Source: Pseudomonadota bacterium (GTDB taxonomy: Bacteria; Desulfobacterota; Desulfobacteria; Desulfobacterales; RPRI01). From it: 64,000 nucleotides of DNA. The notes beneath the pieces are model-generated. The model ran no database searches. It was not told where the DNA came from and worked only from the letters and a program-made list of their open reading frames with translations. The stretch is from NCBI GenBank assembly GCA_043825875.1, contig JBDRRF010000076.1:32001-96000 (forward strand), read 5' to 3'. Below are positions 1 to 64,000 of the stretch, piece by piece; position 1 is the stretch's first letter; every line of letters begins with the position of its first letter. Position numbers and translations under genes: made by a program.

Positions 1-555
1 TAGTAATGAAATTATCCTGCCTGCGCATATATATTTATCCGGAAAAGCAGAAAGCAGATTATTATTTTTCTTGAAATCCTGATAACCATTGCTGCCTTTT
101 TGATCAAACAAATTGCTGAAAATTAACTGGTAATTATCATATACCAATGCATCCATTTTGATATTCATTTTTTCTTTTGGTTTTAAGAGATATGTCCTCC
201 CGGTATAAACACCGGCTTTAGGCGACCAGGAATTATAACCGCCGTTATAAGCACATACATTTCCATCCGGATCTTTGCACTCTATATTTGTACCAACAAA
301 AGTACTATCAATCATAATTCTAAATGGTGAGTTCCCGCGGTTGATAAATTCGACTATGAAATGAATTTCATCACCCTTGGAATATGAAGTATTATCGGTT
401 AGAAGAAATATTTGCAGATCGGTAATTTGATTTGAGGATAAAAGATTTTTGTTTCTTATCTGATCCTCTTGAGAGAATAACCCAATAGGTAATGCAAACA
501 GAATAAAAGAAGAAATAACAAAGCATAATAATACGGAAATATAACTACGTTTCAT
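1..555 (-). CDS. Hypothetical exported protein, 3' end runs off the window
   Basis: ATG at 555-553 just after the transporter stop; reads MKRSYISVLLCFVISSFILFALPIGLFSQEDQ... and stays open to position 1 (translated by eye, not in ORF track). Confidence 0.6.
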   Translation of the reverse strand, partial: MKRSYISVLLCFVISSFILFALPIGLFSQEDQIRNKNLLSSNQITDLQIFLLTDNTSYSKGDEIHFIVEFINRGNSPFRIMIDSTFVGTNIECKDPDGNVCAYNGGYNSWSPKAGVYTGRTYLLKPKEKMNIKMDALVYDNYQLIFSNLFDQKGSNGYQDFKKNNNLLSAFPDKYICAGRIISLL

Positions 556-568
556 AAAATAGTTCTCC

Positions 569-1786
569 TTATCTAATTGAAATCCAGATGATAAGTATGA
601 AAAACGACACCAAAGTCACCGGAATTCCAACTGCGGCATGTTTTAAAAACGATATTTTGATATTAAAGTTTGAAGCTTGTTCTACTACTATCAAATTAGC
701 AATGCTGCCCAATAAAAACAGGTTTCCGGCAAAAGTACTTGAGGTTGCTAATGTGTACCATTGAGCCGGTTCTAAAGGATCAAGAAAACGTATCAGCAAC
801 ATTGCTGTCGGCACATTACTGAATAAATTACTTAATATCGCAGATAATCCGGTTAATGCAGGCAGATTATGCATCTCCATTCCAAAACCGGCAAGTTTAT
901 CCATCACAATTTCTAGATAACCGCTCTGTGAAACACCCTGGATAATAATAAAAAGTGCGCAAAATAATGTAATAAGATGCCAATCCACCAGCCCGGTAAT
1001 ATCTCTTGTTTTAAATTTACGGCTGCACAATAAAACCCCGGCGATGCCTATGGCTGAGATTTCCCTTGGTATTGAAGAAAAAAATAATGCGATTAGCACA
1101 AAGACCGCAATGATGCCTTTTGAGGTTTGCCATTTATTAAAAGGTTGCTGTGATTGGTTATAGTTAGTTGATATAACTTTTCCCGGTTCATAGATTCTTT
1201 TCCGGTATATCCACAATATGATCAGATAGCTTACTAAAAGAGCGAGTATAGAAGGAGGAGCGCACCAATAGAAGAATTTTAGAAAATCAAGCTGCCCGGC
1301 CTGGCCGATAAGTATATTTTGTGGATTTCCGATTATTGTTGCCGCTGAGCCGATGTTGCTTGAAACCGCAAGTCCGATAAGAAACGGAAGAGGATTCAGT
1401 TTTGCTTCAACCAATGAGAGAGCCAATATCGGAGTAAAAGCAAAACACACAATATCATTTGCCAGTATTGCAGATAATAAAGCGCTCACTATCATAGTAA
1501 CAAATAAAGAAAGTTTCGGCCGTGAATAAAAAGGCACGATTTTCAATGCAACCCAGGTGTAAAAACCTCCAAGCCTGAGTTGGGCGGAAATAATCATTAA
1601 AGAATAAAGCAGAAGAATTGTAGGGAGATCAATCGACTTAAAGGCACTTTCCGGTGTTAGAATACCAAAAACTATCATACCAATTGCGCCGAGAACGGCA
1701 AAGCCAACCCGATCAATGCTGAACCTTGGAATTTTTCCAAGGGCAATGCCCAAATATGCAAGACAAAAAATGGCGATAGCTATCAT
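569..1786 (-). CDS. ArsB/NhaD-type (SLC13/IT superfamily) anion transporter
   Basis: Very hydrophobic 405 aa; motifs SAILAND, SNIGSAATIIGNPQN, SNLFSNVP, STFAGNL. Confidence 0.85.
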   Translation of the reverse strand: MIAIAIFCLAYLGIALGKIPRFSIDRVGFAVLGAIGMIVFGILTPESAFKSIDLPTILLLYSLMIISAQLRLGGFYTWVALKIVPFYSRPKLSLFVTMIVSALLSAILANDIVCFAFTPILALSLVEAKLNPLPFLIGLAVSSNIGSAATIIGNPQNILIGQAGQLDFLKFFYWCAPPSILALLVSYLIILWIYRKRIYEPGKVISTNYNQSQQPFNKWQTSKGIIAVFVLIALFFSSIPREISAIGIAGVLLCSRKFKTRDITGLVDWHLITLFCALFIIIQGVSQSGYLEIVMDKLAGFGMEMHNLPALTGLSAILSNLFSNVPTAMLLIRFLDPLEPAQWYTLATSSTFAGNLFLLGSIANLIVVEQASNFNIKISFLKHAAVGIPVTLVSFFILIIWISIR

Positions 1787-1918
1787 ATGGATGTCATGTT
1801 GTTTATTGTATTATCGTTTCACGCAACTGTTTTTTCAAACAAAAATTATGGCAAACTAAAAACTCAGCCTCCACAAGTAAGTGGGCATCAGTAGAGTTTG
1901 TTTTCACCAATCGCGCTT

Positions 1919-3148
1919 CTATCGGTCAGCTTTTGTGCCTGGTTGAATTGTTTTTTGTTTTTCCTCAGACACCTTTTTAAGCATTGCTCCAATATAACCT
2001 TTTTCTACCTCATTAAGTTGGCCATGTTCATAAAGGCCTGCACAATATTGAAAGAGCAAGGGTGATTGCTTGCAATTACTCATGATAGACCAAAGCGCAG
2101 ACTGAAAAACAGCCCCAAGCATAGCTTCCTTTCGTACTTTATCTGATTTCTTGAGTTCTCCGGACTTAACTTTGTCTAATGTTCCGGCATAACCACTCAG
2201 GTTCAGGGCTGTTATTATTTGGCGTACCGGCTTGACTCTGGAAGTTGCAAAAAATTCGGCCCATAGCATATCTAACTGGTCGCCTGTCTCTATTTCCTTG
2301 TATGGATTTGGGATATTAAGCTTTTTCAAACCTGCCAAATACTCCTTGAACTCATCATTTACTGATAGCATTTTTGTATTATTTAACAAATAAAACAGCA
2401 GGATAATATCTTTTTGTTGTTGCCTGGTAGCATTAGTTTTATAAAACTCAACCGTATGCGGGATTAAAAACCCGTTTTCAGAGTAAATAATCTTGTAAAA
2501 CCATAGTGCAGACCAAAGTGGCTGGCCTTTTTCATCCAAATATGGCCGAGGCGAATTGATAAAAGCGGACAAAGCAAAAGAAGGTTTTGGATGAGTGGGA
2601 TATGTTAAGTACCATTCCACCAAACTACCTTCCAATTCTTTAATCCTGAATTCCTTTAAAGTAATTTTCTGGCTTTTATTTACCTTTTGTTTTTTAACAT
2701 GATCATAGGCCGAAATATTTACAGTGTATTCTCCATACGGATCTTCCGGATCAAATGATACTGTGGTTATGCCAAGCGAAGGAAGAAGGTAAGGGCCTGG
2801 CGCAGGACCTTTAAATCCGGTAATATTCTTTACTGATTCATCAACGGTTCCATCCGGCCTTATAATTTCTATATCATAGGTAATATTAACTTCATTTTTC
2901 GGTGTAGTTTCATAGTTGTTAAATATTGGTAGAATTTTAAAATATTCACCTTTAGCAACTTCACTTATCGGTGAAAGTTTTGGCCCAAACTGTGATGGGA
3001 CATCAAACCACCAGTTCAATTCCAAATCCTGCTGAGTAAGAATTAAAAGGAGATCGAATTTTTTGTTTTCTGTTTCTGCCATTGAGAAAAGGGGAAACAA
3101 AAAGATACCGATGGTGATAATTACTAGTATTTGTCGTATTCTTTTCAT
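1919..3148 (-). CDS. Hypothetical exported protein
   Basis: 409 aa ORF with signal peptide; no family recognised. Confidence 0.7.
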   Translation of the reverse strand: MKRIRQILVIITIGIFLFPLFSMAETENKKFDLLLILTQQDLELNWWFDVPSQFGPKLSPISEVAKGEYFKILPIFNNYETTPKNEVNITYDIEIIRPDGTVDESVKNITGFKGPAPGPYLLPSLGITTVSFDPEDPYGEYTVNISAYDHVKKQKVNKSQKITLKEFRIKELEGSLVEWYLTYPTHPKPSFALSAFINSPRPYLDEKGQPLWSALWFYKIIYSENGFLIPHTVEFYKTNATRQQQKDIILLFYLLNNTKMLSVNDEFKEYLAGLKKLNIPNPYKEIETGDQLDMLWAEFFATSRVKPVRQIITALNLSGYAGTLDKVKSGELKKSDKVRKEAMLGAVFQSALWSIMSNCKQSPLLFQYCAGLYEHGQLNEVEKGYIGAMLKKVSEEKQKTIQPGTKADR

Positions 3149-3166
3149 ATTTAATCCAATGTAAAG

Positions 3167-3850
3167 TTAAGAGCTATTCCTGATAAACATCAGATTCCCT
3201 TTAAGTTCATGTGTGATTTGAATTTTCATATTTTCAAATGAGGATAAAAGCTCATCCGGATTTCGGGAAATAAGAGCTCCTGATTCGGCAAGCATATTCA
3301 AATAGCGGTTGCTCCAACGACTGCTCTGCACCAGCGTAGTTATTGCCAACTTTCCGCCATCTGTTAATACACGTTTTATTTCACTCAAGGCTGTTTTGAC
3401 ATCATTTATACAATGCAGAAGATTTAGTGAAATAACAGTATGGAAAGTATTCTCTTTAAATGGCAACTGTAGTGCATCGGCATGCAAAAAGAACATGTTT
3501 TCAGATATCTTCCCGTTCAGTTTCTCAAGCCGGGATTTGCCTTTTCGCAAAAGTTTTAGTGATTGATCCAAAAATACTACAGGCCGGTTCAAACAATTTG
3601 CATAGTTTGCTGCCGTAAAAGCCAGGGAGCCAAACGCAAGATCCAGAACCCATCCTTTGGTGGAGTACCCCCACATCAGCCAGTTATAAATACGATTGCA
3701 GGCCACAAGGTCATAAATTATAGAAGCACCAATGCTGTCAAAAACACCGGGTGTTTCTCCAATAGGATAGATTGAATAAATATTTGGTTCAACAAGATTT
3801 AGCTTTACTTCTTCAGAAATTATTTCCGACAGCGTGCGAAGTTCAGACAT
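3167..3850 (-). CDS. Class I SAM-dependent methyltransferase, possibly internally deleted
   Basis: VLDLAFGS (motif I variant), ADALQLPF, EIKRVLTDGG. Confidence 0.7.
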   Translation of the reverse strand: MSELRTLSEIISEEVKLNLVEPNIYSIYPIGETPGVFDSIGASIIYDLVACNRIYNWLMWGYSTKGWVLDLAFGSLAFTAANYANCLNRPVVFLDQSLKLLRKGKSRLEKLNGKISENMFFLHADALQLPFKENTFHTVISLNLLHCINDVKTALSEIKRVLTDGGKLAITTLVQSSRWSNRYLNMLAESGALISRNPDELLSSFENMKIQITHELKGNLMFIRNSS

Positions 3851-3978
3851 TTTATTGCTTCTCCATAGACAAGCGCAACAAAAGAATTTATTTGCCGGGA
3901 AACCAATGCAAACTTGCCTAAAATTGGTATAAGGACTTTCACCTTACTAACTCTGTATCATGCCTGGCACACATGTTC

Positions 3979-4049
3979 CGCATAATCTGAACCCAAAGCT
4001 TATAAGGGATATTACTAAAAACGCCCGGCTTTGGATTTCAGAGTTTGTG
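3979..4049 (-). other. Degenerate attC-like site closing the vapBC cassette
   Basis: Minus strand R'' CACAAAC complements the cassette start GTTTGT; arms TCTGAAATCCAAAGC / GCTTTGGGTTCAGA; R' reads ATTATGC rather than GTT. Confidence 0.35.
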
Positions 4050-4071
4050 CATAGATTAGGCTTCGTACTAT

Positions 4072-4452
4072 TTATATTTGAATTTGTAGTGAAAGAATAT
4101 TTCTCATTAAATCGAAATGACCGTCTAAGGAATAGATTTTACATCTATTTTGCTTTGCATTTTGTGCTATTAATAAGTCAGGAATTCCGACACCGTTTAA
4201 TCCATTACTTAAACATTTATATTGATAATCGATAATTTCATTCCAATTTATAGACAATTCTAACTTGTCGATATTGTGTAATAAATCAATAAGTCTTTGT
4301 TCATTTCGGACTTTCAGGAATGGTATTAATTCTGCCAGAATTAGGTCATTAGTCACAATGAGGTTTTCATCAATTAAGAAATCCATCTGAATAGAATCAT
4401 TTCCACCTCTAAAATAATCTATCCATATTGAAGTGTCGACTAAAACCGACAT
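4072..4452 (-). CDS. vapC: PIN-domain toxin (VapC family)
   Basis: VLVDTSIWIDY, LAEL, DLLIAQNA, SLDGHF. Confidence 0.9.
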   Translation of the reverse strand: MSVLVDTSIWIDYFRGGNDSIQMDFLIDENLIVTNDLILAELIPFLKVRNEQRLIDLLHNIDKLELSINWNEIIDYQYKCLSNGLNGVGIPDLLIAQNAKQNRCKIYSLDGHFDLMRNILSLQIQI

Positions 4453-4643
4453 TTACGCCCTCGAATCGTTTCCAAATTGATGTCTAAGTCTATTTTCCCT
4501 TTAAATTCTTTTATCTTGGACAAGTGTTCCCTTCGAATTAATTGCTCCAAAGCTGTGATAATAACTTTGGTCTTAGTTTTGATGTGGGTCATTTCCATAG
4601 CTTCATTAACCAAATTATCAGGCAAATCAAGTGTTGTTCTCAT
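4440..4643 (-). CDS. vapB: VapB-type antitoxin
   Basis: MRTTLDLPDNLV...KTKTKVI; GGAGG RBS before ATG 4643; overlaps the toxin start. Confidence 0.85.
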   Translation of the reverse strand: MRTTLDLPDNLVNEAMEMTHIKTKTKVIITALEQLIRREHLSKIKEFKGKIDLDINLETIRGRKCRF

Positions 4644-4706
4644 AATCGACCTCCTTTTTATGCATAAAACTAACAATATATGCATAAAAAGTCAAACGTT
4701 TTGTGT

Positions 4707-4801
4707 AACAAACATAAGGCTGACTTTAAGCGGGGAACGTCCAAATGATGTAAATCAATAATCGCAATTTCCCCGCTTTCAAGTTTAGCCTCTGGTTCTG
4801 T
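4707..4801 (-). other. attC site (95 bp)
   Basis: Minus strand ACAGAAC-cagag-GCTAAACTTGAAAGCGGGGAA...TTCCCCGCTTAAAGTCAGC-cttat-GTTTGTT, directly after a stop codon. Confidence 0.75.
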
Positions 4802-4803
4802 GG

Positions 4804-5292
4804 TCAGGGCAAAATTTCAATTGGAGTGCCAACATCAACTGTTTTCCAAATCTCATCCATTGCTCCATTTGAAACTGCAATACAACCATTTGTCCAGTTA
4901 AAAAATTGAGTTGCAAAAGCAAACCAACCAAAGCCGTTCTTCTGGCCGTGTATCATGATAGCGCCACCCGGGTTAACGCCCTTTTCTTCAGCTTTCTTTT
5001 TATCGGCCTCATTTGGATAAGAGATATGGATTGCCTTATAGAAAGAGCTATTTGCATTTTTATAATCAAGAATATATTTTCCTTCCGGAGTTCGTTCATC
5101 TCCCTCTTGTTGTTTGTGACCCCTTGGATTGGCTCCGAAAGCAACACTGTATTTTTTCAATACCTTTCCATTTTTCTTAAGATAAAGCTTTGACTCAGAT
5201 TTGGAGACAAATACTATGTCAGCCTTTTCAGCCCCAAAACCAACAGTAGAAACTGAAAGAAGTATTATTAAAAGTAGATTTATTTTCCACAT
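4804..5292 (-). CDS. L,D-transpeptidase (YkuD family) gene cassette
   Basis: EGDERTPEG, IMIHG, WTNGCIAV; start reset to ATG 5292 because the longer ORF runs into the attC; cassette begins GTTCTGT and ends ACAGAAC. Confidence 0.9.
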   Translation of the reverse strand: MWKINLLLIILLSVSTVGFGAEKADIVFVSKSESKLYLKKNGKVLKKYSVAFGANPRGHKQQEGDERTPEGKYILDYKNANSSFYKAIHISYPNEADKKKAEEKGVNPGGAIMIHGQKNGFGWFAFATQFFNWTNGCIAVSNGAMDEIWKTVDVGTPIEILP

Positions 5293-5300
5293 TTTGTCAC

Positions 5301-5359
5301 ACAGAACCGAGCTGTGCGGCGGCATGCTACTCGCCGTCCGCAACAAGCTGTTGTTCTAC
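5301..5359 (-). other. attC site (59 bp)
   Basis: Minus strand GTAGAAC-aacagcttgttgcggacggc-gagtagcat-gccgccgcacagctcg-GTTCTGT; overlaps the TAG stop of the upstream cassette. Confidence 0.85.
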
Positions 5360-5742
5360 AAAAGTTTTTGATTAATATTTATTGACTCTGAATGCTTAAA
5401 CATATTTCTTATTTTATCGTAGGGTATTTTGAGGCCAAGGCTATCACTTATTTTCATCCACTGATCTACTACGAAAAATGCTGCACCAATATCAGAAGCA
5501 GTAGGATTATCCATTTGGTATTTCGTCGAAAAATTTGCGGCACCACAATGTAAATCCTCATAGGATTTATCACGTATCGAGTGATATAGTGAAAGTTTGT
5601 CAAATATTTCAGCCCATAAATCATGGTAATAATGTAGGATTAAATCAACACCTGAAGCTGATCCACCGTACATCCTTGGTCTAAAATAAACGTGGCCGAT
5701 CCTTTCTTCTATGAATTGGACTATTTCTTTATTTGATTTCAT
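5356..5742 (-). CDS. Hypothetical gene-cassette protein
   Basis: 128 aa ORF between two attC sites; cassette ends GTTCCAC / GTAGAAC are near-complementary. Confidence 0.75.
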   Translation of the reverse strand: MKSNKEIVQFIEERIGHVYFRPRMYGGSASGVDLILHYYHDLWAEIFDKLSLYHSIRDKSYEDLHCGAANFSTKYQMDNPTASDIGAAFFVVDQWMKISDSLGLKIPYDKIRNMFKHSESININQKLL

Positions 5743-5753
5743 TTGATTCAGTT

Positions 5754-5882
5754 GTGGAACGCCGAATTAATGGGCCGGGAAACGTGTACCAAAAGCTAAC
5801 GGAAAAGCCCAAAAACCCGACTAAAGAATGCCTCCGAAAAGTGGCACGGCTTTCCCGGTCCCGCTTAAATGAAAGGTTAACA
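5754..5882 (-). other. attC site (129 bp)
   Basis: R'' TGTTAAC, arms GGGACCGGGAAAGCCGTG / CACGTTTCCCGGCCC, R' GTTCCAC. Confidence 0.8.
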
Positions 5883-5887
5883 TTGCC

Positions 5888-6151
5888 TTATCCATTATTC
5901 ATACGCTTTTTGATAAAAGCAAACAAATAGTAAAGATTCCATGCAATCAATAAAATGAGAAGTGGGAATAAAAAATTACCCCACTTTGCCTTATCAGCTG
6001 TCATAATAACAAAAGGTGGGTGGCCCCCACCAATAATAGCAACCGTGCTGGTTTCTTTGCTGAAAAAGTAGGCCGGCACGAACAACGCTGGTGCTAAGCC
6101 AATGGTAATAATTGCTAAAATATCAAAAACAAATATTGTCTTTTTTAACAC
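5888..6151 (-). CDS. Small membrane protein, gene cassette
   Basis: 87 aa, two hydrophobic segments, between attC sites. Confidence 0.65.
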   Translation of the reverse strand: MLKKTIFVFDILAIITIGLAPALFVPAYFFSKETSTVAIIGGGHPPFVIMTADKAKWGNFLFPLLILLIAWNLYYLFAFIKKRMNNG

Positions 6152-6163
6152 TTAAATTGCCTA

Positions 6164-6287
6164 TGCTAACGTTAAAATGTGCTACGTGAAGTGGAATAAG
6201 GCCTTCAAAAAAAGCCAATGAAACTCCGACTTTTGCAAAAGCAAAAATCGCCAACCCTTCACGTCAGATACAATTTTGTGGTTATAC
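6164..6287 (-). other. attC site (124 bp)
   Basis: R'' GTATAAC next to the stop codon, arms ACGTGAAG / CTTCACGT, R' GTTAGCA. Confidence 0.75.
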
Positions 6288-6289
6288 AT

Positions 6290-6580
6290 TTATTTTTTCT
6301 GTTGCCACCAGTTCCAAATATTCAATCCTATATCATCACAATTTTCGGGTGTAAAATTATCATGAAATGCTTCAGTAAATACTTCACTAACTAGTGCCGA
6401 TACGTCTTTTGCTGACTCGCATTGTGAAAGCCCAGCAAGAATTGATTCAGCCTCATAATTAAATTCATCCTTCGGGCAGTCATGTTTTGTGACTAAACAA
6501 TATGGGTCCCATTCATTCAGTAAACCCATTACTTCAATCAACCAACTTTTATATTTTTGTTTTAGTTCTTTTTTTAACAT
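6290..6580 (-). CDS. DUF1871/YugE-like protein, gene cassette
   Basis: LNEWDPY...DEFNYEA...VFTEAF pattern. Confidence 0.6.
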   Translation of the reverse strand: MLKKELKQKYKSWLIEVMGLLNEWDPYCLVTKHDCPKDEFNYEAESILAGLSQCESAKDVSALVSEVFTEAFHDNFTPENCDDIGLNIWNWWQQKK

Positions 6581-6681
6581 CTCACGCTTGAAGTAACCGG
6601 GCGTGCCTTAGAAGTGGCGAACCCAAGGCTTTTACGCGAACCCGCATGCTACTCGCGCTCCGGTTCACTGAATTGTTAAGT
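6579..6681 (-). other. attC site with mutated R' core (GTG instead of GTT)
   Basis: Minus strand ACTTAAC-AATTC-AGTGAACCGG...CCGGTTACT-TCAAGC-GTGAGAT; spacers AATTC/TCAAGC as in aadA-type attC. Confidence 0.8.
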
Positions 6682-6770
6682 GCATATTTCTACAAATACT
6701 CTCGTGACTACCGTTGAAAAATACACGAATATTTCTCACAATGAAATTTGCATTTAGAGATAAAAAATAA

Positions 6771-6923
6771 CTAACCTAACCCCCAAAACCCGTCCCAAAT
6801 CAGTACAACCATCCTTTTAAAACTCGGCCATAACGGTTTCCCTTTTATTGTCCGAAAAGTGAACGCGATAATTGCATAGAGAATAATCAAGAAGCCAATT
6901 AGTATGAATGTGAATTCAACCAT
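6771..6923 (-). CDS. 50-aa membrane peptide, first cassette of array 1
   Basis: MVEFTFILIGFLIILYAIIAFTFRTIKGKPLWPSFKRMVVLIWDGFWGLG*; below ORF-track cutoff; cassette starts GTTAAGTGC and ends GCACTTAAC. Confidence 0.6.
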   Translation of the reverse strand: MVEFTFILIGFLIILYAIIAFTFRTIKGKPLWPSFKRMVVLIWDGFWGLG

Positions 6924-6944
6924 TTTTGTAAATTCCACCAAGGC

Positions 6945-6965
6945 ACTTAACCATTTATTATCAGG
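6945..6965 (-). other. attI-like site (array 1 entry point)
   Basis: CCTGATAATAAATG-GTTAAGT; non-palindromic; GTTAAGTGC complements the first cassette's R'' exactly; similar site at 7603-7623. Confidence 0.6.
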
Positions 6966-7067
6966 TCAATTTCCCCTAACATTAAGATATTGATGGGGTT
7001 TTCGGGCTCATTTTCCCTGTGTTAATATCAGGTTTATTTTAAATCGGAATAAAAGGCTACAAAAAAT

Positions 7068-7134
7068 ATTGAACATAGAATAAAATAGATTAAATTTGTT
7101 TTGAATAAAGCATGTTATGGATGATATGTCAATA
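7068..7134 (-). promoter_or_regulatory. Sigma70 promoter facing the array (Pc-like), copy 1
   Basis: TTGACA-17 bp-TTTATT with TG extension; block repeated at 8527-8587. Confidence 0.6.
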
Positions 7135-7218
7135 CAAACAAGCATAATACTTCTGCTCCTTTTTTCTTCTAAAGAAACCTAAAAGCAAATCTTTTTGGCG
7201 GTCGGATCGGATGCAATA

Positions 7219-7575
7219 TCAAGTTTTCTTTTTAAGTACTTTTAGGAGTTTTCCATATAAAGCTATAAATATGTATATGAAAAGCGTTAGTCCCAAGAAT
7301 ATCAACCAGCTATTCAAAAAACTGCCAAGCCAAAATTCCGGCTTTTTACCAAATGCCTGCTGCACCCAAAATGGACCTGGAACAGCAAATCCCTCTGTTC
7401 CAACTGTTGCAGGTGCCGCAATTATTGCGGTTATTAGTGATGAAGATGGTATGAGCAGAATGGCAATCTTCGTGCTGCGTTGCGAATAGTTAACAGTGAG
7501 AATTGCAATACCAACTATCAACGTAGGTCCCCAAACAAAATAAGTCAGTGCTATGATGAAAAGTAATCCGCCCAT
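7219..7575 (-). CDS. Hypothetical membrane protein
   Basis: 118 aa hydrophobic ORF starting just after GTTAGAT (7609). Confidence 0.65.
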   Translation of the reverse strand: MGGLLFIIALTYFVWGPTLIVGIAILTVNYSQRSTKIAILLIPSSSLITAIIAAPATVGTEGFAVPGPFWVQQAFGKKPEFWLGSFLNSWLIFLGLTLFIYIFIALYGKLLKVLKKKT

Positions 7576-7602
7576 ATTGTTCCTTGAAAGACAATGCTAA
7601 AA

Positions 7603-7623
7603 ATCTAACCATTGTTTATCAGA
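7603..7623 (-). other. Second attI-like site
   Basis: TCTGATAAACAATG-GTTAGAT, closely similar to 6945-6965. Confidence 0.45.
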
Positions 7624-7624
7624 T

Positions 7625-8437
7625 CTATTTGTAATAGTTTTCCTTAGTTAAAATATGTTGTTTCCCGATATTATCTTTCCAGCTAATAGTAAGCAGCTTT
7701 GCACAATTTTCTAATGTTGTTAATGCTACATGGTAATTTAAACCATTTTTATCTTTCAGCTTCCAGATTAAGTCATCATTCGCATTTACAGGATCTCCGA
7801 TTTTGTTCAAAATTCTTTGTTTTTTAAAATTAAAAGAATCGAACAAAACAAAAAGCATACTAGCATATTTGGGAATATCCCTATCATTACCATTCGATTC
7901 CATGCCATCAATTGTGTATTCATATTTTTGTTTTTTAGTTCTTCTTATTTGACAGCCATCTTCTGGCAGAAAAATTTTTAAGCATGTTGAACCTGTTGGC
8001 GTAGCATTAACCTGAGAAAATAAATACTTTTCCCCTTTATTGTTTTTTGCTATAAACAAATTGATTTCGCTAACACACCCATATGTACGCTTAACCAATA
8101 CGTTGTATTCCCTATTGTCTTCTCTGAATAACCAGTTAAATTTTTGAAACGATTTCCCAATACCTTGAACTTCTGCTTTTGTTTTGAATAGATTTTTTAT
8201 CTCATCTTCTTTAGCATTAATTGGAAGTGATTGTGCCTTTGCATACTTTTCTACCGCAAACTCAGGCACCCAAAGAGGAAGCAAATCAAAGGACTTAGCA
8301 CCTTTAAAGTCTAAGCCTTCAGTGCATTTCTTGGATTCCACAATATATGCATTTGATGCACATGATACAATATTTTCTCCGGCCAGTATGTTAACCGGCA
8401 AGAAAATTAAAACTATAAACAAGAAGTATGATTTCAT
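7625..8437 (-). CDS. Hypothetical exported protein
   Basis: 270 aa with signal peptide; no family recognised. Confidence 0.65.
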   Translation of the reverse strand: MKSYFLFIVLIFLPVNILAGENIVSCASNAYIVESKKCTEGLDFKGAKSFDLLPLWVPEFAVEKYAKAQSLPINAKEDEIKNLFKTKAEVQGIGKSFQKFNWLFREDNREYNVLVKRTYGCVSEINLFIAKNNKGEKYLFSQVNATPTGSTCLKIFLPEDGCQIRRTKKQKYEYTIDGMESNGNDRDIPKYASMLFVLFDSFNFKKQRILNKIGDPVNANDDLIWKLKDKNGLNYHVALTTLENCAKLLTISWKDNIGKQHILTKENYYK

Positions 8438-8526
8438 ATGTTTTCAATTTCCATATTGCTTATAGAAAGGATTGGTTTATTACCCAAAGATCTGAGCTTT
8501 GCCTGATCAATGGTTGGAATATAAAC

Positions 8527-8587
8527 ATTGAACATAGAAAAACTAATTATGCTTTTAATAAAGCATGTTATGAGTGATAAGTCAATA
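8527..8587 (-). promoter_or_regulatory. Sigma70 promoter, copy 2 of the array-1 promoter block
   Basis: TTGACT-17 bp-TTTATT; shares attgaacatagaa, aataaagcatgttatg and gtcaata (+ strand) with 7068-7134. Confidence 0.6.
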
Positions 8588-8632
8588 TATAGAGATTGTA
8601 AAACATTAGCTTACGCTTGGAGGGGAAATGCA

Positions 8633-9031
8633 TCATTTCAAAAGTTCAAATAATTGGAATTTAGAAGCTTTCTTGTCAAAAGTAATAACTGTCTCACAAC
8701 CATTTGTTTTTGCAGAATGCGCGATTAACAGATCAGAAAGATCATGGTTGTTTCCTTGAGCTGAATGAGCGAATTGCTGTAGAGTCGATAGCTGGTCAAA
8801 TTTAAAAATCGGCATCGATAAAAGATCGTTTATGGAATCTAATATTTCTACTCTTGAAATATTATAAACAGATTCTAAAACCCAAACCATTTCTAAAATT
8901 ACAAGTAACGGTACAAATAGTACTTCTTTTTCTGATTCAGCTTTTTTAAAAATCGTATAGACTTGTTTTGCCTGAAGTTCGTCATCCCCAATCAAAAAAC
9001 GAATCAGAATATTTGTATCAACTGCTTTCAT
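8633..9031 (-). CDS. vapC: PIN-domain toxin (VapC family)
   Basis: AVDTNILIRFL, ILEMVWVL, DLSDLLIA, ITFDKK. Confidence 0.9.
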   Translation of the reverse strand: MKAVDTNILIRFLIGDDELQAKQVYTIFKKAESEKEVLFVPLLVILEMVWVLESVYNISRVEILDSINDLLSMPIFKFDQLSTLQQFAHSAQGNNHDLSDLLIAHSAKTNGCETVITFDKKASKFQLFELLK

Positions 9032-9276
9032 TTATATTTATCCCGCATCTGATCTTTAATTACATCGTTCATAGTGTCGATGGATACAGCTTTTCTTCCG
9101 GTTTTATGCAATTTACAGAAAATATCATCGACTTTTTTAGAAACTGGCCGAATGATGGCCTCTCTATCTTCTGTAACAATAATTTCTATTTTGTCACCAG
9201 TATTTAATTTTAGAGAATCTCTTATAATTTTGGGGATTGTAATCTGTCCTTTTGTGGTGAGAGTTGCTAATGCCAT
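9028..9276 (-). CDS. AbrB/MazE/SpoVT-family antitoxin
   Basis: LTTKGQITIPKIIRDSLKLNTGD; GGAGG RBS; 4-bp overlap with the toxin. Confidence 0.9.
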   Translation of the reverse strand: MALATLTTKGQITIPKIIRDSLKLNTGDKIEIIVTEDREAIIRPVSKKVDDIFCKLHKTGRKAVSIDTMNDVIKDQMRDKYK

Positions 9277-9574
9277 ATCCACCTCCTTACTTATAATTTT
9301 ATCTTACTTATATGTAAGGCGTTAAAACCAAAATGTCAAGATGGTATTTCAGTTGTAAGAAACTCAATGCTCATTATATTTGGGTGAAGTTTGGAATGGA
9401 AATAACGCTCTTGCCACTTTTAGCTTTTAGTTTGCGGCAAGAGCATCATTGTTTGGAAGTATTAAAGTTTGTTTGTGAAGAATTAATAACGGTTTGATGA
9501 ATTTTCAGCAAACCGTCATATATAATCAAACTACTCTTATTTGCTGACAACAGATTATCCTGTCTTTACCGCTC

Positions 9575-10264
9575 CTATGACTGCATCGGTACAATACGGA
9601 TCTCAACACGCCTGTTTTTCTGCCGCCCGGCTTCGGTGCCATTACTTGCTATGGATTTATTCTCGCCATAACCGATTGTAGACATACGCGATGCGCTCAC
9701 ACCCCTGCTTACAAGAGCATTCTTTACACTATCGGCACGCCGCTGGGAAAGTGTCTGGTTATAATCCGGTGCGCCTGTGCTGTCAGTATGGCCGCCAATT
9801 TGAATTCGTGTTTGCGGATATTGATTAAGAACTCTTGCTACTCTGTCCAGTTCATCATAAGCGCCTGGAAATATAGTTGAAGAATTTACAGCAAAAAGCA
9901 AATCGGATTTAAAAGTTACAGTAAGTACATCCTGAACTTTTCTTGTGCTATCCGCCTGTGCTTGTGACAATACTTCCTGTTCGCGCCTTATGCTTGCAGC
10001 CTCGGAATCAGCCAGCGCCTGGCGCATAGCAGCCTCCTGCTTATCCATATAATTGCCGATAGCACCACCGGCCAAACCTCCGGCAGCAGCTCCAATAGCA
10101 GCACCAAGGAGAGTTGCATTAGTATCGCGTCCTATTGCCTGCCCAAGACCGGCTCCAACAGCAGCGCCAACTCCAGTTCCTACGAGAGCACCGGTTTGTG
10201 TTTTAGTTGCACAGCCTGCAAACGCAATAGTAACAATGCTTATCAAAATTATCAGCTTTTTCAT
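9575..10264 (-). CDS. OmpA-family lipoprotein with glycine zipper (YiaD-like)
   Basis: Lipobox FAGC, Gly-zipper, GHTDSTG...NQTLSQRRA, NRRVEI. Confidence 0.9.
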   Translation of the reverse strand: MKKLIILISIVTIAFAGCATKTQTGALVGTGVGAAVGAGLGQAIGRDTNATLLGAAIGAAAGGLAGGAIGNYMDKQEAAMRQALADSEAASIRREQEVLSQAQADSTRKVQDVLTVTFKSDLLFAVNSSTIFPGAYDELDRVARVLNQYPQTRIQIGGHTDSTGAPDYNQTLSQRRADSVKNALVSRGVSASRMSTIGYGENKSIASNGTEAGRQKNRRVEIRIVPMQS

Positions 10265-10559
10265 TTCAACTTTCCTTTCTTAATTCAGTATGTTCAAATT
10301 AGCATTATTTATATATACATCAAAAACATAATAAATAATCTACGCAATAAACTTTACATCATATATATGTTTTTTTAATGCTGGTATGTTACCAAGCCAA
10401 GGATACAATATCAAGTTGAATTTTTATTATATTTGTCAAAATGATCTGTCTATTCCCATTACAATTGTTTGCTTGCAAGTGTATACGTAACTTAAACCTT
10501 GACAGTTAAAGCTTATCTCCATATTGTCGTTATAAATATTGGAATTTTGGAGTACTAAC

Positions 10560-11771
10560 ATGTTAAGAATAATAATAATGGCTATTTTGGTTTTTATAAA
10601 TACAGCAGCTTTTGCGTCTGATCTTGAAACAATAGTTGTAGCACCTTCCGAACCTGTTATTTCAGGTAAAAGCATCACTGTTGAAGTATATTTTTTAAAC
10701 CCTTCAGATCAAATCATTACAGCAAATGTACCTAAGATTATTAAACCCAAATTAATTAACAAAAACATAACTCCAATACTACAATTAAGTCCAAAACCTT
10801 TTGAACCTTTGGATAAAATCGATATTCCGGCAAATGGCTTTATAAAAAAACTATACACTTTTGACGTTCCCGAATCTCTTGAAGGCAGTGTTGGTATAGA
10901 GCTTGTTACGTTTACTTCAAAAAGAGTTTTATTCAACGTAGTTAAAACAGATGAAAAAGATCCAAAGTGTGTTTCCGAAACGCCAAAAAGATACGACACC
11001 GCTGAAGAAATTCAGGCTTTATTCCAAAAAGATTTTCCTTATTTTCCCTCTAACGAACCAACCTATTTTGGCGTGGGCACTGATCCTGAAAAAAGCAAAT
11101 TTCAATTCAGTTTTAAATATCGGATTCTTGATGTTGATAAACATGAATGGGCAAAAAACAGGCCATGGCTAAGCGGATTTCATTTCGGGTATACACAAAC
11201 ATCGTTATGGGATCTTAAATCCGATTCCAAGCCTTTTGATGATACAAGCTATAAACCGGAGCTTTTTTACCTAACAAGAAACATCAGGCCTGGCTTTTTA
11301 TCAATGTCACACTTATGCTTAAAATCCGGTTTTCAACATGAATCAAATGGTAAAGGCGGCACGGATTCCCGCAGTACCAATTATCTGTATATAAAACCCA
11401 TTTCGGCTTTTGATTTAGGCAATGATTACCATTTGAAAGTTGCTCCAAAGGTCTGGATATATGCAGGTAATGATAATGATACTAATCCTGATATTAAAAA
11501 TTACCGGGGCTACTTTGATCTTGAACTAAAAGCCGGAAAGAGCAACGGTCTTGCTGTAGGTTCAAACCTGCGTTATGGCAAAAAAGGCGGGAGCATACAG
11601 TTGGATGCAACATATCCGTTTTACAAGATCCTTTTTTTAGACGAAAATCAGGATTGGCTTAACCCGAATTTATACTTTCTTGTTCAGTATTACAACGGCT
11701 ATGCAGAAAGTCTTATCCGATACAATGAAAAGAGTCATGCACTTCGGCTGGGAATTTCTCTTGTAAGATAG
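10560..11771 (+). CDS. pldA: Outer-membrane phospholipase A1 (OMPLA) with N-terminal extension
   Basis: KFQFSFKY, YTQTSLW, YKPELF, catalytic HESNG, YNGYAESLIRYN. Confidence 0.85.
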   Translation: MLRIIIMAILVFINTAAFASDLETIVVAPSEPVISGKSITVEVYFLNPSDQIITANVPKIIKPKLINKNITPILQLSPKPFEPLDKIDIPANGFIKKLYTFDVPESLEGSVGIELVTFTSKRVLFNVVKTDEKDPKCVSETPKRYDTAEEIQALFQKDFPYFPSNEPTYFGVGTDPEKSKFQFSFKYRILDVDKHEWAKNRPWLSGFHFGYTQTSLWDLKSDSKPFDDTSYKPELFYLTRNIRPGFLSMSHLCLKSGFQHESNGKGGTDSRSTNYLYIKPISAFDLGNDYHLKVAPKVWIYAGNDNDTNPDIKNYRGYFDLELKAGKSNGLAVGSNLRYGKKGGSIQLDATYPFYKILFLDENQDWLNPNLYFLVQYYNGYAESLIRYNEKSHALRLGISLVR

Positions 11772-11814
11772 AGGATGATAAAATCGATAACTGATAGACT
11801 TATAAAAAAGCGTA

Positions 11815-12300
11815 TCAGTATTCATCCAGATGATTGAACTCTGCGTTTTCAAGCCAGAACTCCGGTCTTCTTATAAATTCAATAAGCTGTTCTATTAAAA
11901 ATTTATGTTTCTTTTCTTCTTCAATTATTTTTTTAATTGTTTCCCTATGTCCATCATTGTTTGTATTCTCAAGAAGATCCCCATATATTTCAATGCTTTT
12001 TTGTTCATTTGTTAAAGCAACCTGATATACTTCTTCTTGAGGAGTATTCCCGGAAATCTGAACAGCTTTATCCTTTATATCCTGAAAAATAAATTTTGCA
12101 TCTTTTAAAATAGCAGTATCTTCTAATTTATAATCTCTTTGTTGTTCCATTCTTTCAAAAACAATATAATGCTTTTTTTCATCTTGCGCCAGCAAGGTAA
12201 AAATATTTTTCAAACCAACATCGGTGGCGTTATCGGCTAAATCCGAATAAAATTTTTCCCCGTTCTTTTCTACCTGTTTTGCAAGTTCAAATATTTTCAT
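11815..12300 (-). CDS. Ferritin-like / rubrerythrin-family protein
   Basis: Paired E...EKKH diiron motifs. Confidence 0.85.
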   Translation of the reverse strand: MKIFELAKQVEKNGEKFYSDLADNATDVGLKNIFTLLAQDEKKHYIVFERMEQQRDYKLEDTAILKDAKFIFQDIKDKAVQISGNTPQEEVYQVALTNEQKSIEIYGDLLENTNNDGHRETIKKIIEEEKKHKFLIEQLIEFIRRPEFWLENAEFNHLDEY

Positions 12301-12345
12301 TATAAACCTCCTTATCTTGAAAAAAATGTTAATTTTACTTCAGAT

Positions 12346-12488
12346 GAGCCACTTTCAAAACGTTTCAGTTTGGTCAAGCTCAAAGCGGGAGAAAATTTCA
12401 ACCGCAGGAATACATTGAGTATTTCGAGGAATGGAATTTGAGCCCAACGCTTAAGATCGGCCAAAATGGGGCGTTTTGAAACTGGCTC
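12346..12488 (+). mobile_element. MITE copy 1 (143 bp)
   Basis: TIR GAGCCACTTTCAAAACG / CGTTTTGAAACTGGCTC; flanks AGAT / TGAT (TSD with one mismatch); homologous to 47238 and 51548. Confidence 0.85.
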
Positions 12489-12660
12489 TGATATTATACA
12501 ATAAATATCCACAGCAGCAAAACAAATAAACTTTTATAAAACACTATAGCATTCTTAACACTCTATATATTCCTTGACATAAAAAAGGCTTTTACTTAAT
12601 ATTTTCATATAAAAATGCGCCAGGGTTAAACCAAAACACATATATATAAAGGAGCTTTTC

Positions 12661-13518
12661 ATGAAATTGAAATTTCTGTTGATTGCTATAACTTTATCAA
12701 TTGCTACAGCTATTTCTTCGCCCTCTTTTGCCGAAGTCGAATGGAGCGTTTTAAGCCGTTTGCAGATGGACACTTCTCCTATAGACGTTGCCGTCTCTTT
12801 ATCTGATAAGTGGGTTTTCGTTTTAGACGATCATGGAGATATTCTTGTTTTTTCTAAAGATGGCAACTTGAAAGAAAAAATTCATGCAGGAAAGCAATTC
12901 GATCAAATCAGGGTCGGCCCAAGAGATAATCTTCTATTTCTTACAAACAGCAAAAGCAAAACAGTTGAAGTTATGCAAGTTGACTTCATATATAAAATCA
13001 ATACAACCGGTTCTCCTTTCAAAGGACTTTCTAATGCACCGGTTGTTTTAGTAGTTTTTACTGATTTCCAATGCCCTTACTGTGCATACCTTGTCCCGGT
13101 ACTTGATCAGGTTCTGAAACAATATCCGAAAGAAGTAAAAATAGTCTTCAAAAACTATCCGCTTCAGAGTCATAGTTATGCAATGAGTGCGGCAATAGCA
13201 GCACTGGCTGCAAAAAGCCAGGGTAAGTTCTGGGAATTTCATGATCTTCTCTTTAAAAATCATAACCAGCTAAGTGATGAAAAGATCGAAGAGATAATAA
13301 TAAAAACAGCCATAAACAGGCAGGAATTTGATAAGAAGATAAATGATCCCCAACTTTTACAAAAAGTACAGCAAGATATTATTGATGGACTAAATGCTGA
13401 TGTTAGAGGCACCCCATCAGTTTTTATAAACGGAAAACTGCAAAGAGACCTTTCAGTGGAAGGGTTAACAAGCGCTATAGATAAAGATTTAAAAAAATCA
13501 CGGAAACACAGCAAATAA
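12661..13518 (+). CDS. DsbA/thioredoxin-fold protein with N-terminal extra domain
   Basis: FTDFQCPYC and VRGTPSVFING; signal peptide. Confidence 0.85.
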   Translation: MKLKFLLIAITLSIATAISSPSFAEVEWSVLSRLQMDTSPIDVAVSLSDKWVFVLDDHGDILVFSKDGNLKEKIHAGKQFDQIRVGPRDNLLFLTNSKSKTVEVMQVDFIYKINTTGSPFKGLSNAPVVLVVFTDFQCPYCAYLVPVLDQVLKQYPKEVKIVFKNYPLQSHSYAMSAAIAALAAKSQGKFWEFHDLLFKNHNQLSDEKIEEIIIKTAINRQEFDKKINDPQLLQKVQQDIIDGLNADVRGTPSVFINGKLQRDLSVEGLTSAIDKDLKKSRKHSK

Positions 13519-13526
13519 GGCCATAG

Positions 13527-14396
13527 CTATAAGCAGGCACCAGGATATTTGGGAAACGGAAACCCCGTTTTTGATTCTTCAGTACCTTTTACTATTGTCT
13601 CAAGAAACGAAAAAGGGAAACCCATTCCCAGCCTGTCACTCTCAAACCTTGCGATAAGTCTTGCACCTAAACAATAGGGAGAAAAGTTGATTTCTTTCAA
13701 TAGATAGGGCCTTACAATTAAATCCGAGCATCCGGCCCGCAGTCCTCCTACGTTTGCTGTTACCCGGTTTCCGGTTATATACTGATAGCCCTGTATAATT
13801 CTGCATAATTCCACAGGTCGTAAAGAAAGTATCACAATATCAGGCGAAATTTCTACCTCTTCAAAATCCGGAGAAAAATAAAATACTCCCTGTGTTAATG
13901 GTGGCTGCAAAGACAGCATTTCCGATAACGCCTTGCGAGCTATGTCTTTTGTTATATATCTCCCAGAATCTTTTTTGCCGAATAAGGCATAATCTTCTTT
14001 TTTAGAATCCTTAAAGGCATAGACCGTACCATCAGCAAATTCAAGCGGTGAAGGCGGGATAAAAGAATCTCCCTTTCCACTGCTCTTTCTCATAATTTCA
14101 GTATATTCTCTCTCCCCTTTCAGAGGAGAAGTTTTATTCTTATCAACAATGCCCAAGCTTATTGCCGCAGCAATACAGCCTATACTATGCTCTGTTAAAT
14201 ATACGGCATCTCCCATCATTGTTGTCCTGATCGAATGGCAGGAAGTTATGGCAATTCCATCAGGCTGGTATTTCTTTACCTCTTCAGGCACAGTTTCATC
14301 TTTTTTATATATTCTGATTCCGGAAACAGGGATATCAAGATTTGGCACATCAAATGCTTTTACAAGTCTTTTTATTAAATCATTAAAATTATTCAT
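13527..14396 (-). CDS. DUF169-like protein
   Basis: Conserved-looking Cys positions (TSCH, IGCIAA, AGCSD, PYCLGAR) and PDIV motif. Confidence 0.6.
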   Translation of the reverse strand: MNNFNDLIKRLVKAFDVPNLDIPVSGIRIYKKDETVPEEVKKYQPDGIAITSCHSIRTTMMGDAVYLTEHSIGCIAAAISLGIVDKNKTSPLKGEREYTEIMRKSSGKGDSFIPPSPLEFADGTVYAFKDSKKEDYALFGKKDSGRYITKDIARKALSEMLSLQPPLTQGVFYFSPDFEEVEISPDIVILSLRPVELCRIIQGYQYITGNRVTANVGGLRAGCSDLIVRPYLLKEINFSPYCLGARLIARFESDRLGMGFPFSFLETIVKGTEESKTGFPFPKYPGACL

Positions 14397-14640
14397 TCGT
14401 CACATTTTCTCTCTAAAATAAATGGCACTACATTGAGTTCTTTGAAGAACTGCTACTTTTGCTGATATCAGTAAAAGCGGTAATCTCAAAAGACTTACTC
14501 AAAGCTTTCAATATACCATATACTTTGTATCACAAAATCCCGCAAGCCGTTTTTGCAAGATGCAATACCACAAAGTTCTTGCCAAAATCAAACAGGTCGT
14601 TTTTATGTTAAAATATTTTCCGGATTCAAAAAGTCCAAAT

Positions 14641-14679
14641 ATTTTTCTATATAATTTTTCTATATAATTTTTCTATATA
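14641..14679. repeat. Tandem repeat (ATTTTTCTATATA) x3
   Basis: Three perfect 13-bp units ending just before TTGACA at 14681. Confidence 0.9.
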
Positions 14680-14917
14680 ATTGACATTTAACAATGTTTC
14701 TGATAATGGCAAAATATAATAACATTTAGTAAAATTTATTGGCTTATAATAAATCCGCCAACAGCTCAGAGGCAAAACCAAGAATTAAAAAGAATAAGAT
14801 TTAGTTAGCATAACTTTCAACTTATTTGTTTGATTAATGGCCGGATATCAATTTTTTATTTACAACAAGATTCGCAATATAATAATTTCAAGCTTTGCTA
14901 AATAGCAAGGAAAGTAA

Positions 14918-15139
14918 ATGCCGCATATCATTATAAAGCTCTATCCGGGAAGATCACAAGAACAAAAGCAAAAGCTGACGGATGCTATAGTAAGAGATGT
15001 TGTCTCCATAGCAAAATGTGAAGCAAAAACAGTATCGGTTGCGATTGAAGAAGTAAGTTCAAATGATTGGGATGAGAAAGTATTTAAGCCGGATATTTTA
15101 GGAAATAAAAACATACTGTTTAAAGAACCTGAAAAATAG
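14918..15139 (+). CDS. 4-oxalocrotonate tautomerase-family protein
   Basis: N-terminal Pro (MPH), GRSQEQK, VSVAIEEV...DW. Confidence 0.85.
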   Translation: MPHIIIKLYPGRSQEQKQKLTDAIVRDVVSIAKCEAKTVSVAIEEVSSNDWDEKVFKPDILGNKNILFKEPEK

Positions 15140-15281
15140 TATCATTTTTAAATTCACATACGCTCTTATAAAAATAGCTTTTAAGAATCAAAAACATTAT
15201 TTTGACACATGGAAAACATTTTTCATATTTTGTGGTAAGTAATTATTGTGTAAGAATACTTTTTCCTTAACCTACTAAATT

Positions 15282-15638
15282 ATGAGATTAGAGATTGTCA
15301 TGAATGAAATAGAATCAAGTTCTGATAGGAGATCTGAAGACAGGCTTTTTGGCAATCAATACCATAGCGTTCAAATTTCAAAACCCGAAATTGTTCTTGC
15401 CTATCAATTCAGAATAAGAAATATTTCCAAGAAGGGTATGTGTATTCTAGTTCGACAAGACTCAAAAATAATGGAATATTTACATGTCGGAGACATAATG
15501 GATATGCAATTTTATCCTTTAAAAAAATCAGATCCTATTGAAAATTCAAAAGTCGAAATCAGGCATATTTCAAAAGATGATAATGGAAGATTCCGGGGGC
15601 ATTATCTAGTCGGTTTAAATAAATTAGAGCCTGAATGA
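15282..15638 (+). CDS. PilZ-domain protein
   Basis: DRRSEDR (RxxxR) and NISKKG (N/DxSxxG). Confidence 0.8.
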   Translation: MRLEIVMNEIESSSDRRSEDRLFGNQYHSVQISKPEIVLAYQFRIRNISKKGMCILVRQDSKIMEYLHVGDIMDMQFYPLKKSDPIENSKVEIRHISKDDNGRFRGHYLVGLNKLEPE

Positions 15639-15870
15639 TTTGATACCCGGGCTTCATGGATTAAATTTAATTTTATTTTTGAGTTCATTATAATACTCTT
15701 ATCAAGCTTACCGGATATTTTTTAAACTCATATATATTTATCAAAAGGCCAGTTACAGATAAGACTGCCTTTTGACAATTCTTACAACAAGTATTAGATT
15801 ATAAAAAATCACATTCAAACTTTTATTCAGATCGAAACCATAGAAAATAATATTGAGAGGAGAATAAGAT

Positions 15871-16365
15871 ATGAGTAAAACGGAAAAAAATTTACTGGAA
15901 GCTTTTGCAGGTGAATCGCAGGCAAATCGCAAGTATCTTGCGTTTGCAAAACAGGCTGAAAAAGAAGGATTGCCACGTATAGCAAGGCTTTTTAGAGCTG
16001 CTGCTGAAGCTGAAACCATACATGCCCATGCTCATTTAAAGGTAGTTGGAGGTATAAACAGCACTGCGGAAAACCTTAAAGAAGCTATAGAAGGTGAAAC
16101 TCATGAATTTAAATCAATGTATCCTGAAATGATAAAAGCCGCTGAAGAGGAAGGAAATAAGGCAGCAATCAGAACATTTACCTATGCCAATGAAGTTGAG
16201 AAGGTGCATGCAGCTCTTTATCAAAAAGCACTTGAAAATATGGATAAGCAGGAATCGGTAGATTATTACATCTGCACAGTATGCGGATACACCTGCGAAA
16301 ACGAGCCGCCCGAAACGTGCCCTGTATGCAATTCAAAAGCAAAAGCTTTTGTTAAAATAGATTAA
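15871..16365 (+). CDS. rbr: Rubrerythrin
   Basis: AFAGESQA, EtiHA, EKVH, C-terminal CTVC...CPVC. Confidence 0.9.
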   Translation: MSKTEKNLLEAFAGESQANRKYLAFAKQAEKEGLPRIARLFRAAAEAETIHAHAHLKVVGGINSTAENLKEAIEGETHEFKSMYPEMIKAAEEEGNKAAIRTFTYANEVEKVHAALYQKALENMDKQESVDYYICTVCGYTCENEPPETCPVCNSKAKAFVKID

Positions 16366-16370
16366 TACCT

Positions 16371-17396
16371 ATGCCGATTCCGGGAAATCTCCTTACAACC
16401 GCAATGGCGGTTATGCCTCACACGGATGTGGACCAAGCGTTAGAAATGGCTTTATCTCTTGATATTCCGTTCTGGCCGCAACTTCCAAATTACAGCTATT
16501 ATGAAGATATGTATGTTCAGGCTGCAGAGCATTTCCCGGGAATTCTTCTTGATTTAAAAAATAAAACACTTCGCTTTTCACTCGAAAAATTCATCAATGA
16601 ATTCGAAGAAACCATGAGTCATTTTGATGAGCCTGAATATTTTGATATCAGCAATACATATTCCGAAGTTTACCATAAGTTCCTATCGCAAGATTTATCT
16701 GACAGGCCGGCAATCCGGGGGCAGCTTGAAGGGCCTATAAGTTTCGGTTTCAATATTATGGACGAAAACAAGCGCCCTATCCTTTTCGATGATACCGTAC
16801 GCCCTTTTATGATGGAATTTATGGCAAAACGAATAAATGTTCAGCTTTCCCGATTAAAAAAACTAAATAAAAACGCATTTATGTTTATCGACGAACCAGG
16901 ACTTCAGTTTCTTTTTTCAGCTATGTCAGGATACGGGGATATAAAAGCCAAAGGAGACCTGGACCTTTTTTTTTCAATGCTTGATCGTCCCAGCGGCATA
17001 CATCTTTGCGGAAATCCTGACTGGGATTTTTTACTGAACCTGAAACTGGACATATTGTCTTTAGACGTATATACAAATGCCGAAATATTTTCTTCTTATG
17101 CATCATCTATCAAACGCTTTTTAGAACGAGGCGGTGTTATAGTCTGGGGTATTGTGCCTACCGGTTTTGAAAATTTTGAAAAAGAAAGTATTCCGTCTCT
17201 GATTAATCGTCTTGAAGATACGTGGCAGGTTCTTGCAAAAAAAGGAATCGATATAAATTTTATGTTAAGCAAAAGCCTTCTCTCTCCTGCAACTTGCTGT
17301 CTGGTGAATCCCGATAAGGAAAAAACAGTTGAAAAGGCGTTTGAAACAATACAATCAATATCAAGTAAGTTAAGAGAAAAATATCAGCTTTACTGA
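16371..17396 (+). CDS. Single-barrel cobalamin-independent methionine synthase-like (MetE/URO-D fold) protein
   Basis: PFWPQLP, GQLEGPIS, FIDEP, GIHLCGN, WGIVPT, SPATCC. Confidence 0.7.
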   Translation: MPIPGNLLTTAMAVMPHTDVDQALEMALSLDIPFWPQLPNYSYYEDMYVQAAEHFPGILLDLKNKTLRFSLEKFINEFEETMSHFDEPEYFDISNTYSEVYHKFLSQDLSDRPAIRGQLEGPISFGFNIMDENKRPILFDDTVRPFMMEFMAKRINVQLSRLKKLNKNAFMFIDEPGLQFLFSAMSGYGDIKAKGDLDLFFSMLDRPSGIHLCGNPDWDFLLNLKLDILSLDVYTNAEIFSSYASSIKRFLERGGVIVWGIVPTGFENFEKESIPSLINRLEDTWQVLAKKGIDINFMLSKSLLSPATCCLVNPDKEKTVEKAFETIQSISSKLREKYQLY

Positions 17397-17427
17397 GCAA
17401 GTTTATCAGGTAAAACGGAACATATTT

Positions 17428-18009
17428 ATGGAAATTGTCCAATCTTTTGTGTCAGCCCTTATTCCTATTATGGTTGCTATGGATGCTCCCGGCATTCTTC
17501 CGCTTTATATAGGTATGACAGAAGGAATTGATAAACAGCAACGGAAAAAGATAGTCCGCCAATCAATCATTACGGCTTTTATGGTTGCAGTCGGTTTCGT
17601 TTTTTTGGGACAAGTTATATTTAATGCTCTGGGGATATTAGTAGAGGACTTCATGATTGCAGGAGGCGGGGTCCTTTTGATCATAGCCGTTACCGACGTG
17701 GTACGTGCCGGTGAAAAACAAATTGAGCGAAGCCCTGAATTTGGCGTAGTACCTTTCGGGACCCCACTTATAGCGGGTCCGGGTACATTAACCACTGCGC
17801 TTGTTCTAGTTGGAACGAACGGTTATATCCCCGTCATATTTTCGCTAATAGTAAACCTCTTGTTTGCATGGTTAATTTTCAATCAATCGGAACGTATCAT
17901 AAACTTTTTTGGGATAAGCGGTTCCAGAGCTTTTGCTAAAGTTGCTTCACTTATTCTTGCTGCATTTGCAGTAAAGATGATAAGAAGCGGAATTATGAAA
18001 TTCATATAA
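17428..18009 (+). CDS. MarC-family membrane protein
   Basis: IAGGGVL, VVPFGTPLIAGPG. Confidence 0.9.
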   Translation: MEIVQSFVSALIPIMVAMDAPGILPLYIGMTEGIDKQQRKKIVRQSIITAFMVAVGFVFLGQVIFNALGILVEDFMIAGGGVLLIIAVTDVVRAGEKQIERSPEFGVVPFGTPLIAGPGTLTTALVLVGTNGYIPVIFSLIVNLLFAWLIFNQSERIINFFGISGSRAFAKVASLILAAFAVKMIRSGIMKFI

Positions 18010-18060
18010 AGTTGATTTTTGCGGGGAGATAACCTTTTAATAATTTTTGGATTATCTTTA

Positions 18061-19098
18061 TTACACCGGCCTTGCTTCAATTATATCAAGCGGACACTGA
18101 GTAGGGATGATATCTGAAAGCGCAAATCCGCCCCTGTCCAATATGGATTTGAATTCAGACCTGCTACGCTCCAATCCTCCGGCAAGCGTTAGCATGCTGA
18201 TATCTACAAGCTTGCCAAAGTCAGGTTCGTTACCCGGGATAATTACCCTCTCAATTATCAGAAGCCTGCCGGAACCTTCCATAGCCTTATGGCAAACTTT
18301 GAGAATAGCCACAGCCTGATCATCATCCCAATCGTGTAGTACCCGCTTTAAGATATATGCATCACCGCCGCCTGGCACTGATTGAAAGAAATCTCCGTTT
18401 ATAAGTTCACAACGCTTGGCAACGCCTTGTTTGTCCAGAATAGTTCTGGCAGCTTGATCAACAGCTCTAAGATCATAAACTTTACCGCTAAGCTTGGGAT
18501 AGGTTTTAAGAATTTCTACAAGAAGAGCTCCGTGTCCGCCCCCCACATCTATAATAGTCTTAAATTGTGAAAAGTCATAGGCATTAACAACAGGTGCCAA
18601 TTCATGTCCTGAAAAGCTTGTCATTGCTTCATTAAAGTGTTTTGCTGCTTGGGCATCCTTGGCAAGATATTCATGGACATTCATGCCATGGACATGGGCA
18701 AAAGCAGGTTTGCCAGTCTTCACACTGTATAAGAGCTCGCCCTCCGCCCCCCATGACCAGGGTTCACCAACCATAATGGCATATCCGGCAAGTGAACCGG
18801 GTATTTCTGTTTGCAGATTTTCTGCAAGCGGTGTCAACTGAAAACAACCGTCTCCATTTTCACAAAATATTTCCAGACTCGCCAGAGCCCGAAGCAAACG
18901 ATAAAGAGCGCGCGGATGAGCATCTACTGCCCGGGCCAGTTCCTCACAGCTCTTGGGCCCGTCTTTCAAAAGATCGGCAATTTTTAGTTTTGCGGCAACA
19001 TATATCAATTGAGTTATTCTACTTCCATGAATCATATGCATCAATTTCATCTCTTGCGAAATCTGCTTTATTTCTTCAGAGCAATTCTTTTCAGTCAT
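18061..19098 (-). CDS. O-methyltransferase (Methyltransf_2 with dimerisation domain)
   Basis: IIDVGGGHG, GDFF, LKRVLHDW, GGLERS; start set at MTEKN after GGAG. Confidence 0.9.
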   Translation of the reverse strand: MTEKNCSEEIKQISQEMKLMHMIHGSRITQLIYVAAKLKIADLLKDGPKSCEELARAVDAHPRALYRLLRALASLEIFCENGDGCFQLTPLAENLQTEIPGSLAGYAIMVGEPWSWGAEGELLYSVKTGKPAFAHVHGMNVHEYLAKDAQAAKHFNEAMTSFSGHELAPVVNAYDFSQFKTIIDVGGGHGALLVEILKTYPKLSGKVYDLRAVDQAARTILDKQGVAKRCELINGDFFQSVPGGGDAYILKRVLHDWDDDQAVAILKVCHKAMEGSGRLLIIERVIIPGNEPDFGKLVDISMLTLAGGLERSRSEFKSILDRGGFALSDIIPTQCPLDIIEARPV

Positions 19099-19491
19099 TG
19101 GTTTTCTCCATAAATGATTAAAAGATTGGAAGTTCCATACAAGCTGTATACGATCTATATATGAAGGCAAATCTTACGCCAATTATTGATCTGGCGGTTA
19201 ACCGCTCTTTTTTTAAAATTAATTTAGGTTGGTTAGCATTATGTGTCAAGATTTAACCAATATTTAACCAAAATGCCGTTCATGTGAAATAATTATTTAC
19301 CAAAGAAAATAGCCATAAAGGCTCTCGGAAAGAAAAGAAATTTTAATAGATAGTATTTCAACACTGCATGATTAAATAGCATTAACCTTTTTCGTTTCTT
19401 GACTTTTAACCCTTCAGGCTATAGATATTCTAGGAAATGATCGTCAAGTTTCCAACAAGTTTTTTAATATTGTATAATTTGCCGGAGGAAT

Positions 19492-20313
19492 ATGACCACA
19501 ACTGTTAATATCGCCAATATACCGATTGGAAACAACCATCCGCTTGTCATAATTGCCGGTCCGTGTGTTATTGAAAACAAAGATATTACTTTTCAGATAG
19601 CATATTATCTTAAAGAACTTTCCCAAAAACTTGATATACCTTTGATATTTAAAGCTTCTTACGATAAGGCAAACCGTACTTCATTAAGCTCTTTCAGGGG
19701 GCCAGGTCTTTTAAGCGGACTTGACATTCTGGCTCAAATAAAAAAAGAGCTGGGACTTTTAGTTATATCTGATGTCCATTCAATTAAGGAAATTGATAAA
19801 GCAGCCGATATATTAGATATAATTCAAATACCGGCTTTTCTTTGCAGACAGACCGATTTAATATTAGAAATTGCAAGAACGAAAAAACCGGTAAATATTA
19901 AAAAAGGGCAGTTTTTAGCCCCTTGGGATATTACAAATATAGTTGAAAAAATTGCTTCTGCCGGAAATACCAATATCCTCATAACGGAGCGTGGCAGTAT
20001 GTTTGGATATAACAACCTTGTAGTTGACTTCAGAGGCATTAATATAATGCAGGAAACGGGTTATCCTGTTATATTTGACGCAACACACAGTATACAGCTT
20101 CCGGGCGGCGCCGGCAAGAGTTCCGGAGGCGAACGAAAATTTGCGCCGATACTTGCAAAAGCAGCTGTTGCAGCAGGAGCTGACGGAATATTTTTGGAAG
20201 TTCATCCTGACCCGGACAAAGCACTTTGTGATGGGCCCAACTCACTGGTTCTTGACGACAGCCTTTATGCTTTGATTGCAAAGCTTAAGGCAATACGCGA
20301 AGTTGCTTTATAA
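19492..20313 (+). CDS. kdsA: KDO-8-phosphate synthase
   Basis: IAGPCVIE, KASYDKANRTS, PAFLCRQTDL, DATHS. Confidence 0.97.
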   Translation: MTTTVNIANIPIGNNHPLVIIAGPCVIENKDITFQIAYYLKELSQKLDIPLIFKASYDKANRTSLSSFRGPGLLSGLDILAQIKKELGLLVISDVHSIKEIDKAADILDIIQIPAFLCRQTDLILEIARTKKPVNIKKGQFLAPWDITNIVEKIASAGNTNILITERGSMFGYNNLVVDFRGINIMQETGYPVIFDATHSIQLPGGAGKSSGGERKFAPILAKAAVAAGADGIFLEVHPDPDKALCDGPNSLVLDDSLYALIAKLKAIREVAL

Positions 20314-20331
20314 ATATAATCGAGGGTAATT

Positions 20332-20862
20332 ATGATATTTAAAGTATCAGATGCAAAAAGCAGGCTTAAGCATATAAAATTATTGCTTCTTGATGTAGAC
20401 GGTGTAATGACTGATGGTACTATAATATATGATGACAATAATATACAAACTCAGACTTTTTATGTTAGAGACGGGCTCGGAATCAGGCTTCTTATGTTGG
20501 CAGGAATAGAAGTCGGAGTGATTACCGGGAGAAAATCGGATGCTCTGCATCACAGATGTAAAAACCTTAATATCCGGCACATATATGACGGCGTAAAAAA
20601 CAAGGTTGAAATACTAAATGAAATAATTACAAAAACAAAAATTAAACCAGAAGATATAGCATATATAGGAGATGATCTTCCGGACCTTTCAATCATGAAG
20701 TCAGTTGGACTCCCGATAGCAGTTGCTGATGCTCATGAGGCAATAATCGAAATATCTTACATTGTAACATCAGCAAAAGGCGGAGCCGGTGCCATCAGGG
20801 AAATATGCGAAGCCATACTTAAAGCTCAGAAAAACTGGGATTCTATGATAGAAAGATTTTAA
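20332..20862 (+). CDS. kdsC: KDO-8-phosphate phosphatase
   Basis: LDVDGVMTDG, GDDLPD, GAIREICE; follows kdsA. Confidence 0.92.
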   Translation: MIFKVSDAKSRLKHIKLLLLDVDGVMTDGTIIYDDNNIQTQTFYVRDGLGIRLLMLAGIEVGVITGRKSDALHHRCKNLNIRHIYDGVKNKVEILNEIITKTKIKPEDIAYIGDDLPDLSIMKSVGLPIAVADAHEAIIEISYIVTSAKGGAGAIREICEAILKAQKNWDSMIERF

Positions 20863-20864
20863 GA

Positions 20865-21449
20865 ATGCATATGCGAAATCTATTCAGTAATAAAAAAATT
20901 AAAATAGCATTAATTTCAGCGATTTCAATTACTATTATTGCCATTTTTGCTGTTATTATAGGATATCGCTATTTTTCAAAGAAGCCTTTGCAAATTTTGC
21001 CTCTAGTCCTTGATGGTACAAGTGTATCAATGGAAAAAATCAATCAAATCTCTACAAAAAACGGCATTGTCGAATGGAGCCTTGAAGCTCGTTCTGCAAT
21101 TTATAGTGCAGACAAAAAAGAGGCTTTTGTTAAAGATCTTATGGTTACTTTTTTCACAAAAGATAATCAAAAAATATATCTTAGCGCAGACCAAGGAACC
21201 TTAAAAACCGAATTAGGCAACATAGAAATCAATGGCAATATAACAATTAAAAGCAATGATTATATTTTAAAAACAGGAATAATAAATTACGATAATAAAA
21301 AACGCGTTATTCAATCAAATGCTCCTGTTGAATTAACCGGCAAGTCTTCAACCCTTATTGCAGATTCTATGTCTATAGATTTAAACATAAATAAAGCCGA
21401 ATTGATCGGTAAAGTAGAAGGAATATTTGGTGACAACATTTCATTATAA
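20865..21449 (+). CDS. lptC: LPS export protein LptC
   Basis: N-terminal TM anchor; position between kdsC and lptA. Confidence 0.85.
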   Translation: MHMRNLFSNKKIKIALISAISITIIAIFAVIIGYRYFSKKPLQILPLVLDGTSVSMEKINQISTKNGIVEWSLEARSAIYSADKKEAFVKDLMVTFFTKDNQKIYLSADQGTLKTELGNIEINGNITIKSNDYILKTGIINYDNKKRVIQSNAPVELTGKSSTLIADSMSIDLNINKAELIGKVEGIFGDNISL

Positions 21450-21996
21450 AAAAAGGCAATACATTCAACTGCTGTTTGTTGTATTTTTTTTATTCTTTTT
21501 GTTCCTTCCTGATGCCATATTTGCTATAGATAAAATACTCAATACTCAGACAGAGGGAAAAGTAGAAAAAACTCATATAACGGCAGATAAGCTGGTTATT
21601 GAAATAGATTCCAAAAGTGCCGAGTTCATCGGAAACGTCAAAGCTGTTCAGGGCACAACTGTTATTACATCAGACAGATTGAATATTTTATATCAAAAAG
21701 ATACTGCTGACACAAAAGATAATACAAAAGGAAAAGAATCTATAAAAGAAATAATAGCAACCGGAAATGTAAAAATATTGTTCGATGATAAAATTGCATA
21801 TACTCAACATGCTGTTTACACAGCTAATACCGGAATTTTTACGTTAACCGGACCCGGATCAAAAATTGAAAGCGGGAATAATTCCGTTTCCGGATCAAAA
21901 ATTATCTTTTTCAGAGATGACGGACATGTTAAGATAGAAAGTAATAGAAGCAATCGTGTTGAAGCTATCTTTGAATCTGTTGATAAAGGAATATAA
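21427..21996 (+). CDS. lptA: LPS transport periplasmic protein LptA
   Basis: ITADKL, FIGNVKAVQG, ATGNVKI; operon context. Confidence 0.88.
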   Translation: MVTTFHYKKRQYIQLLFVVFFLFFLFLPDAIFAIDKILNTQTEGKVEKTHITADKLVIEIDSKSAEFIGNVKAVQGTTVITSDRLNILYQKDTADTKDNTKGKESIKEIIATGNVKILFDDKIAYTQHAVYTANTGIFTLTGPGSKIESGNNSVSGSKIIFFRDDGHVKIESNRSNRVEAIFESVDKGI

Positions 21997-22719
21997 ATGT
22001 CAAAATTGCTTCTTGATAAACTTGTTAAAATTTACCGGGGAAGAAGAGTTGTCAATTCCGTTGATCTAAATGTGGAAAGCGGGAAAGTATTCGGACTTCT
22101 TGGTCCAAACGGGGCTGGTAAAACCACGATATTTTATATGGCTGTGGGAATGGTAAAACCTGACGAGGGCAAAATTTTTATTGATGATGAAGATATTACT
22201 TCATGTCCGATGTACATAAGAGCACGCAAAGGAATAGGCTATCTTCCCCAGGAACCCTCAATTTTCAGAAAGCTTACAGTTAGAGAAAATGTAATGGCAA
22301 TTTTAGAAATGCAGCCTATATCATCAAAAAAACAGAATGAACGGGCAGACAGGCTTCTTGAAGAGCTTGGCATCAAACATCTATCGAACCAGAAGGCATT
22401 ACTTCTTTCAGGGGGAGAAAAAAGACGTCTTGAAATTTCACGCACTCTTGCAACAGAACCGACTTTTATCCTTCTTGATGAACCCTTTGCAGGAATAGAT
22501 CCACTGGCTGTACTCGATATAAAAAATATTATTGTACACCTTAAAAACCGCGGTATTGGGGTGCTGATTTCCGATCATAATGTAAGAGAAACTCTTAATG
22601 TATGCGATATGGCATATATAATAAGCGAAGGCAAAATCATTGAAGCCGGTAGCTCCGAAAAAATAGCTTCCAGCGAAATTGCACGCCGTATCTATTTGGG
22701 AGATGAGTTTAAACTATAA
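21997..22719 (+). CDS. lptB: LPS export ABC ATPase
   Basis: GPNGAGKTT, YLPQEPSIFRKL, LDEPFAGIDP, DHNVRETL. Confidence 0.97.
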   Translation: MSKLLLDKLVKIYRGRRVVNSVDLNVESGKVFGLLGPNGAGKTTIFYMAVGMVKPDEGKIFIDDEDITSCPMYIRARKGIGYLPQEPSIFRKLTVRENVMAILEMQPISSKKQNERADRLLEELGIKHLSNQKALLLSGGEKRRLEISRTLATEPTFILLDEPFAGIDPLAVLDIKNIIVHLKNRGIGVLISDHNVRETLNVCDMAYIISEGKIIEAGSSEKIASSEIARRIYLGDEFKL

Positions 22720-22721
22720 AT

Positions 22722-24158
22722 ATGGCTCTTGAATTCAGACAACAACTTAAATTATCCCAGCAACTGGTAATGACTCCACAGCTCCAGATGGCTATAAAGC
22801 TTTTGCAGCTTTCCCGTCTTGAACTTGTGGAAACAATTCGTCAAGAGCTTGAAACAAACCCTGTACTCGAAGAATCTCTTGATTCACATCCGGAAGACGC
22901 ACCGGTTGAACGGACGGATAATCCGATTCAGCCTGAACTGCCGGCAGATAAAGAAATAAAAATAGAAGAAAAGATCAGTTACGACGTAGACTGGAGTAAT
23001 TATATTGATGAATATAATACTCCTGGCAAAGTTCATTTCGAAACCGAAAAAAAAGAATCCTTCAGCTATGAAACCTTTATCTCCGGTAAGGACTCATTAA
23101 ATGATCATCTGCTATGGCAGCTTCTTATGGCTTGTACTACAAAAGAAGAAGAAGAAATAGGAAGTTTGATTATAGGCAACTTAAACACTGATGGATATCT
23201 GGAAACTTCTATTGAAGACATATTTAATAACAGTAATTATTCTACCGATAAAATTGAAAAAGTTTTGGCACTGCTGCAAACTTTTGATCCTTCGGGTGTT
23301 TGTGCAAGAGATCTTAAAGAGTCACTTTTGATCCAGGCAAAGCAGCTTAATCTTGATAACTCTTTAATAACCAATATCATAAAACATCATCTCAATCATC
23401 TTCAAAACAGAAATTACAAAGCTATATCAAAGGAGCTTAAAGCTGATCTCAAGGATATCATATCGGCCATAGAAATCATAAAAAGTTTTGAGCCAAAACC
23501 CGGAAGAAAGTTTTCGGATGAAACACCTCAGTATATAACCCCTGACATATATGTTTACAAAACAGAAAATGATTTTGTAGTAATTTTAAATGACGATGGA
23601 ATGCCGAAACTGAAAATTAATTCCTATTACAAAAATACAATTAGTAATGGTGGAAAAATAAATAAAGATGCCAAGGAATACATAAATGATAAAATTCGTT
23701 CCGCCGCATGGCTTATAAAAAGCATCCAACAGCGTCAGAAAACGATATTTAAGGTCATGGAAAGTATTCTCAAATTTCAGCGGGAATTCTTTGAAAAAGG
23801 CATTACTTTCATGAAGCCTATGGTGTTAAGAGACATAGCACAAGATATCGAAATGCACGAATCAACAATAAGTAGAGTTACAACAAATAAATATGCATTC
23901 ACGCCCCAGGGGATTTTTGAATTGAAATATTTCTTCAATAGTTCTATAAATCGAAGTAATGGAGAAACTATTGCATCTACCGGTGTTCAGGAAATGATAA
24001 AAAAGATCATAGAATCCGAAAACCCCAAAAAACCCTACAGCGATGATAAAATAACTGAAATTATAGCAAAACATAACATAAATATTGCAAGAAGAACTGT
24101 TGCAAAATACAGAGAAATATTAAAGATACTATCTTCTAATAAACGCAAACAACCATGA
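22722..24158 (+). CDS. rpoN: RNA polymerase sigma-54 factor
   Basis: MTPQLQMAIKLLQL, HESTISRV, RpoN box ARRTVAKYR. Confidence 0.98.
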   Translation: MALEFRQQLKLSQQLVMTPQLQMAIKLLQLSRLELVETIRQELETNPVLEESLDSHPEDAPVERTDNPIQPELPADKEIKIEEKISYDVDWSNYIDEYNTPGKVHFETEKKESFSYETFISGKDSLNDHLLWQLLMACTTKEEEEIGSLIIGNLNTDGYLETSIEDIFNNSNYSTDKIEKVLALLQTFDPSGVCARDLKESLLIQAKQLNLDNSLITNIIKHHLNHLQNRNYKAISKELKADLKDIISAIEIIKSFEPKPGRKFSDETPQYITPDIYVYKTENDFVVILNDDGMPKLKINSYYKNTISNGGKINKDAKEYINDKIRSAAWLIKSIQQRQKTIFKVMESILKFQREFFEKGITFMKPMVLRDIAQDIEMHESTISRVTTNKYAFTPQGIFELKYFFNSSINRSNGETIASTGVQEMIKKIIESENPKKPYSDDKITEIIAKHNINIARRTVAKYREILKILSSNKRKQP

Positions 24159-24170
24159 GGAGGATTTATT

Positions 24171-24701
24171 ATGCAAACTTCCGTTACTTTTAAAAACCTT
24201 GATCCTTCCGACAATCTTAAAGCCTATATTTGCGAAAAACTGGACAAGCTTGATAAATTCTTGGACAATCCGGCAGAGGCGACAGTCGTATTTTTAATAG
24301 AAAAATTTCGCCATATTGCTGAAGTAAATATTACAGGTGACAGACTGAACATATATGGAAAAGAAGAAACAAACGATATGTATTCAGCGATAGATATGGT
24401 CATTGATAAACTTGAAAAACAGATAAAGAAGAACAAACAAAAAATTCGAAAACGCCGGGTAAACCATAAAGAAAAATCAATAGCCAAAGACCAGGAAGTT
24501 ATTGTATCCGAAGATCAAAATCCTGGCCAGATAAAGATACGTAATATTGAATACAAACCCATGGATATAGACGAAGCAGTTATGCAAATGGATCTGGTTA
24601 CTGATAATTTTCTTGTATTTACCAATGCACACTCAGATAAGATTAACGTGCTTTATCGAAGAAAAGATGGAAATTACGGCCTTATCCAACCTATAAGTTA
24701 A
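24171..24701 (+). CDS. hpf: Ribosome hibernation promoting factor (long HPF)
   Basis: DMYSAID, KPMDIDEAVMQM, VLYRRKDGNYGLI. Confidence 0.93.
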   Translation: MQTSVTFKNLDPSDNLKAYICEKLDKLDKFLDNPAEATVVFLIEKFRHIAEVNITGDRLNIYGKEETNDMYSAIDMVIDKLEKQIKKNKQKIRKRRVNHKEKSIAKDQEVIVSEDQNPGQIKIRNIEYKPMDIDEAVMQMDLVTDNFLVFTNAHSDKINVLYRRKDGNYGLIQPIS

Positions 24702-24753
24702 TAAATTGCCAAGAAATCGAATTTATGCTTACTTTTCAGCATGATGAAATAAA

Positions 24754-25212
24754 ATGAAAATTCTTGAAGTATTACAAAAAGATACAATAAATACCGATCT
24801 TAGATCAACAGATAAGGCCGGAGTTATTGAAGAGCTGGTTGCTTCTGTTTCCGGACTCACAGGCAAGGATAGTAAAGAGCTTATAGATGTTATTAAGGAA
24901 AGGGAATATTTGGGAAGCACCGGAATAGGCGGAGGCATTGGAATTCCACATGGAAAATTAAAAAATCTTGAATCGCTTATACTGGGTTTAGGTTTAAGCC
25001 GAAAAGGGGTGGATTTTGAATCTATTGATGGGCGACCGACTCATCTTTTCTTCTTGATTTTAACACCTGAAAATTCAACAGGGCTGCATTTAAAACTGCT
25101 TGCACGGATTTCAAGGATTCTAAAAAACGACTCTTTTAAAAACAAACTATTGAAAGCGGCCGATAGTAATGAGGTTTATTCCATAATCAAGGAAGTTGAT
25201 GAAGATTTTTAA
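24754..25212 (+). CDS. ptsN: PTS IIA(Ntr)-like protein
   Basis: RE..GSTGIGGGIGIPHGK, HLKLLARISR. Confidence 0.9.
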   Translation: MKILEVLQKDTINTDLRSTDKAGVIEELVASVSGLTGKDSKELIDVIKEREYLGSTGIGGGIGIPHGKLKNLESLILGLGLSRKGVDFESIDGRPTHLFFLILTPENSTGLHLKLLARISRILKNDSFKNKLLKAADSNEVYSIIKEVDEDF

Positions 25213-25229
25213 ACACAATACCATTTGAA

Positions 25230-26093
25230 GTGAAAAATTTAAAAATATTTATTATTACAGGACTTTCAGGATCGGGTAAAAGCACGGTAATTGCGGCATT
25301 CGAAGATGCCGGATTTTATTGTGTTGACAATATGCCCGTTGCTCTGCTCGCCAGTTTCCTCAAACTTCCCTTAAAAAGCTCGGATGAAATTGCAGGCCTT
25401 GCTTTTGTAATGGACCTGCGTGAAAAAAATTTTTTATCTGTATATAAGTCGATTTTTGATTCTATAAGGCAAAATGGTTACTATTTTGAAATTATATTTC
25501 TTGAGGCTGATGAGGAAATTTTATTACAGCGCTTCAGTCAGACAAGAAGACACCACCCTCTTTCCCATGGGAAAACACTTATAGAAAATATCCGAATAGA
25601 AAAAGAGCAGTTAAAGGAATTGAAAACTGCGTCAGACAGAATAATAGATACATCCAGGCACAGCGTTCATGAGCTCAAAGCTATAGTTTCAGATATTGCA
25701 AATAAAAGCAAAAATATATCTCCTATGACGGTTCACATACTTTCTTTTGGCTACAAGTATGGAATACCTATAGATTCAGACCTGATTATTGATGTTCGTT
25801 TTCTTGCAAATCCGTATTTTATTCCGGAATTGAGAGATCTTAATGGTGAGGATAAAAAAGTAAAAGATTTTGTTCTTAAAAGCAGACAAACAAAGACTTT
25901 TTTAAAAAAATATCTTGAGTTACTTGACTATTTAATCCCTTTATATGAAAAGGAAGGAAAATCATATTTAACTATCTCTATCGGATGTACAGGAGGCAGG
26001 CATCGTTCCGTGGCTATTACCGGACATGTTTTTAAACATTTAGAAAAATCAGGGATACGAATCAGTATCTCACACCGCGATATCGGCCGTTAA
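25230..26093 (+). CDS. rapZ: RNase adapter RapZ
   Basis: TGLSGSGKS, TRRHHPL, SFGYKYG, GCTGGRHRSV. Confidence 0.95.
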   Translation: MKNLKIFIITGLSGSGKSTVIAAFEDAGFYCVDNMPVALLASFLKLPLKSSDEIAGLAFVMDLREKNFLSVYKSIFDSIRQNGYYFEIIFLEADEEILLQRFSQTRRHHPLSHGKTLIENIRIEKEQLKELKTASDRIIDTSRHSVHELKAIVSDIANKSKNISPMTVHILSFGYKYGIPIDSDLIIDVRFLANPYFIPELRDLNGEDKKVKDFVLKSRQTKTFLKKYLELLDYLIPLYEKEGKSYLTISIGCTGGRHRSVAITGHVFKHLEKSGIRISISHRDIGR

Positions 26094-26147
26094 TCATATA
26101 TTTTTGGAGTCTATTCACAATTTGCCCGAATTACATATAGGAGCTTT

Positions 26148-26561
26148 ATGATTGGAATCCTTATCGTTACTCATCAAAAACTTGGAGACGCGTTGATAGA
26201 TGCTGCTGAATTCATCTTGGGAAACCGCCCTGACAAAGTAGTCTCTGTTTCCATAAATATTACCGAACCTGCAGATAAGCTTAGAGAAAAAATATCTGAT
26301 GGCATCAAAAAGGTAAATGATAATGAAGGAATTATTATTTTAACCGACATGTTCGGCGGAAGCCCTTCCAATTTAAGTTATTCTTTTCTTGAAGAAGGCC
26401 GCACCGAAGTAATATCAGGAGTTAATCTTCCTATACTGATAAAAGCCATAAATTCACGTAAAGATATGGATGTAACAAAGCTTGCTCAATGTATCGAAGC
26501 TTATGGTAAAAAAAGTATTTCACTTGCAAGCGGTATTTTAAAAGGTAATAAAAGGACTTAG
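26148..26561 (+). CDS. PTS mannose/fructose-type IIA component
   Basis: IVTH, LTDMFGGSPSN, SGVNLP. Confidence 0.9.
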   Translation: MIGILIVTHQKLGDALIDAAEFILGNRPDKVVSVSINITEPADKLREKISDGIKKVNDNEGIIILTDMFGGSPSNLSYSFLEEGRTEVISGVNLPILIKAINSRKDMDVTKLAQCIEAYGKKSISLASGILKGNKRT

Positions 26562-26565
26562 TTTT

Positions 26566-27027
26566 TTGCAGTGGCACCTTTCCAAGCTTACCCGACCCGA
26601 TATAGAACAGATTCTTGAAATTGAGCAAACCTCTTTCAAAGAGCCGTGGTCACTTGCATTGTTTCTTGAAGAACTGATATGTAAAGATGCTTTTGATTAT
26701 GTAGTTAAAAGCTATGGAACCAAAGAGCCCAAAACTGTTATAGCGTATGTTTGCTCACGCATTATAGGCTCTGAGATGAGTATTTTAAGAATCGCTGTAT
26801 CAAATAAATTGCTGGGTATTGGAATTGCTTTCTGGCTGTTAAACAAACTTCTTGAAATTGCGATTAGTAAGAAAGTAACATCAGTCATTCTTGAAGTAAG
26901 AAGCTCTAACAAACCCGCTTTAGCACTGTATAGTAAAGCAGGGTTTGCAACTATAGGAATAAGGCCAAATTATTACACTGAAACCAGAGAAGACGCTATT
27001 GTTTTATTAAAAGAATTAACCATCTGA
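26566..27027 (+). CDS. rimI: Ribosomal protein S18 alanine N-acetyltransferase (GNAT)
   Basis: IEQTSFKEPWS, LEVRSSN..A..LY...GF, RPNYY...EDA. Confidence 0.85.
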   Translation: MQWHLSKLTRPDIEQILEIEQTSFKEPWSLALFLEELICKDAFDYVVKSYGTKEPKTVIAYVCSRIIGSEMSILRIAVSNKLLGIGIAFWLLNKLLEIAISKKVTSVILEVRSSNKPALALYSKAGFATIGIRPNYYTETREDAIVLLKELTI

Positions 27028-27057
27028 TCATATATATATATCAACAAGGAGAATATC

Positions 27058-27825
27058 ATGAATAGCCGAAAGCCATTTATTGCCGGCAACTGGAAAATGT
27101 ACAAAACCGGCATAGAGGCTGTGAAAACTGCCGAAAAATTAGTAAAACTGCTATCACAATACAGTGATGTCGATGTTATGATTGCGCCTGCTTACATAGC
27201 GCTTGAACAAGTCAATGAAGCTGTAAAAGACAGCTTAGTAATGCTTGGAGCGCAAAATCTTTTCTGGGAAAAGGAAGGAGCCTACACGGGAGAAATATCT
27301 CCGGAAATGATTATTTCGGCCGGATGTAAATATGTTATTATCGGGCATTCCGAACGAAGGCAGTTTTTCGGCGAAACAAATGAAACTGTAAACAAAAAAA
27401 TTAAAGCTGCAATTAGTTATAATCTTAAACCTGTTTTTTGTATAGGTGAGTCTGAAAAAGAACGGGATGCAAATGAAACGTTTAATGTTCTTGACAAACA
27501 GATAAAAATGGGTTTAGAAGGCTGTTTGGCTGATAATATGCAAAATGTGACCTTGGCATACGAACCGGTCTGGGCAATAGGAACCGGTAAAACAGCCTCA
27601 AGCGAACAGGCACAGGAAGTTCATTTGTTTTTGCGTAATCTTATTGAAAAGCTTTTTGGGAAAACTATTGCCGAATCAATAAGAATACTATATGGTGGAA
27701 GCGTAAAACCGGAAAATGCAGCAGAACTTATGTCTATGCCCGATGTTGACGGTGCTCTTGTCGGTGGGGCTAGTCTTGATGCTGACAAATTTATGCAAAT
27801 TGTAAAATTTAAAACGGTTGGGTAA
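27058..27825 (+). CDS. tpiA: Triosephosphate isomerase
   Basis: AGNWKM, GHSERR, AYEPVWAIGTG, YGGSV, LVGGASL. Confidence 0.98.
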   Translation: MNSRKPFIAGNWKMYKTGIEAVKTAEKLVKLLSQYSDVDVMIAPAYIALEQVNEAVKDSLVMLGAQNLFWEKEGAYTGEISPEMIISAGCKYVIIGHSERRQFFGETNETVNKKIKAAISYNLKPVFCIGESEKERDANETFNVLDKQIKMGLEGCLADNMQNVTLAYEPVWAIGTGKTASSEQAQEVHLFLRNLIEKLFGKTIAESIRILYGGSVKPENAAELMSMPDVDGALVGGASLDADKFMQIVKFKTVG

Positions 27826-27833
27826 ACTACTAT

Positions 27834-28208
27834 ATGTCAATTTATTTAATAATATTACATGTTGTTGCCTGCATAGCGATAATAATGGTAGTACTGCTTC
27901 AAACGGGAAAGGGGTCCGATATCGGTGCGGCTTTCGGAGGAGGTTCCAGCCAGACTCTTTTCGGAAGCACAGGGGCTTCCACGTTTTTGAGTAAGGCAAC
28001 TACCGTTATTGCCATTGTATTCATGATCACATCTCTTTCTCTTGCTTATATGTCAGGCAACAGAAGCAAAAGTTCGATCATGAAAGATGTTAAAATTCCT
28101 GTAGAACAAAAAGCCGCTCAAGAAACTACTTCTGCCTCTCCCTCAGAGCAGGCAGCTCCGGCAGCAATACCGGATACAGGTAAACCGGATACAGGTAAAA
28201 AAGAGTAG
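27834..28208 (+). CDS. secG: Preprotein translocase subunit SecG
   Basis: VLLQTGKG..IGAAFGGGSSQTLFGS; tpiA-secG-tRNA-Leu order. Confidence 0.95.
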   Translation: MSIYLIILHVVACIAIIMVVLLQTGKGSDIGAAFGGGSSQTLFGSTGASTFLSKATTVIAIVFMITSLSLAYMSGNRSKSSIMKDVKIPVEQKAAQETTSASPSEQAAPAAIPDTGKPDTGKKE

Positions 28209-28220
28209 AAAGATGATAAT

Positions 28221-28307
28221 GCCGAAGTGGTGGAACTTGGTAGACACGCTATCTTGAGGGGGTAGTGTCCCACGGGCGTGCGGGTTCAAATCCCGCCTTC
28301 GGCACCA
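28221..28307 (+). tRNA. tRNA-Leu (anticodon GAG)
   Basis: GCCGAAG...CTTCGGC-ACCA acceptor; anticodon arm CTATC-TTGAGGG-GGTAG; long variable arm; T-loop TTCAAAT. Confidence 0.97.
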
Positions 28308-28318
28308 TATAATAAAAT

Positions 28319-28353
28319 AAGGGAGTTAGGTTATATAACCTGCTCCCTTTTTT
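28319..28353 (+). terminator. Rho-independent terminator after tRNA-Leu
   Basis: AAGGGAG-TTAGGTTA-TA-TAACCTG-CTCCCTT followed by T-run. Confidence 0.7.
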
Positions 28354-28391
28354 GTTTTTTAAAATTCTCCGGCTAAAGAATGGCTAAAGAT

Positions 28392-29348
28392 TTACATCCT
28401 GATTATTCCCAAAGAATGCAAATAACGCTGTGTAGTTGATATTTGGGTATGACCAAGCAACATCATAAGTTCAAAAAGGGGCTTTCCCTCATTTGCCCAA
28501 ACAGAAGCGCGTCTGTGGCGCAATCCGTGCCAATTCCACTTAGACTGGCCGAGTTCTTCCACTTTGTCCTCTAAGAACCTTGGATAAGCCGTCCACTCCT
28601 TAAATACCTTGCCCTTGCCCTCTGACTTGATAAATTCCGGTCTTGGGACCATTCTTGGTACTTTGTTAGAATTCCGACTTTTACGGGTATAAAGGACAAT
28701 GTAATCATCGTGGACATCCTTGTATTCAAGAGCAATGGCCTCATTGATCCGCGCAGCAGTATAATATACAAAATCTATTAGCACTCCTTGCTCTTGACTG
28801 CTAATAGATTTAACCGCTTCAATCATTTCCTCTGTAGGAATAAATTTGATTTTACTGTCTTCGGGAAGTCTTTTGATGCCGATGCAAGGATTTTTGAATT
28901 CAAAGCCGAGTTGATCGTTGGCGTAGTTAAATGTTGCCTTTAGAACCTTAATAAGTTGGTTAGGGCGAGAATTGCCGAGCTTTTCCCGATTGCAGCGCTT
29001 AATTTCGTTCAGAATTATATCTGATACCATTTTTTTGGTAACTTCCGAAGCAAAGATGTTTCCCCAGGTATTCAAAGCCTGTTTAAGCAGTCTTCGGTTA
29101 TCCCTGTAGTATTCTTTGTTTCTGGTAAGTTCAAGGACATCAAGCCGGTGATCAAAAAGCTCTTTTAGTTTAATGTCAATTTTTGGATTTCTTGCCTGCT
29201 CGTCAATTTCTTCCAGTTTTTTCCTTTCCGCTTTTGAACATTCCTGTCTTGTGTGATAAATCGCCTTGCTAAAATATCTTTGTCCTAAATACTGCCCGGA
29301 ATAAAAAAATCTTATGCCTTTTGATAATTTCCTGCGGTAGCATCCCAT
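28392..29348 (-). CDS. Phage-type tyrosine integrase
   Basis: Catalytic residues: ARINE, HGLRH, LGH, TTQRY. Confidence 0.92.
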   Translation of the reverse strand: MGCYRRKLSKGIRFFYSGQYLGQRYFSKAIYHTRQECSKAERKKLEEIDEQARNPKIDIKLKELFDHRLDVLELTRNKEYYRDNRRLLKQALNTWGNIFASEVTKKMVSDIILNEIKRCNREKLGNSRPNQLIKVLKATFNYANDQLGFEFKNPCIGIKRLPEDSKIKFIPTEEMIEAVKSISSQEQGVLIDFVYYTAARINEAIALEYKDVHDDYIVLYTRKSRNSNKVPRMVPRPEFIKSEGKGKVFKEWTAYPRFLEDKVEELGQSKWNWHGLRHRRASVWANEGKPLFELMMLLGHTQISTTQRYLHSLGIIRM

Positions 29349-29489
29349 TTCATCACCTCCTTTGACTTTTAAAATTATTAAGTTTAAAATGAACTATTAT
29401 TTGTGGGCTAATATTGGGTTGAGTAGTGTTCTTTAGTCTTTTTAAAATCAGGGTATAAAATTGAACGGGTCATTATTTGGAGGTATCCA

Positions 29490-29708
29490 ATGAAAGATCT
29501 GTTCATGACGGTTAATGAGGTTGCGGATTGTTTAGGCGTTAATGCCAAGACTATTTATAAATGGTCTAAGACAATTCCAGGCTACATTAAAATCGGTGGT
29601 AATGTCCTTTTTAACCGTCAAACATTCCTGAATGGAACTAAAGGGCTTCAATCAAAGCCTGCGGAAAAGTCAAGCTACGCCGGTGATGACCGGCATAACT
29701 TGACCTGA
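29490..29708 (+). CDS. Excisionase-like HTH protein
   Basis: MTVNEVADCLGVNAKTIYKW...IPGYIKIGG; divergent from the integrase. Confidence 0.85.
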   Translation: MKDLFMTVNEVADCLGVNAKTIYKWSKTIPGYIKIGGNVLFNRQTFLNGTKGLQSKPAEKSSYAGDDRHNLT

Positions 29709-29819
29709 CACTTGCTCCTGCCCGCTATTGGGTGGGAGCTTCTTTTTCAAGTAAGTGAATTATATAAATCAATAAAAGTGATATATCTTTAAGTTGGTCT
29801 AAAATATCATTTAAAATAT

Positions 29820-30005
29820 TCATTTCTTTTTCCCTCCGAAAATCTGATCAATGATAATTCCACCCCAGCCGGTAGTTGCCTGCTTTACTCCCTCTTTAGC
29901 AATCTCTCCTAAGCCCTTGGCAACTCCTTTAATAATCTTTACTTCTTCCTTTTTCTTTCCACCGTGCTGTTTGATATAAACATCAACATTTTTAAACTTA
30001 GCCAT
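29820..30005 (-). CDS. Small basic hypothetical protein
   Basis: 61 aa with AGGAGG RBS. Confidence 0.55.
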   Translation of the reverse strand: MAKFKNVDVYIKQHGGKKKEEVKIIKGVAKGLGEIAKEGVKQATTGWGGIIIDQIFGGKKK

Positions 30006-30082
30006 TTTGCGCCTCCTGTAAGTTATAGGTTAATCTTGATTATATTTTATATATGTCGCAAATGCTTGTAAATAAACGATAT

Positions 30083-30454
30083 TCAATGATTTTCCTTGAT
30101 TTTCTCCAAAGCTCTTATAGCTTCATCGCAGCCATTGCAAACAAACGCTTCAACATTGGTAATTTTATTTAAAGCGTCTATCCATTCTTTTTGGAACTCT
30201 GAAACACGACCGTTTTTAGTCCGCTTCATTTCAATGAATAACAACTTATCAGGTAGGCAAATAAGCAAATCCGGTAAGCCCGGATTAAGTCCAAGATTTT
30301 TGTTTGTCATCTTTTGTTTCCAGCTAGTTGTATAGGTAGAATTTGGAATTGAAGTAAATTTGTATCCTTTCAACCTCAAGTATTCCACAAAAGCTTTCTG
30401 CTCATTAAATTCGGTGGGAATTAAATTTGGTTTAAAAGTTTTGTAGTAATTCAT
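30083..30454 (-). CDS. VRR-NUC domain nuclease
   Basis: EFNEQ, GLNPGLPDL, FIEMKR, VSEFQKEW (PD-(D/E)xK). Confidence 0.85.
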   Translation of the reverse strand: MNYYKTFKPNLIPTEFNEQKAFVEYLRLKGYKFTSIPNSTYTTSWKQKMTNKNLGLNPGLPDLLICLPDKLLFIEMKRTKNGRVSEFQKEWIDALNKITNVEAFVCNGCDEAIRALEKIKENH

Positions 30455-30633
30455 ATTTTTAAAAAAACAGGAAGTAAAAAACAGTCAAAACGTGGCGTAA
30501 TAACTGCTTACTTCCTGATTTTTGCCACGTTAATTATACTTCTATCTTATCAAATAATTAATAATCTGTCAACCGTATGATATAATAAAATCAGATAGTT
30601 ATTAACTGCTCATTTTAAAAAAGGAGGTGTAAA

Positions 30634-30804
30634 ATGGTTAAAGTCTGTCCTACCTGCAACAACGTAATTACCCGCCCGTCATACTCTGACGACACGAATG
30701 TTTATTTTGTTTGCCCTCATTGCTCTTGTAAAGTAATGGCTCTTAAGGAATTTATGTTAAGTAATGAAATTATTGAAATGGAACACTATGCCGGGCATGC
30801 TTAA
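30634..30804 (+). CDS. 56-aa zinc-ribbon protein
   Basis: MVKVCPTCNN...FVCPHCSCK...; AAGGAGGT RBS; not in ORF track. Confidence 0.7.
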   Translation: MVKVCPTCNNVITRPSYSDDTNVYFVCPHCSCKVMALKEFMLSNEIIEMEHYAGHA

Positions 30805-30815
30805 AGGTGGTTAAA

Positions 30816-30980
30816 ATGGAAGATATACTACTTTACCAAAAACTTTTAGAAGTATGTCTAAGACACGGCGCTGAATTAACCTCTTTTGACGCCAAAACAA
30901 AAAAAATAGGAATAAAATGTAAGTTTGAGTGCATAGAAAATATAAACAAAGAAATATCAGAAATCTTAGATGAAGCCTAA
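30816..30980 (+). CDS. 54-aa hypothetical protein
   Basis: MEDILLYQKLLEVCLRHG...ILDEA*; AGGTGG RBS; followed by a terminator hairpin. Confidence 0.55.
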   Translation: MEDILLYQKLLEVCLRHGAELTSFDAKTKKIGIKCKFECIENINKEISEILDEA

Positions 30981-30985
30981 AAACA

Positions 30986-31016
30986 AAAGGATAAACGAAA
31001 TATGTTTATCCTTTTT
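30986..31016 (+). terminator. Terminator hairpin
   Basis: AAAGGATAAAC-loop-GTTTATCCTTTT. Confidence 0.7.
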
Positions 31017-31028
31017 ACTTTCAAATAG

Positions 31029-31065
31029 TTATCCACTTCCAAAAATATTTATTGTATGCTACTAT
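31029..31065 (+). promoter_or_regulatory. Promoter for the structured-RNA region, with adjacent DnaA-box-like motif
   Basis: TTATCCACT abutting TTCCAA-17 bp-TACTAT (TG-extended -10); second TTATTCACA at 31091-31099. Confidence 0.5.
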
Positions 31066-31267
31066 ATAGAAGTACTCTATTTTTTAAAAGTTATTCACAC
31101 CTTTTAAAAGAGTTGGCATGGGGAAATGCTACGAGGCAGTTGCTGGAGCTCTGCCTCACTCGTAGGTTAAGAATTTACATATTATAAAAGCTTTCAAACA
31201 AAAACCTTTTTTCTGCAAGGGAGTTCCGAAAGCTCTCCCTTAGAAACAAGGTTTTTGTTTTTTAAAA

Positions 31268-31453
31268 GCTATACAGTGGCGGAATAGCAAAACGCAATTA
31301 AGGACTGAGTAAAAGCGAATGCTCACGTTAACCTTCCCGACGCTCAGAGCAATAGCGCGCTTTATAATATCGGGCAAAACTCAAATGCAGGGTGACTATA
31401 CTATCGTTGCCGAAAGGTGAATGAAACGTTAGGCAAATCCCTGCCTGTATAGC
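31268..31453 (+). ncRNA. tRNA-like RNA with large internal insertions
   Basis: Closing stem GCTATACAG / CTGTATAGC; D-arm-like TGGCGGAATAGCAAAACGC; T-stem GCAGGG / CCCTGC with TG[39 nt]CAAAT loop. Confidence 0.55.
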
Positions 31454-31854
31454 TTTTAGCAAATAAATTGTTTCCTAAATCCGGTAAGGAACGGTGGCTG
31501 AATAAGCGGTAATTAGGTTCTAGAACTCAATTACTTTCCTTTCCGGATTTAAAAAGTAAAAAATCGCCAAATTTATTTTGGCGATTCTACAATTCATTTT
31601 TAAGCCCCGGATTATCGACTTAGGGGGTAATAATACTAAGCGGATAGAAATAAGGTTATTAGTTAAATGCCCTTTAAGAAGTTAAAGGTCATCTAACTGA
31701 CCCGACCCTGCCTTATTTCCAGCGTTATGCTTGTTCACTTAAGGGGATAGTGAAATGAGATACATAACTTTAAAAATGATATATATTTATAAAATGCTAA
31801 ACCCTCCCAAGCATTAACAATAACTAACAGGGGAGGGTCAGAATGTAACTAAAA

Positions 31855-32151
31855 TTAGATTAAATTAAATATTAGGATGTCTTTTCCTTTCTGCACTCTC
31901 TCATTTGACCCGGCGGCCATCATCCACATAAATCCGCCGTAGATGAATATGACAAGCGCCAAAGACCCGACAACTCCGAGCACGCCATTTATTATTTGGC
32001 CGATGAGTTGGTTGGGGGTGGTGGGGGTTGGCTCACCTGTCAAAGGATTATTCAAGCATACCTCACCGCTTCCAGTTTCACATTTAACTGCGTAACTAAT
32101 TTGAGGTAAAAGTAGAATCAAAAAAAATATTAATAAGATTATTTTCTTCAT
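31855..32151 (-). pseudogene. CPR/Patescibacteria-type pilin (TrbC/VirB2-like), C-terminally truncated
   Basis: Signal peptide, LNNPL, IINGVLGVVGSLALVIFIYGGFMWMMAAGSNERVQKGKDILI, then stops before the expected second TM helix. Confidence 0.65.
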
Positions 32152-32232
32152 ATATTAATTATATCATAAAAAAATAAAAACGGATAGTTTTTTAAAAAAA
32201 GCTATCCGTTTAAAATTTATAATGTGCAAAAT

Positions 32233-33348
32233 TTATGATTTATTGATCCAGAAATATATATCTGTTGGTTCCCTGGATATTGAAAATTCAATTCTGATAT
32301 TTTTGCTCCCGTAAATATCAAAACCATTAATTTTATTAAAGGAACTCCTCCACGTAGAAATACCATCAACATTATCTTTCTCTTTAAATTCTTTCAAAGA
32401 AAGATAAGAAATATGGTCGCCACTACTAATTACGCAAGCTTCTTTCCAGTCCCCGGATTTAGTAAGCCTAACTACTTTTGCCGGACCCCATTGAGATTCA
32501 TATTTCGCAACCGCCCTTTCCATCTCCAACCGCGCCAAACATTCTTCATACTCCGCGCGATAACGCGAAGTATATTGGCAGGCTTTGTTTAAAAGTCCGA
32601 CCTTTTGCGAGAGAAGATTAATGAGATTTTGCCGTTCCTCCACCGACATAATACCGCCGTCGGGGACTTGAATGGCTTGGGCTTTGGAATAATATTCTTC
32701 GCCAAGTGCTTCATTCTGTTTCTTTTGAGCTTCAGTATATTTATTCTTTTGACTAAACTTAACAGCAGTATCAAAAAACACAGTCTTTGAGTCTGTAGGT
32801 ATGTCTGTTTTATTCCCTGCCTGAAAATAATAATCGGCAACAGTTTCCTTGAGGGCAGGATTTATAGAAGCGGCAGACATAAAGTAGTTTTCCGCTGGTT
32901 TATGCTGGCCTTTTTCAAAAAGAGTTTTTCCCTCTGCAAACAATTCCGCACCAATGTCATTTTTAAGACCAGCTTGGTATTGGACTGCTTGACGGTAGAG
33001 CCCAACAGCACGGGACATATCACCTTTTGCTAAAGCCTGAGAACCGGCTTTTTTATATTCGGGGCCGATTTTATAACCATAATCAGACTTCAATTGTACG
33101 GCACTAGCGAAACGGTCTTTTGCATTTGAAAAATCACCCGTATTGATATAACAAATCCCAAGTTGGAATTGAGCCTCGGCATCCGTTGGTTTTTCTTTTA
33201 TTCGTTTATTAAGAAGCTCAATAGCCTGGGGAGACATCCCCGCCGACACAAAATCTTTGGCTTTATCAACATCGCCTGAACACCCGCAAAAAACAAATGA
33301 GATAATCACAAACAATAGATAACAACGAAACTTTCTATTAGACATCAT
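32233..33348 (-). CDS. TPR-repeat lipoprotein
   Basis: Lipobox-like FCGC; TPR-like helices (DAEAQFQLGICYINTGDFSNA); terminator hairpin at ~32177-32211. Confidence 0.75.
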   Translation of the reverse strand: MMSNRKFRCYLLFVIISFVFCGCSGDVDKAKDFVSAGMSPQAIELLNKRIKEKPTDAEAQFQLGICYINTGDFSNAKDRFASAVQLKSDYGYKIGPEYKKAGSQALAKGDMSRAVGLYRQAVQYQAGLKNDIGAELFAEGKTLFEKGQHKPAENYFMSAASINPALKETVADYYFQAGNKTDIPTDSKTVFFDTAVKFSQKNKYTEAQKKQNEALGEEYYSKAQAIQVPDGGIMSVEERQNLINLLSQKVGLLNKACQYTSRYRAEYEECLARLEMERAVAKYESQWGPAKVVRLTKSGDWKEACVISSGDHISYLSLKEFKEKDNVDGISTWRSSFNKINGFDIYGSKNIRIEFSISREPTDIYFWINKS

Positions 33349-33644
33349 TTCCCCCTCCTTGATTTATTAAACAGTCGATATTTAGTTGTCGATAAATATC
33401 TATATCTGATTTAAATTTCAACTAAAAAACAGCCATTATTGATTTTTGGGAACATTTTTCTATATAAAGATCTCAAATAAAGCTTTCAAGACCCGCCCTA
33501 CACAATTGTATACCATTGAATGGCAGCTGTTTTTCCAAAGAAATATTGGTATTTTAAATTCCGGGTCTATTTTATTATTGATATTTACATCACTTTTTGG
33601 TATAAAATGATTACATCATCCAAACACAAATAAGAGGTGTAAAA

Positions 33645-33917
33645 ATGTTATCTGAAACGCAACAAGAAAAGGTGCGGATAAACATCCAACTTTCTGCAGA
33701 GATTAAGGAGAAGCTATTCAAAGTCTCTTCCAGGCAGGGGAAAAAGGTTTCTGCTTTCGTAAGGGAGTCTATAGAGGAAAAATTGATCCAGCTCGAAAGG
33801 CAGGACTTTGAAAATCGTATGAAAACCGCCTATCAGGACTTAGCCGAAGAAAACATCAATATTTCTGAAGATTTCAAATTCTCTGACGCCGAAAATCTAC
33901 CAGAGGCCACCCCATGA
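33645..33917 (+). CDS. Ribbon-helix-helix antitoxin (MazE/EndoAI-like)
   Basis: VRINIQLS...VSAFVRESIEE, acidic C-terminus; overlaps the toxin start. Confidence 0.8.
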   Translation: MLSETQQEKVRINIQLSAEIKEKLFKVSSRQGKKVSAFVRESIEEKLIQLERQDFENRMKTAYQDLAEENINISEDFKFSDAENLPEATP

Positions 33918-34270
33918 CAACTTTTAACATTAAAAGAGGGGAAATCTATTATGCGTCCCTCGATCCGGTGGTGGGAAGTGAAACCGGAAAAACCCGGCCG
34001 GTGTTGATCATTCAAAATGATATCGGTAATCTATACTCACCTACGACTATCGTAGCAGTCATCACAGAATATTCCGAAAAAAAAGCAAATTATCCGATCT
34101 GCGTGCCTATTGGTATGGATACCGGTCTAAAAAAACATTCGATTGTTAATCTGTCGCAGATCCGCACCATTGACAACAGACGTTTGACAGGGCCGAAAAT
34201 CGCCGTTATTTCCAATGAGATCATGGGAAAGGTTGACACGGCACTGAAAAATAGCTTGGCTTTAAAATAG
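33914..34270 (+). CDS. mazF: MazF/PemK endoribonuclease toxin
   Basis: KRGEIYYASLDPVVGSETGKTRPVLIIQND, QIRTIDNRRL. Confidence 0.93.
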   Translation: MTTFNIKRGEIYYASLDPVVGSETGKTRPVLIIQNDIGNLYSPTTIVAVITEYSEKKANYPICVPIGMDTGLKKHSIVNLSQIRTIDNRRLTGPKIAVISNEIMGKVDTALKNSLALK

Positions 34271-34321
34271 AGAACGGAGTTTAAGTTAAATTCTACATTA
34301 TACGAAGGATGGTATCACTCC

Positions 34322-35617
34322 TTACGCTGCCTGCTCTTCATCTTTGTTTTCTGCTTTTTCAACTTCCCCATCGGCAACAGGCAGATATATATTAAATGTT
34401 GTACCTTCGTTAATTTTACTTGATACATCTATATATCCATTATGCTGTTTAATAATGCCGTAAGCGGATGAAAGCCCCAATCCCGTTCCTTTACCAAACT
34501 CCTTGGTTGTATAAAATGGTTCAAATATATTTGCTAAAACTTCACTATCCATACCGCATCCGTTATCACGAACAACAAGTTTTACATATTCTCCGGGTTT
34601 TATTTCTTTCATTTGCCGTTTATCACTCTCATGGATTACAATATCGGCTGTTTCAATGGCCAGAATACCTCCATTAGGCATAGCATCCCTTGCATTTGCC
34701 ACAAGATTCAGTAAGACTTGCTCTATCTGGTCCTTATCGGCCATAATATTTCGAACTGTCACTGCAGGCTTTATTTCAAGTAATATATCTTCGCCGATAA
34801 CCAGCTTTAACATCTCTGTCATATCTGTTATCAACTCGTTTATATTTATTTTATTAATTACCAGCAATTGCCTGCTGCTAAAAGCAAGCAACTGGTTTGT
34901 AATAGAAGATGCTTTCTCACCTAAACCTAATATAAGTTTAATACGTTCTCTTGAAGGATGATCTCTTGGAATATCCAACAGCGCCAGTTCACTAAAACCT
35001 AAAATACCGTTAAGCAGATTATTGAAATCATGGGCTACACCTCCTGCCAGCCTCCCGATTGATTCCATCTTATGCATTTGAATTAACTGGCCCTTTTGCA
35101 GATGCTGTTTTTCTTCAGTTTTTTCATTTATTGTATCAAAGGTTTCTTCCAATTCTTTCTTAGCCTGTTCGATCATGTTGTGCTGCGTCTGTATCTGATC
35201 TGTGACATCTTCTCCGTAACACAAAATGCCGGTTATCTTGCCCGTAATGTCTCTTAGCGGTATTGCATTATATTCTACAATTCTTCTTTCGCCCTTTTTA
35301 ACCAAAACAATATTTTGAAATTTTGTTGTCTCTGCATTGTTTATTTCATCTGTTATTAATTTATTAACGAAGATTTTTACTTTAGTTCGCATATCATCTG
35401 GAATAAACAGCCCAATAATATCCTTGCCGATAATTTCTTTCTCTTCATATCCGGCAACTTCACAGGCCTTTCTGTTTACAAGAACTACTTCCATATTAAG
35501 ATTTATTAAAATTAATTTTACTTCTTTAGTATCGAGACAGTTCTGTAACGAACTCTTTATGTGCATCAGCGCCAATTCGGCCAATTGGCTATATCTATCC
35601 CAATACTGATAATACAT
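34322..35617 (-). CDS. PAS-domain sensor histidine kinase
   Basis: PAS; GGVAHDFNNLL; NLVANARDAM; DNGCGM; FEPFYTTK; GTGLGLS; no receiver domain. Confidence 0.9.
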   Translation of the reverse strand: MYYQYWDRYSQLAELALMHIKSSLQNCLDTKEVKLILINLNMEVVLVNRKACEVAGYEEKEIIGKDIIGLFIPDDMRTKVKIFVNKLITDEINNAETTKFQNIVLVKKGERRIVEYNAIPLRDITGKITGILCYGEDVTDQIQTQHNMIEQAKKELEETFDTINEKTEEKQHLQKGQLIQMHKMESIGRLAGGVAHDFNNLLNGILGFSELALLDIPRDHPSRERIKLILGLGEKASSITNQLLAFSSRQLLVINKININELITDMTEMLKLVIGEDILLEIKPAVTVRNIMADKDQIEQVLLNLVANARDAMPNGGILAIETADIVIHESDKRQMKEIKPGEYVKLVVRDNGCGMDSEVLANIFEPFYTTKEFGKGTGLGLSSAYGIIKQHNGYIDVSSKINEGTTFNIYLPVADGEVEKAENKDEEQAA

Positions 35618-35700
35618 TGTATTTCCTTAAAACCGATCCGAGCAAATCTTATGAAAAGATCTCCCATAAAAGTTTCAGTGTTTCAGTTATGATCAGATCT

Positions 35701-36732
35701 TCACTTTATATTTTTCCCATAGTAATCAACATACCAGTTAACAAAATGTCTTATTCCTGTTTCAAGTAAAGTTTCAGGCTTAAAGCCAACATCTTTTATC
35801 AGATCATCAACATCGGCATATGTTGACACAACATCACCCGGTTGGAGATCAAGAAATTGAATTTCTGCTTTTTTCTCTAAAATAGTTTCTATGTTTTCTA
35901 TAAATTTCATAAGCTCAACAGGATTGTTGTTACCTATGTTATATATTTTATATTTTGCGTATGAGGTGCCAGGATCAGGGCTGTTGCCGCTCCAGTTTGG
36001 ATTCGGGTCAGGAACTTTTTTCATAATCCTTGCAACTCCTTCGATAATATCATCAATATATGTAAAATCACGAGTCATCTTTCCATGATTGAAAACCTCG
36101 ATAGGTTTTCCATTAAGGATTGCATCAGTAAAAAGAAAAAGAGCCATATCGGGTCGCCCCCATGGCCCGTAAACCGTAAAAAATCTCAGGCCTGTGCAAG
36201 GCAAACCATAGAGATGGCTGTATGAATGAGCCATGAGTTCATTTGCTTTCTTTGTGGCAGCATAAAGTGAAACAGGATGATCGACATTATGATGAACGGA
36301 AAAAGGCATTTTTGTGTTTGCCCCATAAACGGAACTTGATGAAGCAAAAACAAGATGCTGAACACTATTGTGTCTACAGCATTCAAGGATATTTGTAAAA
36401 CCGACTATATTGGAATCAATATATGAATAAGGGTTTTTCAATGAATATCTCACGCCAGCCTGTGCCGCAAGATTAACAACAACGTCAAACTTATTATTTT
36501 TAAAAACTTCTTGCAAAGCATCCCTATCTGAAATGTCTGCTTTTAAGAATGCAAAGTTTTTATAAGACAATAGTTGAGCAAGCCTGGATTCTTTAAGACC
36601 AACATCATAATAAGAATTCATATTATCAATACCGGTTACATTAATCCCTTCATTAAGCAATCTTAAAGATAAATGATAACCGATAAACCCGGCAGCACCT
36701 GTAACAAGAACATCTTTAATACTAATATCCAT
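35701..36732 (-). CDS. NAD-dependent epimerase (UDP-glucuronate 4-epimerase type)
   Basis: [33 protein letters not shown]. Confidence 0.93.
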
Positions 36733-36981
36733 CTCATCCTCCGCTCGTTATAGCAATTGTGAGAACCTTGTTCCGTTTGCAGCTTATTGTATTTTTGGGT
36801 ATGGGGTGTGTATGAAAATGAACAGATTTATAAGAATTACTATAAAAATGTTATATGAACTTATATCCAATATGTTTTTGAATTTCAATAAAAAATAAAT
36901 TAGATTATTAGTAAGAATTTCTACCAAAGAGATACATCAATGATCAGGAACATAGCACTTTTAGTTTGTTTTATATGGACG

Positions 36982-38475
36982 TCAGATGGTTTCTGTATTT
37001 ATGTACTTTTTTACTGTACGTCTGTCCAGTTTTACCCTGCGCGCCACTTCTTCAAATGTCCCATACTGCTTATAAAGCATCATACAATAATTACTCAAAA
37101 TCGTCTGGGCATCCATGCTTCCCGATTCTATCCCCGACAGAAGATAGGTTTTTTCATCAGCTCTTATTTCTTTATCATCGCCTGAATAACTGCGCTTGAT
37201 AAGCACTCTTCGCACACATTGTTCCAGCTCCCGTACATTGCCGGGCCAGGGGTAATGATTGCCAAGTTCTTTTAAGATTACATCCTTAACGATGTCTGCA
37301 AGTTCCGGAGAAGGTTTTCCGATTAGTCTTTCAATGGTATGAGATAAAAGCCCGTTTAATTCATCCGGGTCTTCCTCAATACGCTGCCTTAATGGCGGAA
37401 CCGTAATGGTGTCAGAGCATAACCTGTAGAAAAAGTCATCCCGAAATCGTCTTTGTGCACGAAGTTTATTGATGTCGCGATTCGTTGCGGCAAGCACCCT
37501 GCCCTGAAATCGTTTCTTCTCGTGCCCGCCCACCGGAGAAAATACCCGCTCCTGCAAAACCTGTAGAAGTTTTATTTGAACCGGGATACTTGTCTCACCG
37601 ATTTCATCCAGAAAAATAGTGCTGTATTGTCCGCATTGCTCCAGAATGCCTTTGTGGGTATCTATTGCTCCGGTAAAAGCCCCCTTCCTGTGTCCAAACA
37701 ACTCCGATTCGATCAATGCCTCCGGAAATTGAGAAAGGTTTAAAGAAATAAGAGAGCGGGTAAAGCTGTCCTCAAAACAATTACTCTTTTCACTATATGG
37801 GATAAATCCGGAACATCCAATGGCAGCAGCAGCAGTTCCTTTGCCCGTGCCCGTTTCCCCAAGCAAAAGCGTTGAAAAATCTTCCATTCTGTTCCACAGA
37901 TATTTTTCATAAAGTCCAATATCATAAGTAAATACATTGTTCCAGAGACTTAACTTAAGCTGTTTCATGGAAGAACTTGTGCCAATAAGATTGCCTTCTA
38001 TAAAGAAAAAGGCCCGCCGCATCTGGTAAAAAATGGCAAAATAGCGGATAGTTTCAGCTTCCCGGAAACCATATTGCGTTAGAGCTTTAAAGAAATTACC
38101 TGCAAACAATACCTTTAAGGGGGTATCGCCAGCCTTTCGCTGATCTATTATAAATGTGTCAAACTCTGCCGCATACTGATGATAGACATAAAAGAGCAAC
38201 GAGTTCTTTACTATCTCGTGATCATCTCCTGAAAAAAAATTGATATCGGCACGCCCTTGATTTTCAAGTACCTTTATCTTCTGCTCCACCTCATAAAAAA
38301 CCTTTTCCAGCAATGTGAAAGAAGAAGTTTCTGAGGAAAGGCCGGATATCTCAAGATCAACCCGTTCCCTTTCCTCACCGAAAGGGTTGGCAAACACCGC
38401 ACGGGTAACCAATGAGAAGAATCTGCGTTCTATTTTTGTAAGTTTATTTTTTAAGTCCATACAATTTATGTACAT
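36982..38475 (-). CDS. Sigma54-dependent transcriptional activator
   Basis: GETGTGKG, GAFTGA, FLDEIGE, WPGNVRELE, C-terminal HTH. Confidence 0.93.
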   Translation of the reverse strand: MYINCMDLKNKLTKIERRFFSLVTRAVFANPFGEERERVDLEISGLSSETSSFTLLEKVFYEVEQKIKVLENQGRADINFFSGDDHEIVKNSLLFYVYHQYAAEFDTFIIDQRKAGDTPLKVLFAGNFFKALTQYGFREAETIRYFAIFYQMRRAFFFIEGNLIGTSSSMKQLKLSLWNNVFTYDIGLYEKYLWNRMEDFSTLLLGETGTGKGTAAAAIGCSGFIPYSEKSNCFEDSFTRSLISLNLSQFPEALIESELFGHRKGAFTGAIDTHKGILEQCGQYSTIFLDEIGETSIPVQIKLLQVLQERVFSPVGGHEKKRFQGRVLAATNRDINKLRAQRRFRDDFFYRLCSDTITVPPLRQRIEEDPDELNGLLSHTIERLIGKPSPELADIVKDVILKELGNHYPWPGNVRELEQCVRRVLIKRSYSGDDKEIRADEKTYLLSGIESGSMDAQTILSNYCMMLYKQYGTFEEVARRVKLDRRTVKKYINTETI

Positions 38476-38559
38476 ATATAATCATATTTTGTCCATTAAT
38501 TTTTTTATTATTAAAAGGCAAAAATATTTAACTTATTGAATATACATCAATAACAATAT

Positions 38560-38575
38560 TGGCACAGTTCCTGTA
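38560..38575 (+). promoter_or_regulatory. Sigma54 -24/-12 promoter
   Basis: TGGCAC-AGTTC-CTGTA, 70 bp before the VIT-vWA gene and divergent from the activator. Confidence 0.65.
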
Positions 38576-38645
38576 AACATTATATTAATACCTTGAAACA
38601 AAAGAGGTAAACAAAACAACTAATTTAAAAAAAGGAGGTTTAAAA

Positions 38646-40670
38646 ATGTGCCATAAAATAAAAGTAAGGGTGGTACAGATAATTTTGTTTGCAGGCTTTT
38701 TCATGATGCAGGTATCCGTTTCACAAGCAGCCGGTTTATTAAAACCTGTAAACGGCAATGGTTCGAACATTCACATGAAATCACACAATGTACAAGTAAC
38801 CATAAACAACGGCTTTAGCCGAACGGAAGTAGATCAGATCTTTATCAATGAAGGCGATAAGGATATGGAGGCTATCTATTCATTTCCTTTGCCGGTAAAA
38901 GCAAGTTTGTCGGAGTTGAGTATATGGATTGACGGCAAAGAAACGATAGGTGAAGTACTTGAAAAAGAAAGGGCAAAAAAGATCTATGAACAACAGAAGG
39001 CCAAGGGAAATGATTCAGCGCTTGCCCAAAAAGATGATTACAAGACTTTTAATATAAATGTTTCGCCTGTAAGAGCCGGTGGGGAAACACGCGTGCGTCT
39101 GGTTTATTACCAGCCTCTTGAGATAGACTTGAATATAGGCCGTTATGTGTATCCTTTGGCTGAAGGCGGAGTTGACGAGGAAAGGATTGCTTTCTGGTCT
39201 GTTGATAACAAAGTTATAGGGTCGTTTTCATTTGACTTGACATTAAAATCAGCTTTTCCGGTTAAAGACGTTCGCGTGCCCGGTTATCAGGATAGAGCAG
39301 AAATCAAACAAGCCGGCAATCCTGATGAAGAAACAAACAGCGGCAATACATATCATATCCGAATAACGGAACCTGAAGGCTGTAATCTTTCCAAGGATAT
39401 TGTTTTCTATTACCGCCTCAAAGAAGACGTTCCGGCACGGCTTGAGCTAATCCCATACAAAGCATCACCTGACAAGGAAGGAACGTTTATGGTGATAGTA
39501 ACTCCAGGAGCTTCCTTAAAGCGCATTGCCGAAGGCACTGACTGGACCTTTATTCTGGACAAATCGGGGAGCATGAGCGGCGAAAAGATAAAAACTCTGG
39601 CAGATGGAGTATCCCGTGTTATTGGCAAGATGTCTGTAAATGATCGTTTCCGCATTATCACCTTTAATAATAGCGCCGATGACTTTTCCGGAGGATATAT
39701 CAATGCAACGCCGGAAAATGTAAATGCAATGATCGAGCGCTTAAGAAATCTTCAGGCAAGTGGCGGAACCGCACTTTTCGCAGGGCTTGAAAAGGGATGC
39801 AAAGAACTCGATGATGACCGAACAACCGGAATGGTACTTGTTACTGACGGAGTAGCAAATATCGGACCTACTCACGAGGCTGCTTTTCTTCAATTACTGC
39901 AAGACCACGATATCAGGCTTTTTACTTTTGTTATTGGTAACAGTGCAAACAGACCTCTCTTGAATAAGCTGGCAAAAAAAACCAATGGATTTGCCATGAA
40001 CATATCAAATAGTGATGATATCATCGGACGTATTGTTCAGGCAAAGGCAAAAGTACTGCATGAAAACTTCCATGATGTCAAACTTCGCTTTCATGGGAAA
40101 AAGGTTAAAGATCTAACTCCAACAAGTGATAAAAGTCTTTATATGGGACAACAGCTTGTAAAGTTCGGCAAGTATAATGGCTCCGGTGAGATTGATATCG
40201 AACTGCTGGCTAAGATCTCAGGAACCCAGCACAGTTGGCGATGCACGGCGGTTCTGCCAAAGATGGATACGGATAATCCTGAAATAGAGCGTCTCTGGGC
40301 ACTGTCTGCCATAGAAGACCGAATGGAAGAGATCCGGGAAAATGGGGAAAACAACAAACTGCGTACCCAGGTTGTGGATTTAGGAATGCAATATTCTTTG
40401 GTTACAGACTATACCTCCATGATTGTTCTGTCAGAAGAAGAAATCGAAAATCTCGGGATTAAGCATACAAATAAAGAACGTGTTCATCGTGAACGCCAGG
40501 CTCAGCAGATTCGCAAAGCAGCGCCTGTAAAAAACTACAGAGCGGATAACAGTAACAATAACGGTGGTATGTTTAATGGATTAAAAGCTCCGAGTGTTGG
40601 TGTTGGTTCCGGTCCTATCGGACCTTTATCTCTCGCATTTATTTTCTGGCTCAACCGCAGAAAAAAATAA
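38646..40670 (+). CDS. VIT + vWA domain exported protein with GlyGly-CTERM-like tail
   Basis: Signal peptide; VIT (EAIYSFPLP); MIDAS DKSGSM, GGT, TDG; SLVTDYTS; tail GSGPIGPLSLAFIFWLNRRKK. Confidence 0.88.
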   Translation: MCHKIKVRVVQIILFAGFFMMQVSVSQAAGLLKPVNGNGSNIHMKSHNVQVTINNGFSRTEVDQIFINEGDKDMEAIYSFPLPVKASLSELSIWIDGKETIGEVLEKERAKKIYEQQKAKGNDSALAQKDDYKTFNINVSPVRAGGETRVRLVYYQPLEIDLNIGRYVYPLAEGGVDEERIAFWSVDNKVIGSFSFDLTLKSAFPVKDVRVPGYQDRAEIKQAGNPDEETNSGNTYHIRITEPEGCNLSKDIVFYYRLKEDVPARLELIPYKASPDKEGTFMVIVTPGASLKRIAEGTDWTFILDKSGSMSGEKIKTLADGVSRVIGKMSVNDRFRIITFNNSADDFSGGYINATPENVNAMIERLRNLQASGGTALFAGLEKGCKELDDDRTTGMVLVTDGVANIGPTHEAAFLQLLQDHDIRLFTFVIGNSANRPLLNKLAKKTNGFAMNISNSDDIIGRIVQAKAKVLHENFHDVKLRFHGKKVKDLTPTSDKSLYMGQQLVKFGKYNGSGEIDIELLAKISGTQHSWRCTAVLPKMDTDNPEIERLWALSAIEDRMEEIRENGENNKLRTQVVDLGMQYSLVTDYTSMIVLSEEEIENLGIKHTNKERVHRERQAQQIRKAAPVKNYRADNSNNNGGMFNGLKAPSVGVGSGPIGPLSLAFIFWLNRRKK

Positions 40671-40738
40671 AAACATAGTTCAAAAAAAGTATAGAAAGGG
40701 TGGCAATAGTCACCCTTTCTATACAGGAAGGACTTTAT

Positions 40739-41389
40739 ATGTTAAAGGAAAATACAAAAAGATCAAAGTCTGCCGTAACAATGCGCTCCTTTCCTGAAAT
40801 ATGGGCATATATCTCAATGATAATATTGTGCAATATTCATATCATTTCCGGAAATCTGCCAAATGAACTGGTTTTTTACCCTGACTTGAAGAATAGCAAA
40901 GCATTTTTAAGTATTATAACACACCCCTTTGTGCATGTTTCCTGGTACCATTTACTGCTTGATGGCGCAGGTTTTTTTATTGTCTATTCGGGTATAAAAC
41001 AGGCCAAAATGACAACTCGATTGGCATATGTAGCGTTTTGTTGCACAGGAAGTATATTACTGCCACTCTTGTTTTCATCCTTTAAGCTTGCTTATGGCTT
41101 ATGCGGCCTTTCAGGAATAGCCCATGGACTCATGGCAATTTCCACCCTTGAGATGGCAAATGGAAAGACTTTTAAAATAGGGATTTTCTGTTTTGCACTT
41201 GTTTTCACAAAAAGTATTATCGAAGCCGTTAGCGGTAATGTCCTTTTTTCATTCCTTCATTTCGGTTTAATGGGGCTGCCTGTTGCCTCAACGCATCTTG
41301 GAGGCGTCCTTGGAGGGTGTTTTGCTTATTTTATGTTTAAGGAAACTAATATGCTTTATAATTTTTTCAACTTAAAGCAAAAAGAATAA
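40739..41389 (+). CDS. Rhombosortase (rhomboid-family protease)
   Basis: HPFVHVSWYHLLLD, GLSG, HLGG; adjacent to a GlyGly-CTERM-type target. Confidence 0.85.
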   Translation: MLKENTKRSKSAVTMRSFPEIWAYISMIILCNIHIISGNLPNELVFYPDLKNSKAFLSIITHPFVHVSWYHLLLDGAGFFIVYSGIKQAKMTTRLAYVAFCCTGSILLPLLFSSFKLAYGLCGLSGIAHGLMAISTLEMANGKTFKIGIFCFALVFTKSIIEAVSGNVLFSFLHFGLMGLPVASTHLGGVLGGCFAYFMFKETNMLYNFFNLKQKE

Positions 41390-41763
41390 ATTTTGTTTTT
41401 ATAAAATAAAAATAGCCCGGCTATAGATTTGCCTCATATTTGTTATAATAATATGTTTTTATTGAATATAGATTCTAAGTCATTAATCCAGCCGCAATGA
41501 GCCTGAACGCAATTGCTGTAAATTTACGATTATTCCAATAATCTAATACTAAAGATATTTTTATTTTCAACCGATAATCTTTATAACAGATAATTGCTAT
41601 TTTCTATAACGAAAGCCGCTACTCACCTCTTTTGCCTCCGATTCATCACTTGGACTCTTTACGATCAGTGGCTAAATAATATTGCAATGGATTACGGCAG
41701 AAAAAGTTTTATAAATACATCTAAATACTTTGTTGTTTTTGAAATTTATTAACTAGGCAAATA

Positions 41764-44655
41764 ATGCTACAGAATTTTAGATATTTTTCGATCAGAAAAA
41801 AACTTATGGGCATCATGCTCCTGACAAGCGGCGTTGTGCTCCTGTGCACTTCTTTAGCATTTTTCATCAATGACGTTACATCATTTCGCAGCTGGATGCT
41901 TGATCAGCAAAAAATATTAGCCAATATTGTCGGCATAAATACTACTGCGGCTGTATTATTTAAAGATAATAAGGCCGGGGGAAATGCCCTCCAGGGGCTT
42001 TCTTCAAATCCCAATATTAAAACAGCATACATCCTTGTAGAAAATGGAGAGGTGTTTGCTTCCTATATGCAGAAAGGTCTTAAGCCCAGTAATAATAATC
42101 TGCAGATTAGCTACAAACATGGCATCCCCTATATCCGGGAACCGGACCTTTCCGCTATTACCGCTAAAGGAGATTCTTTTTGGCATTTCTTGGGCAGCAC
42201 ATTTACTGTTCTGCCCTTTTCAATGGATGGTCAACCGGTCAGCACAATAGTTATTGAGTCAGGCAACGGGGAACTAATGACCCGCCTCACACGTTCAATT
42301 ATCTCGTTTTTTGTGATTCTGTTTGCCGCATTTATCTTTGCCTACTTTATTTCCCGAAAATTGCAAAGACATATTTCTGAGCCAATCCTGCATCTTGCAG
42401 AAATTATGGACACTGTATCTACCGAAAAGTGTTACTCAATCCGAGCCGAAAAGACAACAGAAGATGAAATCGGCAATCTCATTTCAGGCTTTAATGAAAT
42501 GCTTGCCAAAATTGAAATGAAGGATAGAGAACTCAAAACTCATAGTGAGCAGTTGGAAGATACAGTTAATCAGCGAACCGAACAGCTTTCGCACGCTAAC
42601 AAAGAAATGGAAGTTGTTATTGTAGATCTTCTCAAGGCCAAAGAGGCTGCGGAAGCAGCGAGCCATGCCAAGTCGCAGTTTTTGGCAAATATGAGCCATG
42701 AGATACGAACACCCATGAATGGTATGATGGGGATGGTTGAACTTCTCCTAACCACTAGTATGTCCCCCAAACAGGAACACTTTGCCGAAACGGCCCGCCA
42801 GTCCGGAGACATGCTGCTTGCTGTAATCAACAATATTCTGGATTTTTCCAAGATAGAAGCAGGCAAACTGGAACTGGAAATAACCTCCTTTCCCCTGCGA
42901 GAGGTGATTGAAGAAACAGTTGATCTTTTTGCCGGAAATGCCCAGAGCAAGGGCCTTGAATTGACATGCCATATCCATACCGATGTCCCTGCACAAGTAA
43001 AAGGCGATTATAATAGACTACAGCAGGTATTAACTAACCTTGTAAGTAATGCCATCAAGTTTACCGAACAGGGGGAAATTGATATCATAGTAAAAACAGC
43101 AGAAGACGATGGCACGACATTACTGGTAAAGTTTGAAGTGCAAGATACTGGAATCGGCATATCACCGGAGGCCCAAGCCCGGATTTTTGAAGGCTTTGCT
43201 CAAGCCGACGAATCAATGACCCGGAAATTTGGCGGAACAGGCTTAGGTCTTACGATTGCCCAACAGCTGGTTTCCCTAATGGGTGGCAAAATAGAAGTTA
43301 TCAGCACACCCGACATCGGGACTACTTTCTGTTTCACCATCCGATTACAGAAAGAAAAAGCACACCAAACACCTACAGACGGACTCTTGCAAGGGTTACG
43401 GATACTTGTTGTAGATGATAATGAAACAAACCTGCGCATCCTGGAAGAGCAAACATCTTCCTGGGGTATGACCTGCCATAGCGCATCTAACGGGAAACAG
43501 GCGTTAGAGCTGCTCCGTTTTGCAGGTACTGATAATCCATACGACCTTGCCATTCTTGACATGATGATGCCTGAAATGAGTGGTATTAAACTGGCCCGGA
43601 TCATATATAACGATCCCAACATCCCCACCATGCGAATCATGCTGCTAACCTCGGTCAATCAGGAGATAGGTCAAGAACAGGCAAAACAATGGGGCGTTAC
43701 ATCGTTATTAAATAAACCTATTCGCCAATCACGACTCTACGAAAGCTTAATGACCTTATTAAACAACGAAGAAGTAATAAATTCAGACTATAATATCACT
43801 GAAAAGCAAAACCCTGAAGATCAACAAAAACTCCGTATCCTTATAGCAGAAGATAATTCTGTAAATCAGCAAGTCATTAAAGCAGCACTTGAATTGCTAA
43901 ACTTCGAGGTTGATATTACAACCAACGGCCAGGAGGCTCTCGATTCATGGTTAACCCATCACCAAAAGCTGATCTTCATGGACGGTCAGATGCCGGTCAT
44001 GGATGGCTATGAAGCAACCATCCAAATACGTAAAGCTGAAGCCACAGATGCATGCCGTTTTGAAAAAACACATACCATTATTATAGCCCTGACAGGTCAT
44101 GCTATAAAAGGAGACCGGGAAAAGTTTCTTGCAACCGGGATGGATGATTACATGTCAAAACCATTTACAATTGCCCAATTAAAATCAATGTTGAGTAAGT
44201 GGCTGCCTGATTCGACGTCAGGCAAGGAAACAGAGGCCGGGTTTGCCAGTCCGGAAATGGAGGTTATTAATAAACAATCATCTATTACCGAGAGCGAATC
44301 CTTGATAGACATGAATTTCTTAAACAATATAAAAAGTCTGCAACGGCCAGGCCGTCCCAATCTGCTAAACAAGGTGATTGAGGATTATGTTGACTCTGCG
44401 CCCCGCCTCATAGGAGCTATCCGTCAGGGTATAGCAGATAAAGACCCGACAGCCTTGAGAAGCGCAGCTCATTCCTTAAAGTCGAGCAGTGCCAATGTCG
44501 GAGCCTCGTCACTTGCCACACTCTGCCGGCAGATCGAATCAATTGGCCATGCCCGAGCAACCGATGGAGCAGATATTCTTTTCCAGCAAATTGAATTCGT
44601 CTATCCCCAAGTCTATCAGAATCTTACGGAAATCCAACAAGAAGAAAGAGTTTAA
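41764..44655 (+). CDS. Hybrid sensor kinase (periplasmic sensor-HAMP-HisKA-HATPase-2xREC-Hpt)
   Basis: [28 protein letters not shown], two receiver domains, AHSLKSSS. Confidence 0.95.
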
Positions 44656-44698
44656 TCATGGAAAGCGCCACTTTTTTTAATACAGGAGTAAATAGATC

Positions 44699-46879
44699 AT
44701 GAACCAAATCTCTGATAATTATGCGGCAAGACAAGTCCTTATTGTCGATGACGATACTACAATACGGTTTCTTGCCCGTGAGACTTTAGAAGAAGCCGGT
44801 TTTGAAGTAACTGAAGCTGCAAATGGAGCACAGGGCTTTGCTGCTTTCGAATCGATCCATCCACAAGTAATTCTTTTAGATGTTATGATGCCTGAAATCG
44901 ACGGATTTGCGGTTTGCAAAAAGATTCGCAACCATCCCGATGGCAAAAATATCGCCATCCTAATGATGACCGGACTTGAAGACATTGATTCTATTCAACG
45001 TGCATATGATGTGGGCGCTACTGACTTTATTACCAAACCCATAAACTGGCAAATTCTTGGATACCGTGCAAATTATATGTACCGTGCAAACCAGGCATTC
45101 AAAGACCTTAAAAATAGTGAGGTTCAGCTTAGCTCAGCACAAAGAATTGCCCATCTGGGAAGCTGGAATTGGGATATTGCAAACAATCAAATTCAATTAT
45201 CCGATGAACTCTATCGTATTTTTAATATTGATTCCACCACTTGTGCCCTCACCTATGAAACATTTATCAACTTCATTCATCCTATCGACAAAGAACAAGT
45301 AAAAATGACCGTTGAGGAGGCTACAGCCACACAGCAACCTTTCCACCTTGATTATAAAATCGTATTAGCCGATGATGTAGAGCGTTTTGTAAGCATTGAA
45401 GGACAACCGATTTTAAATAGTAAGAGTAAAGTGGTCCGGATGGCCGGAACTATCCAGGATATTACGGAACGAAAACAAGCAGAGGCACAAATCCGCTCTC
45501 TGGCATTGTATGATAATCTAACGGGCCTGCCTAACAGAATTCTCTTCCGTGACCGTTTGGAACAGGCAATCCGACAAGCAAGCCGGCAAAACAGCATGGT
45601 TGCCGCAATATTTATTGATCTTGACCGGTTTAAAGACATAAACGATAGTTTGGGGCATAATGCGGGCGATGAACTCTTACGGCAGGTCGCTAACAGACTG
45701 CTCTCTGTAACCCGATCCAGCGATACCGTATCAAGGTTGGGCGGCGACGAGTTTACAATAGTACTCCAGAATCTCACTTCTCTAGACATTATTTGCTCAT
45801 TGGCACAGAAAATATTGGATACATTTTCAGAACCTTTTTTGCTTGAAGCAAAAGAAATATTTGTCACCGCAAGTATTGGCGTTGCCGTTTACCCCAACGA
45901 TGCCGAAAAAGCCGATGATCTTCTAAAAAATGCCGATATAGCCATGTACTATGCTAAGGACCAGGGCAAAAACAACTATAAACTATTCTCATCAGATATG
46001 CAGGTTAAAGCTGAGACCCGCCTTACCATGCAAAACGAGATGCGCCAAGCCATGGAACGAAATGAATTTTTCCTTAACTACCAACCGAAATTTGACACCA
46101 AGACTGGTGAATTAACGGGAATGGAAGCGCTGATAAGGTGGAAACATCAGGAGAAAGGGATTATTATGCCAAACACCTTTATTCCTATTGCAGAAGCTAC
46201 AGGGCTTATCGTTCCTCTGGGAGAATGGGTGCTTAAGGAGGCCTGTCACCAAAACATGGCATGGCAGGCAATTGGATACGAACCCATAAAAATTGCCGTC
46301 AATGTTTCAGCAATCCAGTTTAAGAGAAGCAATTTCTTGGCTACTGTAAATAAGGTTCTCAAGGAAACAGGGATGGCTGCCCATTTCCTGCAGATTGAAC
46401 TTACTGAAACTTCCCTTATGCAGCAAAGTGAAAACTCAGAAAACATACGAAGCAAGGATCAGCCTGCCAGTAATGCAACAGCATCTGAGGTAGGTGCAGA
46501 AGGAAACAATTCTATAATCAATACACTTGATATATTACAGAAAATGGGCATATCAATTGCTATAGATGATTTTGGCACAGGCTATTCTTCGCTAAGCTAT
46601 TTGAGATATTTCCCGATAGATGTAATAAAAATAGATAGTAGTTTTGTCTGGGCAATAAATGCCTGGCAGGGCAGTGAGATAATTTCAACCATTATTGATA
46701 TGTCAAAAAAATTGAACTTGCAGGTAACAGCCGAAGGTGTTGAAACCGAACATCAGAAAACATATCTTATAAACCGTGGATGCCATGAATTGCAGGGGTT
46801 TCTTACGGGCAAGCCGGCACTCGCAGAAGATTGTGTGAAATATTTTGTAAAACCACAGGGAAAAGTAGTTAACGAATAA
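44699..46879 (+). CDS. REC-PAS-GGDEF-EAL diguanylate cyclase/phosphodiesterase
   Basis: Receiver LLDVMMP; PAS; SRLGGDEF; MEALIRW; DDFGTGYSSL. Confidence 0.95.
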   Translation: MNQISDNYAARQVLIVDDDTTIRFLARETLEEAGFEVTEAANGAQGFAAFESIHPQVILLDVMMPEIDGFAVCKKIRNHPDGKNIAILMMTGLEDIDSIQRAYDVGATDFITKPINWQILGYRANYMYRANQAFKDLKNSEVQLSSAQRIAHLGSWNWDIANNQIQLSDELYRIFNIDSTTCALTYETFINFIHPIDKEQVKMTVEEATATQQPFHLDYKIVLADDVERFVSIEGQPILNSKSKVVRMAGTIQDITERKQAEAQIRSLALYDNLTGLPNRILFRDRLEQAIRQASRQNSMVAAIFIDLDRFKDINDSLGHNAGDELLRQVANRLLSVTRSSDTVSRLGGDEFTIVLQNLTSLDIICSLAQKILDTFSEPFLLEAKEIFVTASIGVAVYPNDAEKADDLLKNADIAMYYAKDQGKNNYKLFSSDMQVKAETRLTMQNEMRQAMERNEFFLNYQPKFDTKTGELTGMEALIRWKHQEKGIIMPNTFIPIAEATGLIVPLGEWVLKEACHQNMAWQAIGYEPIKIAVNVSAIQFKRSNFLATVNKVLKETGMAAHFLQIELTETSLMQQSENSENIRSKDQPASNATASEVGAEGNNSIINTLDILQKMGISIAIDDFGTGYSSLSYLRYFPIDVIKIDSSFVWAINAWQGSEIISTIIDMSKKLNLQVTAEGVETEHQKTYLINRGCHELQGFLTGKPALAEDCVKYFVKPQGKVVNE

Positions 46880-46889
46880 TATTCATATA

Positions 46890-47012
46890 CCTCTTAATAA
46901 AGGGAATATCGCTTTCCCCCTTAACAAAGTGGGTTTATAGGGGGTTGTCCATGTTCATACTTCTTTCAATCCATCCTTACAACCCCCTTTATCCCCCTTT
47001 TTTAAGGGTGAA
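46890..47012. repeat. Degenerate REP-like CCCCC/GGGGG palindromic repeats
   Basis: ttcccccttaacaaagtggg...tataggggg and ccccttttatccccctttttaaggg in inverted arrangement after the EAL gene. Confidence 0.5.
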
Positions 47013-47183
47013 TTAAAAAGTAGACATTTGCACCAAATACTTATTTTAATTGGTTTGTCTATGCGTAATAAGCAGTTTTGGGTAAGTTCCAAATGCGGTT
47101 ACCCTGATAAAAGTTCTCTGCTGTATTTACAAAATTTAAAATATTTGGTAGTAATAGAGAATTGTTAATTTACTACAGCTACC

Positions 47184-48344
47184 ATGAAGATAAAAAAGGG
47201 AATAATGAAATTATTCTATTTTCTAATTAAACCATTGGAGCCACTTTCAAAACGTTTCAGTTTGGTCAAGCTCAAGGCAGGAGAAAATTTCAACCACAGG
47301 AATACTTTAAGTATTTCGAGGATAGCGCTAAAGCTTCACTTCGTGCGAAATTTGAGCCCAACGCAGAGATCGGCCAAAATGGGGCGTTTTGAAACTGGCT
47401 CATTGGTATTTTTTTTTACTATTGTACTTATTATCGGTTTCGCATCGCAAAGCATAACCGCCCAGATAGAATCTTCTGATATGACCCGTTATTTATACAG
47501 CGGCGATGGGCAACTCCGCTTGTATAGCAAAAAAAACGGGAAATCTTTTTCTGGCAGATACCGTTTAGGTTTGGGAACCTATGATGAATCGGCGTTAAAG
47601 AAAATATGCCGGGTTTTCGATGTACCCGATAGTGCCCCAAATACTCACCTCTCTTTGCGGCTTATAGAATTTATCGATTATTTACAAGACCGCTTTGGAC
47701 CTAATCGCCAAATCACCATCACTTCCGGTTATCGAAACCCGGAATACAACACAGGACTTCGCAATAATGGCAAGCTGGCCGCCAAAGCCAGCCTTCACCA
47801 GTATGGAATGGCTGTGGATTTTATAATGGAAGGCGTTAAAGCAAAGTCTATCTGGAATTATGTCAAGACACTGGGTTTTGGCGGAGCAGGCTATTATCAC
47901 GGAAAAACGGTGCATATTGATGTTGGCCCTTCTCGCTCATGGGATGAAACAACATCTGGTGTTGGAACAAATATTTCCGATGACAATAAACTTATCGGGC
48001 TTGTGACGGATTACGATGTTTATCAACCTGGCGCAACGATTACTTTTCGATTCATAAGAATGACGGCCTTTCCAATCGGCGTAATTCCTGAATTCTCGCT
48101 GCTCCGCTTAGATGATAAGACCGGACCAAGAGTTGTTCTTGATTTTAAACCCGATTCAGCTGTACCCGAAAAAGCCTCCTGTATTCAGTTTGGCAATATT
48201 GACCAGATGGCTGGTATTCGATGGAAATTGCCGAATGGAATAATCCCCGGTCGCTATAAAATCAGGGCTGTCTTCTGCGATGATTCATGGAAAGACATGC
48301 CGAACCAAATCGAAACTCCTGAAATTGAGATCAGAAAAATATAG
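47184..48344 (+). CDS. YcbK/DUF882 (peptidase M15-like) exported protein, signal peptide interrupted in frame by a MITE
   Basis: ITSGYRNPEYN, ASLHQYGMAVD, GYY...VHIDVG. Confidence 0.85.
   Translation: MKIKKGIMKLFYFLIKPLEPLSKRFSLVKLKAGENFNHRNTLSISRIALKLHFVRNLSPTQRSAKMGRFETGSLVFFFTIVLIIGFASQSITAQIESSDMTRYLYSGDGQLRLYSKKNGKSFSGRYRLGLGTYDESALKKICRVFDVPDSAPNTHLSLRLIEFIDYLQDRFGPNRQITITSGYRNPEYNTGLRNNGKLAAKASLHQYGMAVDFIMEGVKAKSIWNYVKTLGFGGAGYYHGKTVHIDVGPSRSWDETTSGVGTNISDDNKLIGLVTDYDVYQPGATITFRFIRMTAFPIGVIPEFSLLRLDDKTGPRVVLDFKPDSAVPEKASCIQFGNIDQMAGIRWKLPNGIIPGRYKIRAVFCDDSWKDMPNQIETPEIEIRKI
47238..47401 (+). mobile_element. MITE copy 2 (164 bp), inside a CDS
   Basis: Same TIRs; perfect TSD ATTG; 164+4 = 168 bp keeps the frame. 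Confidence 0.9.
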
Positions 48345-48700
48345 CGGCCAACCGAAATTAATCCGATTGGCCGCTATGGAGGAAAGAAGATTTATTGTTA
48401 GGGTTACTTTATATATAGCAATTAACTTGCCAATGAGGTCTTTTTTTTACTTTAACAATAGATATTATATTTTTATTATAAATTCATGATAGTTATGATC
48501 AGATATATTTTTCCTTTCTCGTTATTAAATCTTTTTTAAGTTTCATATCCCTATCAGTAAGTTCATTATATTGAACCACTATTTAAGAACATTAATATAA
48601 TTGATTGTATTTAAATGATTTTTTTGCGTTCATTATTTTGAACAACAATCTTTGCCAGATAAACTCAGTTCAAAAACCAAACCTTTTCAGTGCTATATCA

Positions 48701-49039
48701 TTACCCCGAGGCAGACCCCAAGGAAGAGTCTCCGGTTATCTTAAGATGATACTTACTATAGACAAACACTTCGTATTCGGTAGGCGCCTCCAGCAACTCT
48801 TCCATCTGAACCTCTATTTCTTTCCTGAGCGGATTTTCTTTCCAGTTCTTCCAATCTTCCGTACTCTGCCAGGTACCGATTACCATGGTTCCTTGAGGAT
48901 TGTTATAATCGACCAAAGTCTCGCCTGAGATATACCCATTCTGATTCATTGCCCTGGCACGGATTTTTCTGATCAGTACGAAAACATCCCTCAACTTACC
49001 CTCTTTAATCCTTCTTCTCATACAAACTTTAACAAGCAT
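48701..49039 (-). CDS. Antibiotic biosynthesis monooxygenase (ABM) family protein
   Basis: GYISGETL, GTWQSTEDWKNW. Confidence 0.8.
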   Translation of the reverse strand: MLVKVCMRRRIKEGKLRDVFVLIRKIRARAMNQNGYISGETLVDYNNPQGTMVIGTWQSTEDWKNWKENPLRKEIEVQMEELLEAPTEYEVFVYSKYHLKITGDSSLGSASG

Positions 49040-49112
49040 AATGACCTCCTTTATCCAAGTTATTATTAGATGGTTCCATGATGAATCATATTAATATGGT
49101 ATTGATATCGTT

Positions 49113-49733
49113 TCATGTACCGAAGAGACCTTCAATAATTTTTTCTAATTGATAAAGGAAAGAACTGCCAAAAGCATTTTCAACAATTTGAGCTATATTA
49201 TTATCCAAGTCAATAGACTGAGAAGTTCTTTTTTTATTGCAAGGAAACAGCAAGGCATCATCTTGTATAGATAAAATTAACGGATCAGATTCTACTAGTG
49301 CTAACGGCCAGAGAATACATGCCAATGGTTTTACTGATTTTAAGGGAATTTTCATATCTATTGCCACTTTATGCAGAGAACATAAAACCTTTTCCCCTTT
49401 ACCCCGATATCCAAAAACACAAAATTCCTTATTGTTTTTATCAATTGAATATGTATTACTTCCTTCATCTTCGAAAATATTATCGAAACTCTTATCTGAT
49501 TTTAAAAAACGTGCGTATTTTGATGCATAGGGCAAAACCCCAATAATATTAGATAATTCAATACTGTTAATACATACTTCATAATTGGAACAACAGCTTT
49601 GTGAAATTTTACAATTGCTGGTCATGCAAGAATGATTGATAGATGTTAAGGCTTTACAATCTACGACAATCCCATCAATTGTAGGAAAAAATTCACTTCC
49701 ATTCATTTTGCAATCACAACCTGTAATCCCCAT
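49113..49733 (-). CDS. Cys-rich protein (DUF3109 / Fe-S cluster-like)
   Basis: SCC, FCVF, LCSLH, KPLACILWP. Confidence 0.6.
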   Translation of the reverse strand: MGITGCDCKMNGSEFFPTIDGIVVDCKALTSINHSCMTSNCKISQSCCSNYEVCINSIELSNIIGVLPYASKYARFLKSDKSFDNIFEDEGSNTYSIDKNNKEFCVFGYRGKGEKVLCSLHKVAIDMKIPLKSVKPLACILWPLALVESDPLILSIQDDALLFPCNKKRTSQSIDLDNNIAQIVENAFGSSFLYQLEKIIEGLFGT

Positions 49734-49795
49734 CTATTTTTAACCCTGCGTTGGTATTATGTGGATCTCAACACATCTGTTCCGCTGCTATTTTC

Positions 49796-50476
49796 TTATT
49801 TATCATTTACACTATTATTTAAGGCAATTTTCTCAGCTCTGGCTTTAGTCTGCAAAAATGTTTCCGGCACGCTCTTTTCACTTAAGATATCAACTATCCA
49901 TTCCAAACCGAATGGTATAGGACCAGGATCAGTATATACATGGTAGAACACAAGTGAAGTTTTTTCCGTTCCTTCTTCTATACGCCAATATCCGGTTGTA
50001 TCCTTGATGGTCTCTGCTGGATTTAAGCCGGACCATTTTTGCATTTTCCATTTTAATATTAAGGTTTGATTATCAGGCTCTGTCATTGACATTTTGAGCC
50101 GATACTTTTTTATTTTTCCAAGAGGCAGAGACAATGTATAGTTAATCACTACATCAGGCTCTCTCTTTTCCATAATATCAACCCGGCTGACATTGGGCAT
50201 AAATTCCGGGTATTTTTCATACGCAGTCAAAACCTTCAAAATAGTCTCTCGTGAAGTATTAATAAAACCAATTGCCTCAAATGTTTTACCCGGCTGTCCA
50301 TCGATACTGACATCACGCACAATTACTTCACCCTGATCAACAAGTTTTTTCTCTTCTTCAGTCAAAGAATCAGAAGCATAAGCATTTACAGTGGAAAGAA
50401 TAAAAAGCATAGCCGCTATTAAGATAGCCCAAAAAGTTTTATTGCTTGCCGGATTACTTACTAAACCAGGATTCAT
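49796..50476 (-). CDS. SRPBCC/START-domain exported protein
   Basis: YEKYPEFMPNV, GYWRIE, TDPGPIP. Confidence 0.75.
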   Translation of the reverse strand: MNPGLVSNPASNKTFWAILIAAMLFILSTVNAYASDSLTEEEKKLVDQGEVIVRDVSIDGQPGKTFEAIGFINTSRETILKVLTAYEKYPEFMPNVSRVDIMEKREPDVVINYTLSLPLGKIKKYRLKMSMTEPDNQTLILKWKMQKWSGLNPAETIKDTTGYWRIEEGTEKTSLVFYHVYTDPGPIPFGLEWIVDILSEKSVPETFLQTKARAEKIALNNSVNDK

Positions 50477-50791
50477 TTAAGATACATCTCCTTAGCCTGA
50501 ATATCATGGTGAGATAATTATATTTTAACTTCTACTGCTACCTTAAATTTTTTTTAATATAAACAGAAACATGGTATCCACCATTTCCTTCGAAATAAGT
50601 ATCTTGGGGTAAATTGAATTTATTTCCATTGACTATTAATATCATAATTAAACGCATATTGGCAATATACATCTGATATTATGGTTATTATGAAATGCAG
50701 CCATGCCTGATGATATATAAGAAGATTGGACTCTGCGAGAGATTAATAGGCCAAACGATAAGGGTTTATCCGGATAATTATACTAACTGTT

Positions 50792-51538
50792 TTAAACCTT
50801 ACTTTCCCTGTAAAGCTGTGTAACTCTGATTATGTAATTCTTCGTTTCCTGAGGCATTTTGTTGGGATTCCTTCCAATATTTCCAACTCCCCAGTTGTAT
50901 GCAGCAAGCGCAAGAGAAATATTACCACTATATCGGTTTAAAAGCCCCTTCAGGTATTTTGTCCCGCCCATGATATTTTCAACAGGATCATATGCATTTT
51001 TAACTCCAAGCTCTTGCGCTGTCCCAGGCATGAGCTGCATAAGTCCCATGGCACCAGCCGATGAGGTGCTTTCCGGTTTAAAATTGCTTTCAACCTGAAT
51101 CACACTTTTGATGAGATCCGGATCTATATCGTGAATTTCTGCGGCTTTTTCTATAACAGTATCAAAACTGTTTTTTGATGATAAAATGTCATTTTCATTT
51201 ATTGTGTGTTGAGTTTTTGACGCTTCCAAAAGACCAGGATCGTTTATAACGGTTTGAGGTTCCCTAATGGAAATGGAACTGGGTTTATCCTCTATTTCCT
51301 CGTTCATCATATCGAGAAGTTCTAAGTCCATCAAATTCTGAATGAGTTTCACTGCCACTGGAGATATTATATCTTGAATTTGCTCATGATTTGCTGCTGA
51401 AACAATCTGATCGAATAAACGTTGAAAGTTGCTGGTATCCGGTTCACCGCCAGATCCAACTTTGCCGGCAATCTCAGGCAAATCGTTTGTTTTGTGTATC
51501 GGTATAAAAAACTCTTTAGATATTGAAAATATATTCAT
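50792..51538 (-). CDS. Soluble lytic transglycosylase (SLT domain)
   Basis: IQVESNF, GAMGLMQLMP, ALAAYNWG, ETKNY. Confidence 0.92.
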   Translation of the reverse strand: MNIFSISKEFFIPIHKTNDLPEIAGKVGSGGEPDTSNFQRLFDQIVSAANHEQIQDIISPVAVKLIQNLMDLELLDMMNEEIEDKPSSISIREPQTVINDPGLLEASKTQHTINENDILSSKNSFDTVIEKAAEIHDIDPDLIKSVIQVESNFKPESTSSAGAMGLMQLMPGTAQELGVKNAYDPVENIMGGTKYLKGLLNRYSGNISLALAAYNWGVGNIGRNPNKMPQETKNYIIRVTQLYRESKV

Positions 51539-51547
51539 AAATTACCT

Positions 51548-51734
51548 GAGCATGTTTCAAAACACCCCATTTTGGCCGATCTCTGCGTTGGGCTCAAATT
51601 TCGCACTAAGTGACACGTTGTGAAGCATATGCGCTATCCTTTAGCGCTATCCTCGAAATACTCAATGTATTCCTATGTTTGAAATTATCTCCCGCCTTGA
51701 GCTTGACCAAACTAAAACGTTTTTAAATTGGCTC
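51548..51734 (-). mobile_element. MITE copy 3 (187 bp), reverse orientation
   Basis: Diverged TIRs; perfect TSD ACCT; expanded centre. Confidence 0.88.
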
Positions 51735-51779
51735 ACCTTTTTGTATTAAAGGGCCTAACCAGATCCCTATAAACTCATA

Positions 51780-51795
51780 TTCAATTTTTATGCCA
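51780..51795 (-). promoter_or_regulatory. Probable sigma54 promoter of the transglycosylase gene
   Basis: Minus strand TGGCAT-AAAAA-TTGAA. Confidence 0.5.
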
Positions 51796-51895
51796 CCTCT
51801 ATTGATATTGCCCATAGCGTTTGCCAAAACAAGGTTCCGATTTATGTTGCAATTATTTGCTGATGGCAGTGTTTTATAGTCCCGTTCGATGATCT

Positions 51896-52624
51896 TCAAT
51901 CCTTGAGTTCAGCAAAGACACCTATGCCCGCCTTCTTTGACAATTTCTGATTTTGTGCATAAGCGATTCCGGCACTCTCTCTGATTGCACTCCGGTTTTT
52001 CCCGACGAGCCAACTATCTGCAGCGGCGCGAAGAATGAACGCCCCGGGGTACATCAATTGGGTTGTCAGCAATACTGGACGGCCACCTGCCGATACAATC
52101 CGTGACTTAAAGTACTGCTCACTCTTGCAACACAAGACAATACAGTCGGGAGTTTTTACCTGTTTATCCGACTTTATTGATTTGGGCAGGTCAAAATCCA
52201 TCAAACCATTGTGCCCGATGAAAACAACCAAGTCGTAAGATCCAGATTGAATTGCCGCCTCAAAATCCCGAATGCATTCCTTGATAGCTGATCCTCTATA
52301 GGCTTTTGCATGGAGAACAGCATTCTTGTCTTCGTTGTGGTATACCCGAGTTCTCAATATACATGTTGTCATAGGATGTTCGGTCTTCTCAGTTAATTTC
52401 CATTCCTTGCTTCGATCAAAAACCCCTATAATTCCGTCAGCCGTTCCCCAATAAAGGTTCCGTTCGGGATCATCCCCTCTTCCAATGGCCTCTGGTACTG
52501 GCACGATACCTTGGTTCCGGTTATCCGCTAAAGCCACGAACACCCCAATTGTCTTATCAGAGGCTATGGCAAAACCGGTACTCATGAATAGTATTATAAG
52601 AACAACGAGTGTCTGCATTCGCAT
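51896..52624 (-). CDS. Hypothetical exported protein
   Basis: 242 aa with signal peptide; no family named. Confidence 0.7.
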   Translation of the reverse strand: MRMQTLVVLIILFMSTGFAIASDKTIGVFVALADNRNQGIVPVPEAIGRGDDPERNLYWGTADGIIGVFDRSKEWKLTEKTEHPMTTCILRTRVYHNEDKNAVLHAKAYRGSAIKECIRDFEAAIQSGSYDLVVFIGHNGLMDFDLPKSIKSDKQVKTPDCIVLCCKSEQYFKSRIVSAGGRPVLLTTQLMYPGAFILRAAADSWLVGKNRSAIRESAGIAYAQNQKLSKKAGIGVFAELKD

Positions 52625-52689
52625 AAGTTTGGCCTGCCTTTCAACTATCGGACGGGCTTTTTCACATATTCATAGATACCAAGATTGAT

Positions 52690-52795
52690 CATATTATTTT
52701 CCAGAAGCGGCCCTGAAGGCAAACAAGTTTTCGTGAATAGACTGTTTGATATTCGCCACATCACTGCCGGTTCTTATACATGCCGAATTTTCCAT
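52690..52795 (-). pseudogene. Possible 5' remnant of a glycogen phosphorylase gene
   Basis: MENSACIRTGSDVANIKQSIHENLF then, after a frameshift, LQGRF; resembles GlgP N-termini from memory. Confidence 0.3.
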
Positions 52796-52913
52796 GACCG
52801 CCCCTTTTATTTCATAGTACACCTACAAACAAATACTACCGGATTCTTTGAAAAATGTTTATTACGTATTGAAAGAGAGTAATGTCAGAATCTACGGTGA
52901 AATCCGTAGGATT

Positions 52914-53834
52914 CTATTGTTGGGATAATTCTAAAATTGATTTGAGCTTTTCCGTTGCTGTAATTTTCTTTTTGGATTCCATTTTTAATATATTTTCAAC
53001 CTTCCACTTGATCGCTGGTAAATTTTCAAGCCCTGAAATTGAAAGCAAACTGAAATTAGGATTTCCCATTTTAACAGACAATAGGAATTTTCTTTCATTC
53101 TTTGAAAGGTTAGATAATATCAGCGATGGCATTTCTTTTCCTATTTTTTCGAGTTCCTGGTAACTGACCTCAATTGATGGCATCCCTTTGAATTCAGTTT
53201 CATATGCCTGTCTTAAATCTTGAAAATTTGGAGAAAGCAACTCTGACATGGGTCGATTATGGCTGGCAAGATATACGACAAACGCTTGGCTTATTTCTTC
53301 ATTCAGGCCTCCTGCCTCATAAAGGAACTTGATATCAAATAAATCTCGAGGGTGCTGGCGATCCAAAGCTGCACATATCTTACCACCATAAAGATCTGCA
53401 AAGGATAGTACCGGAACCTGCATTTCCATTTTGAATATTTCAACTGCTTTCCTGCATAATGTTTTGTGAACCGTCGGATAACAGCTTCCCCTCAATATCA
53501 AATTCGGCTCGATTTTAACCAGGCTGTCTGTGCTGTTAATAATCAGTTTGTATATATAACCCGTATCTTTTATTTTAACTTTTTGAATCTGACATCCGGG
53601 GAATAATCTTTTAACACTATCTGAAATCCTGCTGAGTGAATTTGTAATATCTTTTAAAGTTTCATCTCTTGATTTAATTGGAAGAAATGTCAAATCAATA
53701 TCAACAGATATCCGAGGCATATCCAAATGAAAAAAATTCAAAGCTGTTCCGCCTTTTAGGGCAAAATCTTTTTCCTGCGCAATTATTGGAAGAATAGACA
53801 GCATAAATTTTGCCTGTTCAAAATATTTTTTCAT
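52914..53834 (-). CDS. abiEii: AbiEii nucleotidyltransferase toxin (type IV TA)
   Basis: FALKGGTALN, RISVDIDL, GKICAALDRQHPRDLFD. Confidence 0.92.
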   Translation of the reverse strand: MKKYFEQAKFMLSILPIIAQEKDFALKGGTALNFFHLDMPRISVDIDLTFLPIKSRDETLKDITNSLSRISDSVKRLFPGCQIQKVKIKDTGYIYKLIINSTDSLVKIEPNLILRGSCYPTVHKTLCRKAVEIFKMEMQVPVLSFADLYGGKICAALDRQHPRDLFDIKFLYEAGGLNEEISQAFVVYLASHNRPMSELLSPNFQDLRQAYETEFKGMPSIEVSYQELEKIGKEMPSLILSNLSKNERKFLLSVKMGNPNFSLLSISGLENLPAIKWKVENILKMESKKKITATEKLKSILELSQQ

Positions 53835-53836
53835 TT

Positions 53837-54631
53837 TTATGGGATATCCGTTAAGCTGATACTCTTAATCTCATCAGGGACTGTAATTTGATATTTTTTG
53901 TTTAGAATCCCATTGGCTACAACTTGCCGTTTCCCTTTTCCCAGGTCAATCTTTTCTATATCCAGTTTCTGAAACCAGGGCATGTTATATGTGTCCGCAA
54001 AATAGAGGAATAATCGTTTCGATTTTATTGAACTGCATGTTTCGAGAAGGGTTTGTATGTATTCGCATCGCAATGATAATAGACTTTCCATAAAATGACC
54101 CGCCTCTTCAAAAGAATGGTATATAGGAACCAGAGAACACAATTCAATCATGGCGCGTTCGGGTGCAGACCCTTTTATTTCATAATTGCCCATATTAAAA
54201 TCCATTAATCCAAAATCCGGCCGGGATTGAAAAATATTTAATCTTTTAAAACACAATTCATCTTCCCATGGATGTTTTATGAACCACCTTGGCAGTTGAA
54301 TTTTGTTCGGTGCAAAAAGATATATTTTTGCTGTTCGTCCCAATTGGATATTATGTCCGAATCCAGATAATTCCAAGGCAGTTTTCCCACCAACATGCAC
54401 ACAAATGCTTAATTGATGCTGAACAGCATATAATCCCCCTTGCCAGTCAACAGAATCTCCATATTGGATATATGCGCCGCTTCCTATTTTAGTTACCCAG
54501 GGTGCTTTCTGATAATAATCTAATAGCTGCTGATATCCGCCATGATCTCGAAACCACGTTAATGTACCCACGGTTCCTTTGGGCCAGTTCCGAAGAATTC
54601 GGTTTAATATATTTCTATTTTCACCAGTCAT
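53837..54631 (-). CDS. abiEi: AbiEi antitoxin (type IV TA)
   Basis: VGGKTALEL, SAPERAMIEL, KSKRLFLYFA, LGKGKR; directly upstream of AbiEii. Confidence 0.9.
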   Translation of the reverse strand: MTGENRNILNRILRNWPKGTVGTLTWFRDHGGYQQLLDYYQKAPWVTKIGSGAYIQYGDSVDWQGGLYAVQHQLSICVHVGGKTALELSGFGHNIQLGRTAKIYLFAPNKIQLPRWFIKHPWEDELCFKRLNIFQSRPDFGLMDFNMGNYEIKGSAPERAMIELCSLVPIYHSFEEAGHFMESLLSLRCEYIQTLLETCSSIKSKRLFLYFADTYNMPWFQKLDIEKIDLGKGKRQVVANGILNKKYQITVPDEIKSISLTDIP

Positions 54632-54741
54632 GTTTGTGATTATAAATCAAAATCAAACAAAGTTCAAGCCTGTAGTTTAATATTATTGATATTTAACAAG
54701 TTATACTTGTGGTTTTATGACATATCTATTAGCAATTTTTG

Positions 54742-54791
54742 CAGTAACATGAACATCTGCGGCTTGCCCGCCAGCATGTTCGTTGTTGGGA
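54742..54791 (-). other. Short attC-like site (50 bp)
   Basis: Minus strand TCCCAAC-aacg-AACATGCTGGCGG-gcaag-CCGCAGATGTT-cat-GTTACTG. Confidence 0.6.
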
Positions 54792-54923
54792 TATATTTGA
54801 TCAAGGGTCAAACGTAGACGCGACCCCTTTTATTCATCCGGTTAATCAAGGTGGTCGAAAGATTCGATTAAAAAAGCATTAATGTCTTCTTTTCTATAAA
54901 TAAGTTTATAAGTTGCATGCGTC

Positions 54924-55163
54924 CCTAACACTACCCCCTTCGACAATCTGGGTGATATTATTCCTCGCTCAGAAACAATAATACCTGAAAGTAACGAGAA
55001 AAATCCTTTCAGTCTTGAACAAACAATGTTGCAAGCAATAGTAAAAGCCCTGAAAATGGCCAATGGCCGTGTAGGAGGTGAAAATGGCGCAGCAAAGATT
55101 CTGGAAATAAATCCTTCAACACTTCGGACCAAAATGCGTAAGCTCGGCATCCATGCCAAGTGA
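54924..55163 (+). pseudogene. C-terminal Fis-HTH remnant of a sigma54 activator
   Basis: ...SLEQTMLQAIVKALKMANGRVGGENGAAKILEINPSTLRTKMRKLGIHAK*; AAA domain absent. Confidence 0.8.
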
Positions 55164-55280
55164 ATAGTCCACTCGGTATTTTATAAAACAGACAGAAACT
55201 ACACATTACCCCTTTATTACTTCCACCTACAAAGAAATGCTATAGGATTCTTTAGGAACTGTTTATTACTAAAGGAAAGA

Positions 55281-55340
55281 AAGTAACGGTTGAACTATGC
55301 GGCGCAGCGTTTTAGCGCCCGCACCAGTGATAGGTTATAG
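55281..55340 (-). other. attC site (60 bp)
   Basis: CTATAAC-ctatc-ACTGGTGCGGGCGC...GCGCCGCATAGT-tcaacc-GTTACTT. Confidence 0.85.
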
Positions 55341-55342
55341 CC

Positions 55343-56500
55343 TTACCAATCCATATTTAATGCATTATTAAATTCTTGTTCCATATATTCAATAAAGTCA
55401 TTGAAATCTTGCTCGGATTTCATTGCATTGGAATAGAGACCTTTTGTCTCATCATTAAAAACAACGGGAAGGCCGCTTTTAATATACATCATTCCGTATT
55501 TTGAAATGCTACTACTATCAAGAAAGTTGTCAAAATCATCAAAGACATTGCATATGGATACGAACTCAAACTCATTATGTGTCGAAAATATAAAGTGAGT
55601 TTTTGTTTTACTTTTGGTCAAAGACATTGGTATCGCTCCAATGTGTGGCATGTGGACCTTAAATGAACCACCACCTTTTTGAAAATTACCATGTGCTGCA
55701 ATATTTCTGTAACGCTCCTTTACTTCGCAAATAGCATCATAATGAATCTTTGGAGAGCCACCTTTAGATATATCAAAGAGCGTTTTATATTTTTCACCCC
55801 AGTTCTGACCGACGAACTTAGATAAATCAGATTCAGTTACAAAGACCATAATAAATGGTTTGATTAAAACCAAGATATGCTCAAGCAAACTAAAGTAAGC
55901 GTCAATCATAGCGACTGCATAGTTATAACCTTTATTTTGTTCCTTTAATAAAGCATTATATGCCACCATATGATCTTCAAAGCTATTAAAATCAAAATCC
56001 TCATTTTTAGTGTTTTTTAAGTGCCTTTCTGCCTTCTCTCTGAAATACTCGTAGCGGGATCGAAGATGATAATAGTCATTTGAAATAGTAATTTTGCCGG
56101 AATCTACCTGGCTTTTTATTATTGGTTCTATCAGCTTTTCTGCTGTTGGGATTGCTTTTTTTATTACTCTTAATGCTTCTATAGCTATTTTGGCAGCCTC
56201 AGGCTTATCCGAATAAGTTTTAATCTGAAATCCAAATTTTTTATGTGCTAACATCATGGGTACATTCTTGTATTTAATCGGTATTTCCCAATTAACTTTT
56301 TCCCATTGTCCCCCGAAAGAGTATTTCTTTAAATACACAAATATTATAAAAATAATGTACGGTGGAGGTTTATCTTCAAACTTGATTTCTACAAGGTGGC
56401 CGGCGTTCGGGTCCATCCAGTGTTTATTAGCTTCATCATCAGGAAAGAAATTTTTCAATTTCAAGTCTAATGAATTCATTAACTTCTGGGTAGCTACCAT
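55343..56500 (-). CDS. Cassette protein with HEPN-like RxxxxH motif
   Basis: RNIAAH in a helical C-terminal half; cassette starts GTTATAGC and ends GCTATAAC. Confidence 0.55.
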   Translation of the reverse strand: MVATQKLMNSLDLKLKNFFPDDEANKHWMDPNAGHLVEIKFEDKPPPYIIFIIFVYLKKYSFGGQWEKVNWEIPIKYKNVPMMLAHKKFGFQIKTYSDKPEAAKIAIEALRVIKKAIPTAEKLIEPIIKSQVDSGKITISNDYYHLRSRYEYFREKAERHLKNTKNEDFDFNSFEDHMVAYNALLKEQNKGYNYAVAMIDAYFSLLEHILVLIKPFIMVFVTESDLSKFVGQNWGEKYKTLFDISKGGSPKIHYDAICEVKERYRNIAAHGNFQKGGGSFKVHMPHIGAIPMSLTKSKTKTHFIFSTHNEFEFVSICNVFDDFDNFLDSSSISKYGMMYIKSGLPVVFNDETKGLYSNAMKSEQDFNDFIEYMEQEFNNALNMDW

Positions 56501-56518
56501 GTTCTTATTCTCAATTTG

Positions 56519-56586
56519 CTATAACGCTGAACCGGATTTTGGAGGCGCTCGCGCCGGAAAATTTCCGGTTAATCAATTCGTTAGCT
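56519..56586 (-). other. attC site (68 bp)
   Basis: R'' AGCTAAC, arms AACCGGA / TCCGGTT, R' GTTATAG. Confidence 0.8.
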
Positions 56587-56587
56587 T

Positions 56588-57637
56588 TTATTGTCTGTTT
56601 AATAAATTGACCATTATTTTGTCGTATTTTATTGTCCAATCCTTAAAAATATTTAAAGAATTATAATAGTCCATATAGTAATTAATTAGATTACTTGATG
56701 TCCTTTTCTGTGGGGGTAAAGGTTCCTCTTTTACCATATTGATTAGCATTTCTTTGATATTTTTATCTTTTGGTTGATTATCAACCATTTTAATACTGTT
56801 TATCCATTCATCTACTATAAAAGTTGAGAATAAAAAATTTTCTAAGAGATCTTTTAATTCCGGTGATAGTTTAAGGTTGTTGTAAGAGAAAAGGAATTTA
56901 ATATTTTCACCTAAACTATACACTGTATTATAGAAAACTTGGTAAATCCTTTCTGACCCACTTAAATTTAATAAGGAGATATTATGTAAATTGTATATAT
57001 TGTTAAATGATATCGTTAAAAATGATAAATTATTGTTTTGAAAATCTGTTGTTTGTATTTCATCGTAATCAAAGACTGAAGCACAAATGCTGAATTTAAG
57101 TAAAACTATATTCTTGTACAATAAGTTATAAATAAACGTTGTATCTTTTATTAATATGCTTGATTTAATTCCATGCTCGAATTTGCTTGAGATATCAAAG
57201 AAATCGTCGTCTTGAATATCAGGGGTTGTTATGTTTATTAGTTGAGAAATGCGCTTAAATAGTTTTCCTATATCTTCTTTTTTGTTAAGAGTACCAGCCT
57301 GAAATGAATTTAGAGGAACAGATAAATCACCTGGCTGAAGACCTGAATGACATAAAGGAACTACTGGAATTTTATTTACCCAACCAGCACCTGCTTCAAA
57401 ATTGATCCAAGGTCTACCAACTGATAGCGGGCTACAAATGACGACCAAAAGTATACACTCGCTTAAAGAACTTTTAATTACAGATAACCAATCATCTCCC
57501 AATTTCAAGCTTTCTTCATGAGAGGAAACAAATACATCTACACTTTTTAAAAACTTCCTATCTATGAAATCTTTCAAATGATTTGCAATATTACTTTCTT
57601 CATTGATATGTGAAATAAATATAATTGGTTTTTTCAT
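56588..57637 (-). CDS. TIR-domain protein, gene cassette
   Basis: IFISH, VFVSS, LGDDW, SPLSVGRPWINFEAGAGW (catalytic Glu); unrecognised C-terminal domain. Confidence 0.85.
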   Translation of the reverse strand: MKKPIIFISHINEESNIANHLKDFIDRKFLKSVDVFVSSHEESLKLGDDWLSVIKSSLSECILLVVICSPLSVGRPWINFEAGAGWVNKIPVVPLCHSGLQPGDLSVPLNSFQAGTLNKKEDIGKLFKRISQLINITTPDIQDDDFFDISSKFEHGIKSSILIKDTTFIYNLLYKNIVLLKFSICASVFDYDEIQTTDFQNNNLSFLTISFNNIYNLHNISLLNLSGSERIYQVFYNTVYSLGENIKFLFSYNNLKLSPELKDLLENFLFSTFIVDEWINSIKMVDNQPKDKNIKEMLINMVKEEPLPPQKRTSSNLINYYMDYYNSLNIFKDWTIKYDKIMVNLLNRQ

Positions 57638-57655
57638 TTATTATACCTAGTAGAA

Positions 57656-57713
57656 TGCTAACGTGGCCTTCAGCCGTGAGCGAAGCGAGTCGGACTGCAA
57701 GGCGAGGTTAGAG
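57656..57713 (-). other. attC site (58 bp)
   Basis: CTCTAAC-ctc-GCCTTGCAGTCCGA-ctcgcttcgctca-CGGCTGAAGGC-cac-GTTAGCA. Confidence 0.85.
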
Positions 57714-57753
57714 TGTTTTATAGCACTAAGCGGAAAAAATTTTAGTAAGGACA

Positions 57754-58125
57754 CTATTTGCATGGAAATGCCTCCCTAAGCGCATCCAAGACTAAACCAC
57801 ATTCATGTTCATGTAGTTTGTTTGGATGGTCGCGTAAGTACTTTACTATTACCCTGGCCTTTTGTTCATGGCTGACTCCTTCTGGAATGCAGAAGAATAT
57901 TTCTTTTTTATCCTTCAGAACTACTGAATAGATGATGTTTAGATCGGCCATGCCTTGTAAATAGCCGACGCAAAATCCGCCACTTAGCGCCCCGGCTATG
58001 TCGACATCCTTTCCTTCTGCGGCATCCAGCATATGTTGGCATCCTCGTAATAGCTTATTTCCATCCGCAAACGATGGTGCCGCTGCAAATAATACTATAG
58101 TTAATGCAATTAAGAGTCTGGACAT
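57754..58125 (-). CDS. Rap1a/Tai-like immunity protein, gene cassette
   Basis: Signal peptide; DGNKLLRGC, FCVGYLQG, FCIP, YLRDHP, EAFPC; start reset to MSRLL. Confidence 0.8.
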   Translation of the reverse strand: MSRLLIALTIVLFAAAPSFADGNKLLRGCQHMLDAAEGKDVDIAGALSGGFCVGYLQGMADLNIIYSVVLKDKKEIFFCIPEGVSHEQKARVIVKYLRDHPNKLHEHECGLVLDALREAFPCK

Positions 58126-58133
58126 ATCTTCAC

Positions 58134-58192
58134 CTCTAATGTTTGAACTGTGCGGCACAGTTATTTGCGTCCGCACAAGTGACTCGTTATGT
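58134..58192 (-). other. attC site (59 bp) with R' mutated to ATT
   Basis: ACATAAC-gagtc-ACTTGTGCGGACGC...GTGCCGCACAGT-tcaaac-ATTAGAG. Confidence 0.8.
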
Positions 58193-58984
58193 GCCTTTAT
58201 CGCTAATCTTAAGCCCCCATTCAAAAATCTCGACACCCATAACCTCTTTTAGAAAAGCTATAGTTGCATGATACTTAACTGCCTCATGTCCTGAAAAATC
58301 ACCCCTCTTTGCGAAGGTTGCTGCACTATCGACAAGGAATCTAAATCCCCGGATATCATTCGGAAATTCTGGCATATCCCATTCCATATATGGCCGACTA
58401 ATTTCGCCAATTAAATCATCCTCATACCAACTGCATAATCTACGGAAAGGATTTAAGAGCAAAACTTCGTCTTCTCTAATTTTCCATGTATGTTCGCTTT
58501 CTAATACTTTTATAGTATCATTGTATTTTCTTTCATATATTTTCCATGCTGATGGCTGGATTGTAATTCCGATCCACTGCTCTCGTCTTTCCGCTTCGTA
58601 CGCTTCAATAAGTGCTTTTCCGAAATAAAGCTGATGTTTGTTAGAAGAGTCAGCTTTAACCTCAAATTCGCCAAATGTAATTGATCCTCTGGCGGTAATT
58701 CCTTTTGCGAGCAATGCAGACAAAAGCATTGCCCCGATCGCATAAATATCCAAGAATGCCCAATCTCCATAGCCCTTAGGGTCTTGATAAAATAAAAATG
58801 TATCTGAAAAATATATTGTTTTAAATTGCCTATTTAATTCTTCCCATCGTGAAAATGATCGGAGAGCAGAATCTATGACATCGTAAACCTCCTGCGGACT
58901 TTTATTTTCCACGAGTTTACTGAAGCCAAGAAGATCCAAAAATAAAAGATACCTTCCATTGGTTAGACTTATTTCGCACATCAT
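58187..58984 (-). CDS. Class III nucleotidyl-cyclase-like cassette protein
   Basis: LLFLDLLGFS, YFSDTF, ARGSITFG, FGKALIEAY; stop lies inside R'' ACATAAC. Confidence 0.65.
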   Translation of the reverse strand: MMCEISLTNGRYLLFLDLLGFSKLVENKSPQEVYDVIDSALRSFSRWEELNRQFKTIYFSDTFLFYQDPKGYGDWAFLDIYAIGAMLLSALLAKGITARGSITFGEFEVKADSSNKHQLYFGKALIEAYEAERREQWIGITIQPSAWKIYERKYNDTIKVLESEHTWKIREDEVLLLNPFRRLCSWYEDDLIGEISRPYMEWDMPEFPNDIRGFRFLVDSAATFAKRGDFSGHEAVKYHATIAFLKEVMGVEIFEWGLKISDKGT

Positions 58985-59087
58985 TCTTCCTATTTGCATT
59001 CGTAATTGTATGCATGTCACTCTTGATCACTGCATTAACATTATCGTTGATAATTTCTTTTTTTGTAGTTTTACTGACGGTACCTAC

Positions 59088-59541
59088 TTATTTTGTAAAT
59101 TCATTGTTACGCAACATCGCTTCAACTGCTTCCGATGGTGTCTTCAGGTCAATATTTACCTTATGCTTATTCTCAATTTGATATTTTATAGTTTGCATAT
59201 GAGATTTAGCTCTCCGAAGGGCCAAGAAAGGATTTTTGACGTAGTACCATTTTTCGCCTGGTAGCGCAGGAGGAATGCCCAACTCTGCCATACCTAAAGC
59301 ATAAAAACTATACTTCAACATATCAGCCATAATTTGATAGAGGCATTCCCCCACCAACGCGTCTCCGCAAATCCTCCGTTTGTTCTTGCACCTTTTCTTG
59401 CTGGTCTTTTGTCAGTCTGTCATATGTGTATTTCGCGAAATATGCGTTCAGTACTACGGCATAATTATTTGACTTACGGTATACACGATAAACAATATAA
59501 AGCAGAATAACCAGTGCAATCACTATCCCCAAATAATTCAT
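59088..59541 (-). pseudogene. Frameshifted membrane-anchored hypothetical gene
   Basis: Two overlapping ORFs (59323-59541, 59088-59357) joining near a G-run. Confidence 0.55.
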
Positions 59542-60008
59542 TTTTAAATTCCTATCATAATAATTAATATACGTAATATGACTTTATTTGATACCGGGAA
59601 GAAATCTGTATGCAAAGTAGTTAATTTGTAAAGGAATTTAGAGCTTTTGTCAAATTTTTAGTGTGTTATTCTGTAATTGCTATTTATTATCTGTTAACAC
59701 GTATCACGTATAACACAGGAGTTTGTACTGTTGATTTCATCTGTGTTGATTACAGAATGAAACCTTGGGAAACAAAGACGTTTATCAGATTACTTCTTTC
59801 AGGAAGCTATACAATAAAAAAACAGTTGTAAGATTTTTCACGATCAGCAACCCGCCGGAAACGCAGCCTTCACAAGCGAAGTCTTTGTGAAAGGCGTGGT
59901 TGTAAAATATTTTAAAGGGCAGAGCTGTGAACTGTGTGGGCCTGACACCCATGTTGCCCGTCAATGCGACCCCCATTATTTCGGTCACGGCTCACGCCTT
60001 CATTAAAT

Positions 60009-60251
60009 TCACCGCATTTTAATAAACTTAATCCGAAGATAAACGGCCAACACAAACCATGCGACAGCAATTACATTCCATACCTTATTGTCGGCTAACA
60101 CCTCAAAGATCCTTGGCAGAAACACACATGAGAGTATAGATATCCAAAAAAATATTCTTACTACAACCTCATCTTCGGGCCTAGGATCAAAAATACGATA
60201 TAAGATACTTCTTTGTTCTTGATCCGATTTTGATGAATTCTTGTTTTCCAT
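60009..60251 (-). CDS. Small two-TM membrane protein
   Basis: 80 aa; GAGG RBS. Confidence 0.55.
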   Translation of the reverse strand: MENKNSSKSDQEQRSILYRIFDPRPEDEVVVRIFFWISILSCVFLPRIFEVLADNKVWNVIAVAWFVLAVYLRIKFIKMR

Positions 60252-60584
60252 ATCCTCTCGTTTCAGATGGAGAAAGGGGCCTCTAAATTGCTATAAATCG
60301 TCTTTGGGTCAGGTCTGCTCTTGGCTCTTGTATCGTATATGAAATATACTCAAGAGTAAAAAAGGGATCACAATTTCAGACCCGCACGCCTTTTGCATTT
60401 CTATTGAGCCAGAGTACCTTCTCCCTTGTTTTTGTACGTGATGGGCCATACCATATGTCCCAATTGCTTTCCTGGAAAATTGACAACTGCTAACGTTTTC
60501 GCCTCTACCCTCTTCCGTATTCTCTTCAATATCTCTCGGATTAGGATGAAATACAGGTCAAATGTAGACCCCATTACTGACCTT

Positions 60585-60652
60585 TCATGACGGCCTGTTT
60601 CACTGGGAGAGGCCGACTATCCACGATCCAGTGCGAGCTATTGCTGTTGAGG
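60585..60652 (-). other. Degenerate attC site
   Basis: R'' CCTCAAC nearly complements the cassette start GTTAAGG; arms CACTGG / CCAGTG; R' GTCATGA. Confidence 0.5.
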
Positions 60653-60700
60653 GAATTTTACTACTATTAACTGTTACGGCAGCAAACCATCAAAATCTAT

Positions 60701-61444
60701 TCAATTTAACAAGCTAAATGAATTTAGGATATATAGTAATTCTTCGCGAGTTTGTGTTGTTAAACCTTCTTCAGTTGGTAATTGTGAAGCGGTAACAACA
60801 AAGGCCAATCCATTTCTAAGTATAATTTTCGCAAATTGAAATACCCTTCCGATTGGGCTAATTTGTGAGTACACAATTAATCCCGAACTTGTATTCGCAT
60901 CTATCTTAGATAAATAAACCTCCCAACCGAGCACCTTCATTTTTTGTGTTGATAAATGCATATACTGGTCAGTAGTCATAGCTGCGCAATCTTCAACTAT
61001 AATATTTACATTTGGAACAAAATCTCCAACTTTTTCAGTTTTTGTTATCAAAATCGGAACATTTACCGATGATGGGATGCCATGCTGGTTTAAGGTTGCT
61101 TGATTTAAACTATTATTAGCTACCCATTTACCATTTGGCCAACTTATTTGAAATTTGTATTGCGCACTTGTATATTTGCAGATAATCCCTTCGTCTATAT
61201 CTCTTGCAGCTTTTTTTTCTCTAACAGATATTTCAGTATCTCCAATGGGTGTTTTTGTCGTTTTTGAAGAGAATTTAAATTTACCAACCCCAATTTCTGC
61301 ATCTGTTAAACGCGCGCTTAAATCATCGAATAAAATAATGATTGGTTTGCGAAAAATAATAAAAATAATCAAAAGAATGATTGGCCATGATGTGATCACT
61401 TCGATGAACCTAAGCAAAGCATCAACAAAGTCTTTAATTGCCAT
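60701..61444 (-). CDS. Membrane-anchored hypothetical cassette protein
   Basis: N-terminal TM (SWPIILLIIFIIFRKPI); C-terminal half resembles a PsbP/DcrB-like fold. Confidence 0.6.
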   Translation of the reverse strand: MAIKDFVDALLRFIEVITSWPIILLIIFIIFRKPIIILFDDLSARLTDAEIGVGKFKFSSKTTKTPIGDTEISVREKKAARDIDEGIICKYTSAQYKFQISWPNGKWVANNSLNQATLNQHGIPSSVNVPILITKTEKVGDFVPNVNIIVEDCAAMTTDQYMHLSTQKMKVLGWEVYLSKIDANTSSGLIVYSQISPIGRVFQFAKIILRNGLAFVVTASQLPTEEGLTTQTREELLYILNSFSLLN

Positions 61445-61517
61445 TTTTCACCTACTTTTTTCTATTACCCGTAGAAAAAACGGTTGGTTGGAATAAATAA
61501 AAAACAAAAAACGATGC

Positions 61518-61540
61518 CCTTAACGTTTGGGATATGCGGC
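61518..61540 (-). other. Half attC (L'-spacer-R' only)
   Basis: GCCGCATAT-cccaaac-GTTAAGG resembles the right halves of attC 55281 and 58134; no left arm seen. Confidence 0.5.
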
Positions 61541-61798
61541 AAACGGTGTAAATATAATAATATATTGAATAAATTTCCGTCCATACCGGAAATCCCGAGG
61601 CTATCATTACCATAACAAAGATTATATTGGCAACATATAATTGATATTATAGCAATTATCTTACTTGTTTAACACCTTCATGTTTACAGTTACACATCAC
61701 AGATCGCGGCATTCCCAATCTGCTTACAGCGACTATTTGTGCCATACGCATTTCGTTAATTACCCAGCGTTTGTCTATCTCTGTTCCGGGTATGGGAA

Positions 61799-62500
61799 TT
61801 AGTCTGGCTGCGATATAATAGGATCGGGCAAAATGATTTGGTCATTATCGATAGTAATATTTATGAGCGATTGTTTTTTTATGCTTCTTAGGCGGTTCAA
61901 ATCCACATTAAAGTATTTTGCAATATCTTCGTCAAAAATTATTGCTTCCGATTTGTTTCTTCTTTCTCCTCTTCTAAGAAACCACAAATAATTGTAAACT
62001 GTCCATCCAAGCATAATAAACAAAACCACCAGCAAGGCAGACCCGCTATTTGTTAATGCGTTTATAATTTCCTCAAAACCCCCGCCTATCAGATTTTCGG
62101 TGTAGTATAAATGAAATCCTAAAACCCACAGGCAAAGAGTTAATAAAGGCATTAACCAATATGCCCACAATGCCCAGAGGGCAAAAGTAAATGAGCCTTC
62201 GAACAGATAACGTACAGGAGATTTTAATTCCGGCTTATCAATGATTTTAGGTTGTGTACCCAAAAAATAAAATACAAAGACCAGCTTGTCATTTATCCCG
62301 CCTGTGAAATCAATCACGGGAAACAGCATCCGGATATCGAAAATTTGCATAATATATGAAAAAAGCGGCTTTGCCAGGCAAGCAAAAAGACCCCAGCAGA
62401 CAAGGGTTAATAACCCTTCTGAAAATTTTTGCAAACCGGATTTAAGCTCCGGCTTATCAATTATTTTAATGTATGCAGGCCTCTGTCCGGACTTTGCCAT
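61799..62500 (-). CDS. pgaD: PNAG biosynthesis protein PgaD with duplicated N-terminal module
   Basis: Follows pgaC; TFALWALWAYW...WTVYN...RGERR; IIDKPELKS occurs twice. Confidence 0.8.
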   Translation of the reverse strand: MAKSGQRPAYIKIIDKPELKSGLQKFSEGLLTLVCWGLFACLAKPLFSYIMQIFDIRMLFPVIDFTGGINDKLVFVFYFLGTQPKIIDKPELKSPVRYLFEGSFTFALWALWAYWLMPLLTLCLWVLGFHLYYTENLIGGGFEEIINALTNSGSALLVVLFIMLGWTVYNYLWFLRRGERRNKSEAIIFDEDIAKYFNVDLNRLRSIKKQSLINITIDNDQIILPDPIISQPD

Positions 62501-63726
62501 GTTACAGTTACCCTCCCGGTCTTTCTGATAAATATGTTAAAAACACCCACAATTGAGGCAACTGCGCTTATGACCCAGTATGCAAACGGGTACCAAACTG
62601 CCCAAAAATAGTACTTAAGAGAAGATTTCTCCTCATAACGGCTGTCAATGGAAATACTGACTATAAACTGAATCAGACATACCAAAGCAAGGATTGAACC
62701 TGTTTTTTTCGGTAATAACGGAAATGCGGTATTTACGATATCTGTGCCAAAATCAAAAAACCAAAACAATACATAAGAGACCAGCCAGAAAACAATATAT
62801 ATGGCCAAACTGTATGCCCATAAAGTTCCCACAACATACTCCACATAAACAGGCCATAATCTGCGCTGTCTTTTATCTCGCCAAATATTGCTGTGTTTTT
62901 TCAATACTTCAATGCCGCCCTGGGCCCAGCGAACTCTTTGCATGAAAAGTCCTTTGATGGTCTCGGGAACAAGCACCCAGCACAATGCCCTTGGTTCATA
63001 ACGAACATCCCAGAAATTCTTCTGGAGCTTCCATGTCATGTCTATATCTTCTGTCACAGTGTCGGCGCTAAAAAGACCACACTGGAAAAGAGCACTTTTT
63101 CTATAGGCCGCAATTACTCCTGAGACAGAGAGCATTTTACCCAAAATCCTCTGGGCTCTTTTTATAAGACCGATAATACTTGAATATTCTCCTACCTGAA
63201 TTTTACCAAGAAGAGTTGTCCTGTTTAACACTCTGGGGTTTCCTGTTACAGCCCCCAGTCTTGGATGAGATACGAAATGCCAGGCCATGTATTTTAAGGC
63301 ATCTTTACCTAGTATGCTGTCGGCATCAATAACTAATATGAAATGCCCTTTAGTAAGAAGCAATGCAGCGTTTGTGGCCTTTGCCTTTCCTCCATTAGGG
63401 CTTATATTAATTACCTTAAGCCAATCAGAATACTTTTTTACAAGATTTCCAAGAATACTGGCGGTGTTATCGGTGCTTCCGTCATTTGCCACTATTACTT
63501 CATAATTGGGATATTCAAGGTCTTTTAAATTCTCTATGGTTTGTTCGATGTTAGCCTCTTCATTATGCGCCGGAACAATAATAGTGAAGGGGGGATATGC
63601 ATCCAGCAAAGGTGCTGCCTTTCTTTCCCAGCGCATATAAAAAATCAACCCGCCAACTATCCATACAATGCTCATATAAAGTGGAAAAAGAAAAACAAAA
63701 TAACCAATAATTTCCCAAACAATCAT
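62461..63726 (-). CDS. pgaC: Poly-beta-1,6-GlcNAc synthase PgaC
   Basis: PAHNEE, NDGSTD, IDAD, VTEDID, QRVRWAQGG, WQSPDRG; start set at the ATGA overlap with the pgaB stop. Confidence 0.95.
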   Translation of the reverse strand: MIVWEIIGYFVFLFPLYMSIVWIVGGLIFYMRWERKAAPLLDAYPPFTIIVPAHNEEANIEQTIENLKDLEYPNYEVIVANDGSTDNTASILGNLVKKYSDWLKVINISPNGGKAKATNAALLLTKGHFILVIDADSILGKDALKYMAWHFVSHPRLGAVTGNPRVLNRTTLLGKIQVGEYSSIIGLIKRAQRILGKMLSVSGVIAAYRKSALFQCGLFSADTVTEDIDMTWKLQKNFWDVRYEPRALCWVLVPETIKGLFMQRVRWAQGGIEVLKKHSNIWRDKRQRRLWPVYVEYVVGTLWAYSLAIYIVFWLVSYVLFWFFDFGTDIVNTAFPLLPKKTGSILALVCLIQFIVSISIDSRYEEKSSLKYYFWAVWYPFAYWVISAVASIVGVFNIFIRKTGRVTVTWQSPDRGLHTLK

Positions 63727-64000
63727 TTTAGCAGCCACTCCTCAGGCAAAGTCCGTGTTGATATGATGGAGGACACAGAGTCCATATTCGGTTGGTTTTG
63801 GAAGACATTATCCGGGTAATAGGCCAGATGTTTGCCTCCCGATGACACCAAAAACCGCAGTTCTTTTTTTAAGATTGCATCACTTACAGGCCGATCATTT
63901 TTCCAGTCATAGCTTTGAACCTTAAAAATTACTTTATCTATAGCATGATGCTTTTCTACTCTGCTTACTATTTCGGCAAACCAGGTCTTAATTGCCCCCA
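63723..64000 (-). CDS. pgaB: 3' end of PNAG de-N-acetylase PgaB (partial)
   Basis: ...KVIFKVQSYDWK...GGKHLAYYPDNVFQNQP...EEWLLK*; directly upstream of pgaC. Confidence 0.8.
   Translation of the reverse strand, partial: GAIKTWFAEIVSRVEKHHAIDKVIFKVQSYDWKNDRPVSDAILKKELRFLVSSGGKHLAYYPDNVFQNQPNMDSVSSIISTRTLPEEWLLK

Follow-up and report, generated by a model that had tools for sequence, protein, structure and literature searches.

Defective (cryptic) lambdoid-type prophage remnants are a known class of elements at tRNA genes. The locus described here resembles them in having an integrase that faces the tRNA 3′ end, a divergent excisionase gene (xis), arm-like repeats, a few phage accessory genes and no remaining morphogenesis genes, but it differs in its uncatalogued integrase family and in the fragment of a gene from another phylum at its broken edge. 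Satellites are recognized by a primase or replicase together with a gene that exploits the helper, be it for capsid size, a small terminase or a capsid. P4-like elements, PICIs and capsid-forming PICIs are, like this locus, small, tRNA-integrated and equipped with an integrase and an xis-like gene; however, the locus carries none of the satellite hallmark genes and no attR.

Two of its cargo features also have described counterparts. The Patescibacteria VirB2-like pilins (PF18895), as presented in the accessible part of PMC12102498, share with our fragment the sequence family, 79% amino acid identity (to a Parcubacteria pilin) and a promoter of the type found in Patescibacteria (CPR), whereas the fragment is cut before the second helix and stands alone, without T4SS genes, in a non-CPR chromosome. 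The YrlA-type bacterial and phage Y RNAs, as far as the accessible part of PMC4201824 describes them, are tRNA mimics with D and T arms that also occur in phages; the RNA found here differs in the normal tRNA order of its arms, a T-loop insert, the lack of an Rfam match and the lack of a Ro60 gene. With T4 species 1 RNA (rnaC) and other phage tRNA-scaffold RNAs, compared by their description only, the family of this RNA shares tRNA-type ends around a middle that is not tRNA-like; it differs in a 13-bp acceptor/T stack, a conserved T-loop insert and a CCA end in only 2 of 55 members.

The attachment junction and the phage genes

The window, a stretch of 64,000 nucleotides to whose positions and strands we refer throughout, comes from a groundwater bacterium that probably belongs to the Desulfobacterota. 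A tRNA-Leu(GAG) gene (28221–28307, plus strand; ARAGORN and Rfam) is the integration target and marks the attL side. The original prediction called for an empty tRNA-Leu site in relatives, and such a site was found in two genomes of the same genus, G011 and G012, in which 337 and 70 bp, respectively, separate the tRNA from a conserved epimerase gene (35701–36732 in the window). The tRNA-Leu integration side of the predicted element was upheld but its bounds, 28285–33497, were not, as the DNA missing at the relatives' empty site extends from about 28310 to 35700. A terminator hairpin of element type (28319–28354, plus) stands where the empty-site relatives have another terminator; G008, G011 and G012 have a different hairpin there, and their version is missing from the window.

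An intact tyrosine integrase of 318 aa (28392–29348, minus; PF00589, phrog_1) was found as predicted, with the catalytic residues R200, K223, H274, R277, H300 and Y309. Adjacent to it lies the predicted excisionase, an excisionase-like HTH gene (29490–29708, plus; PF12728, phrog_66) with a terminator 3′ of it (29714–29739). The tandem 9-bp repeats noticed at 28371–28390 (plus) are likely to be the arm-binding sites of the integrase. They occur once in the window and in the genome, and their position is conserved: G034 has an identical 19-mer at the same place, and G202 and G762 have similar tandem repeats. Two viral contigs containing the exact 19-mer were dismissed as chance matches, both lying within unrelated coding genes. 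In G034, G202 and G762, which are all three of the Desulfobacterota-side genomes with this integrase family, the integrase faces a tRNA 3′ end; the genes that come after xis in G034 and G202 are defence-like, showing that the family also serves non-phage islands. Relatives of the integrase reach 72% identity, with a Desulfobulbaceae member in a 66% cluster, and the five relatives named by organism are mostly Desulfobacterota, none being CPR. The best GenBank phage match was 27%, a pattern search of viral contigs gave three distant loci, and one of 301 CPR genomes holds the integrase, on a 3.7-kb contig. Taken together, the integrase with its adjacent excisionase gene, the arm-like repeats, the swapped terminator and the empty site in relatives identify an attL-type junction at the tRNA, as expected of a tRNA-integrated temperate prophage.

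No attR with a displaced tRNA 3′ part was found at the locus, and neither was a second arm site or a displaced terminator; no circle joint was listed among the contigs. The predicted 11/13 match to the tRNA T-arm (33485–33497, plus) is present, but as an attR it is at chance level and was rejected: 0.09–0.13 matches like its core are expected per island length, and of 300 genome segments of 7.4 kb drawn at random, 220 contain at least one 11/13 match to the 3′ half of the tRNA. Because attR was not found, we regard the locus as a remnant and not as an intact prophage. Consistent with the predicted lack of capsid, replication and conjugation genes, profile scans detected no terminase, portal or capsid gene among 10 ORFs, and no relaxase, coupling protein, primase, replicase, capsid-size or small terminase gene among the element ORFs.

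The predicted VRR-NUC nuclease (123 aa; 30083–30454, minus) was confirmed as a phage type by PF08774 and phrog_824. The gene order VRR-NUC, xis, int is common to the locus, to the metagenome contig L143 (66, 52 and 67% amino acid identity, on just 2 kb) and to the 42.7-kb, terminase-bearing phage G611 (44, 36 and 38%), although this integrase-xis pair accompanies only 2 of 141 VRR-NUC loci, which counts against a prophage reading. The two tiny ORFs of the prediction (30634–30980, plus; a 56-aa zinc-ribbon-like one and a 54–57-aa orphan) were found behind a promoter-like site, divergent from VRR-NUC, and a third, absent from the earlier list, is a 61-aa orphan ORF with a ribosome-binding site (29820–30005, minus). 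Profile and sequence searches gave no named family for these ORFs; the 56-aa ORF has an Ogr/Delta match below the cut-off (E 0.016), and G611 has a small ORF at the place of the 61-aa ORF that matches it at only E 0.055.

At the far side of the stretch, the predicted TPR lipoprotein is a full-length TPR gene with a lipoprotein-like N-terminus (32233–33348, minus). It has a paralog on contig C84 (56% amino acid identity to the C-terminus) and an 82% DNA match in G011. A mazEF pair and a histidine kinase gene (33645–35617), assigned by profile matches and the empty-site comparison, are host-type as well; TPR and mazEF are accessory genes of the host genus.

The non-coding block and the tRNA-shaped RNA

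The non-coding block was found to be structured (z −5.5), as had been claimed. Two DnaA-box-like words, which from their sequence are candidate boxes, stand on either side of a promoter-like stretch (31029–31099, plus): an exact copy of TTATCCAC at 31029 and a copy with one mismatch at 31091. The boxes beside the promoter are there as predicted; one-mismatch matches to TTATCCAC in the window number 55 against 57.6 expected. As a CPR-like sign the GTTATCCAC box is not borne out: no copy occurs in the 106 kb of CPR loci examined, and phage loci are enriched in it. A stem-loop cluster without an Rfam family (31100–31262, plus; z −2.0 and −4.8) lies upstream of a tRNA-shaped RNA gene, and further stem-loops (31476–31868, plus; z −4.6, −2.2 and −2.3), for which no convincing match was found in CPR genomes or GenBank phages, extend up to the break in the pilin gene.

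The tRNA-shaped RNA gene (31270–31451, plus) was missed by ARAGORN and Rfam. Its RNA has a 7-bp acceptor, a D-arm and a 6-bp T-stem, with the acceptor/T stack measuring 13 bp and the middle being variable; two long arms replace the anticodon arm, a conserved insert occupies the T-loop (31392–31439), and CCA is lacking. With no anticodon arm bearing a 7-nt loop, no canonical T-loop and no detection by ARAGORN or RF00005, it cannot decode. A family of such RNAs was recovered from about 50 viral contigs with strong covariation (a first pattern had given 106 loci, mostly chance matches in coding sequence), and it has no Rfam match. A true tRNA was nearby in none of 53 loci of the family, which is the usual case, and one member lies in a phage with a 58% VRR-NUC 1.7 kb away. 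At the DNA level no significant GenBank phage match was obtained, and the motif was found in none of the 21 nearest CPR genomes, a comparison of low power. The GNCGAAN0-1G motif of YrlA was not found near the 5′ end, a word that matches it being confined to a tetraloop hairpin within the 3′ insert. A Ro60 gene (TROVE, PF05731), expected within about 4 kb of a YrlA-type RNA, was not found anywhere in the genome, in a search whose control was detected in 2 of 14. The RNA would most likely serve as a stable tRNA-fold scaffold, or as a decoy for tRNA-targeting host enzymes. No RNA run is listed among the public runs holding the stretch, and two RNA runs of the same study do not cover the non-coding block, which says nothing either way on its expression. 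The literature searched, mostly open-access texts without supplements, contained no description of this family.

A truncated pilin gene of Patescibacteria type

The truncated pilin fragment named in the original prediction comprises the 5′ portion of a VirB2-like pilin gene of Patescibacteria (31869–32151, minus; PF18895, at 26.7 bits against a cut-off of 26.6). The 98-aa ORF continues to 31855 in foreign sequence, and the pilin part stops just short of a Trp in the second helix (W95, conserved in the 10 aligned relatives), so that the second hydrophobic helix of a full-length pilin is missing. Both profile match and placement are those of a Patescibacteria pilin: all nine organism-named relatives are Patescibacteria, and in a tree without a non-CPR outgroup the fragment falls in a clade with three named CPR pilins (support 95/81). 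These matches also answer the proposal that all best hits might prove deltaproteobacterial. DNA identity to CPR genes is 81–83%, and the matches stop at 31869–31871. Upstream lie a CPR-type promoter and a hairpin (32152–32225, minus) with collinear 80–85% matches in the CPR loci L108 and L116. Motif counts support the promoter, whose extended −10 lies six bases before the ATG without a ribosome-binding site; the hairpin could instead be the terminator of the TPR gene.

The pilin was found in none of 300 other genomes of the host order (1 of 301 with this genome), and no pilin of the same type occurs in 141 VRR-NUC loci, 50,697 GenBank phages or 72,556 plasmids. A scan that covered 11 of 64 parts of a genome collection gave one locus and was used only to reach CPR genomes. 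No significant match to solved structures was obtained. A comparison of the host with about 150 kb of CPR loci, which is not a genome-wide test, showed as other CPR-like DNA only two conserved housekeeping genes at 65–72%. The literature searched (mostly open-access texts, without supplements) did not describe any Desulfobacterota genome with a fragment of a CPR pilin. We conclude that this non-CPR chromosome contains CPR DNA, in the form of a truncated pilin gene of CPR origin.

Origin of the stretch and what it records

Our preferred reading, to which we give a probability of about 0.6, is that a temperate phage at tRNA-Leu has decayed to its left end, with a 0.35-kb CPR piece at the broken edge. 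A temperate phage would have integrated into tRNA-Leu in the lambda manner, supplying the tRNA 3′ half, and its right part would later have been lost, locking the stub in place. Environmental CPR DNA may have been taken up (ComEC is present in the host) and joined without homology, likely by a one-off illegitimate recombination, perhaps when the rest of the prophage was deleted; no Ku was found in the host genome. The host's two CRISPR arrays, with 23 inter-repeat pieces, gave no match to the fetched loci. Alternatively, the locus may be a small island of non-phage type that carries phage genes.

The original prediction took the whole 30.0–32.2 kb part for CPR DNA. The block is AT-rich and lies next to the pilin, and Markov scores for its last 400 bp (31450–31868) tie between CPR-like and phage-like. 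However, a search of 301 CPR genomes with 30980–31868, two candidates being scored per genome, gave only AT-rich matches of 27–67 bp in 14 of them, the best inside a coding gene, and a CPR origin of the non-coding block was rejected. Because VRR-NUC is linked to the integrase family elsewhere, the tRNA-shaped RNA is of phage type and no convincing match was found in the CPR genomes, 30.0–31.87 kb has phage relatives and is very probably not CPR, leaving only about 0.35 kb (31869 to ~32225) as such; the cut in the pilin also faces the block. A piece of CPR chromosome spanning the whole block is therefore very improbable. The proposed minimal satellite-like or mobilizable element, which would extend intact from the tRNA as far as 33497, excise with its own integrase and rely on a helper for packaging or transfer, is only marginally better placed. 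Its integrase and xis are intact, its arm-like repeats are conserved, its composition is foreign up to ~33.6 kb (by a Markov classification that is weak, and circular for the pilin, since the CPR training loci were picked by pilin), and the same integrase family sits on small islands in G034 and G202. But the match at 33485 is at chance level, while in G013 a different element integrated at this tRNA has retained an attR of 52 bp; the features and genes sought above are missing, and the cargo was found in no other genome or public run.

It is unlikely, but less so than these, that the phage or island arrived with the pilin fragment already on board, acquired within or from a cell of Patescibacteria, and so shuttled between CPR and their neighbour or host. 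The fragment lies inside the foreign region and adjoins phage DNA, no ribosome-binding site precedes VRR-NUC, whose L143 counterpart has a promoter of the pilin's style, related elements have a coupling-protein-like ATPase and a weak Replic_Relax match, and one CPR genome holds the integrase. Against this, the pilin is missing from every VRR-NUC locus, phage and plasmid searched, and neither the named integrase relatives nor the low-power RNA search point to CPR. An assembly chimera that joins the host to a CPR genome from the same sample is also unlikely, and we give it hardly any weight. The sequence is from a metagenome bin and only one public run holds the stretch, but a single 18,922-bp contig, belonging to the probable source run of the genome, spans 28280–36500 and both junctions without a difference, at a depth of 27.7 against 26.7–29 in the flanks; no contig at at least 80% likeness continues the pilin, and bin contamination is 0.79%. 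The misassembly that the prediction had allowed for is not what we found.

Under the preferred reading of a decayed phage end, the element as a whole is an ordinary prophage remnant, not shown to be a new system, and the stretch probably documents a single capture of DNA across distant bacteria and not a new mobile element that still works. Covariation gives the tRNA-shaped RNA family good support, and Rfam has no entry for it. The transfers covered in the accessible part of PMC12455944 mostly have Patescibacteria as recipients, or else go to DPANN archaea. The opposite direction has left a clean trace here: a fragment of a CPR gene and its promoter, at host depth, within a non-CPR genome that is nearly complete. 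The hosts of most Patescibacteria are unknown, and the finding suggests that CPR fragments in other genomes could serve as a screen for close neighbours or hosts. A single fragment does not separate a host link from the uptake of free DNA, and a CPR-host partnership is possible. It is doubtful, though conceivable, that DNA passes from an episymbiotic member of the Patescibacteria to a Desulfobacterota host by way of a temperate phage family or through direct cell contact, with a new class of phage RNAs, built of a tRNA shell and a conserved extra T-loop domain, alongside; if such transfer were true, the pilin fragment would name a host for an uncultured CPR lineage.

The mosaic insert at tRNA-Leu(GAG)

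In G011 and G012, two genomes of the same genus, the epimerase gene lies 337 and 70 bp from tRNA-Leu(GAG) (28221-28307 in the window). The site is thus empty in these relatives, one of the checks suggested with the original prediction, and because the window epimerase begins at 35701, about 7.4 kb of DNA is extra. In G008, the nearest relative (flanks 97% identical), the native tRNA terminator is followed by an IS-like repeat and then by the contig end (L002 1-330).

The extra DNA is a mosaic. Every predicted part was detected: the tRNA, integrase, excisionase-like gene (xis), VRR-NUC gene, small ORFs, folded non-coding block, PF18895 pilin and TPR gene. A scan of 10 ORFs gave no match to capsid, replication or conjugation families, in agreement with what had been read from the sequence. 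For the TPR gene, a full-length paralog (56% aa) lies elsewhere in the same genome and G011 has a DNA match at 82%; the mazEF region is matched at 82-87% in eight same-genus genomes, and the histidine kinase gene is also found near the epimerase in genome G016; all three are accessory genes of the host genus. mazEF and TPR genes recur at tRNA hotspots. The window's own genome (G000) has a broken mazEF copy behind tRNA-Thr (G000:C24 14090-14540), and its TPR paralog lies beside tRNA-Glu/Lys (G000:C84 63000-66061).

An attL-type left end and a phage-like middle

The left end of the insert is an attL-type junction, at which the native tRNA terminator (as in G008, G011 and G012) is swapped for a different hairpin. 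Related integrases were detected in three other genomes, 2 of 300 from the order and 1 of 400 from the phylum. Each faces the 3' end of a tRNA gene (Arg, Lys, Thr), separated from it by tandem repeats, and the one in G034 has a 19-mer identical to the window's. This conserved layout supports the repeats near the tRNA as candidate integrase arm sites, as had been proposed. Five of the 120 integrase relatives listed are organism-named (three Desulfobacterota or Deltaproteobacteria, one Bacteroidota, one Latescibacterota), a cluster at 66% contains a Desulfobulbaceae protein, and 1 of 301 CPR (Patescibacteria) genomes carries the integrase, on a 3.7-kb contig. Defence-like genes come after the related integrase in G034 and G202, and thus the family also exists outside phages. 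The tRNA-Arg island of G034 (L090 1-11715, G034:C39) holds the related integrase, a coupling-protein-like ATPase, a second recombinase and a PDC-S06 defence-candidate ATPase.

The middle of the insert is phage-like. Of 141 VRR-NUC loci, two have this integrase-xis pair in the window's order; the remaining 139, of which many are short, lack it. One is a 2-kb contig (L143) whose VRR-NUC, xis and integrase are 66, 52 and 67% like the window's in amino acids; the other is G611, a 42.7-kb phage with a terminase, rated 100% complete (44, 36 and 38%). G611 also carries ArdC-like, Replic_Relax-like and coupling-protein-like genes, and its attP-like site (L254 6338-6470) contains the 5' half of tRNA-Thr(CGT), co-directional with the integrase, a layout opposite to that of the window. 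The DnaA-box-like word GTTATCCAC (exact at 31029, with a mismatch at 31091) was originally read as a sign of CPR or CPR-phage DNA. Phage loci totalling 362 kb contain it 13 times, or 3.6 per 100 kb vs 0.55 shuffled, and it is absent from the 106 kb of CPR loci compared; the boxes thus favour a phage over a CPR source. At 31754-31816, two long hairpins flank a putative ORF of 20 codons that has a purine-rich leader, an arrangement like that of a leader peptide or of a type I toxin-antitoxin system.

A family of tRNA-shaped RNAs

Folding of the RNA at 31270-31451 gives a tRNA shell (z -3.5) with a 7-bp acceptor, a D-arm, two long arms where a tRNA has its anticodon arm, and a T-stem with a loop insert bounded by GTGACTATAC and GGCAAATC. 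Viral contigs were scanned with two patterns, which matched 53 and 51 loci; 99 distinct matches, the window's included, were left after removal of duplicates and locus-end matches. The full 6-bp T-stem is present in 63 of the 99 and the upstream D-loop word, picked regardless of pairing, in 55. Among these 55, the acceptor is closed 7-of-7 in 49, with 47 different 5' strands, and 95% of acceptor cells are paired vs 53% after shuffling (maximum 60% in 1000, relatedness uncorrected); the T-loop insert is 21-78 nt long, which equals the range searched, and CCA follows in two. ARAGORN found no tRNA in the 53 first-scan loci, and Rfam gave no match in the 20 of them tested. The RNA is unable to decode and would most likely act as a scaffold or decoy. 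One member lies in a 34-kb phage, 1.7 kb from a VRR-NUC 58% like the window's. The window RNA is without the D-loop GG that most members have, and this copy may be degenerate. Six phage tRNA-shaped RNAs (L036, L037, L308, L287, L314, L326) have the same shell and 6-bp T-stem without the insert; they likely form a sister group. A Y RNA identity was rejected: by the criteria in the available text of PMC4201824 Ro60 is expected, and this genome has no Ro60 gene. No published account of the family was found in the literature searched.

The pilin fragment and the origin of the locus

All nine organism-named pilin relatives (of 61) are Patescibacteria, the best at 79% aa, so best-hit taxonomy bears out a CPR source for this gene. 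It clusters with three named Patescibacteria pilins (support 95/81, in a tree without a non-CPR outgroup), and its DNA identity to CPR genes reaches 81-83% over 142-170 bp. Upstream lie a hairpin, a T-tract and an extended -10 with the ATG six bases on, the same layout that precedes CPR pilins. The pilin breaks just before a Trp conserved in 10 aligned relatives and has thus lost its second helix; alone, it is unlikely to build a pilus. In two CPR genomes (L256 in G374, L257 in G467), several 5'-truncated pilin copies sit a few kb away from the intact gene, suggesting that the locus recombines often there. No such pilin turned up in the 300 other genomes examined from the host's order, nor in any GenBank phage or plasmid.

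We favour, with a probability of about 0.6, a decayed prophage left end at tRNA-Leu, with the CPR fragment joined at its broken edge. Prophage remnants at tRNA genes are common. A temperate phage would have integrated there, supplying the tRNA 3' half and terminator, and its right part, including attR, would later have been lost; with attR missing, the integrase and xis would probably be unable to excise the remnant. The short CPR fragment would have joined the broken edge, likely following uptake of free DNA. ComEC is present in the host genome; Ku was not found in it. According to the available text of PMC12102498, VirB2-like pilins are widespread in Patescibacteria and their T4SS mostly lack a relaxase, which disfavours routine conjugative delivery. 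That the incoming element already carried the pilin fragment is possible but doubtful. The original prediction instead saw a minimal satellite-like element, ending at the 11/13 T-arm match at 33485. This match exists, but its meaning as attR does not hold, since 0.09-0.13 matches to that core are expected per island length and some 11/13 match occurs in 220 of 300 random segments. No second arm site or displaced tRNA terminator was found either, and a live element, which the ORF scan also leaves without capsid, replication or conjugation genes, is improbable. The 33485 word sits within an imperfect inverted repeat of ~13 bp (33425-33535), perhaps a small repeat element. In G013, a 13-kb integrative element unrelated to this one occupies the same tRNA-Leu (L024 2757-15937, G013:C269) and retains a clean 52-bp attR; besides an integrase and xis of its own, it carries an ArdC-like gene and a 585-aa ORF that we take to be polymerase-like.

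The whole 30.0-32.2 kb block had also been likened to CPR or CPR-phage DNA. The query 29750-32235 matches 127 of 301 CPR genomes, nearly all matches listed being the pilin or its promoter; they stop at 31869-31871, and with the TPR stop already at 32233 the CPR piece is only ~0.35 kb. For that piece a CPR origin stands, but the rest is phage-like, with just 27-67-bp AT-rich matches to 30980-31868 in 14 of the 301 genomes, making a CPR origin of the whole block quite improbable. An assembly chimera is highly improbable. The host genome (4.77 Mb) is 99.8% complete with 0.8% contamination. Its gene content and the organism-named integrase relatives suggest a Desulfobacterota-like host; a check of its taxonomy by protein matches yielded labels no finer than Proteobacteria. 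In the one public groundwater run holding the stretch, probably the genome's source, a single 18,922-bp contig spans 28280-36500 and both junctions with zero differences at depth 27.7, left-flank contigs have depths of 26.7 and 29, and no second contig covers the conserved part of the pilin at 80% likeness. A chimera would require a CPR genome at equal depth, and none was seen. The proposed coverage check thus favours true junctions; this support is strong but non-independent, coming from contigs, not raw reads.

In the available text of PMC12455944, groundwater Patescibacteria exchange genes mostly among themselves, with one Desulfobacterota donor and nine transfers to DPANN archaea, and the part of PMC10811913 consulted describes CPR-host links as rarely documented. 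No published account of such a CPR pilin fragment was found in the literature searched, the supplements of PMC12455944 lying outside that search. The novelty of this locus rests on a cross-phylum CPR fragment and an uncatalogued RNA family, not on a new satellite.
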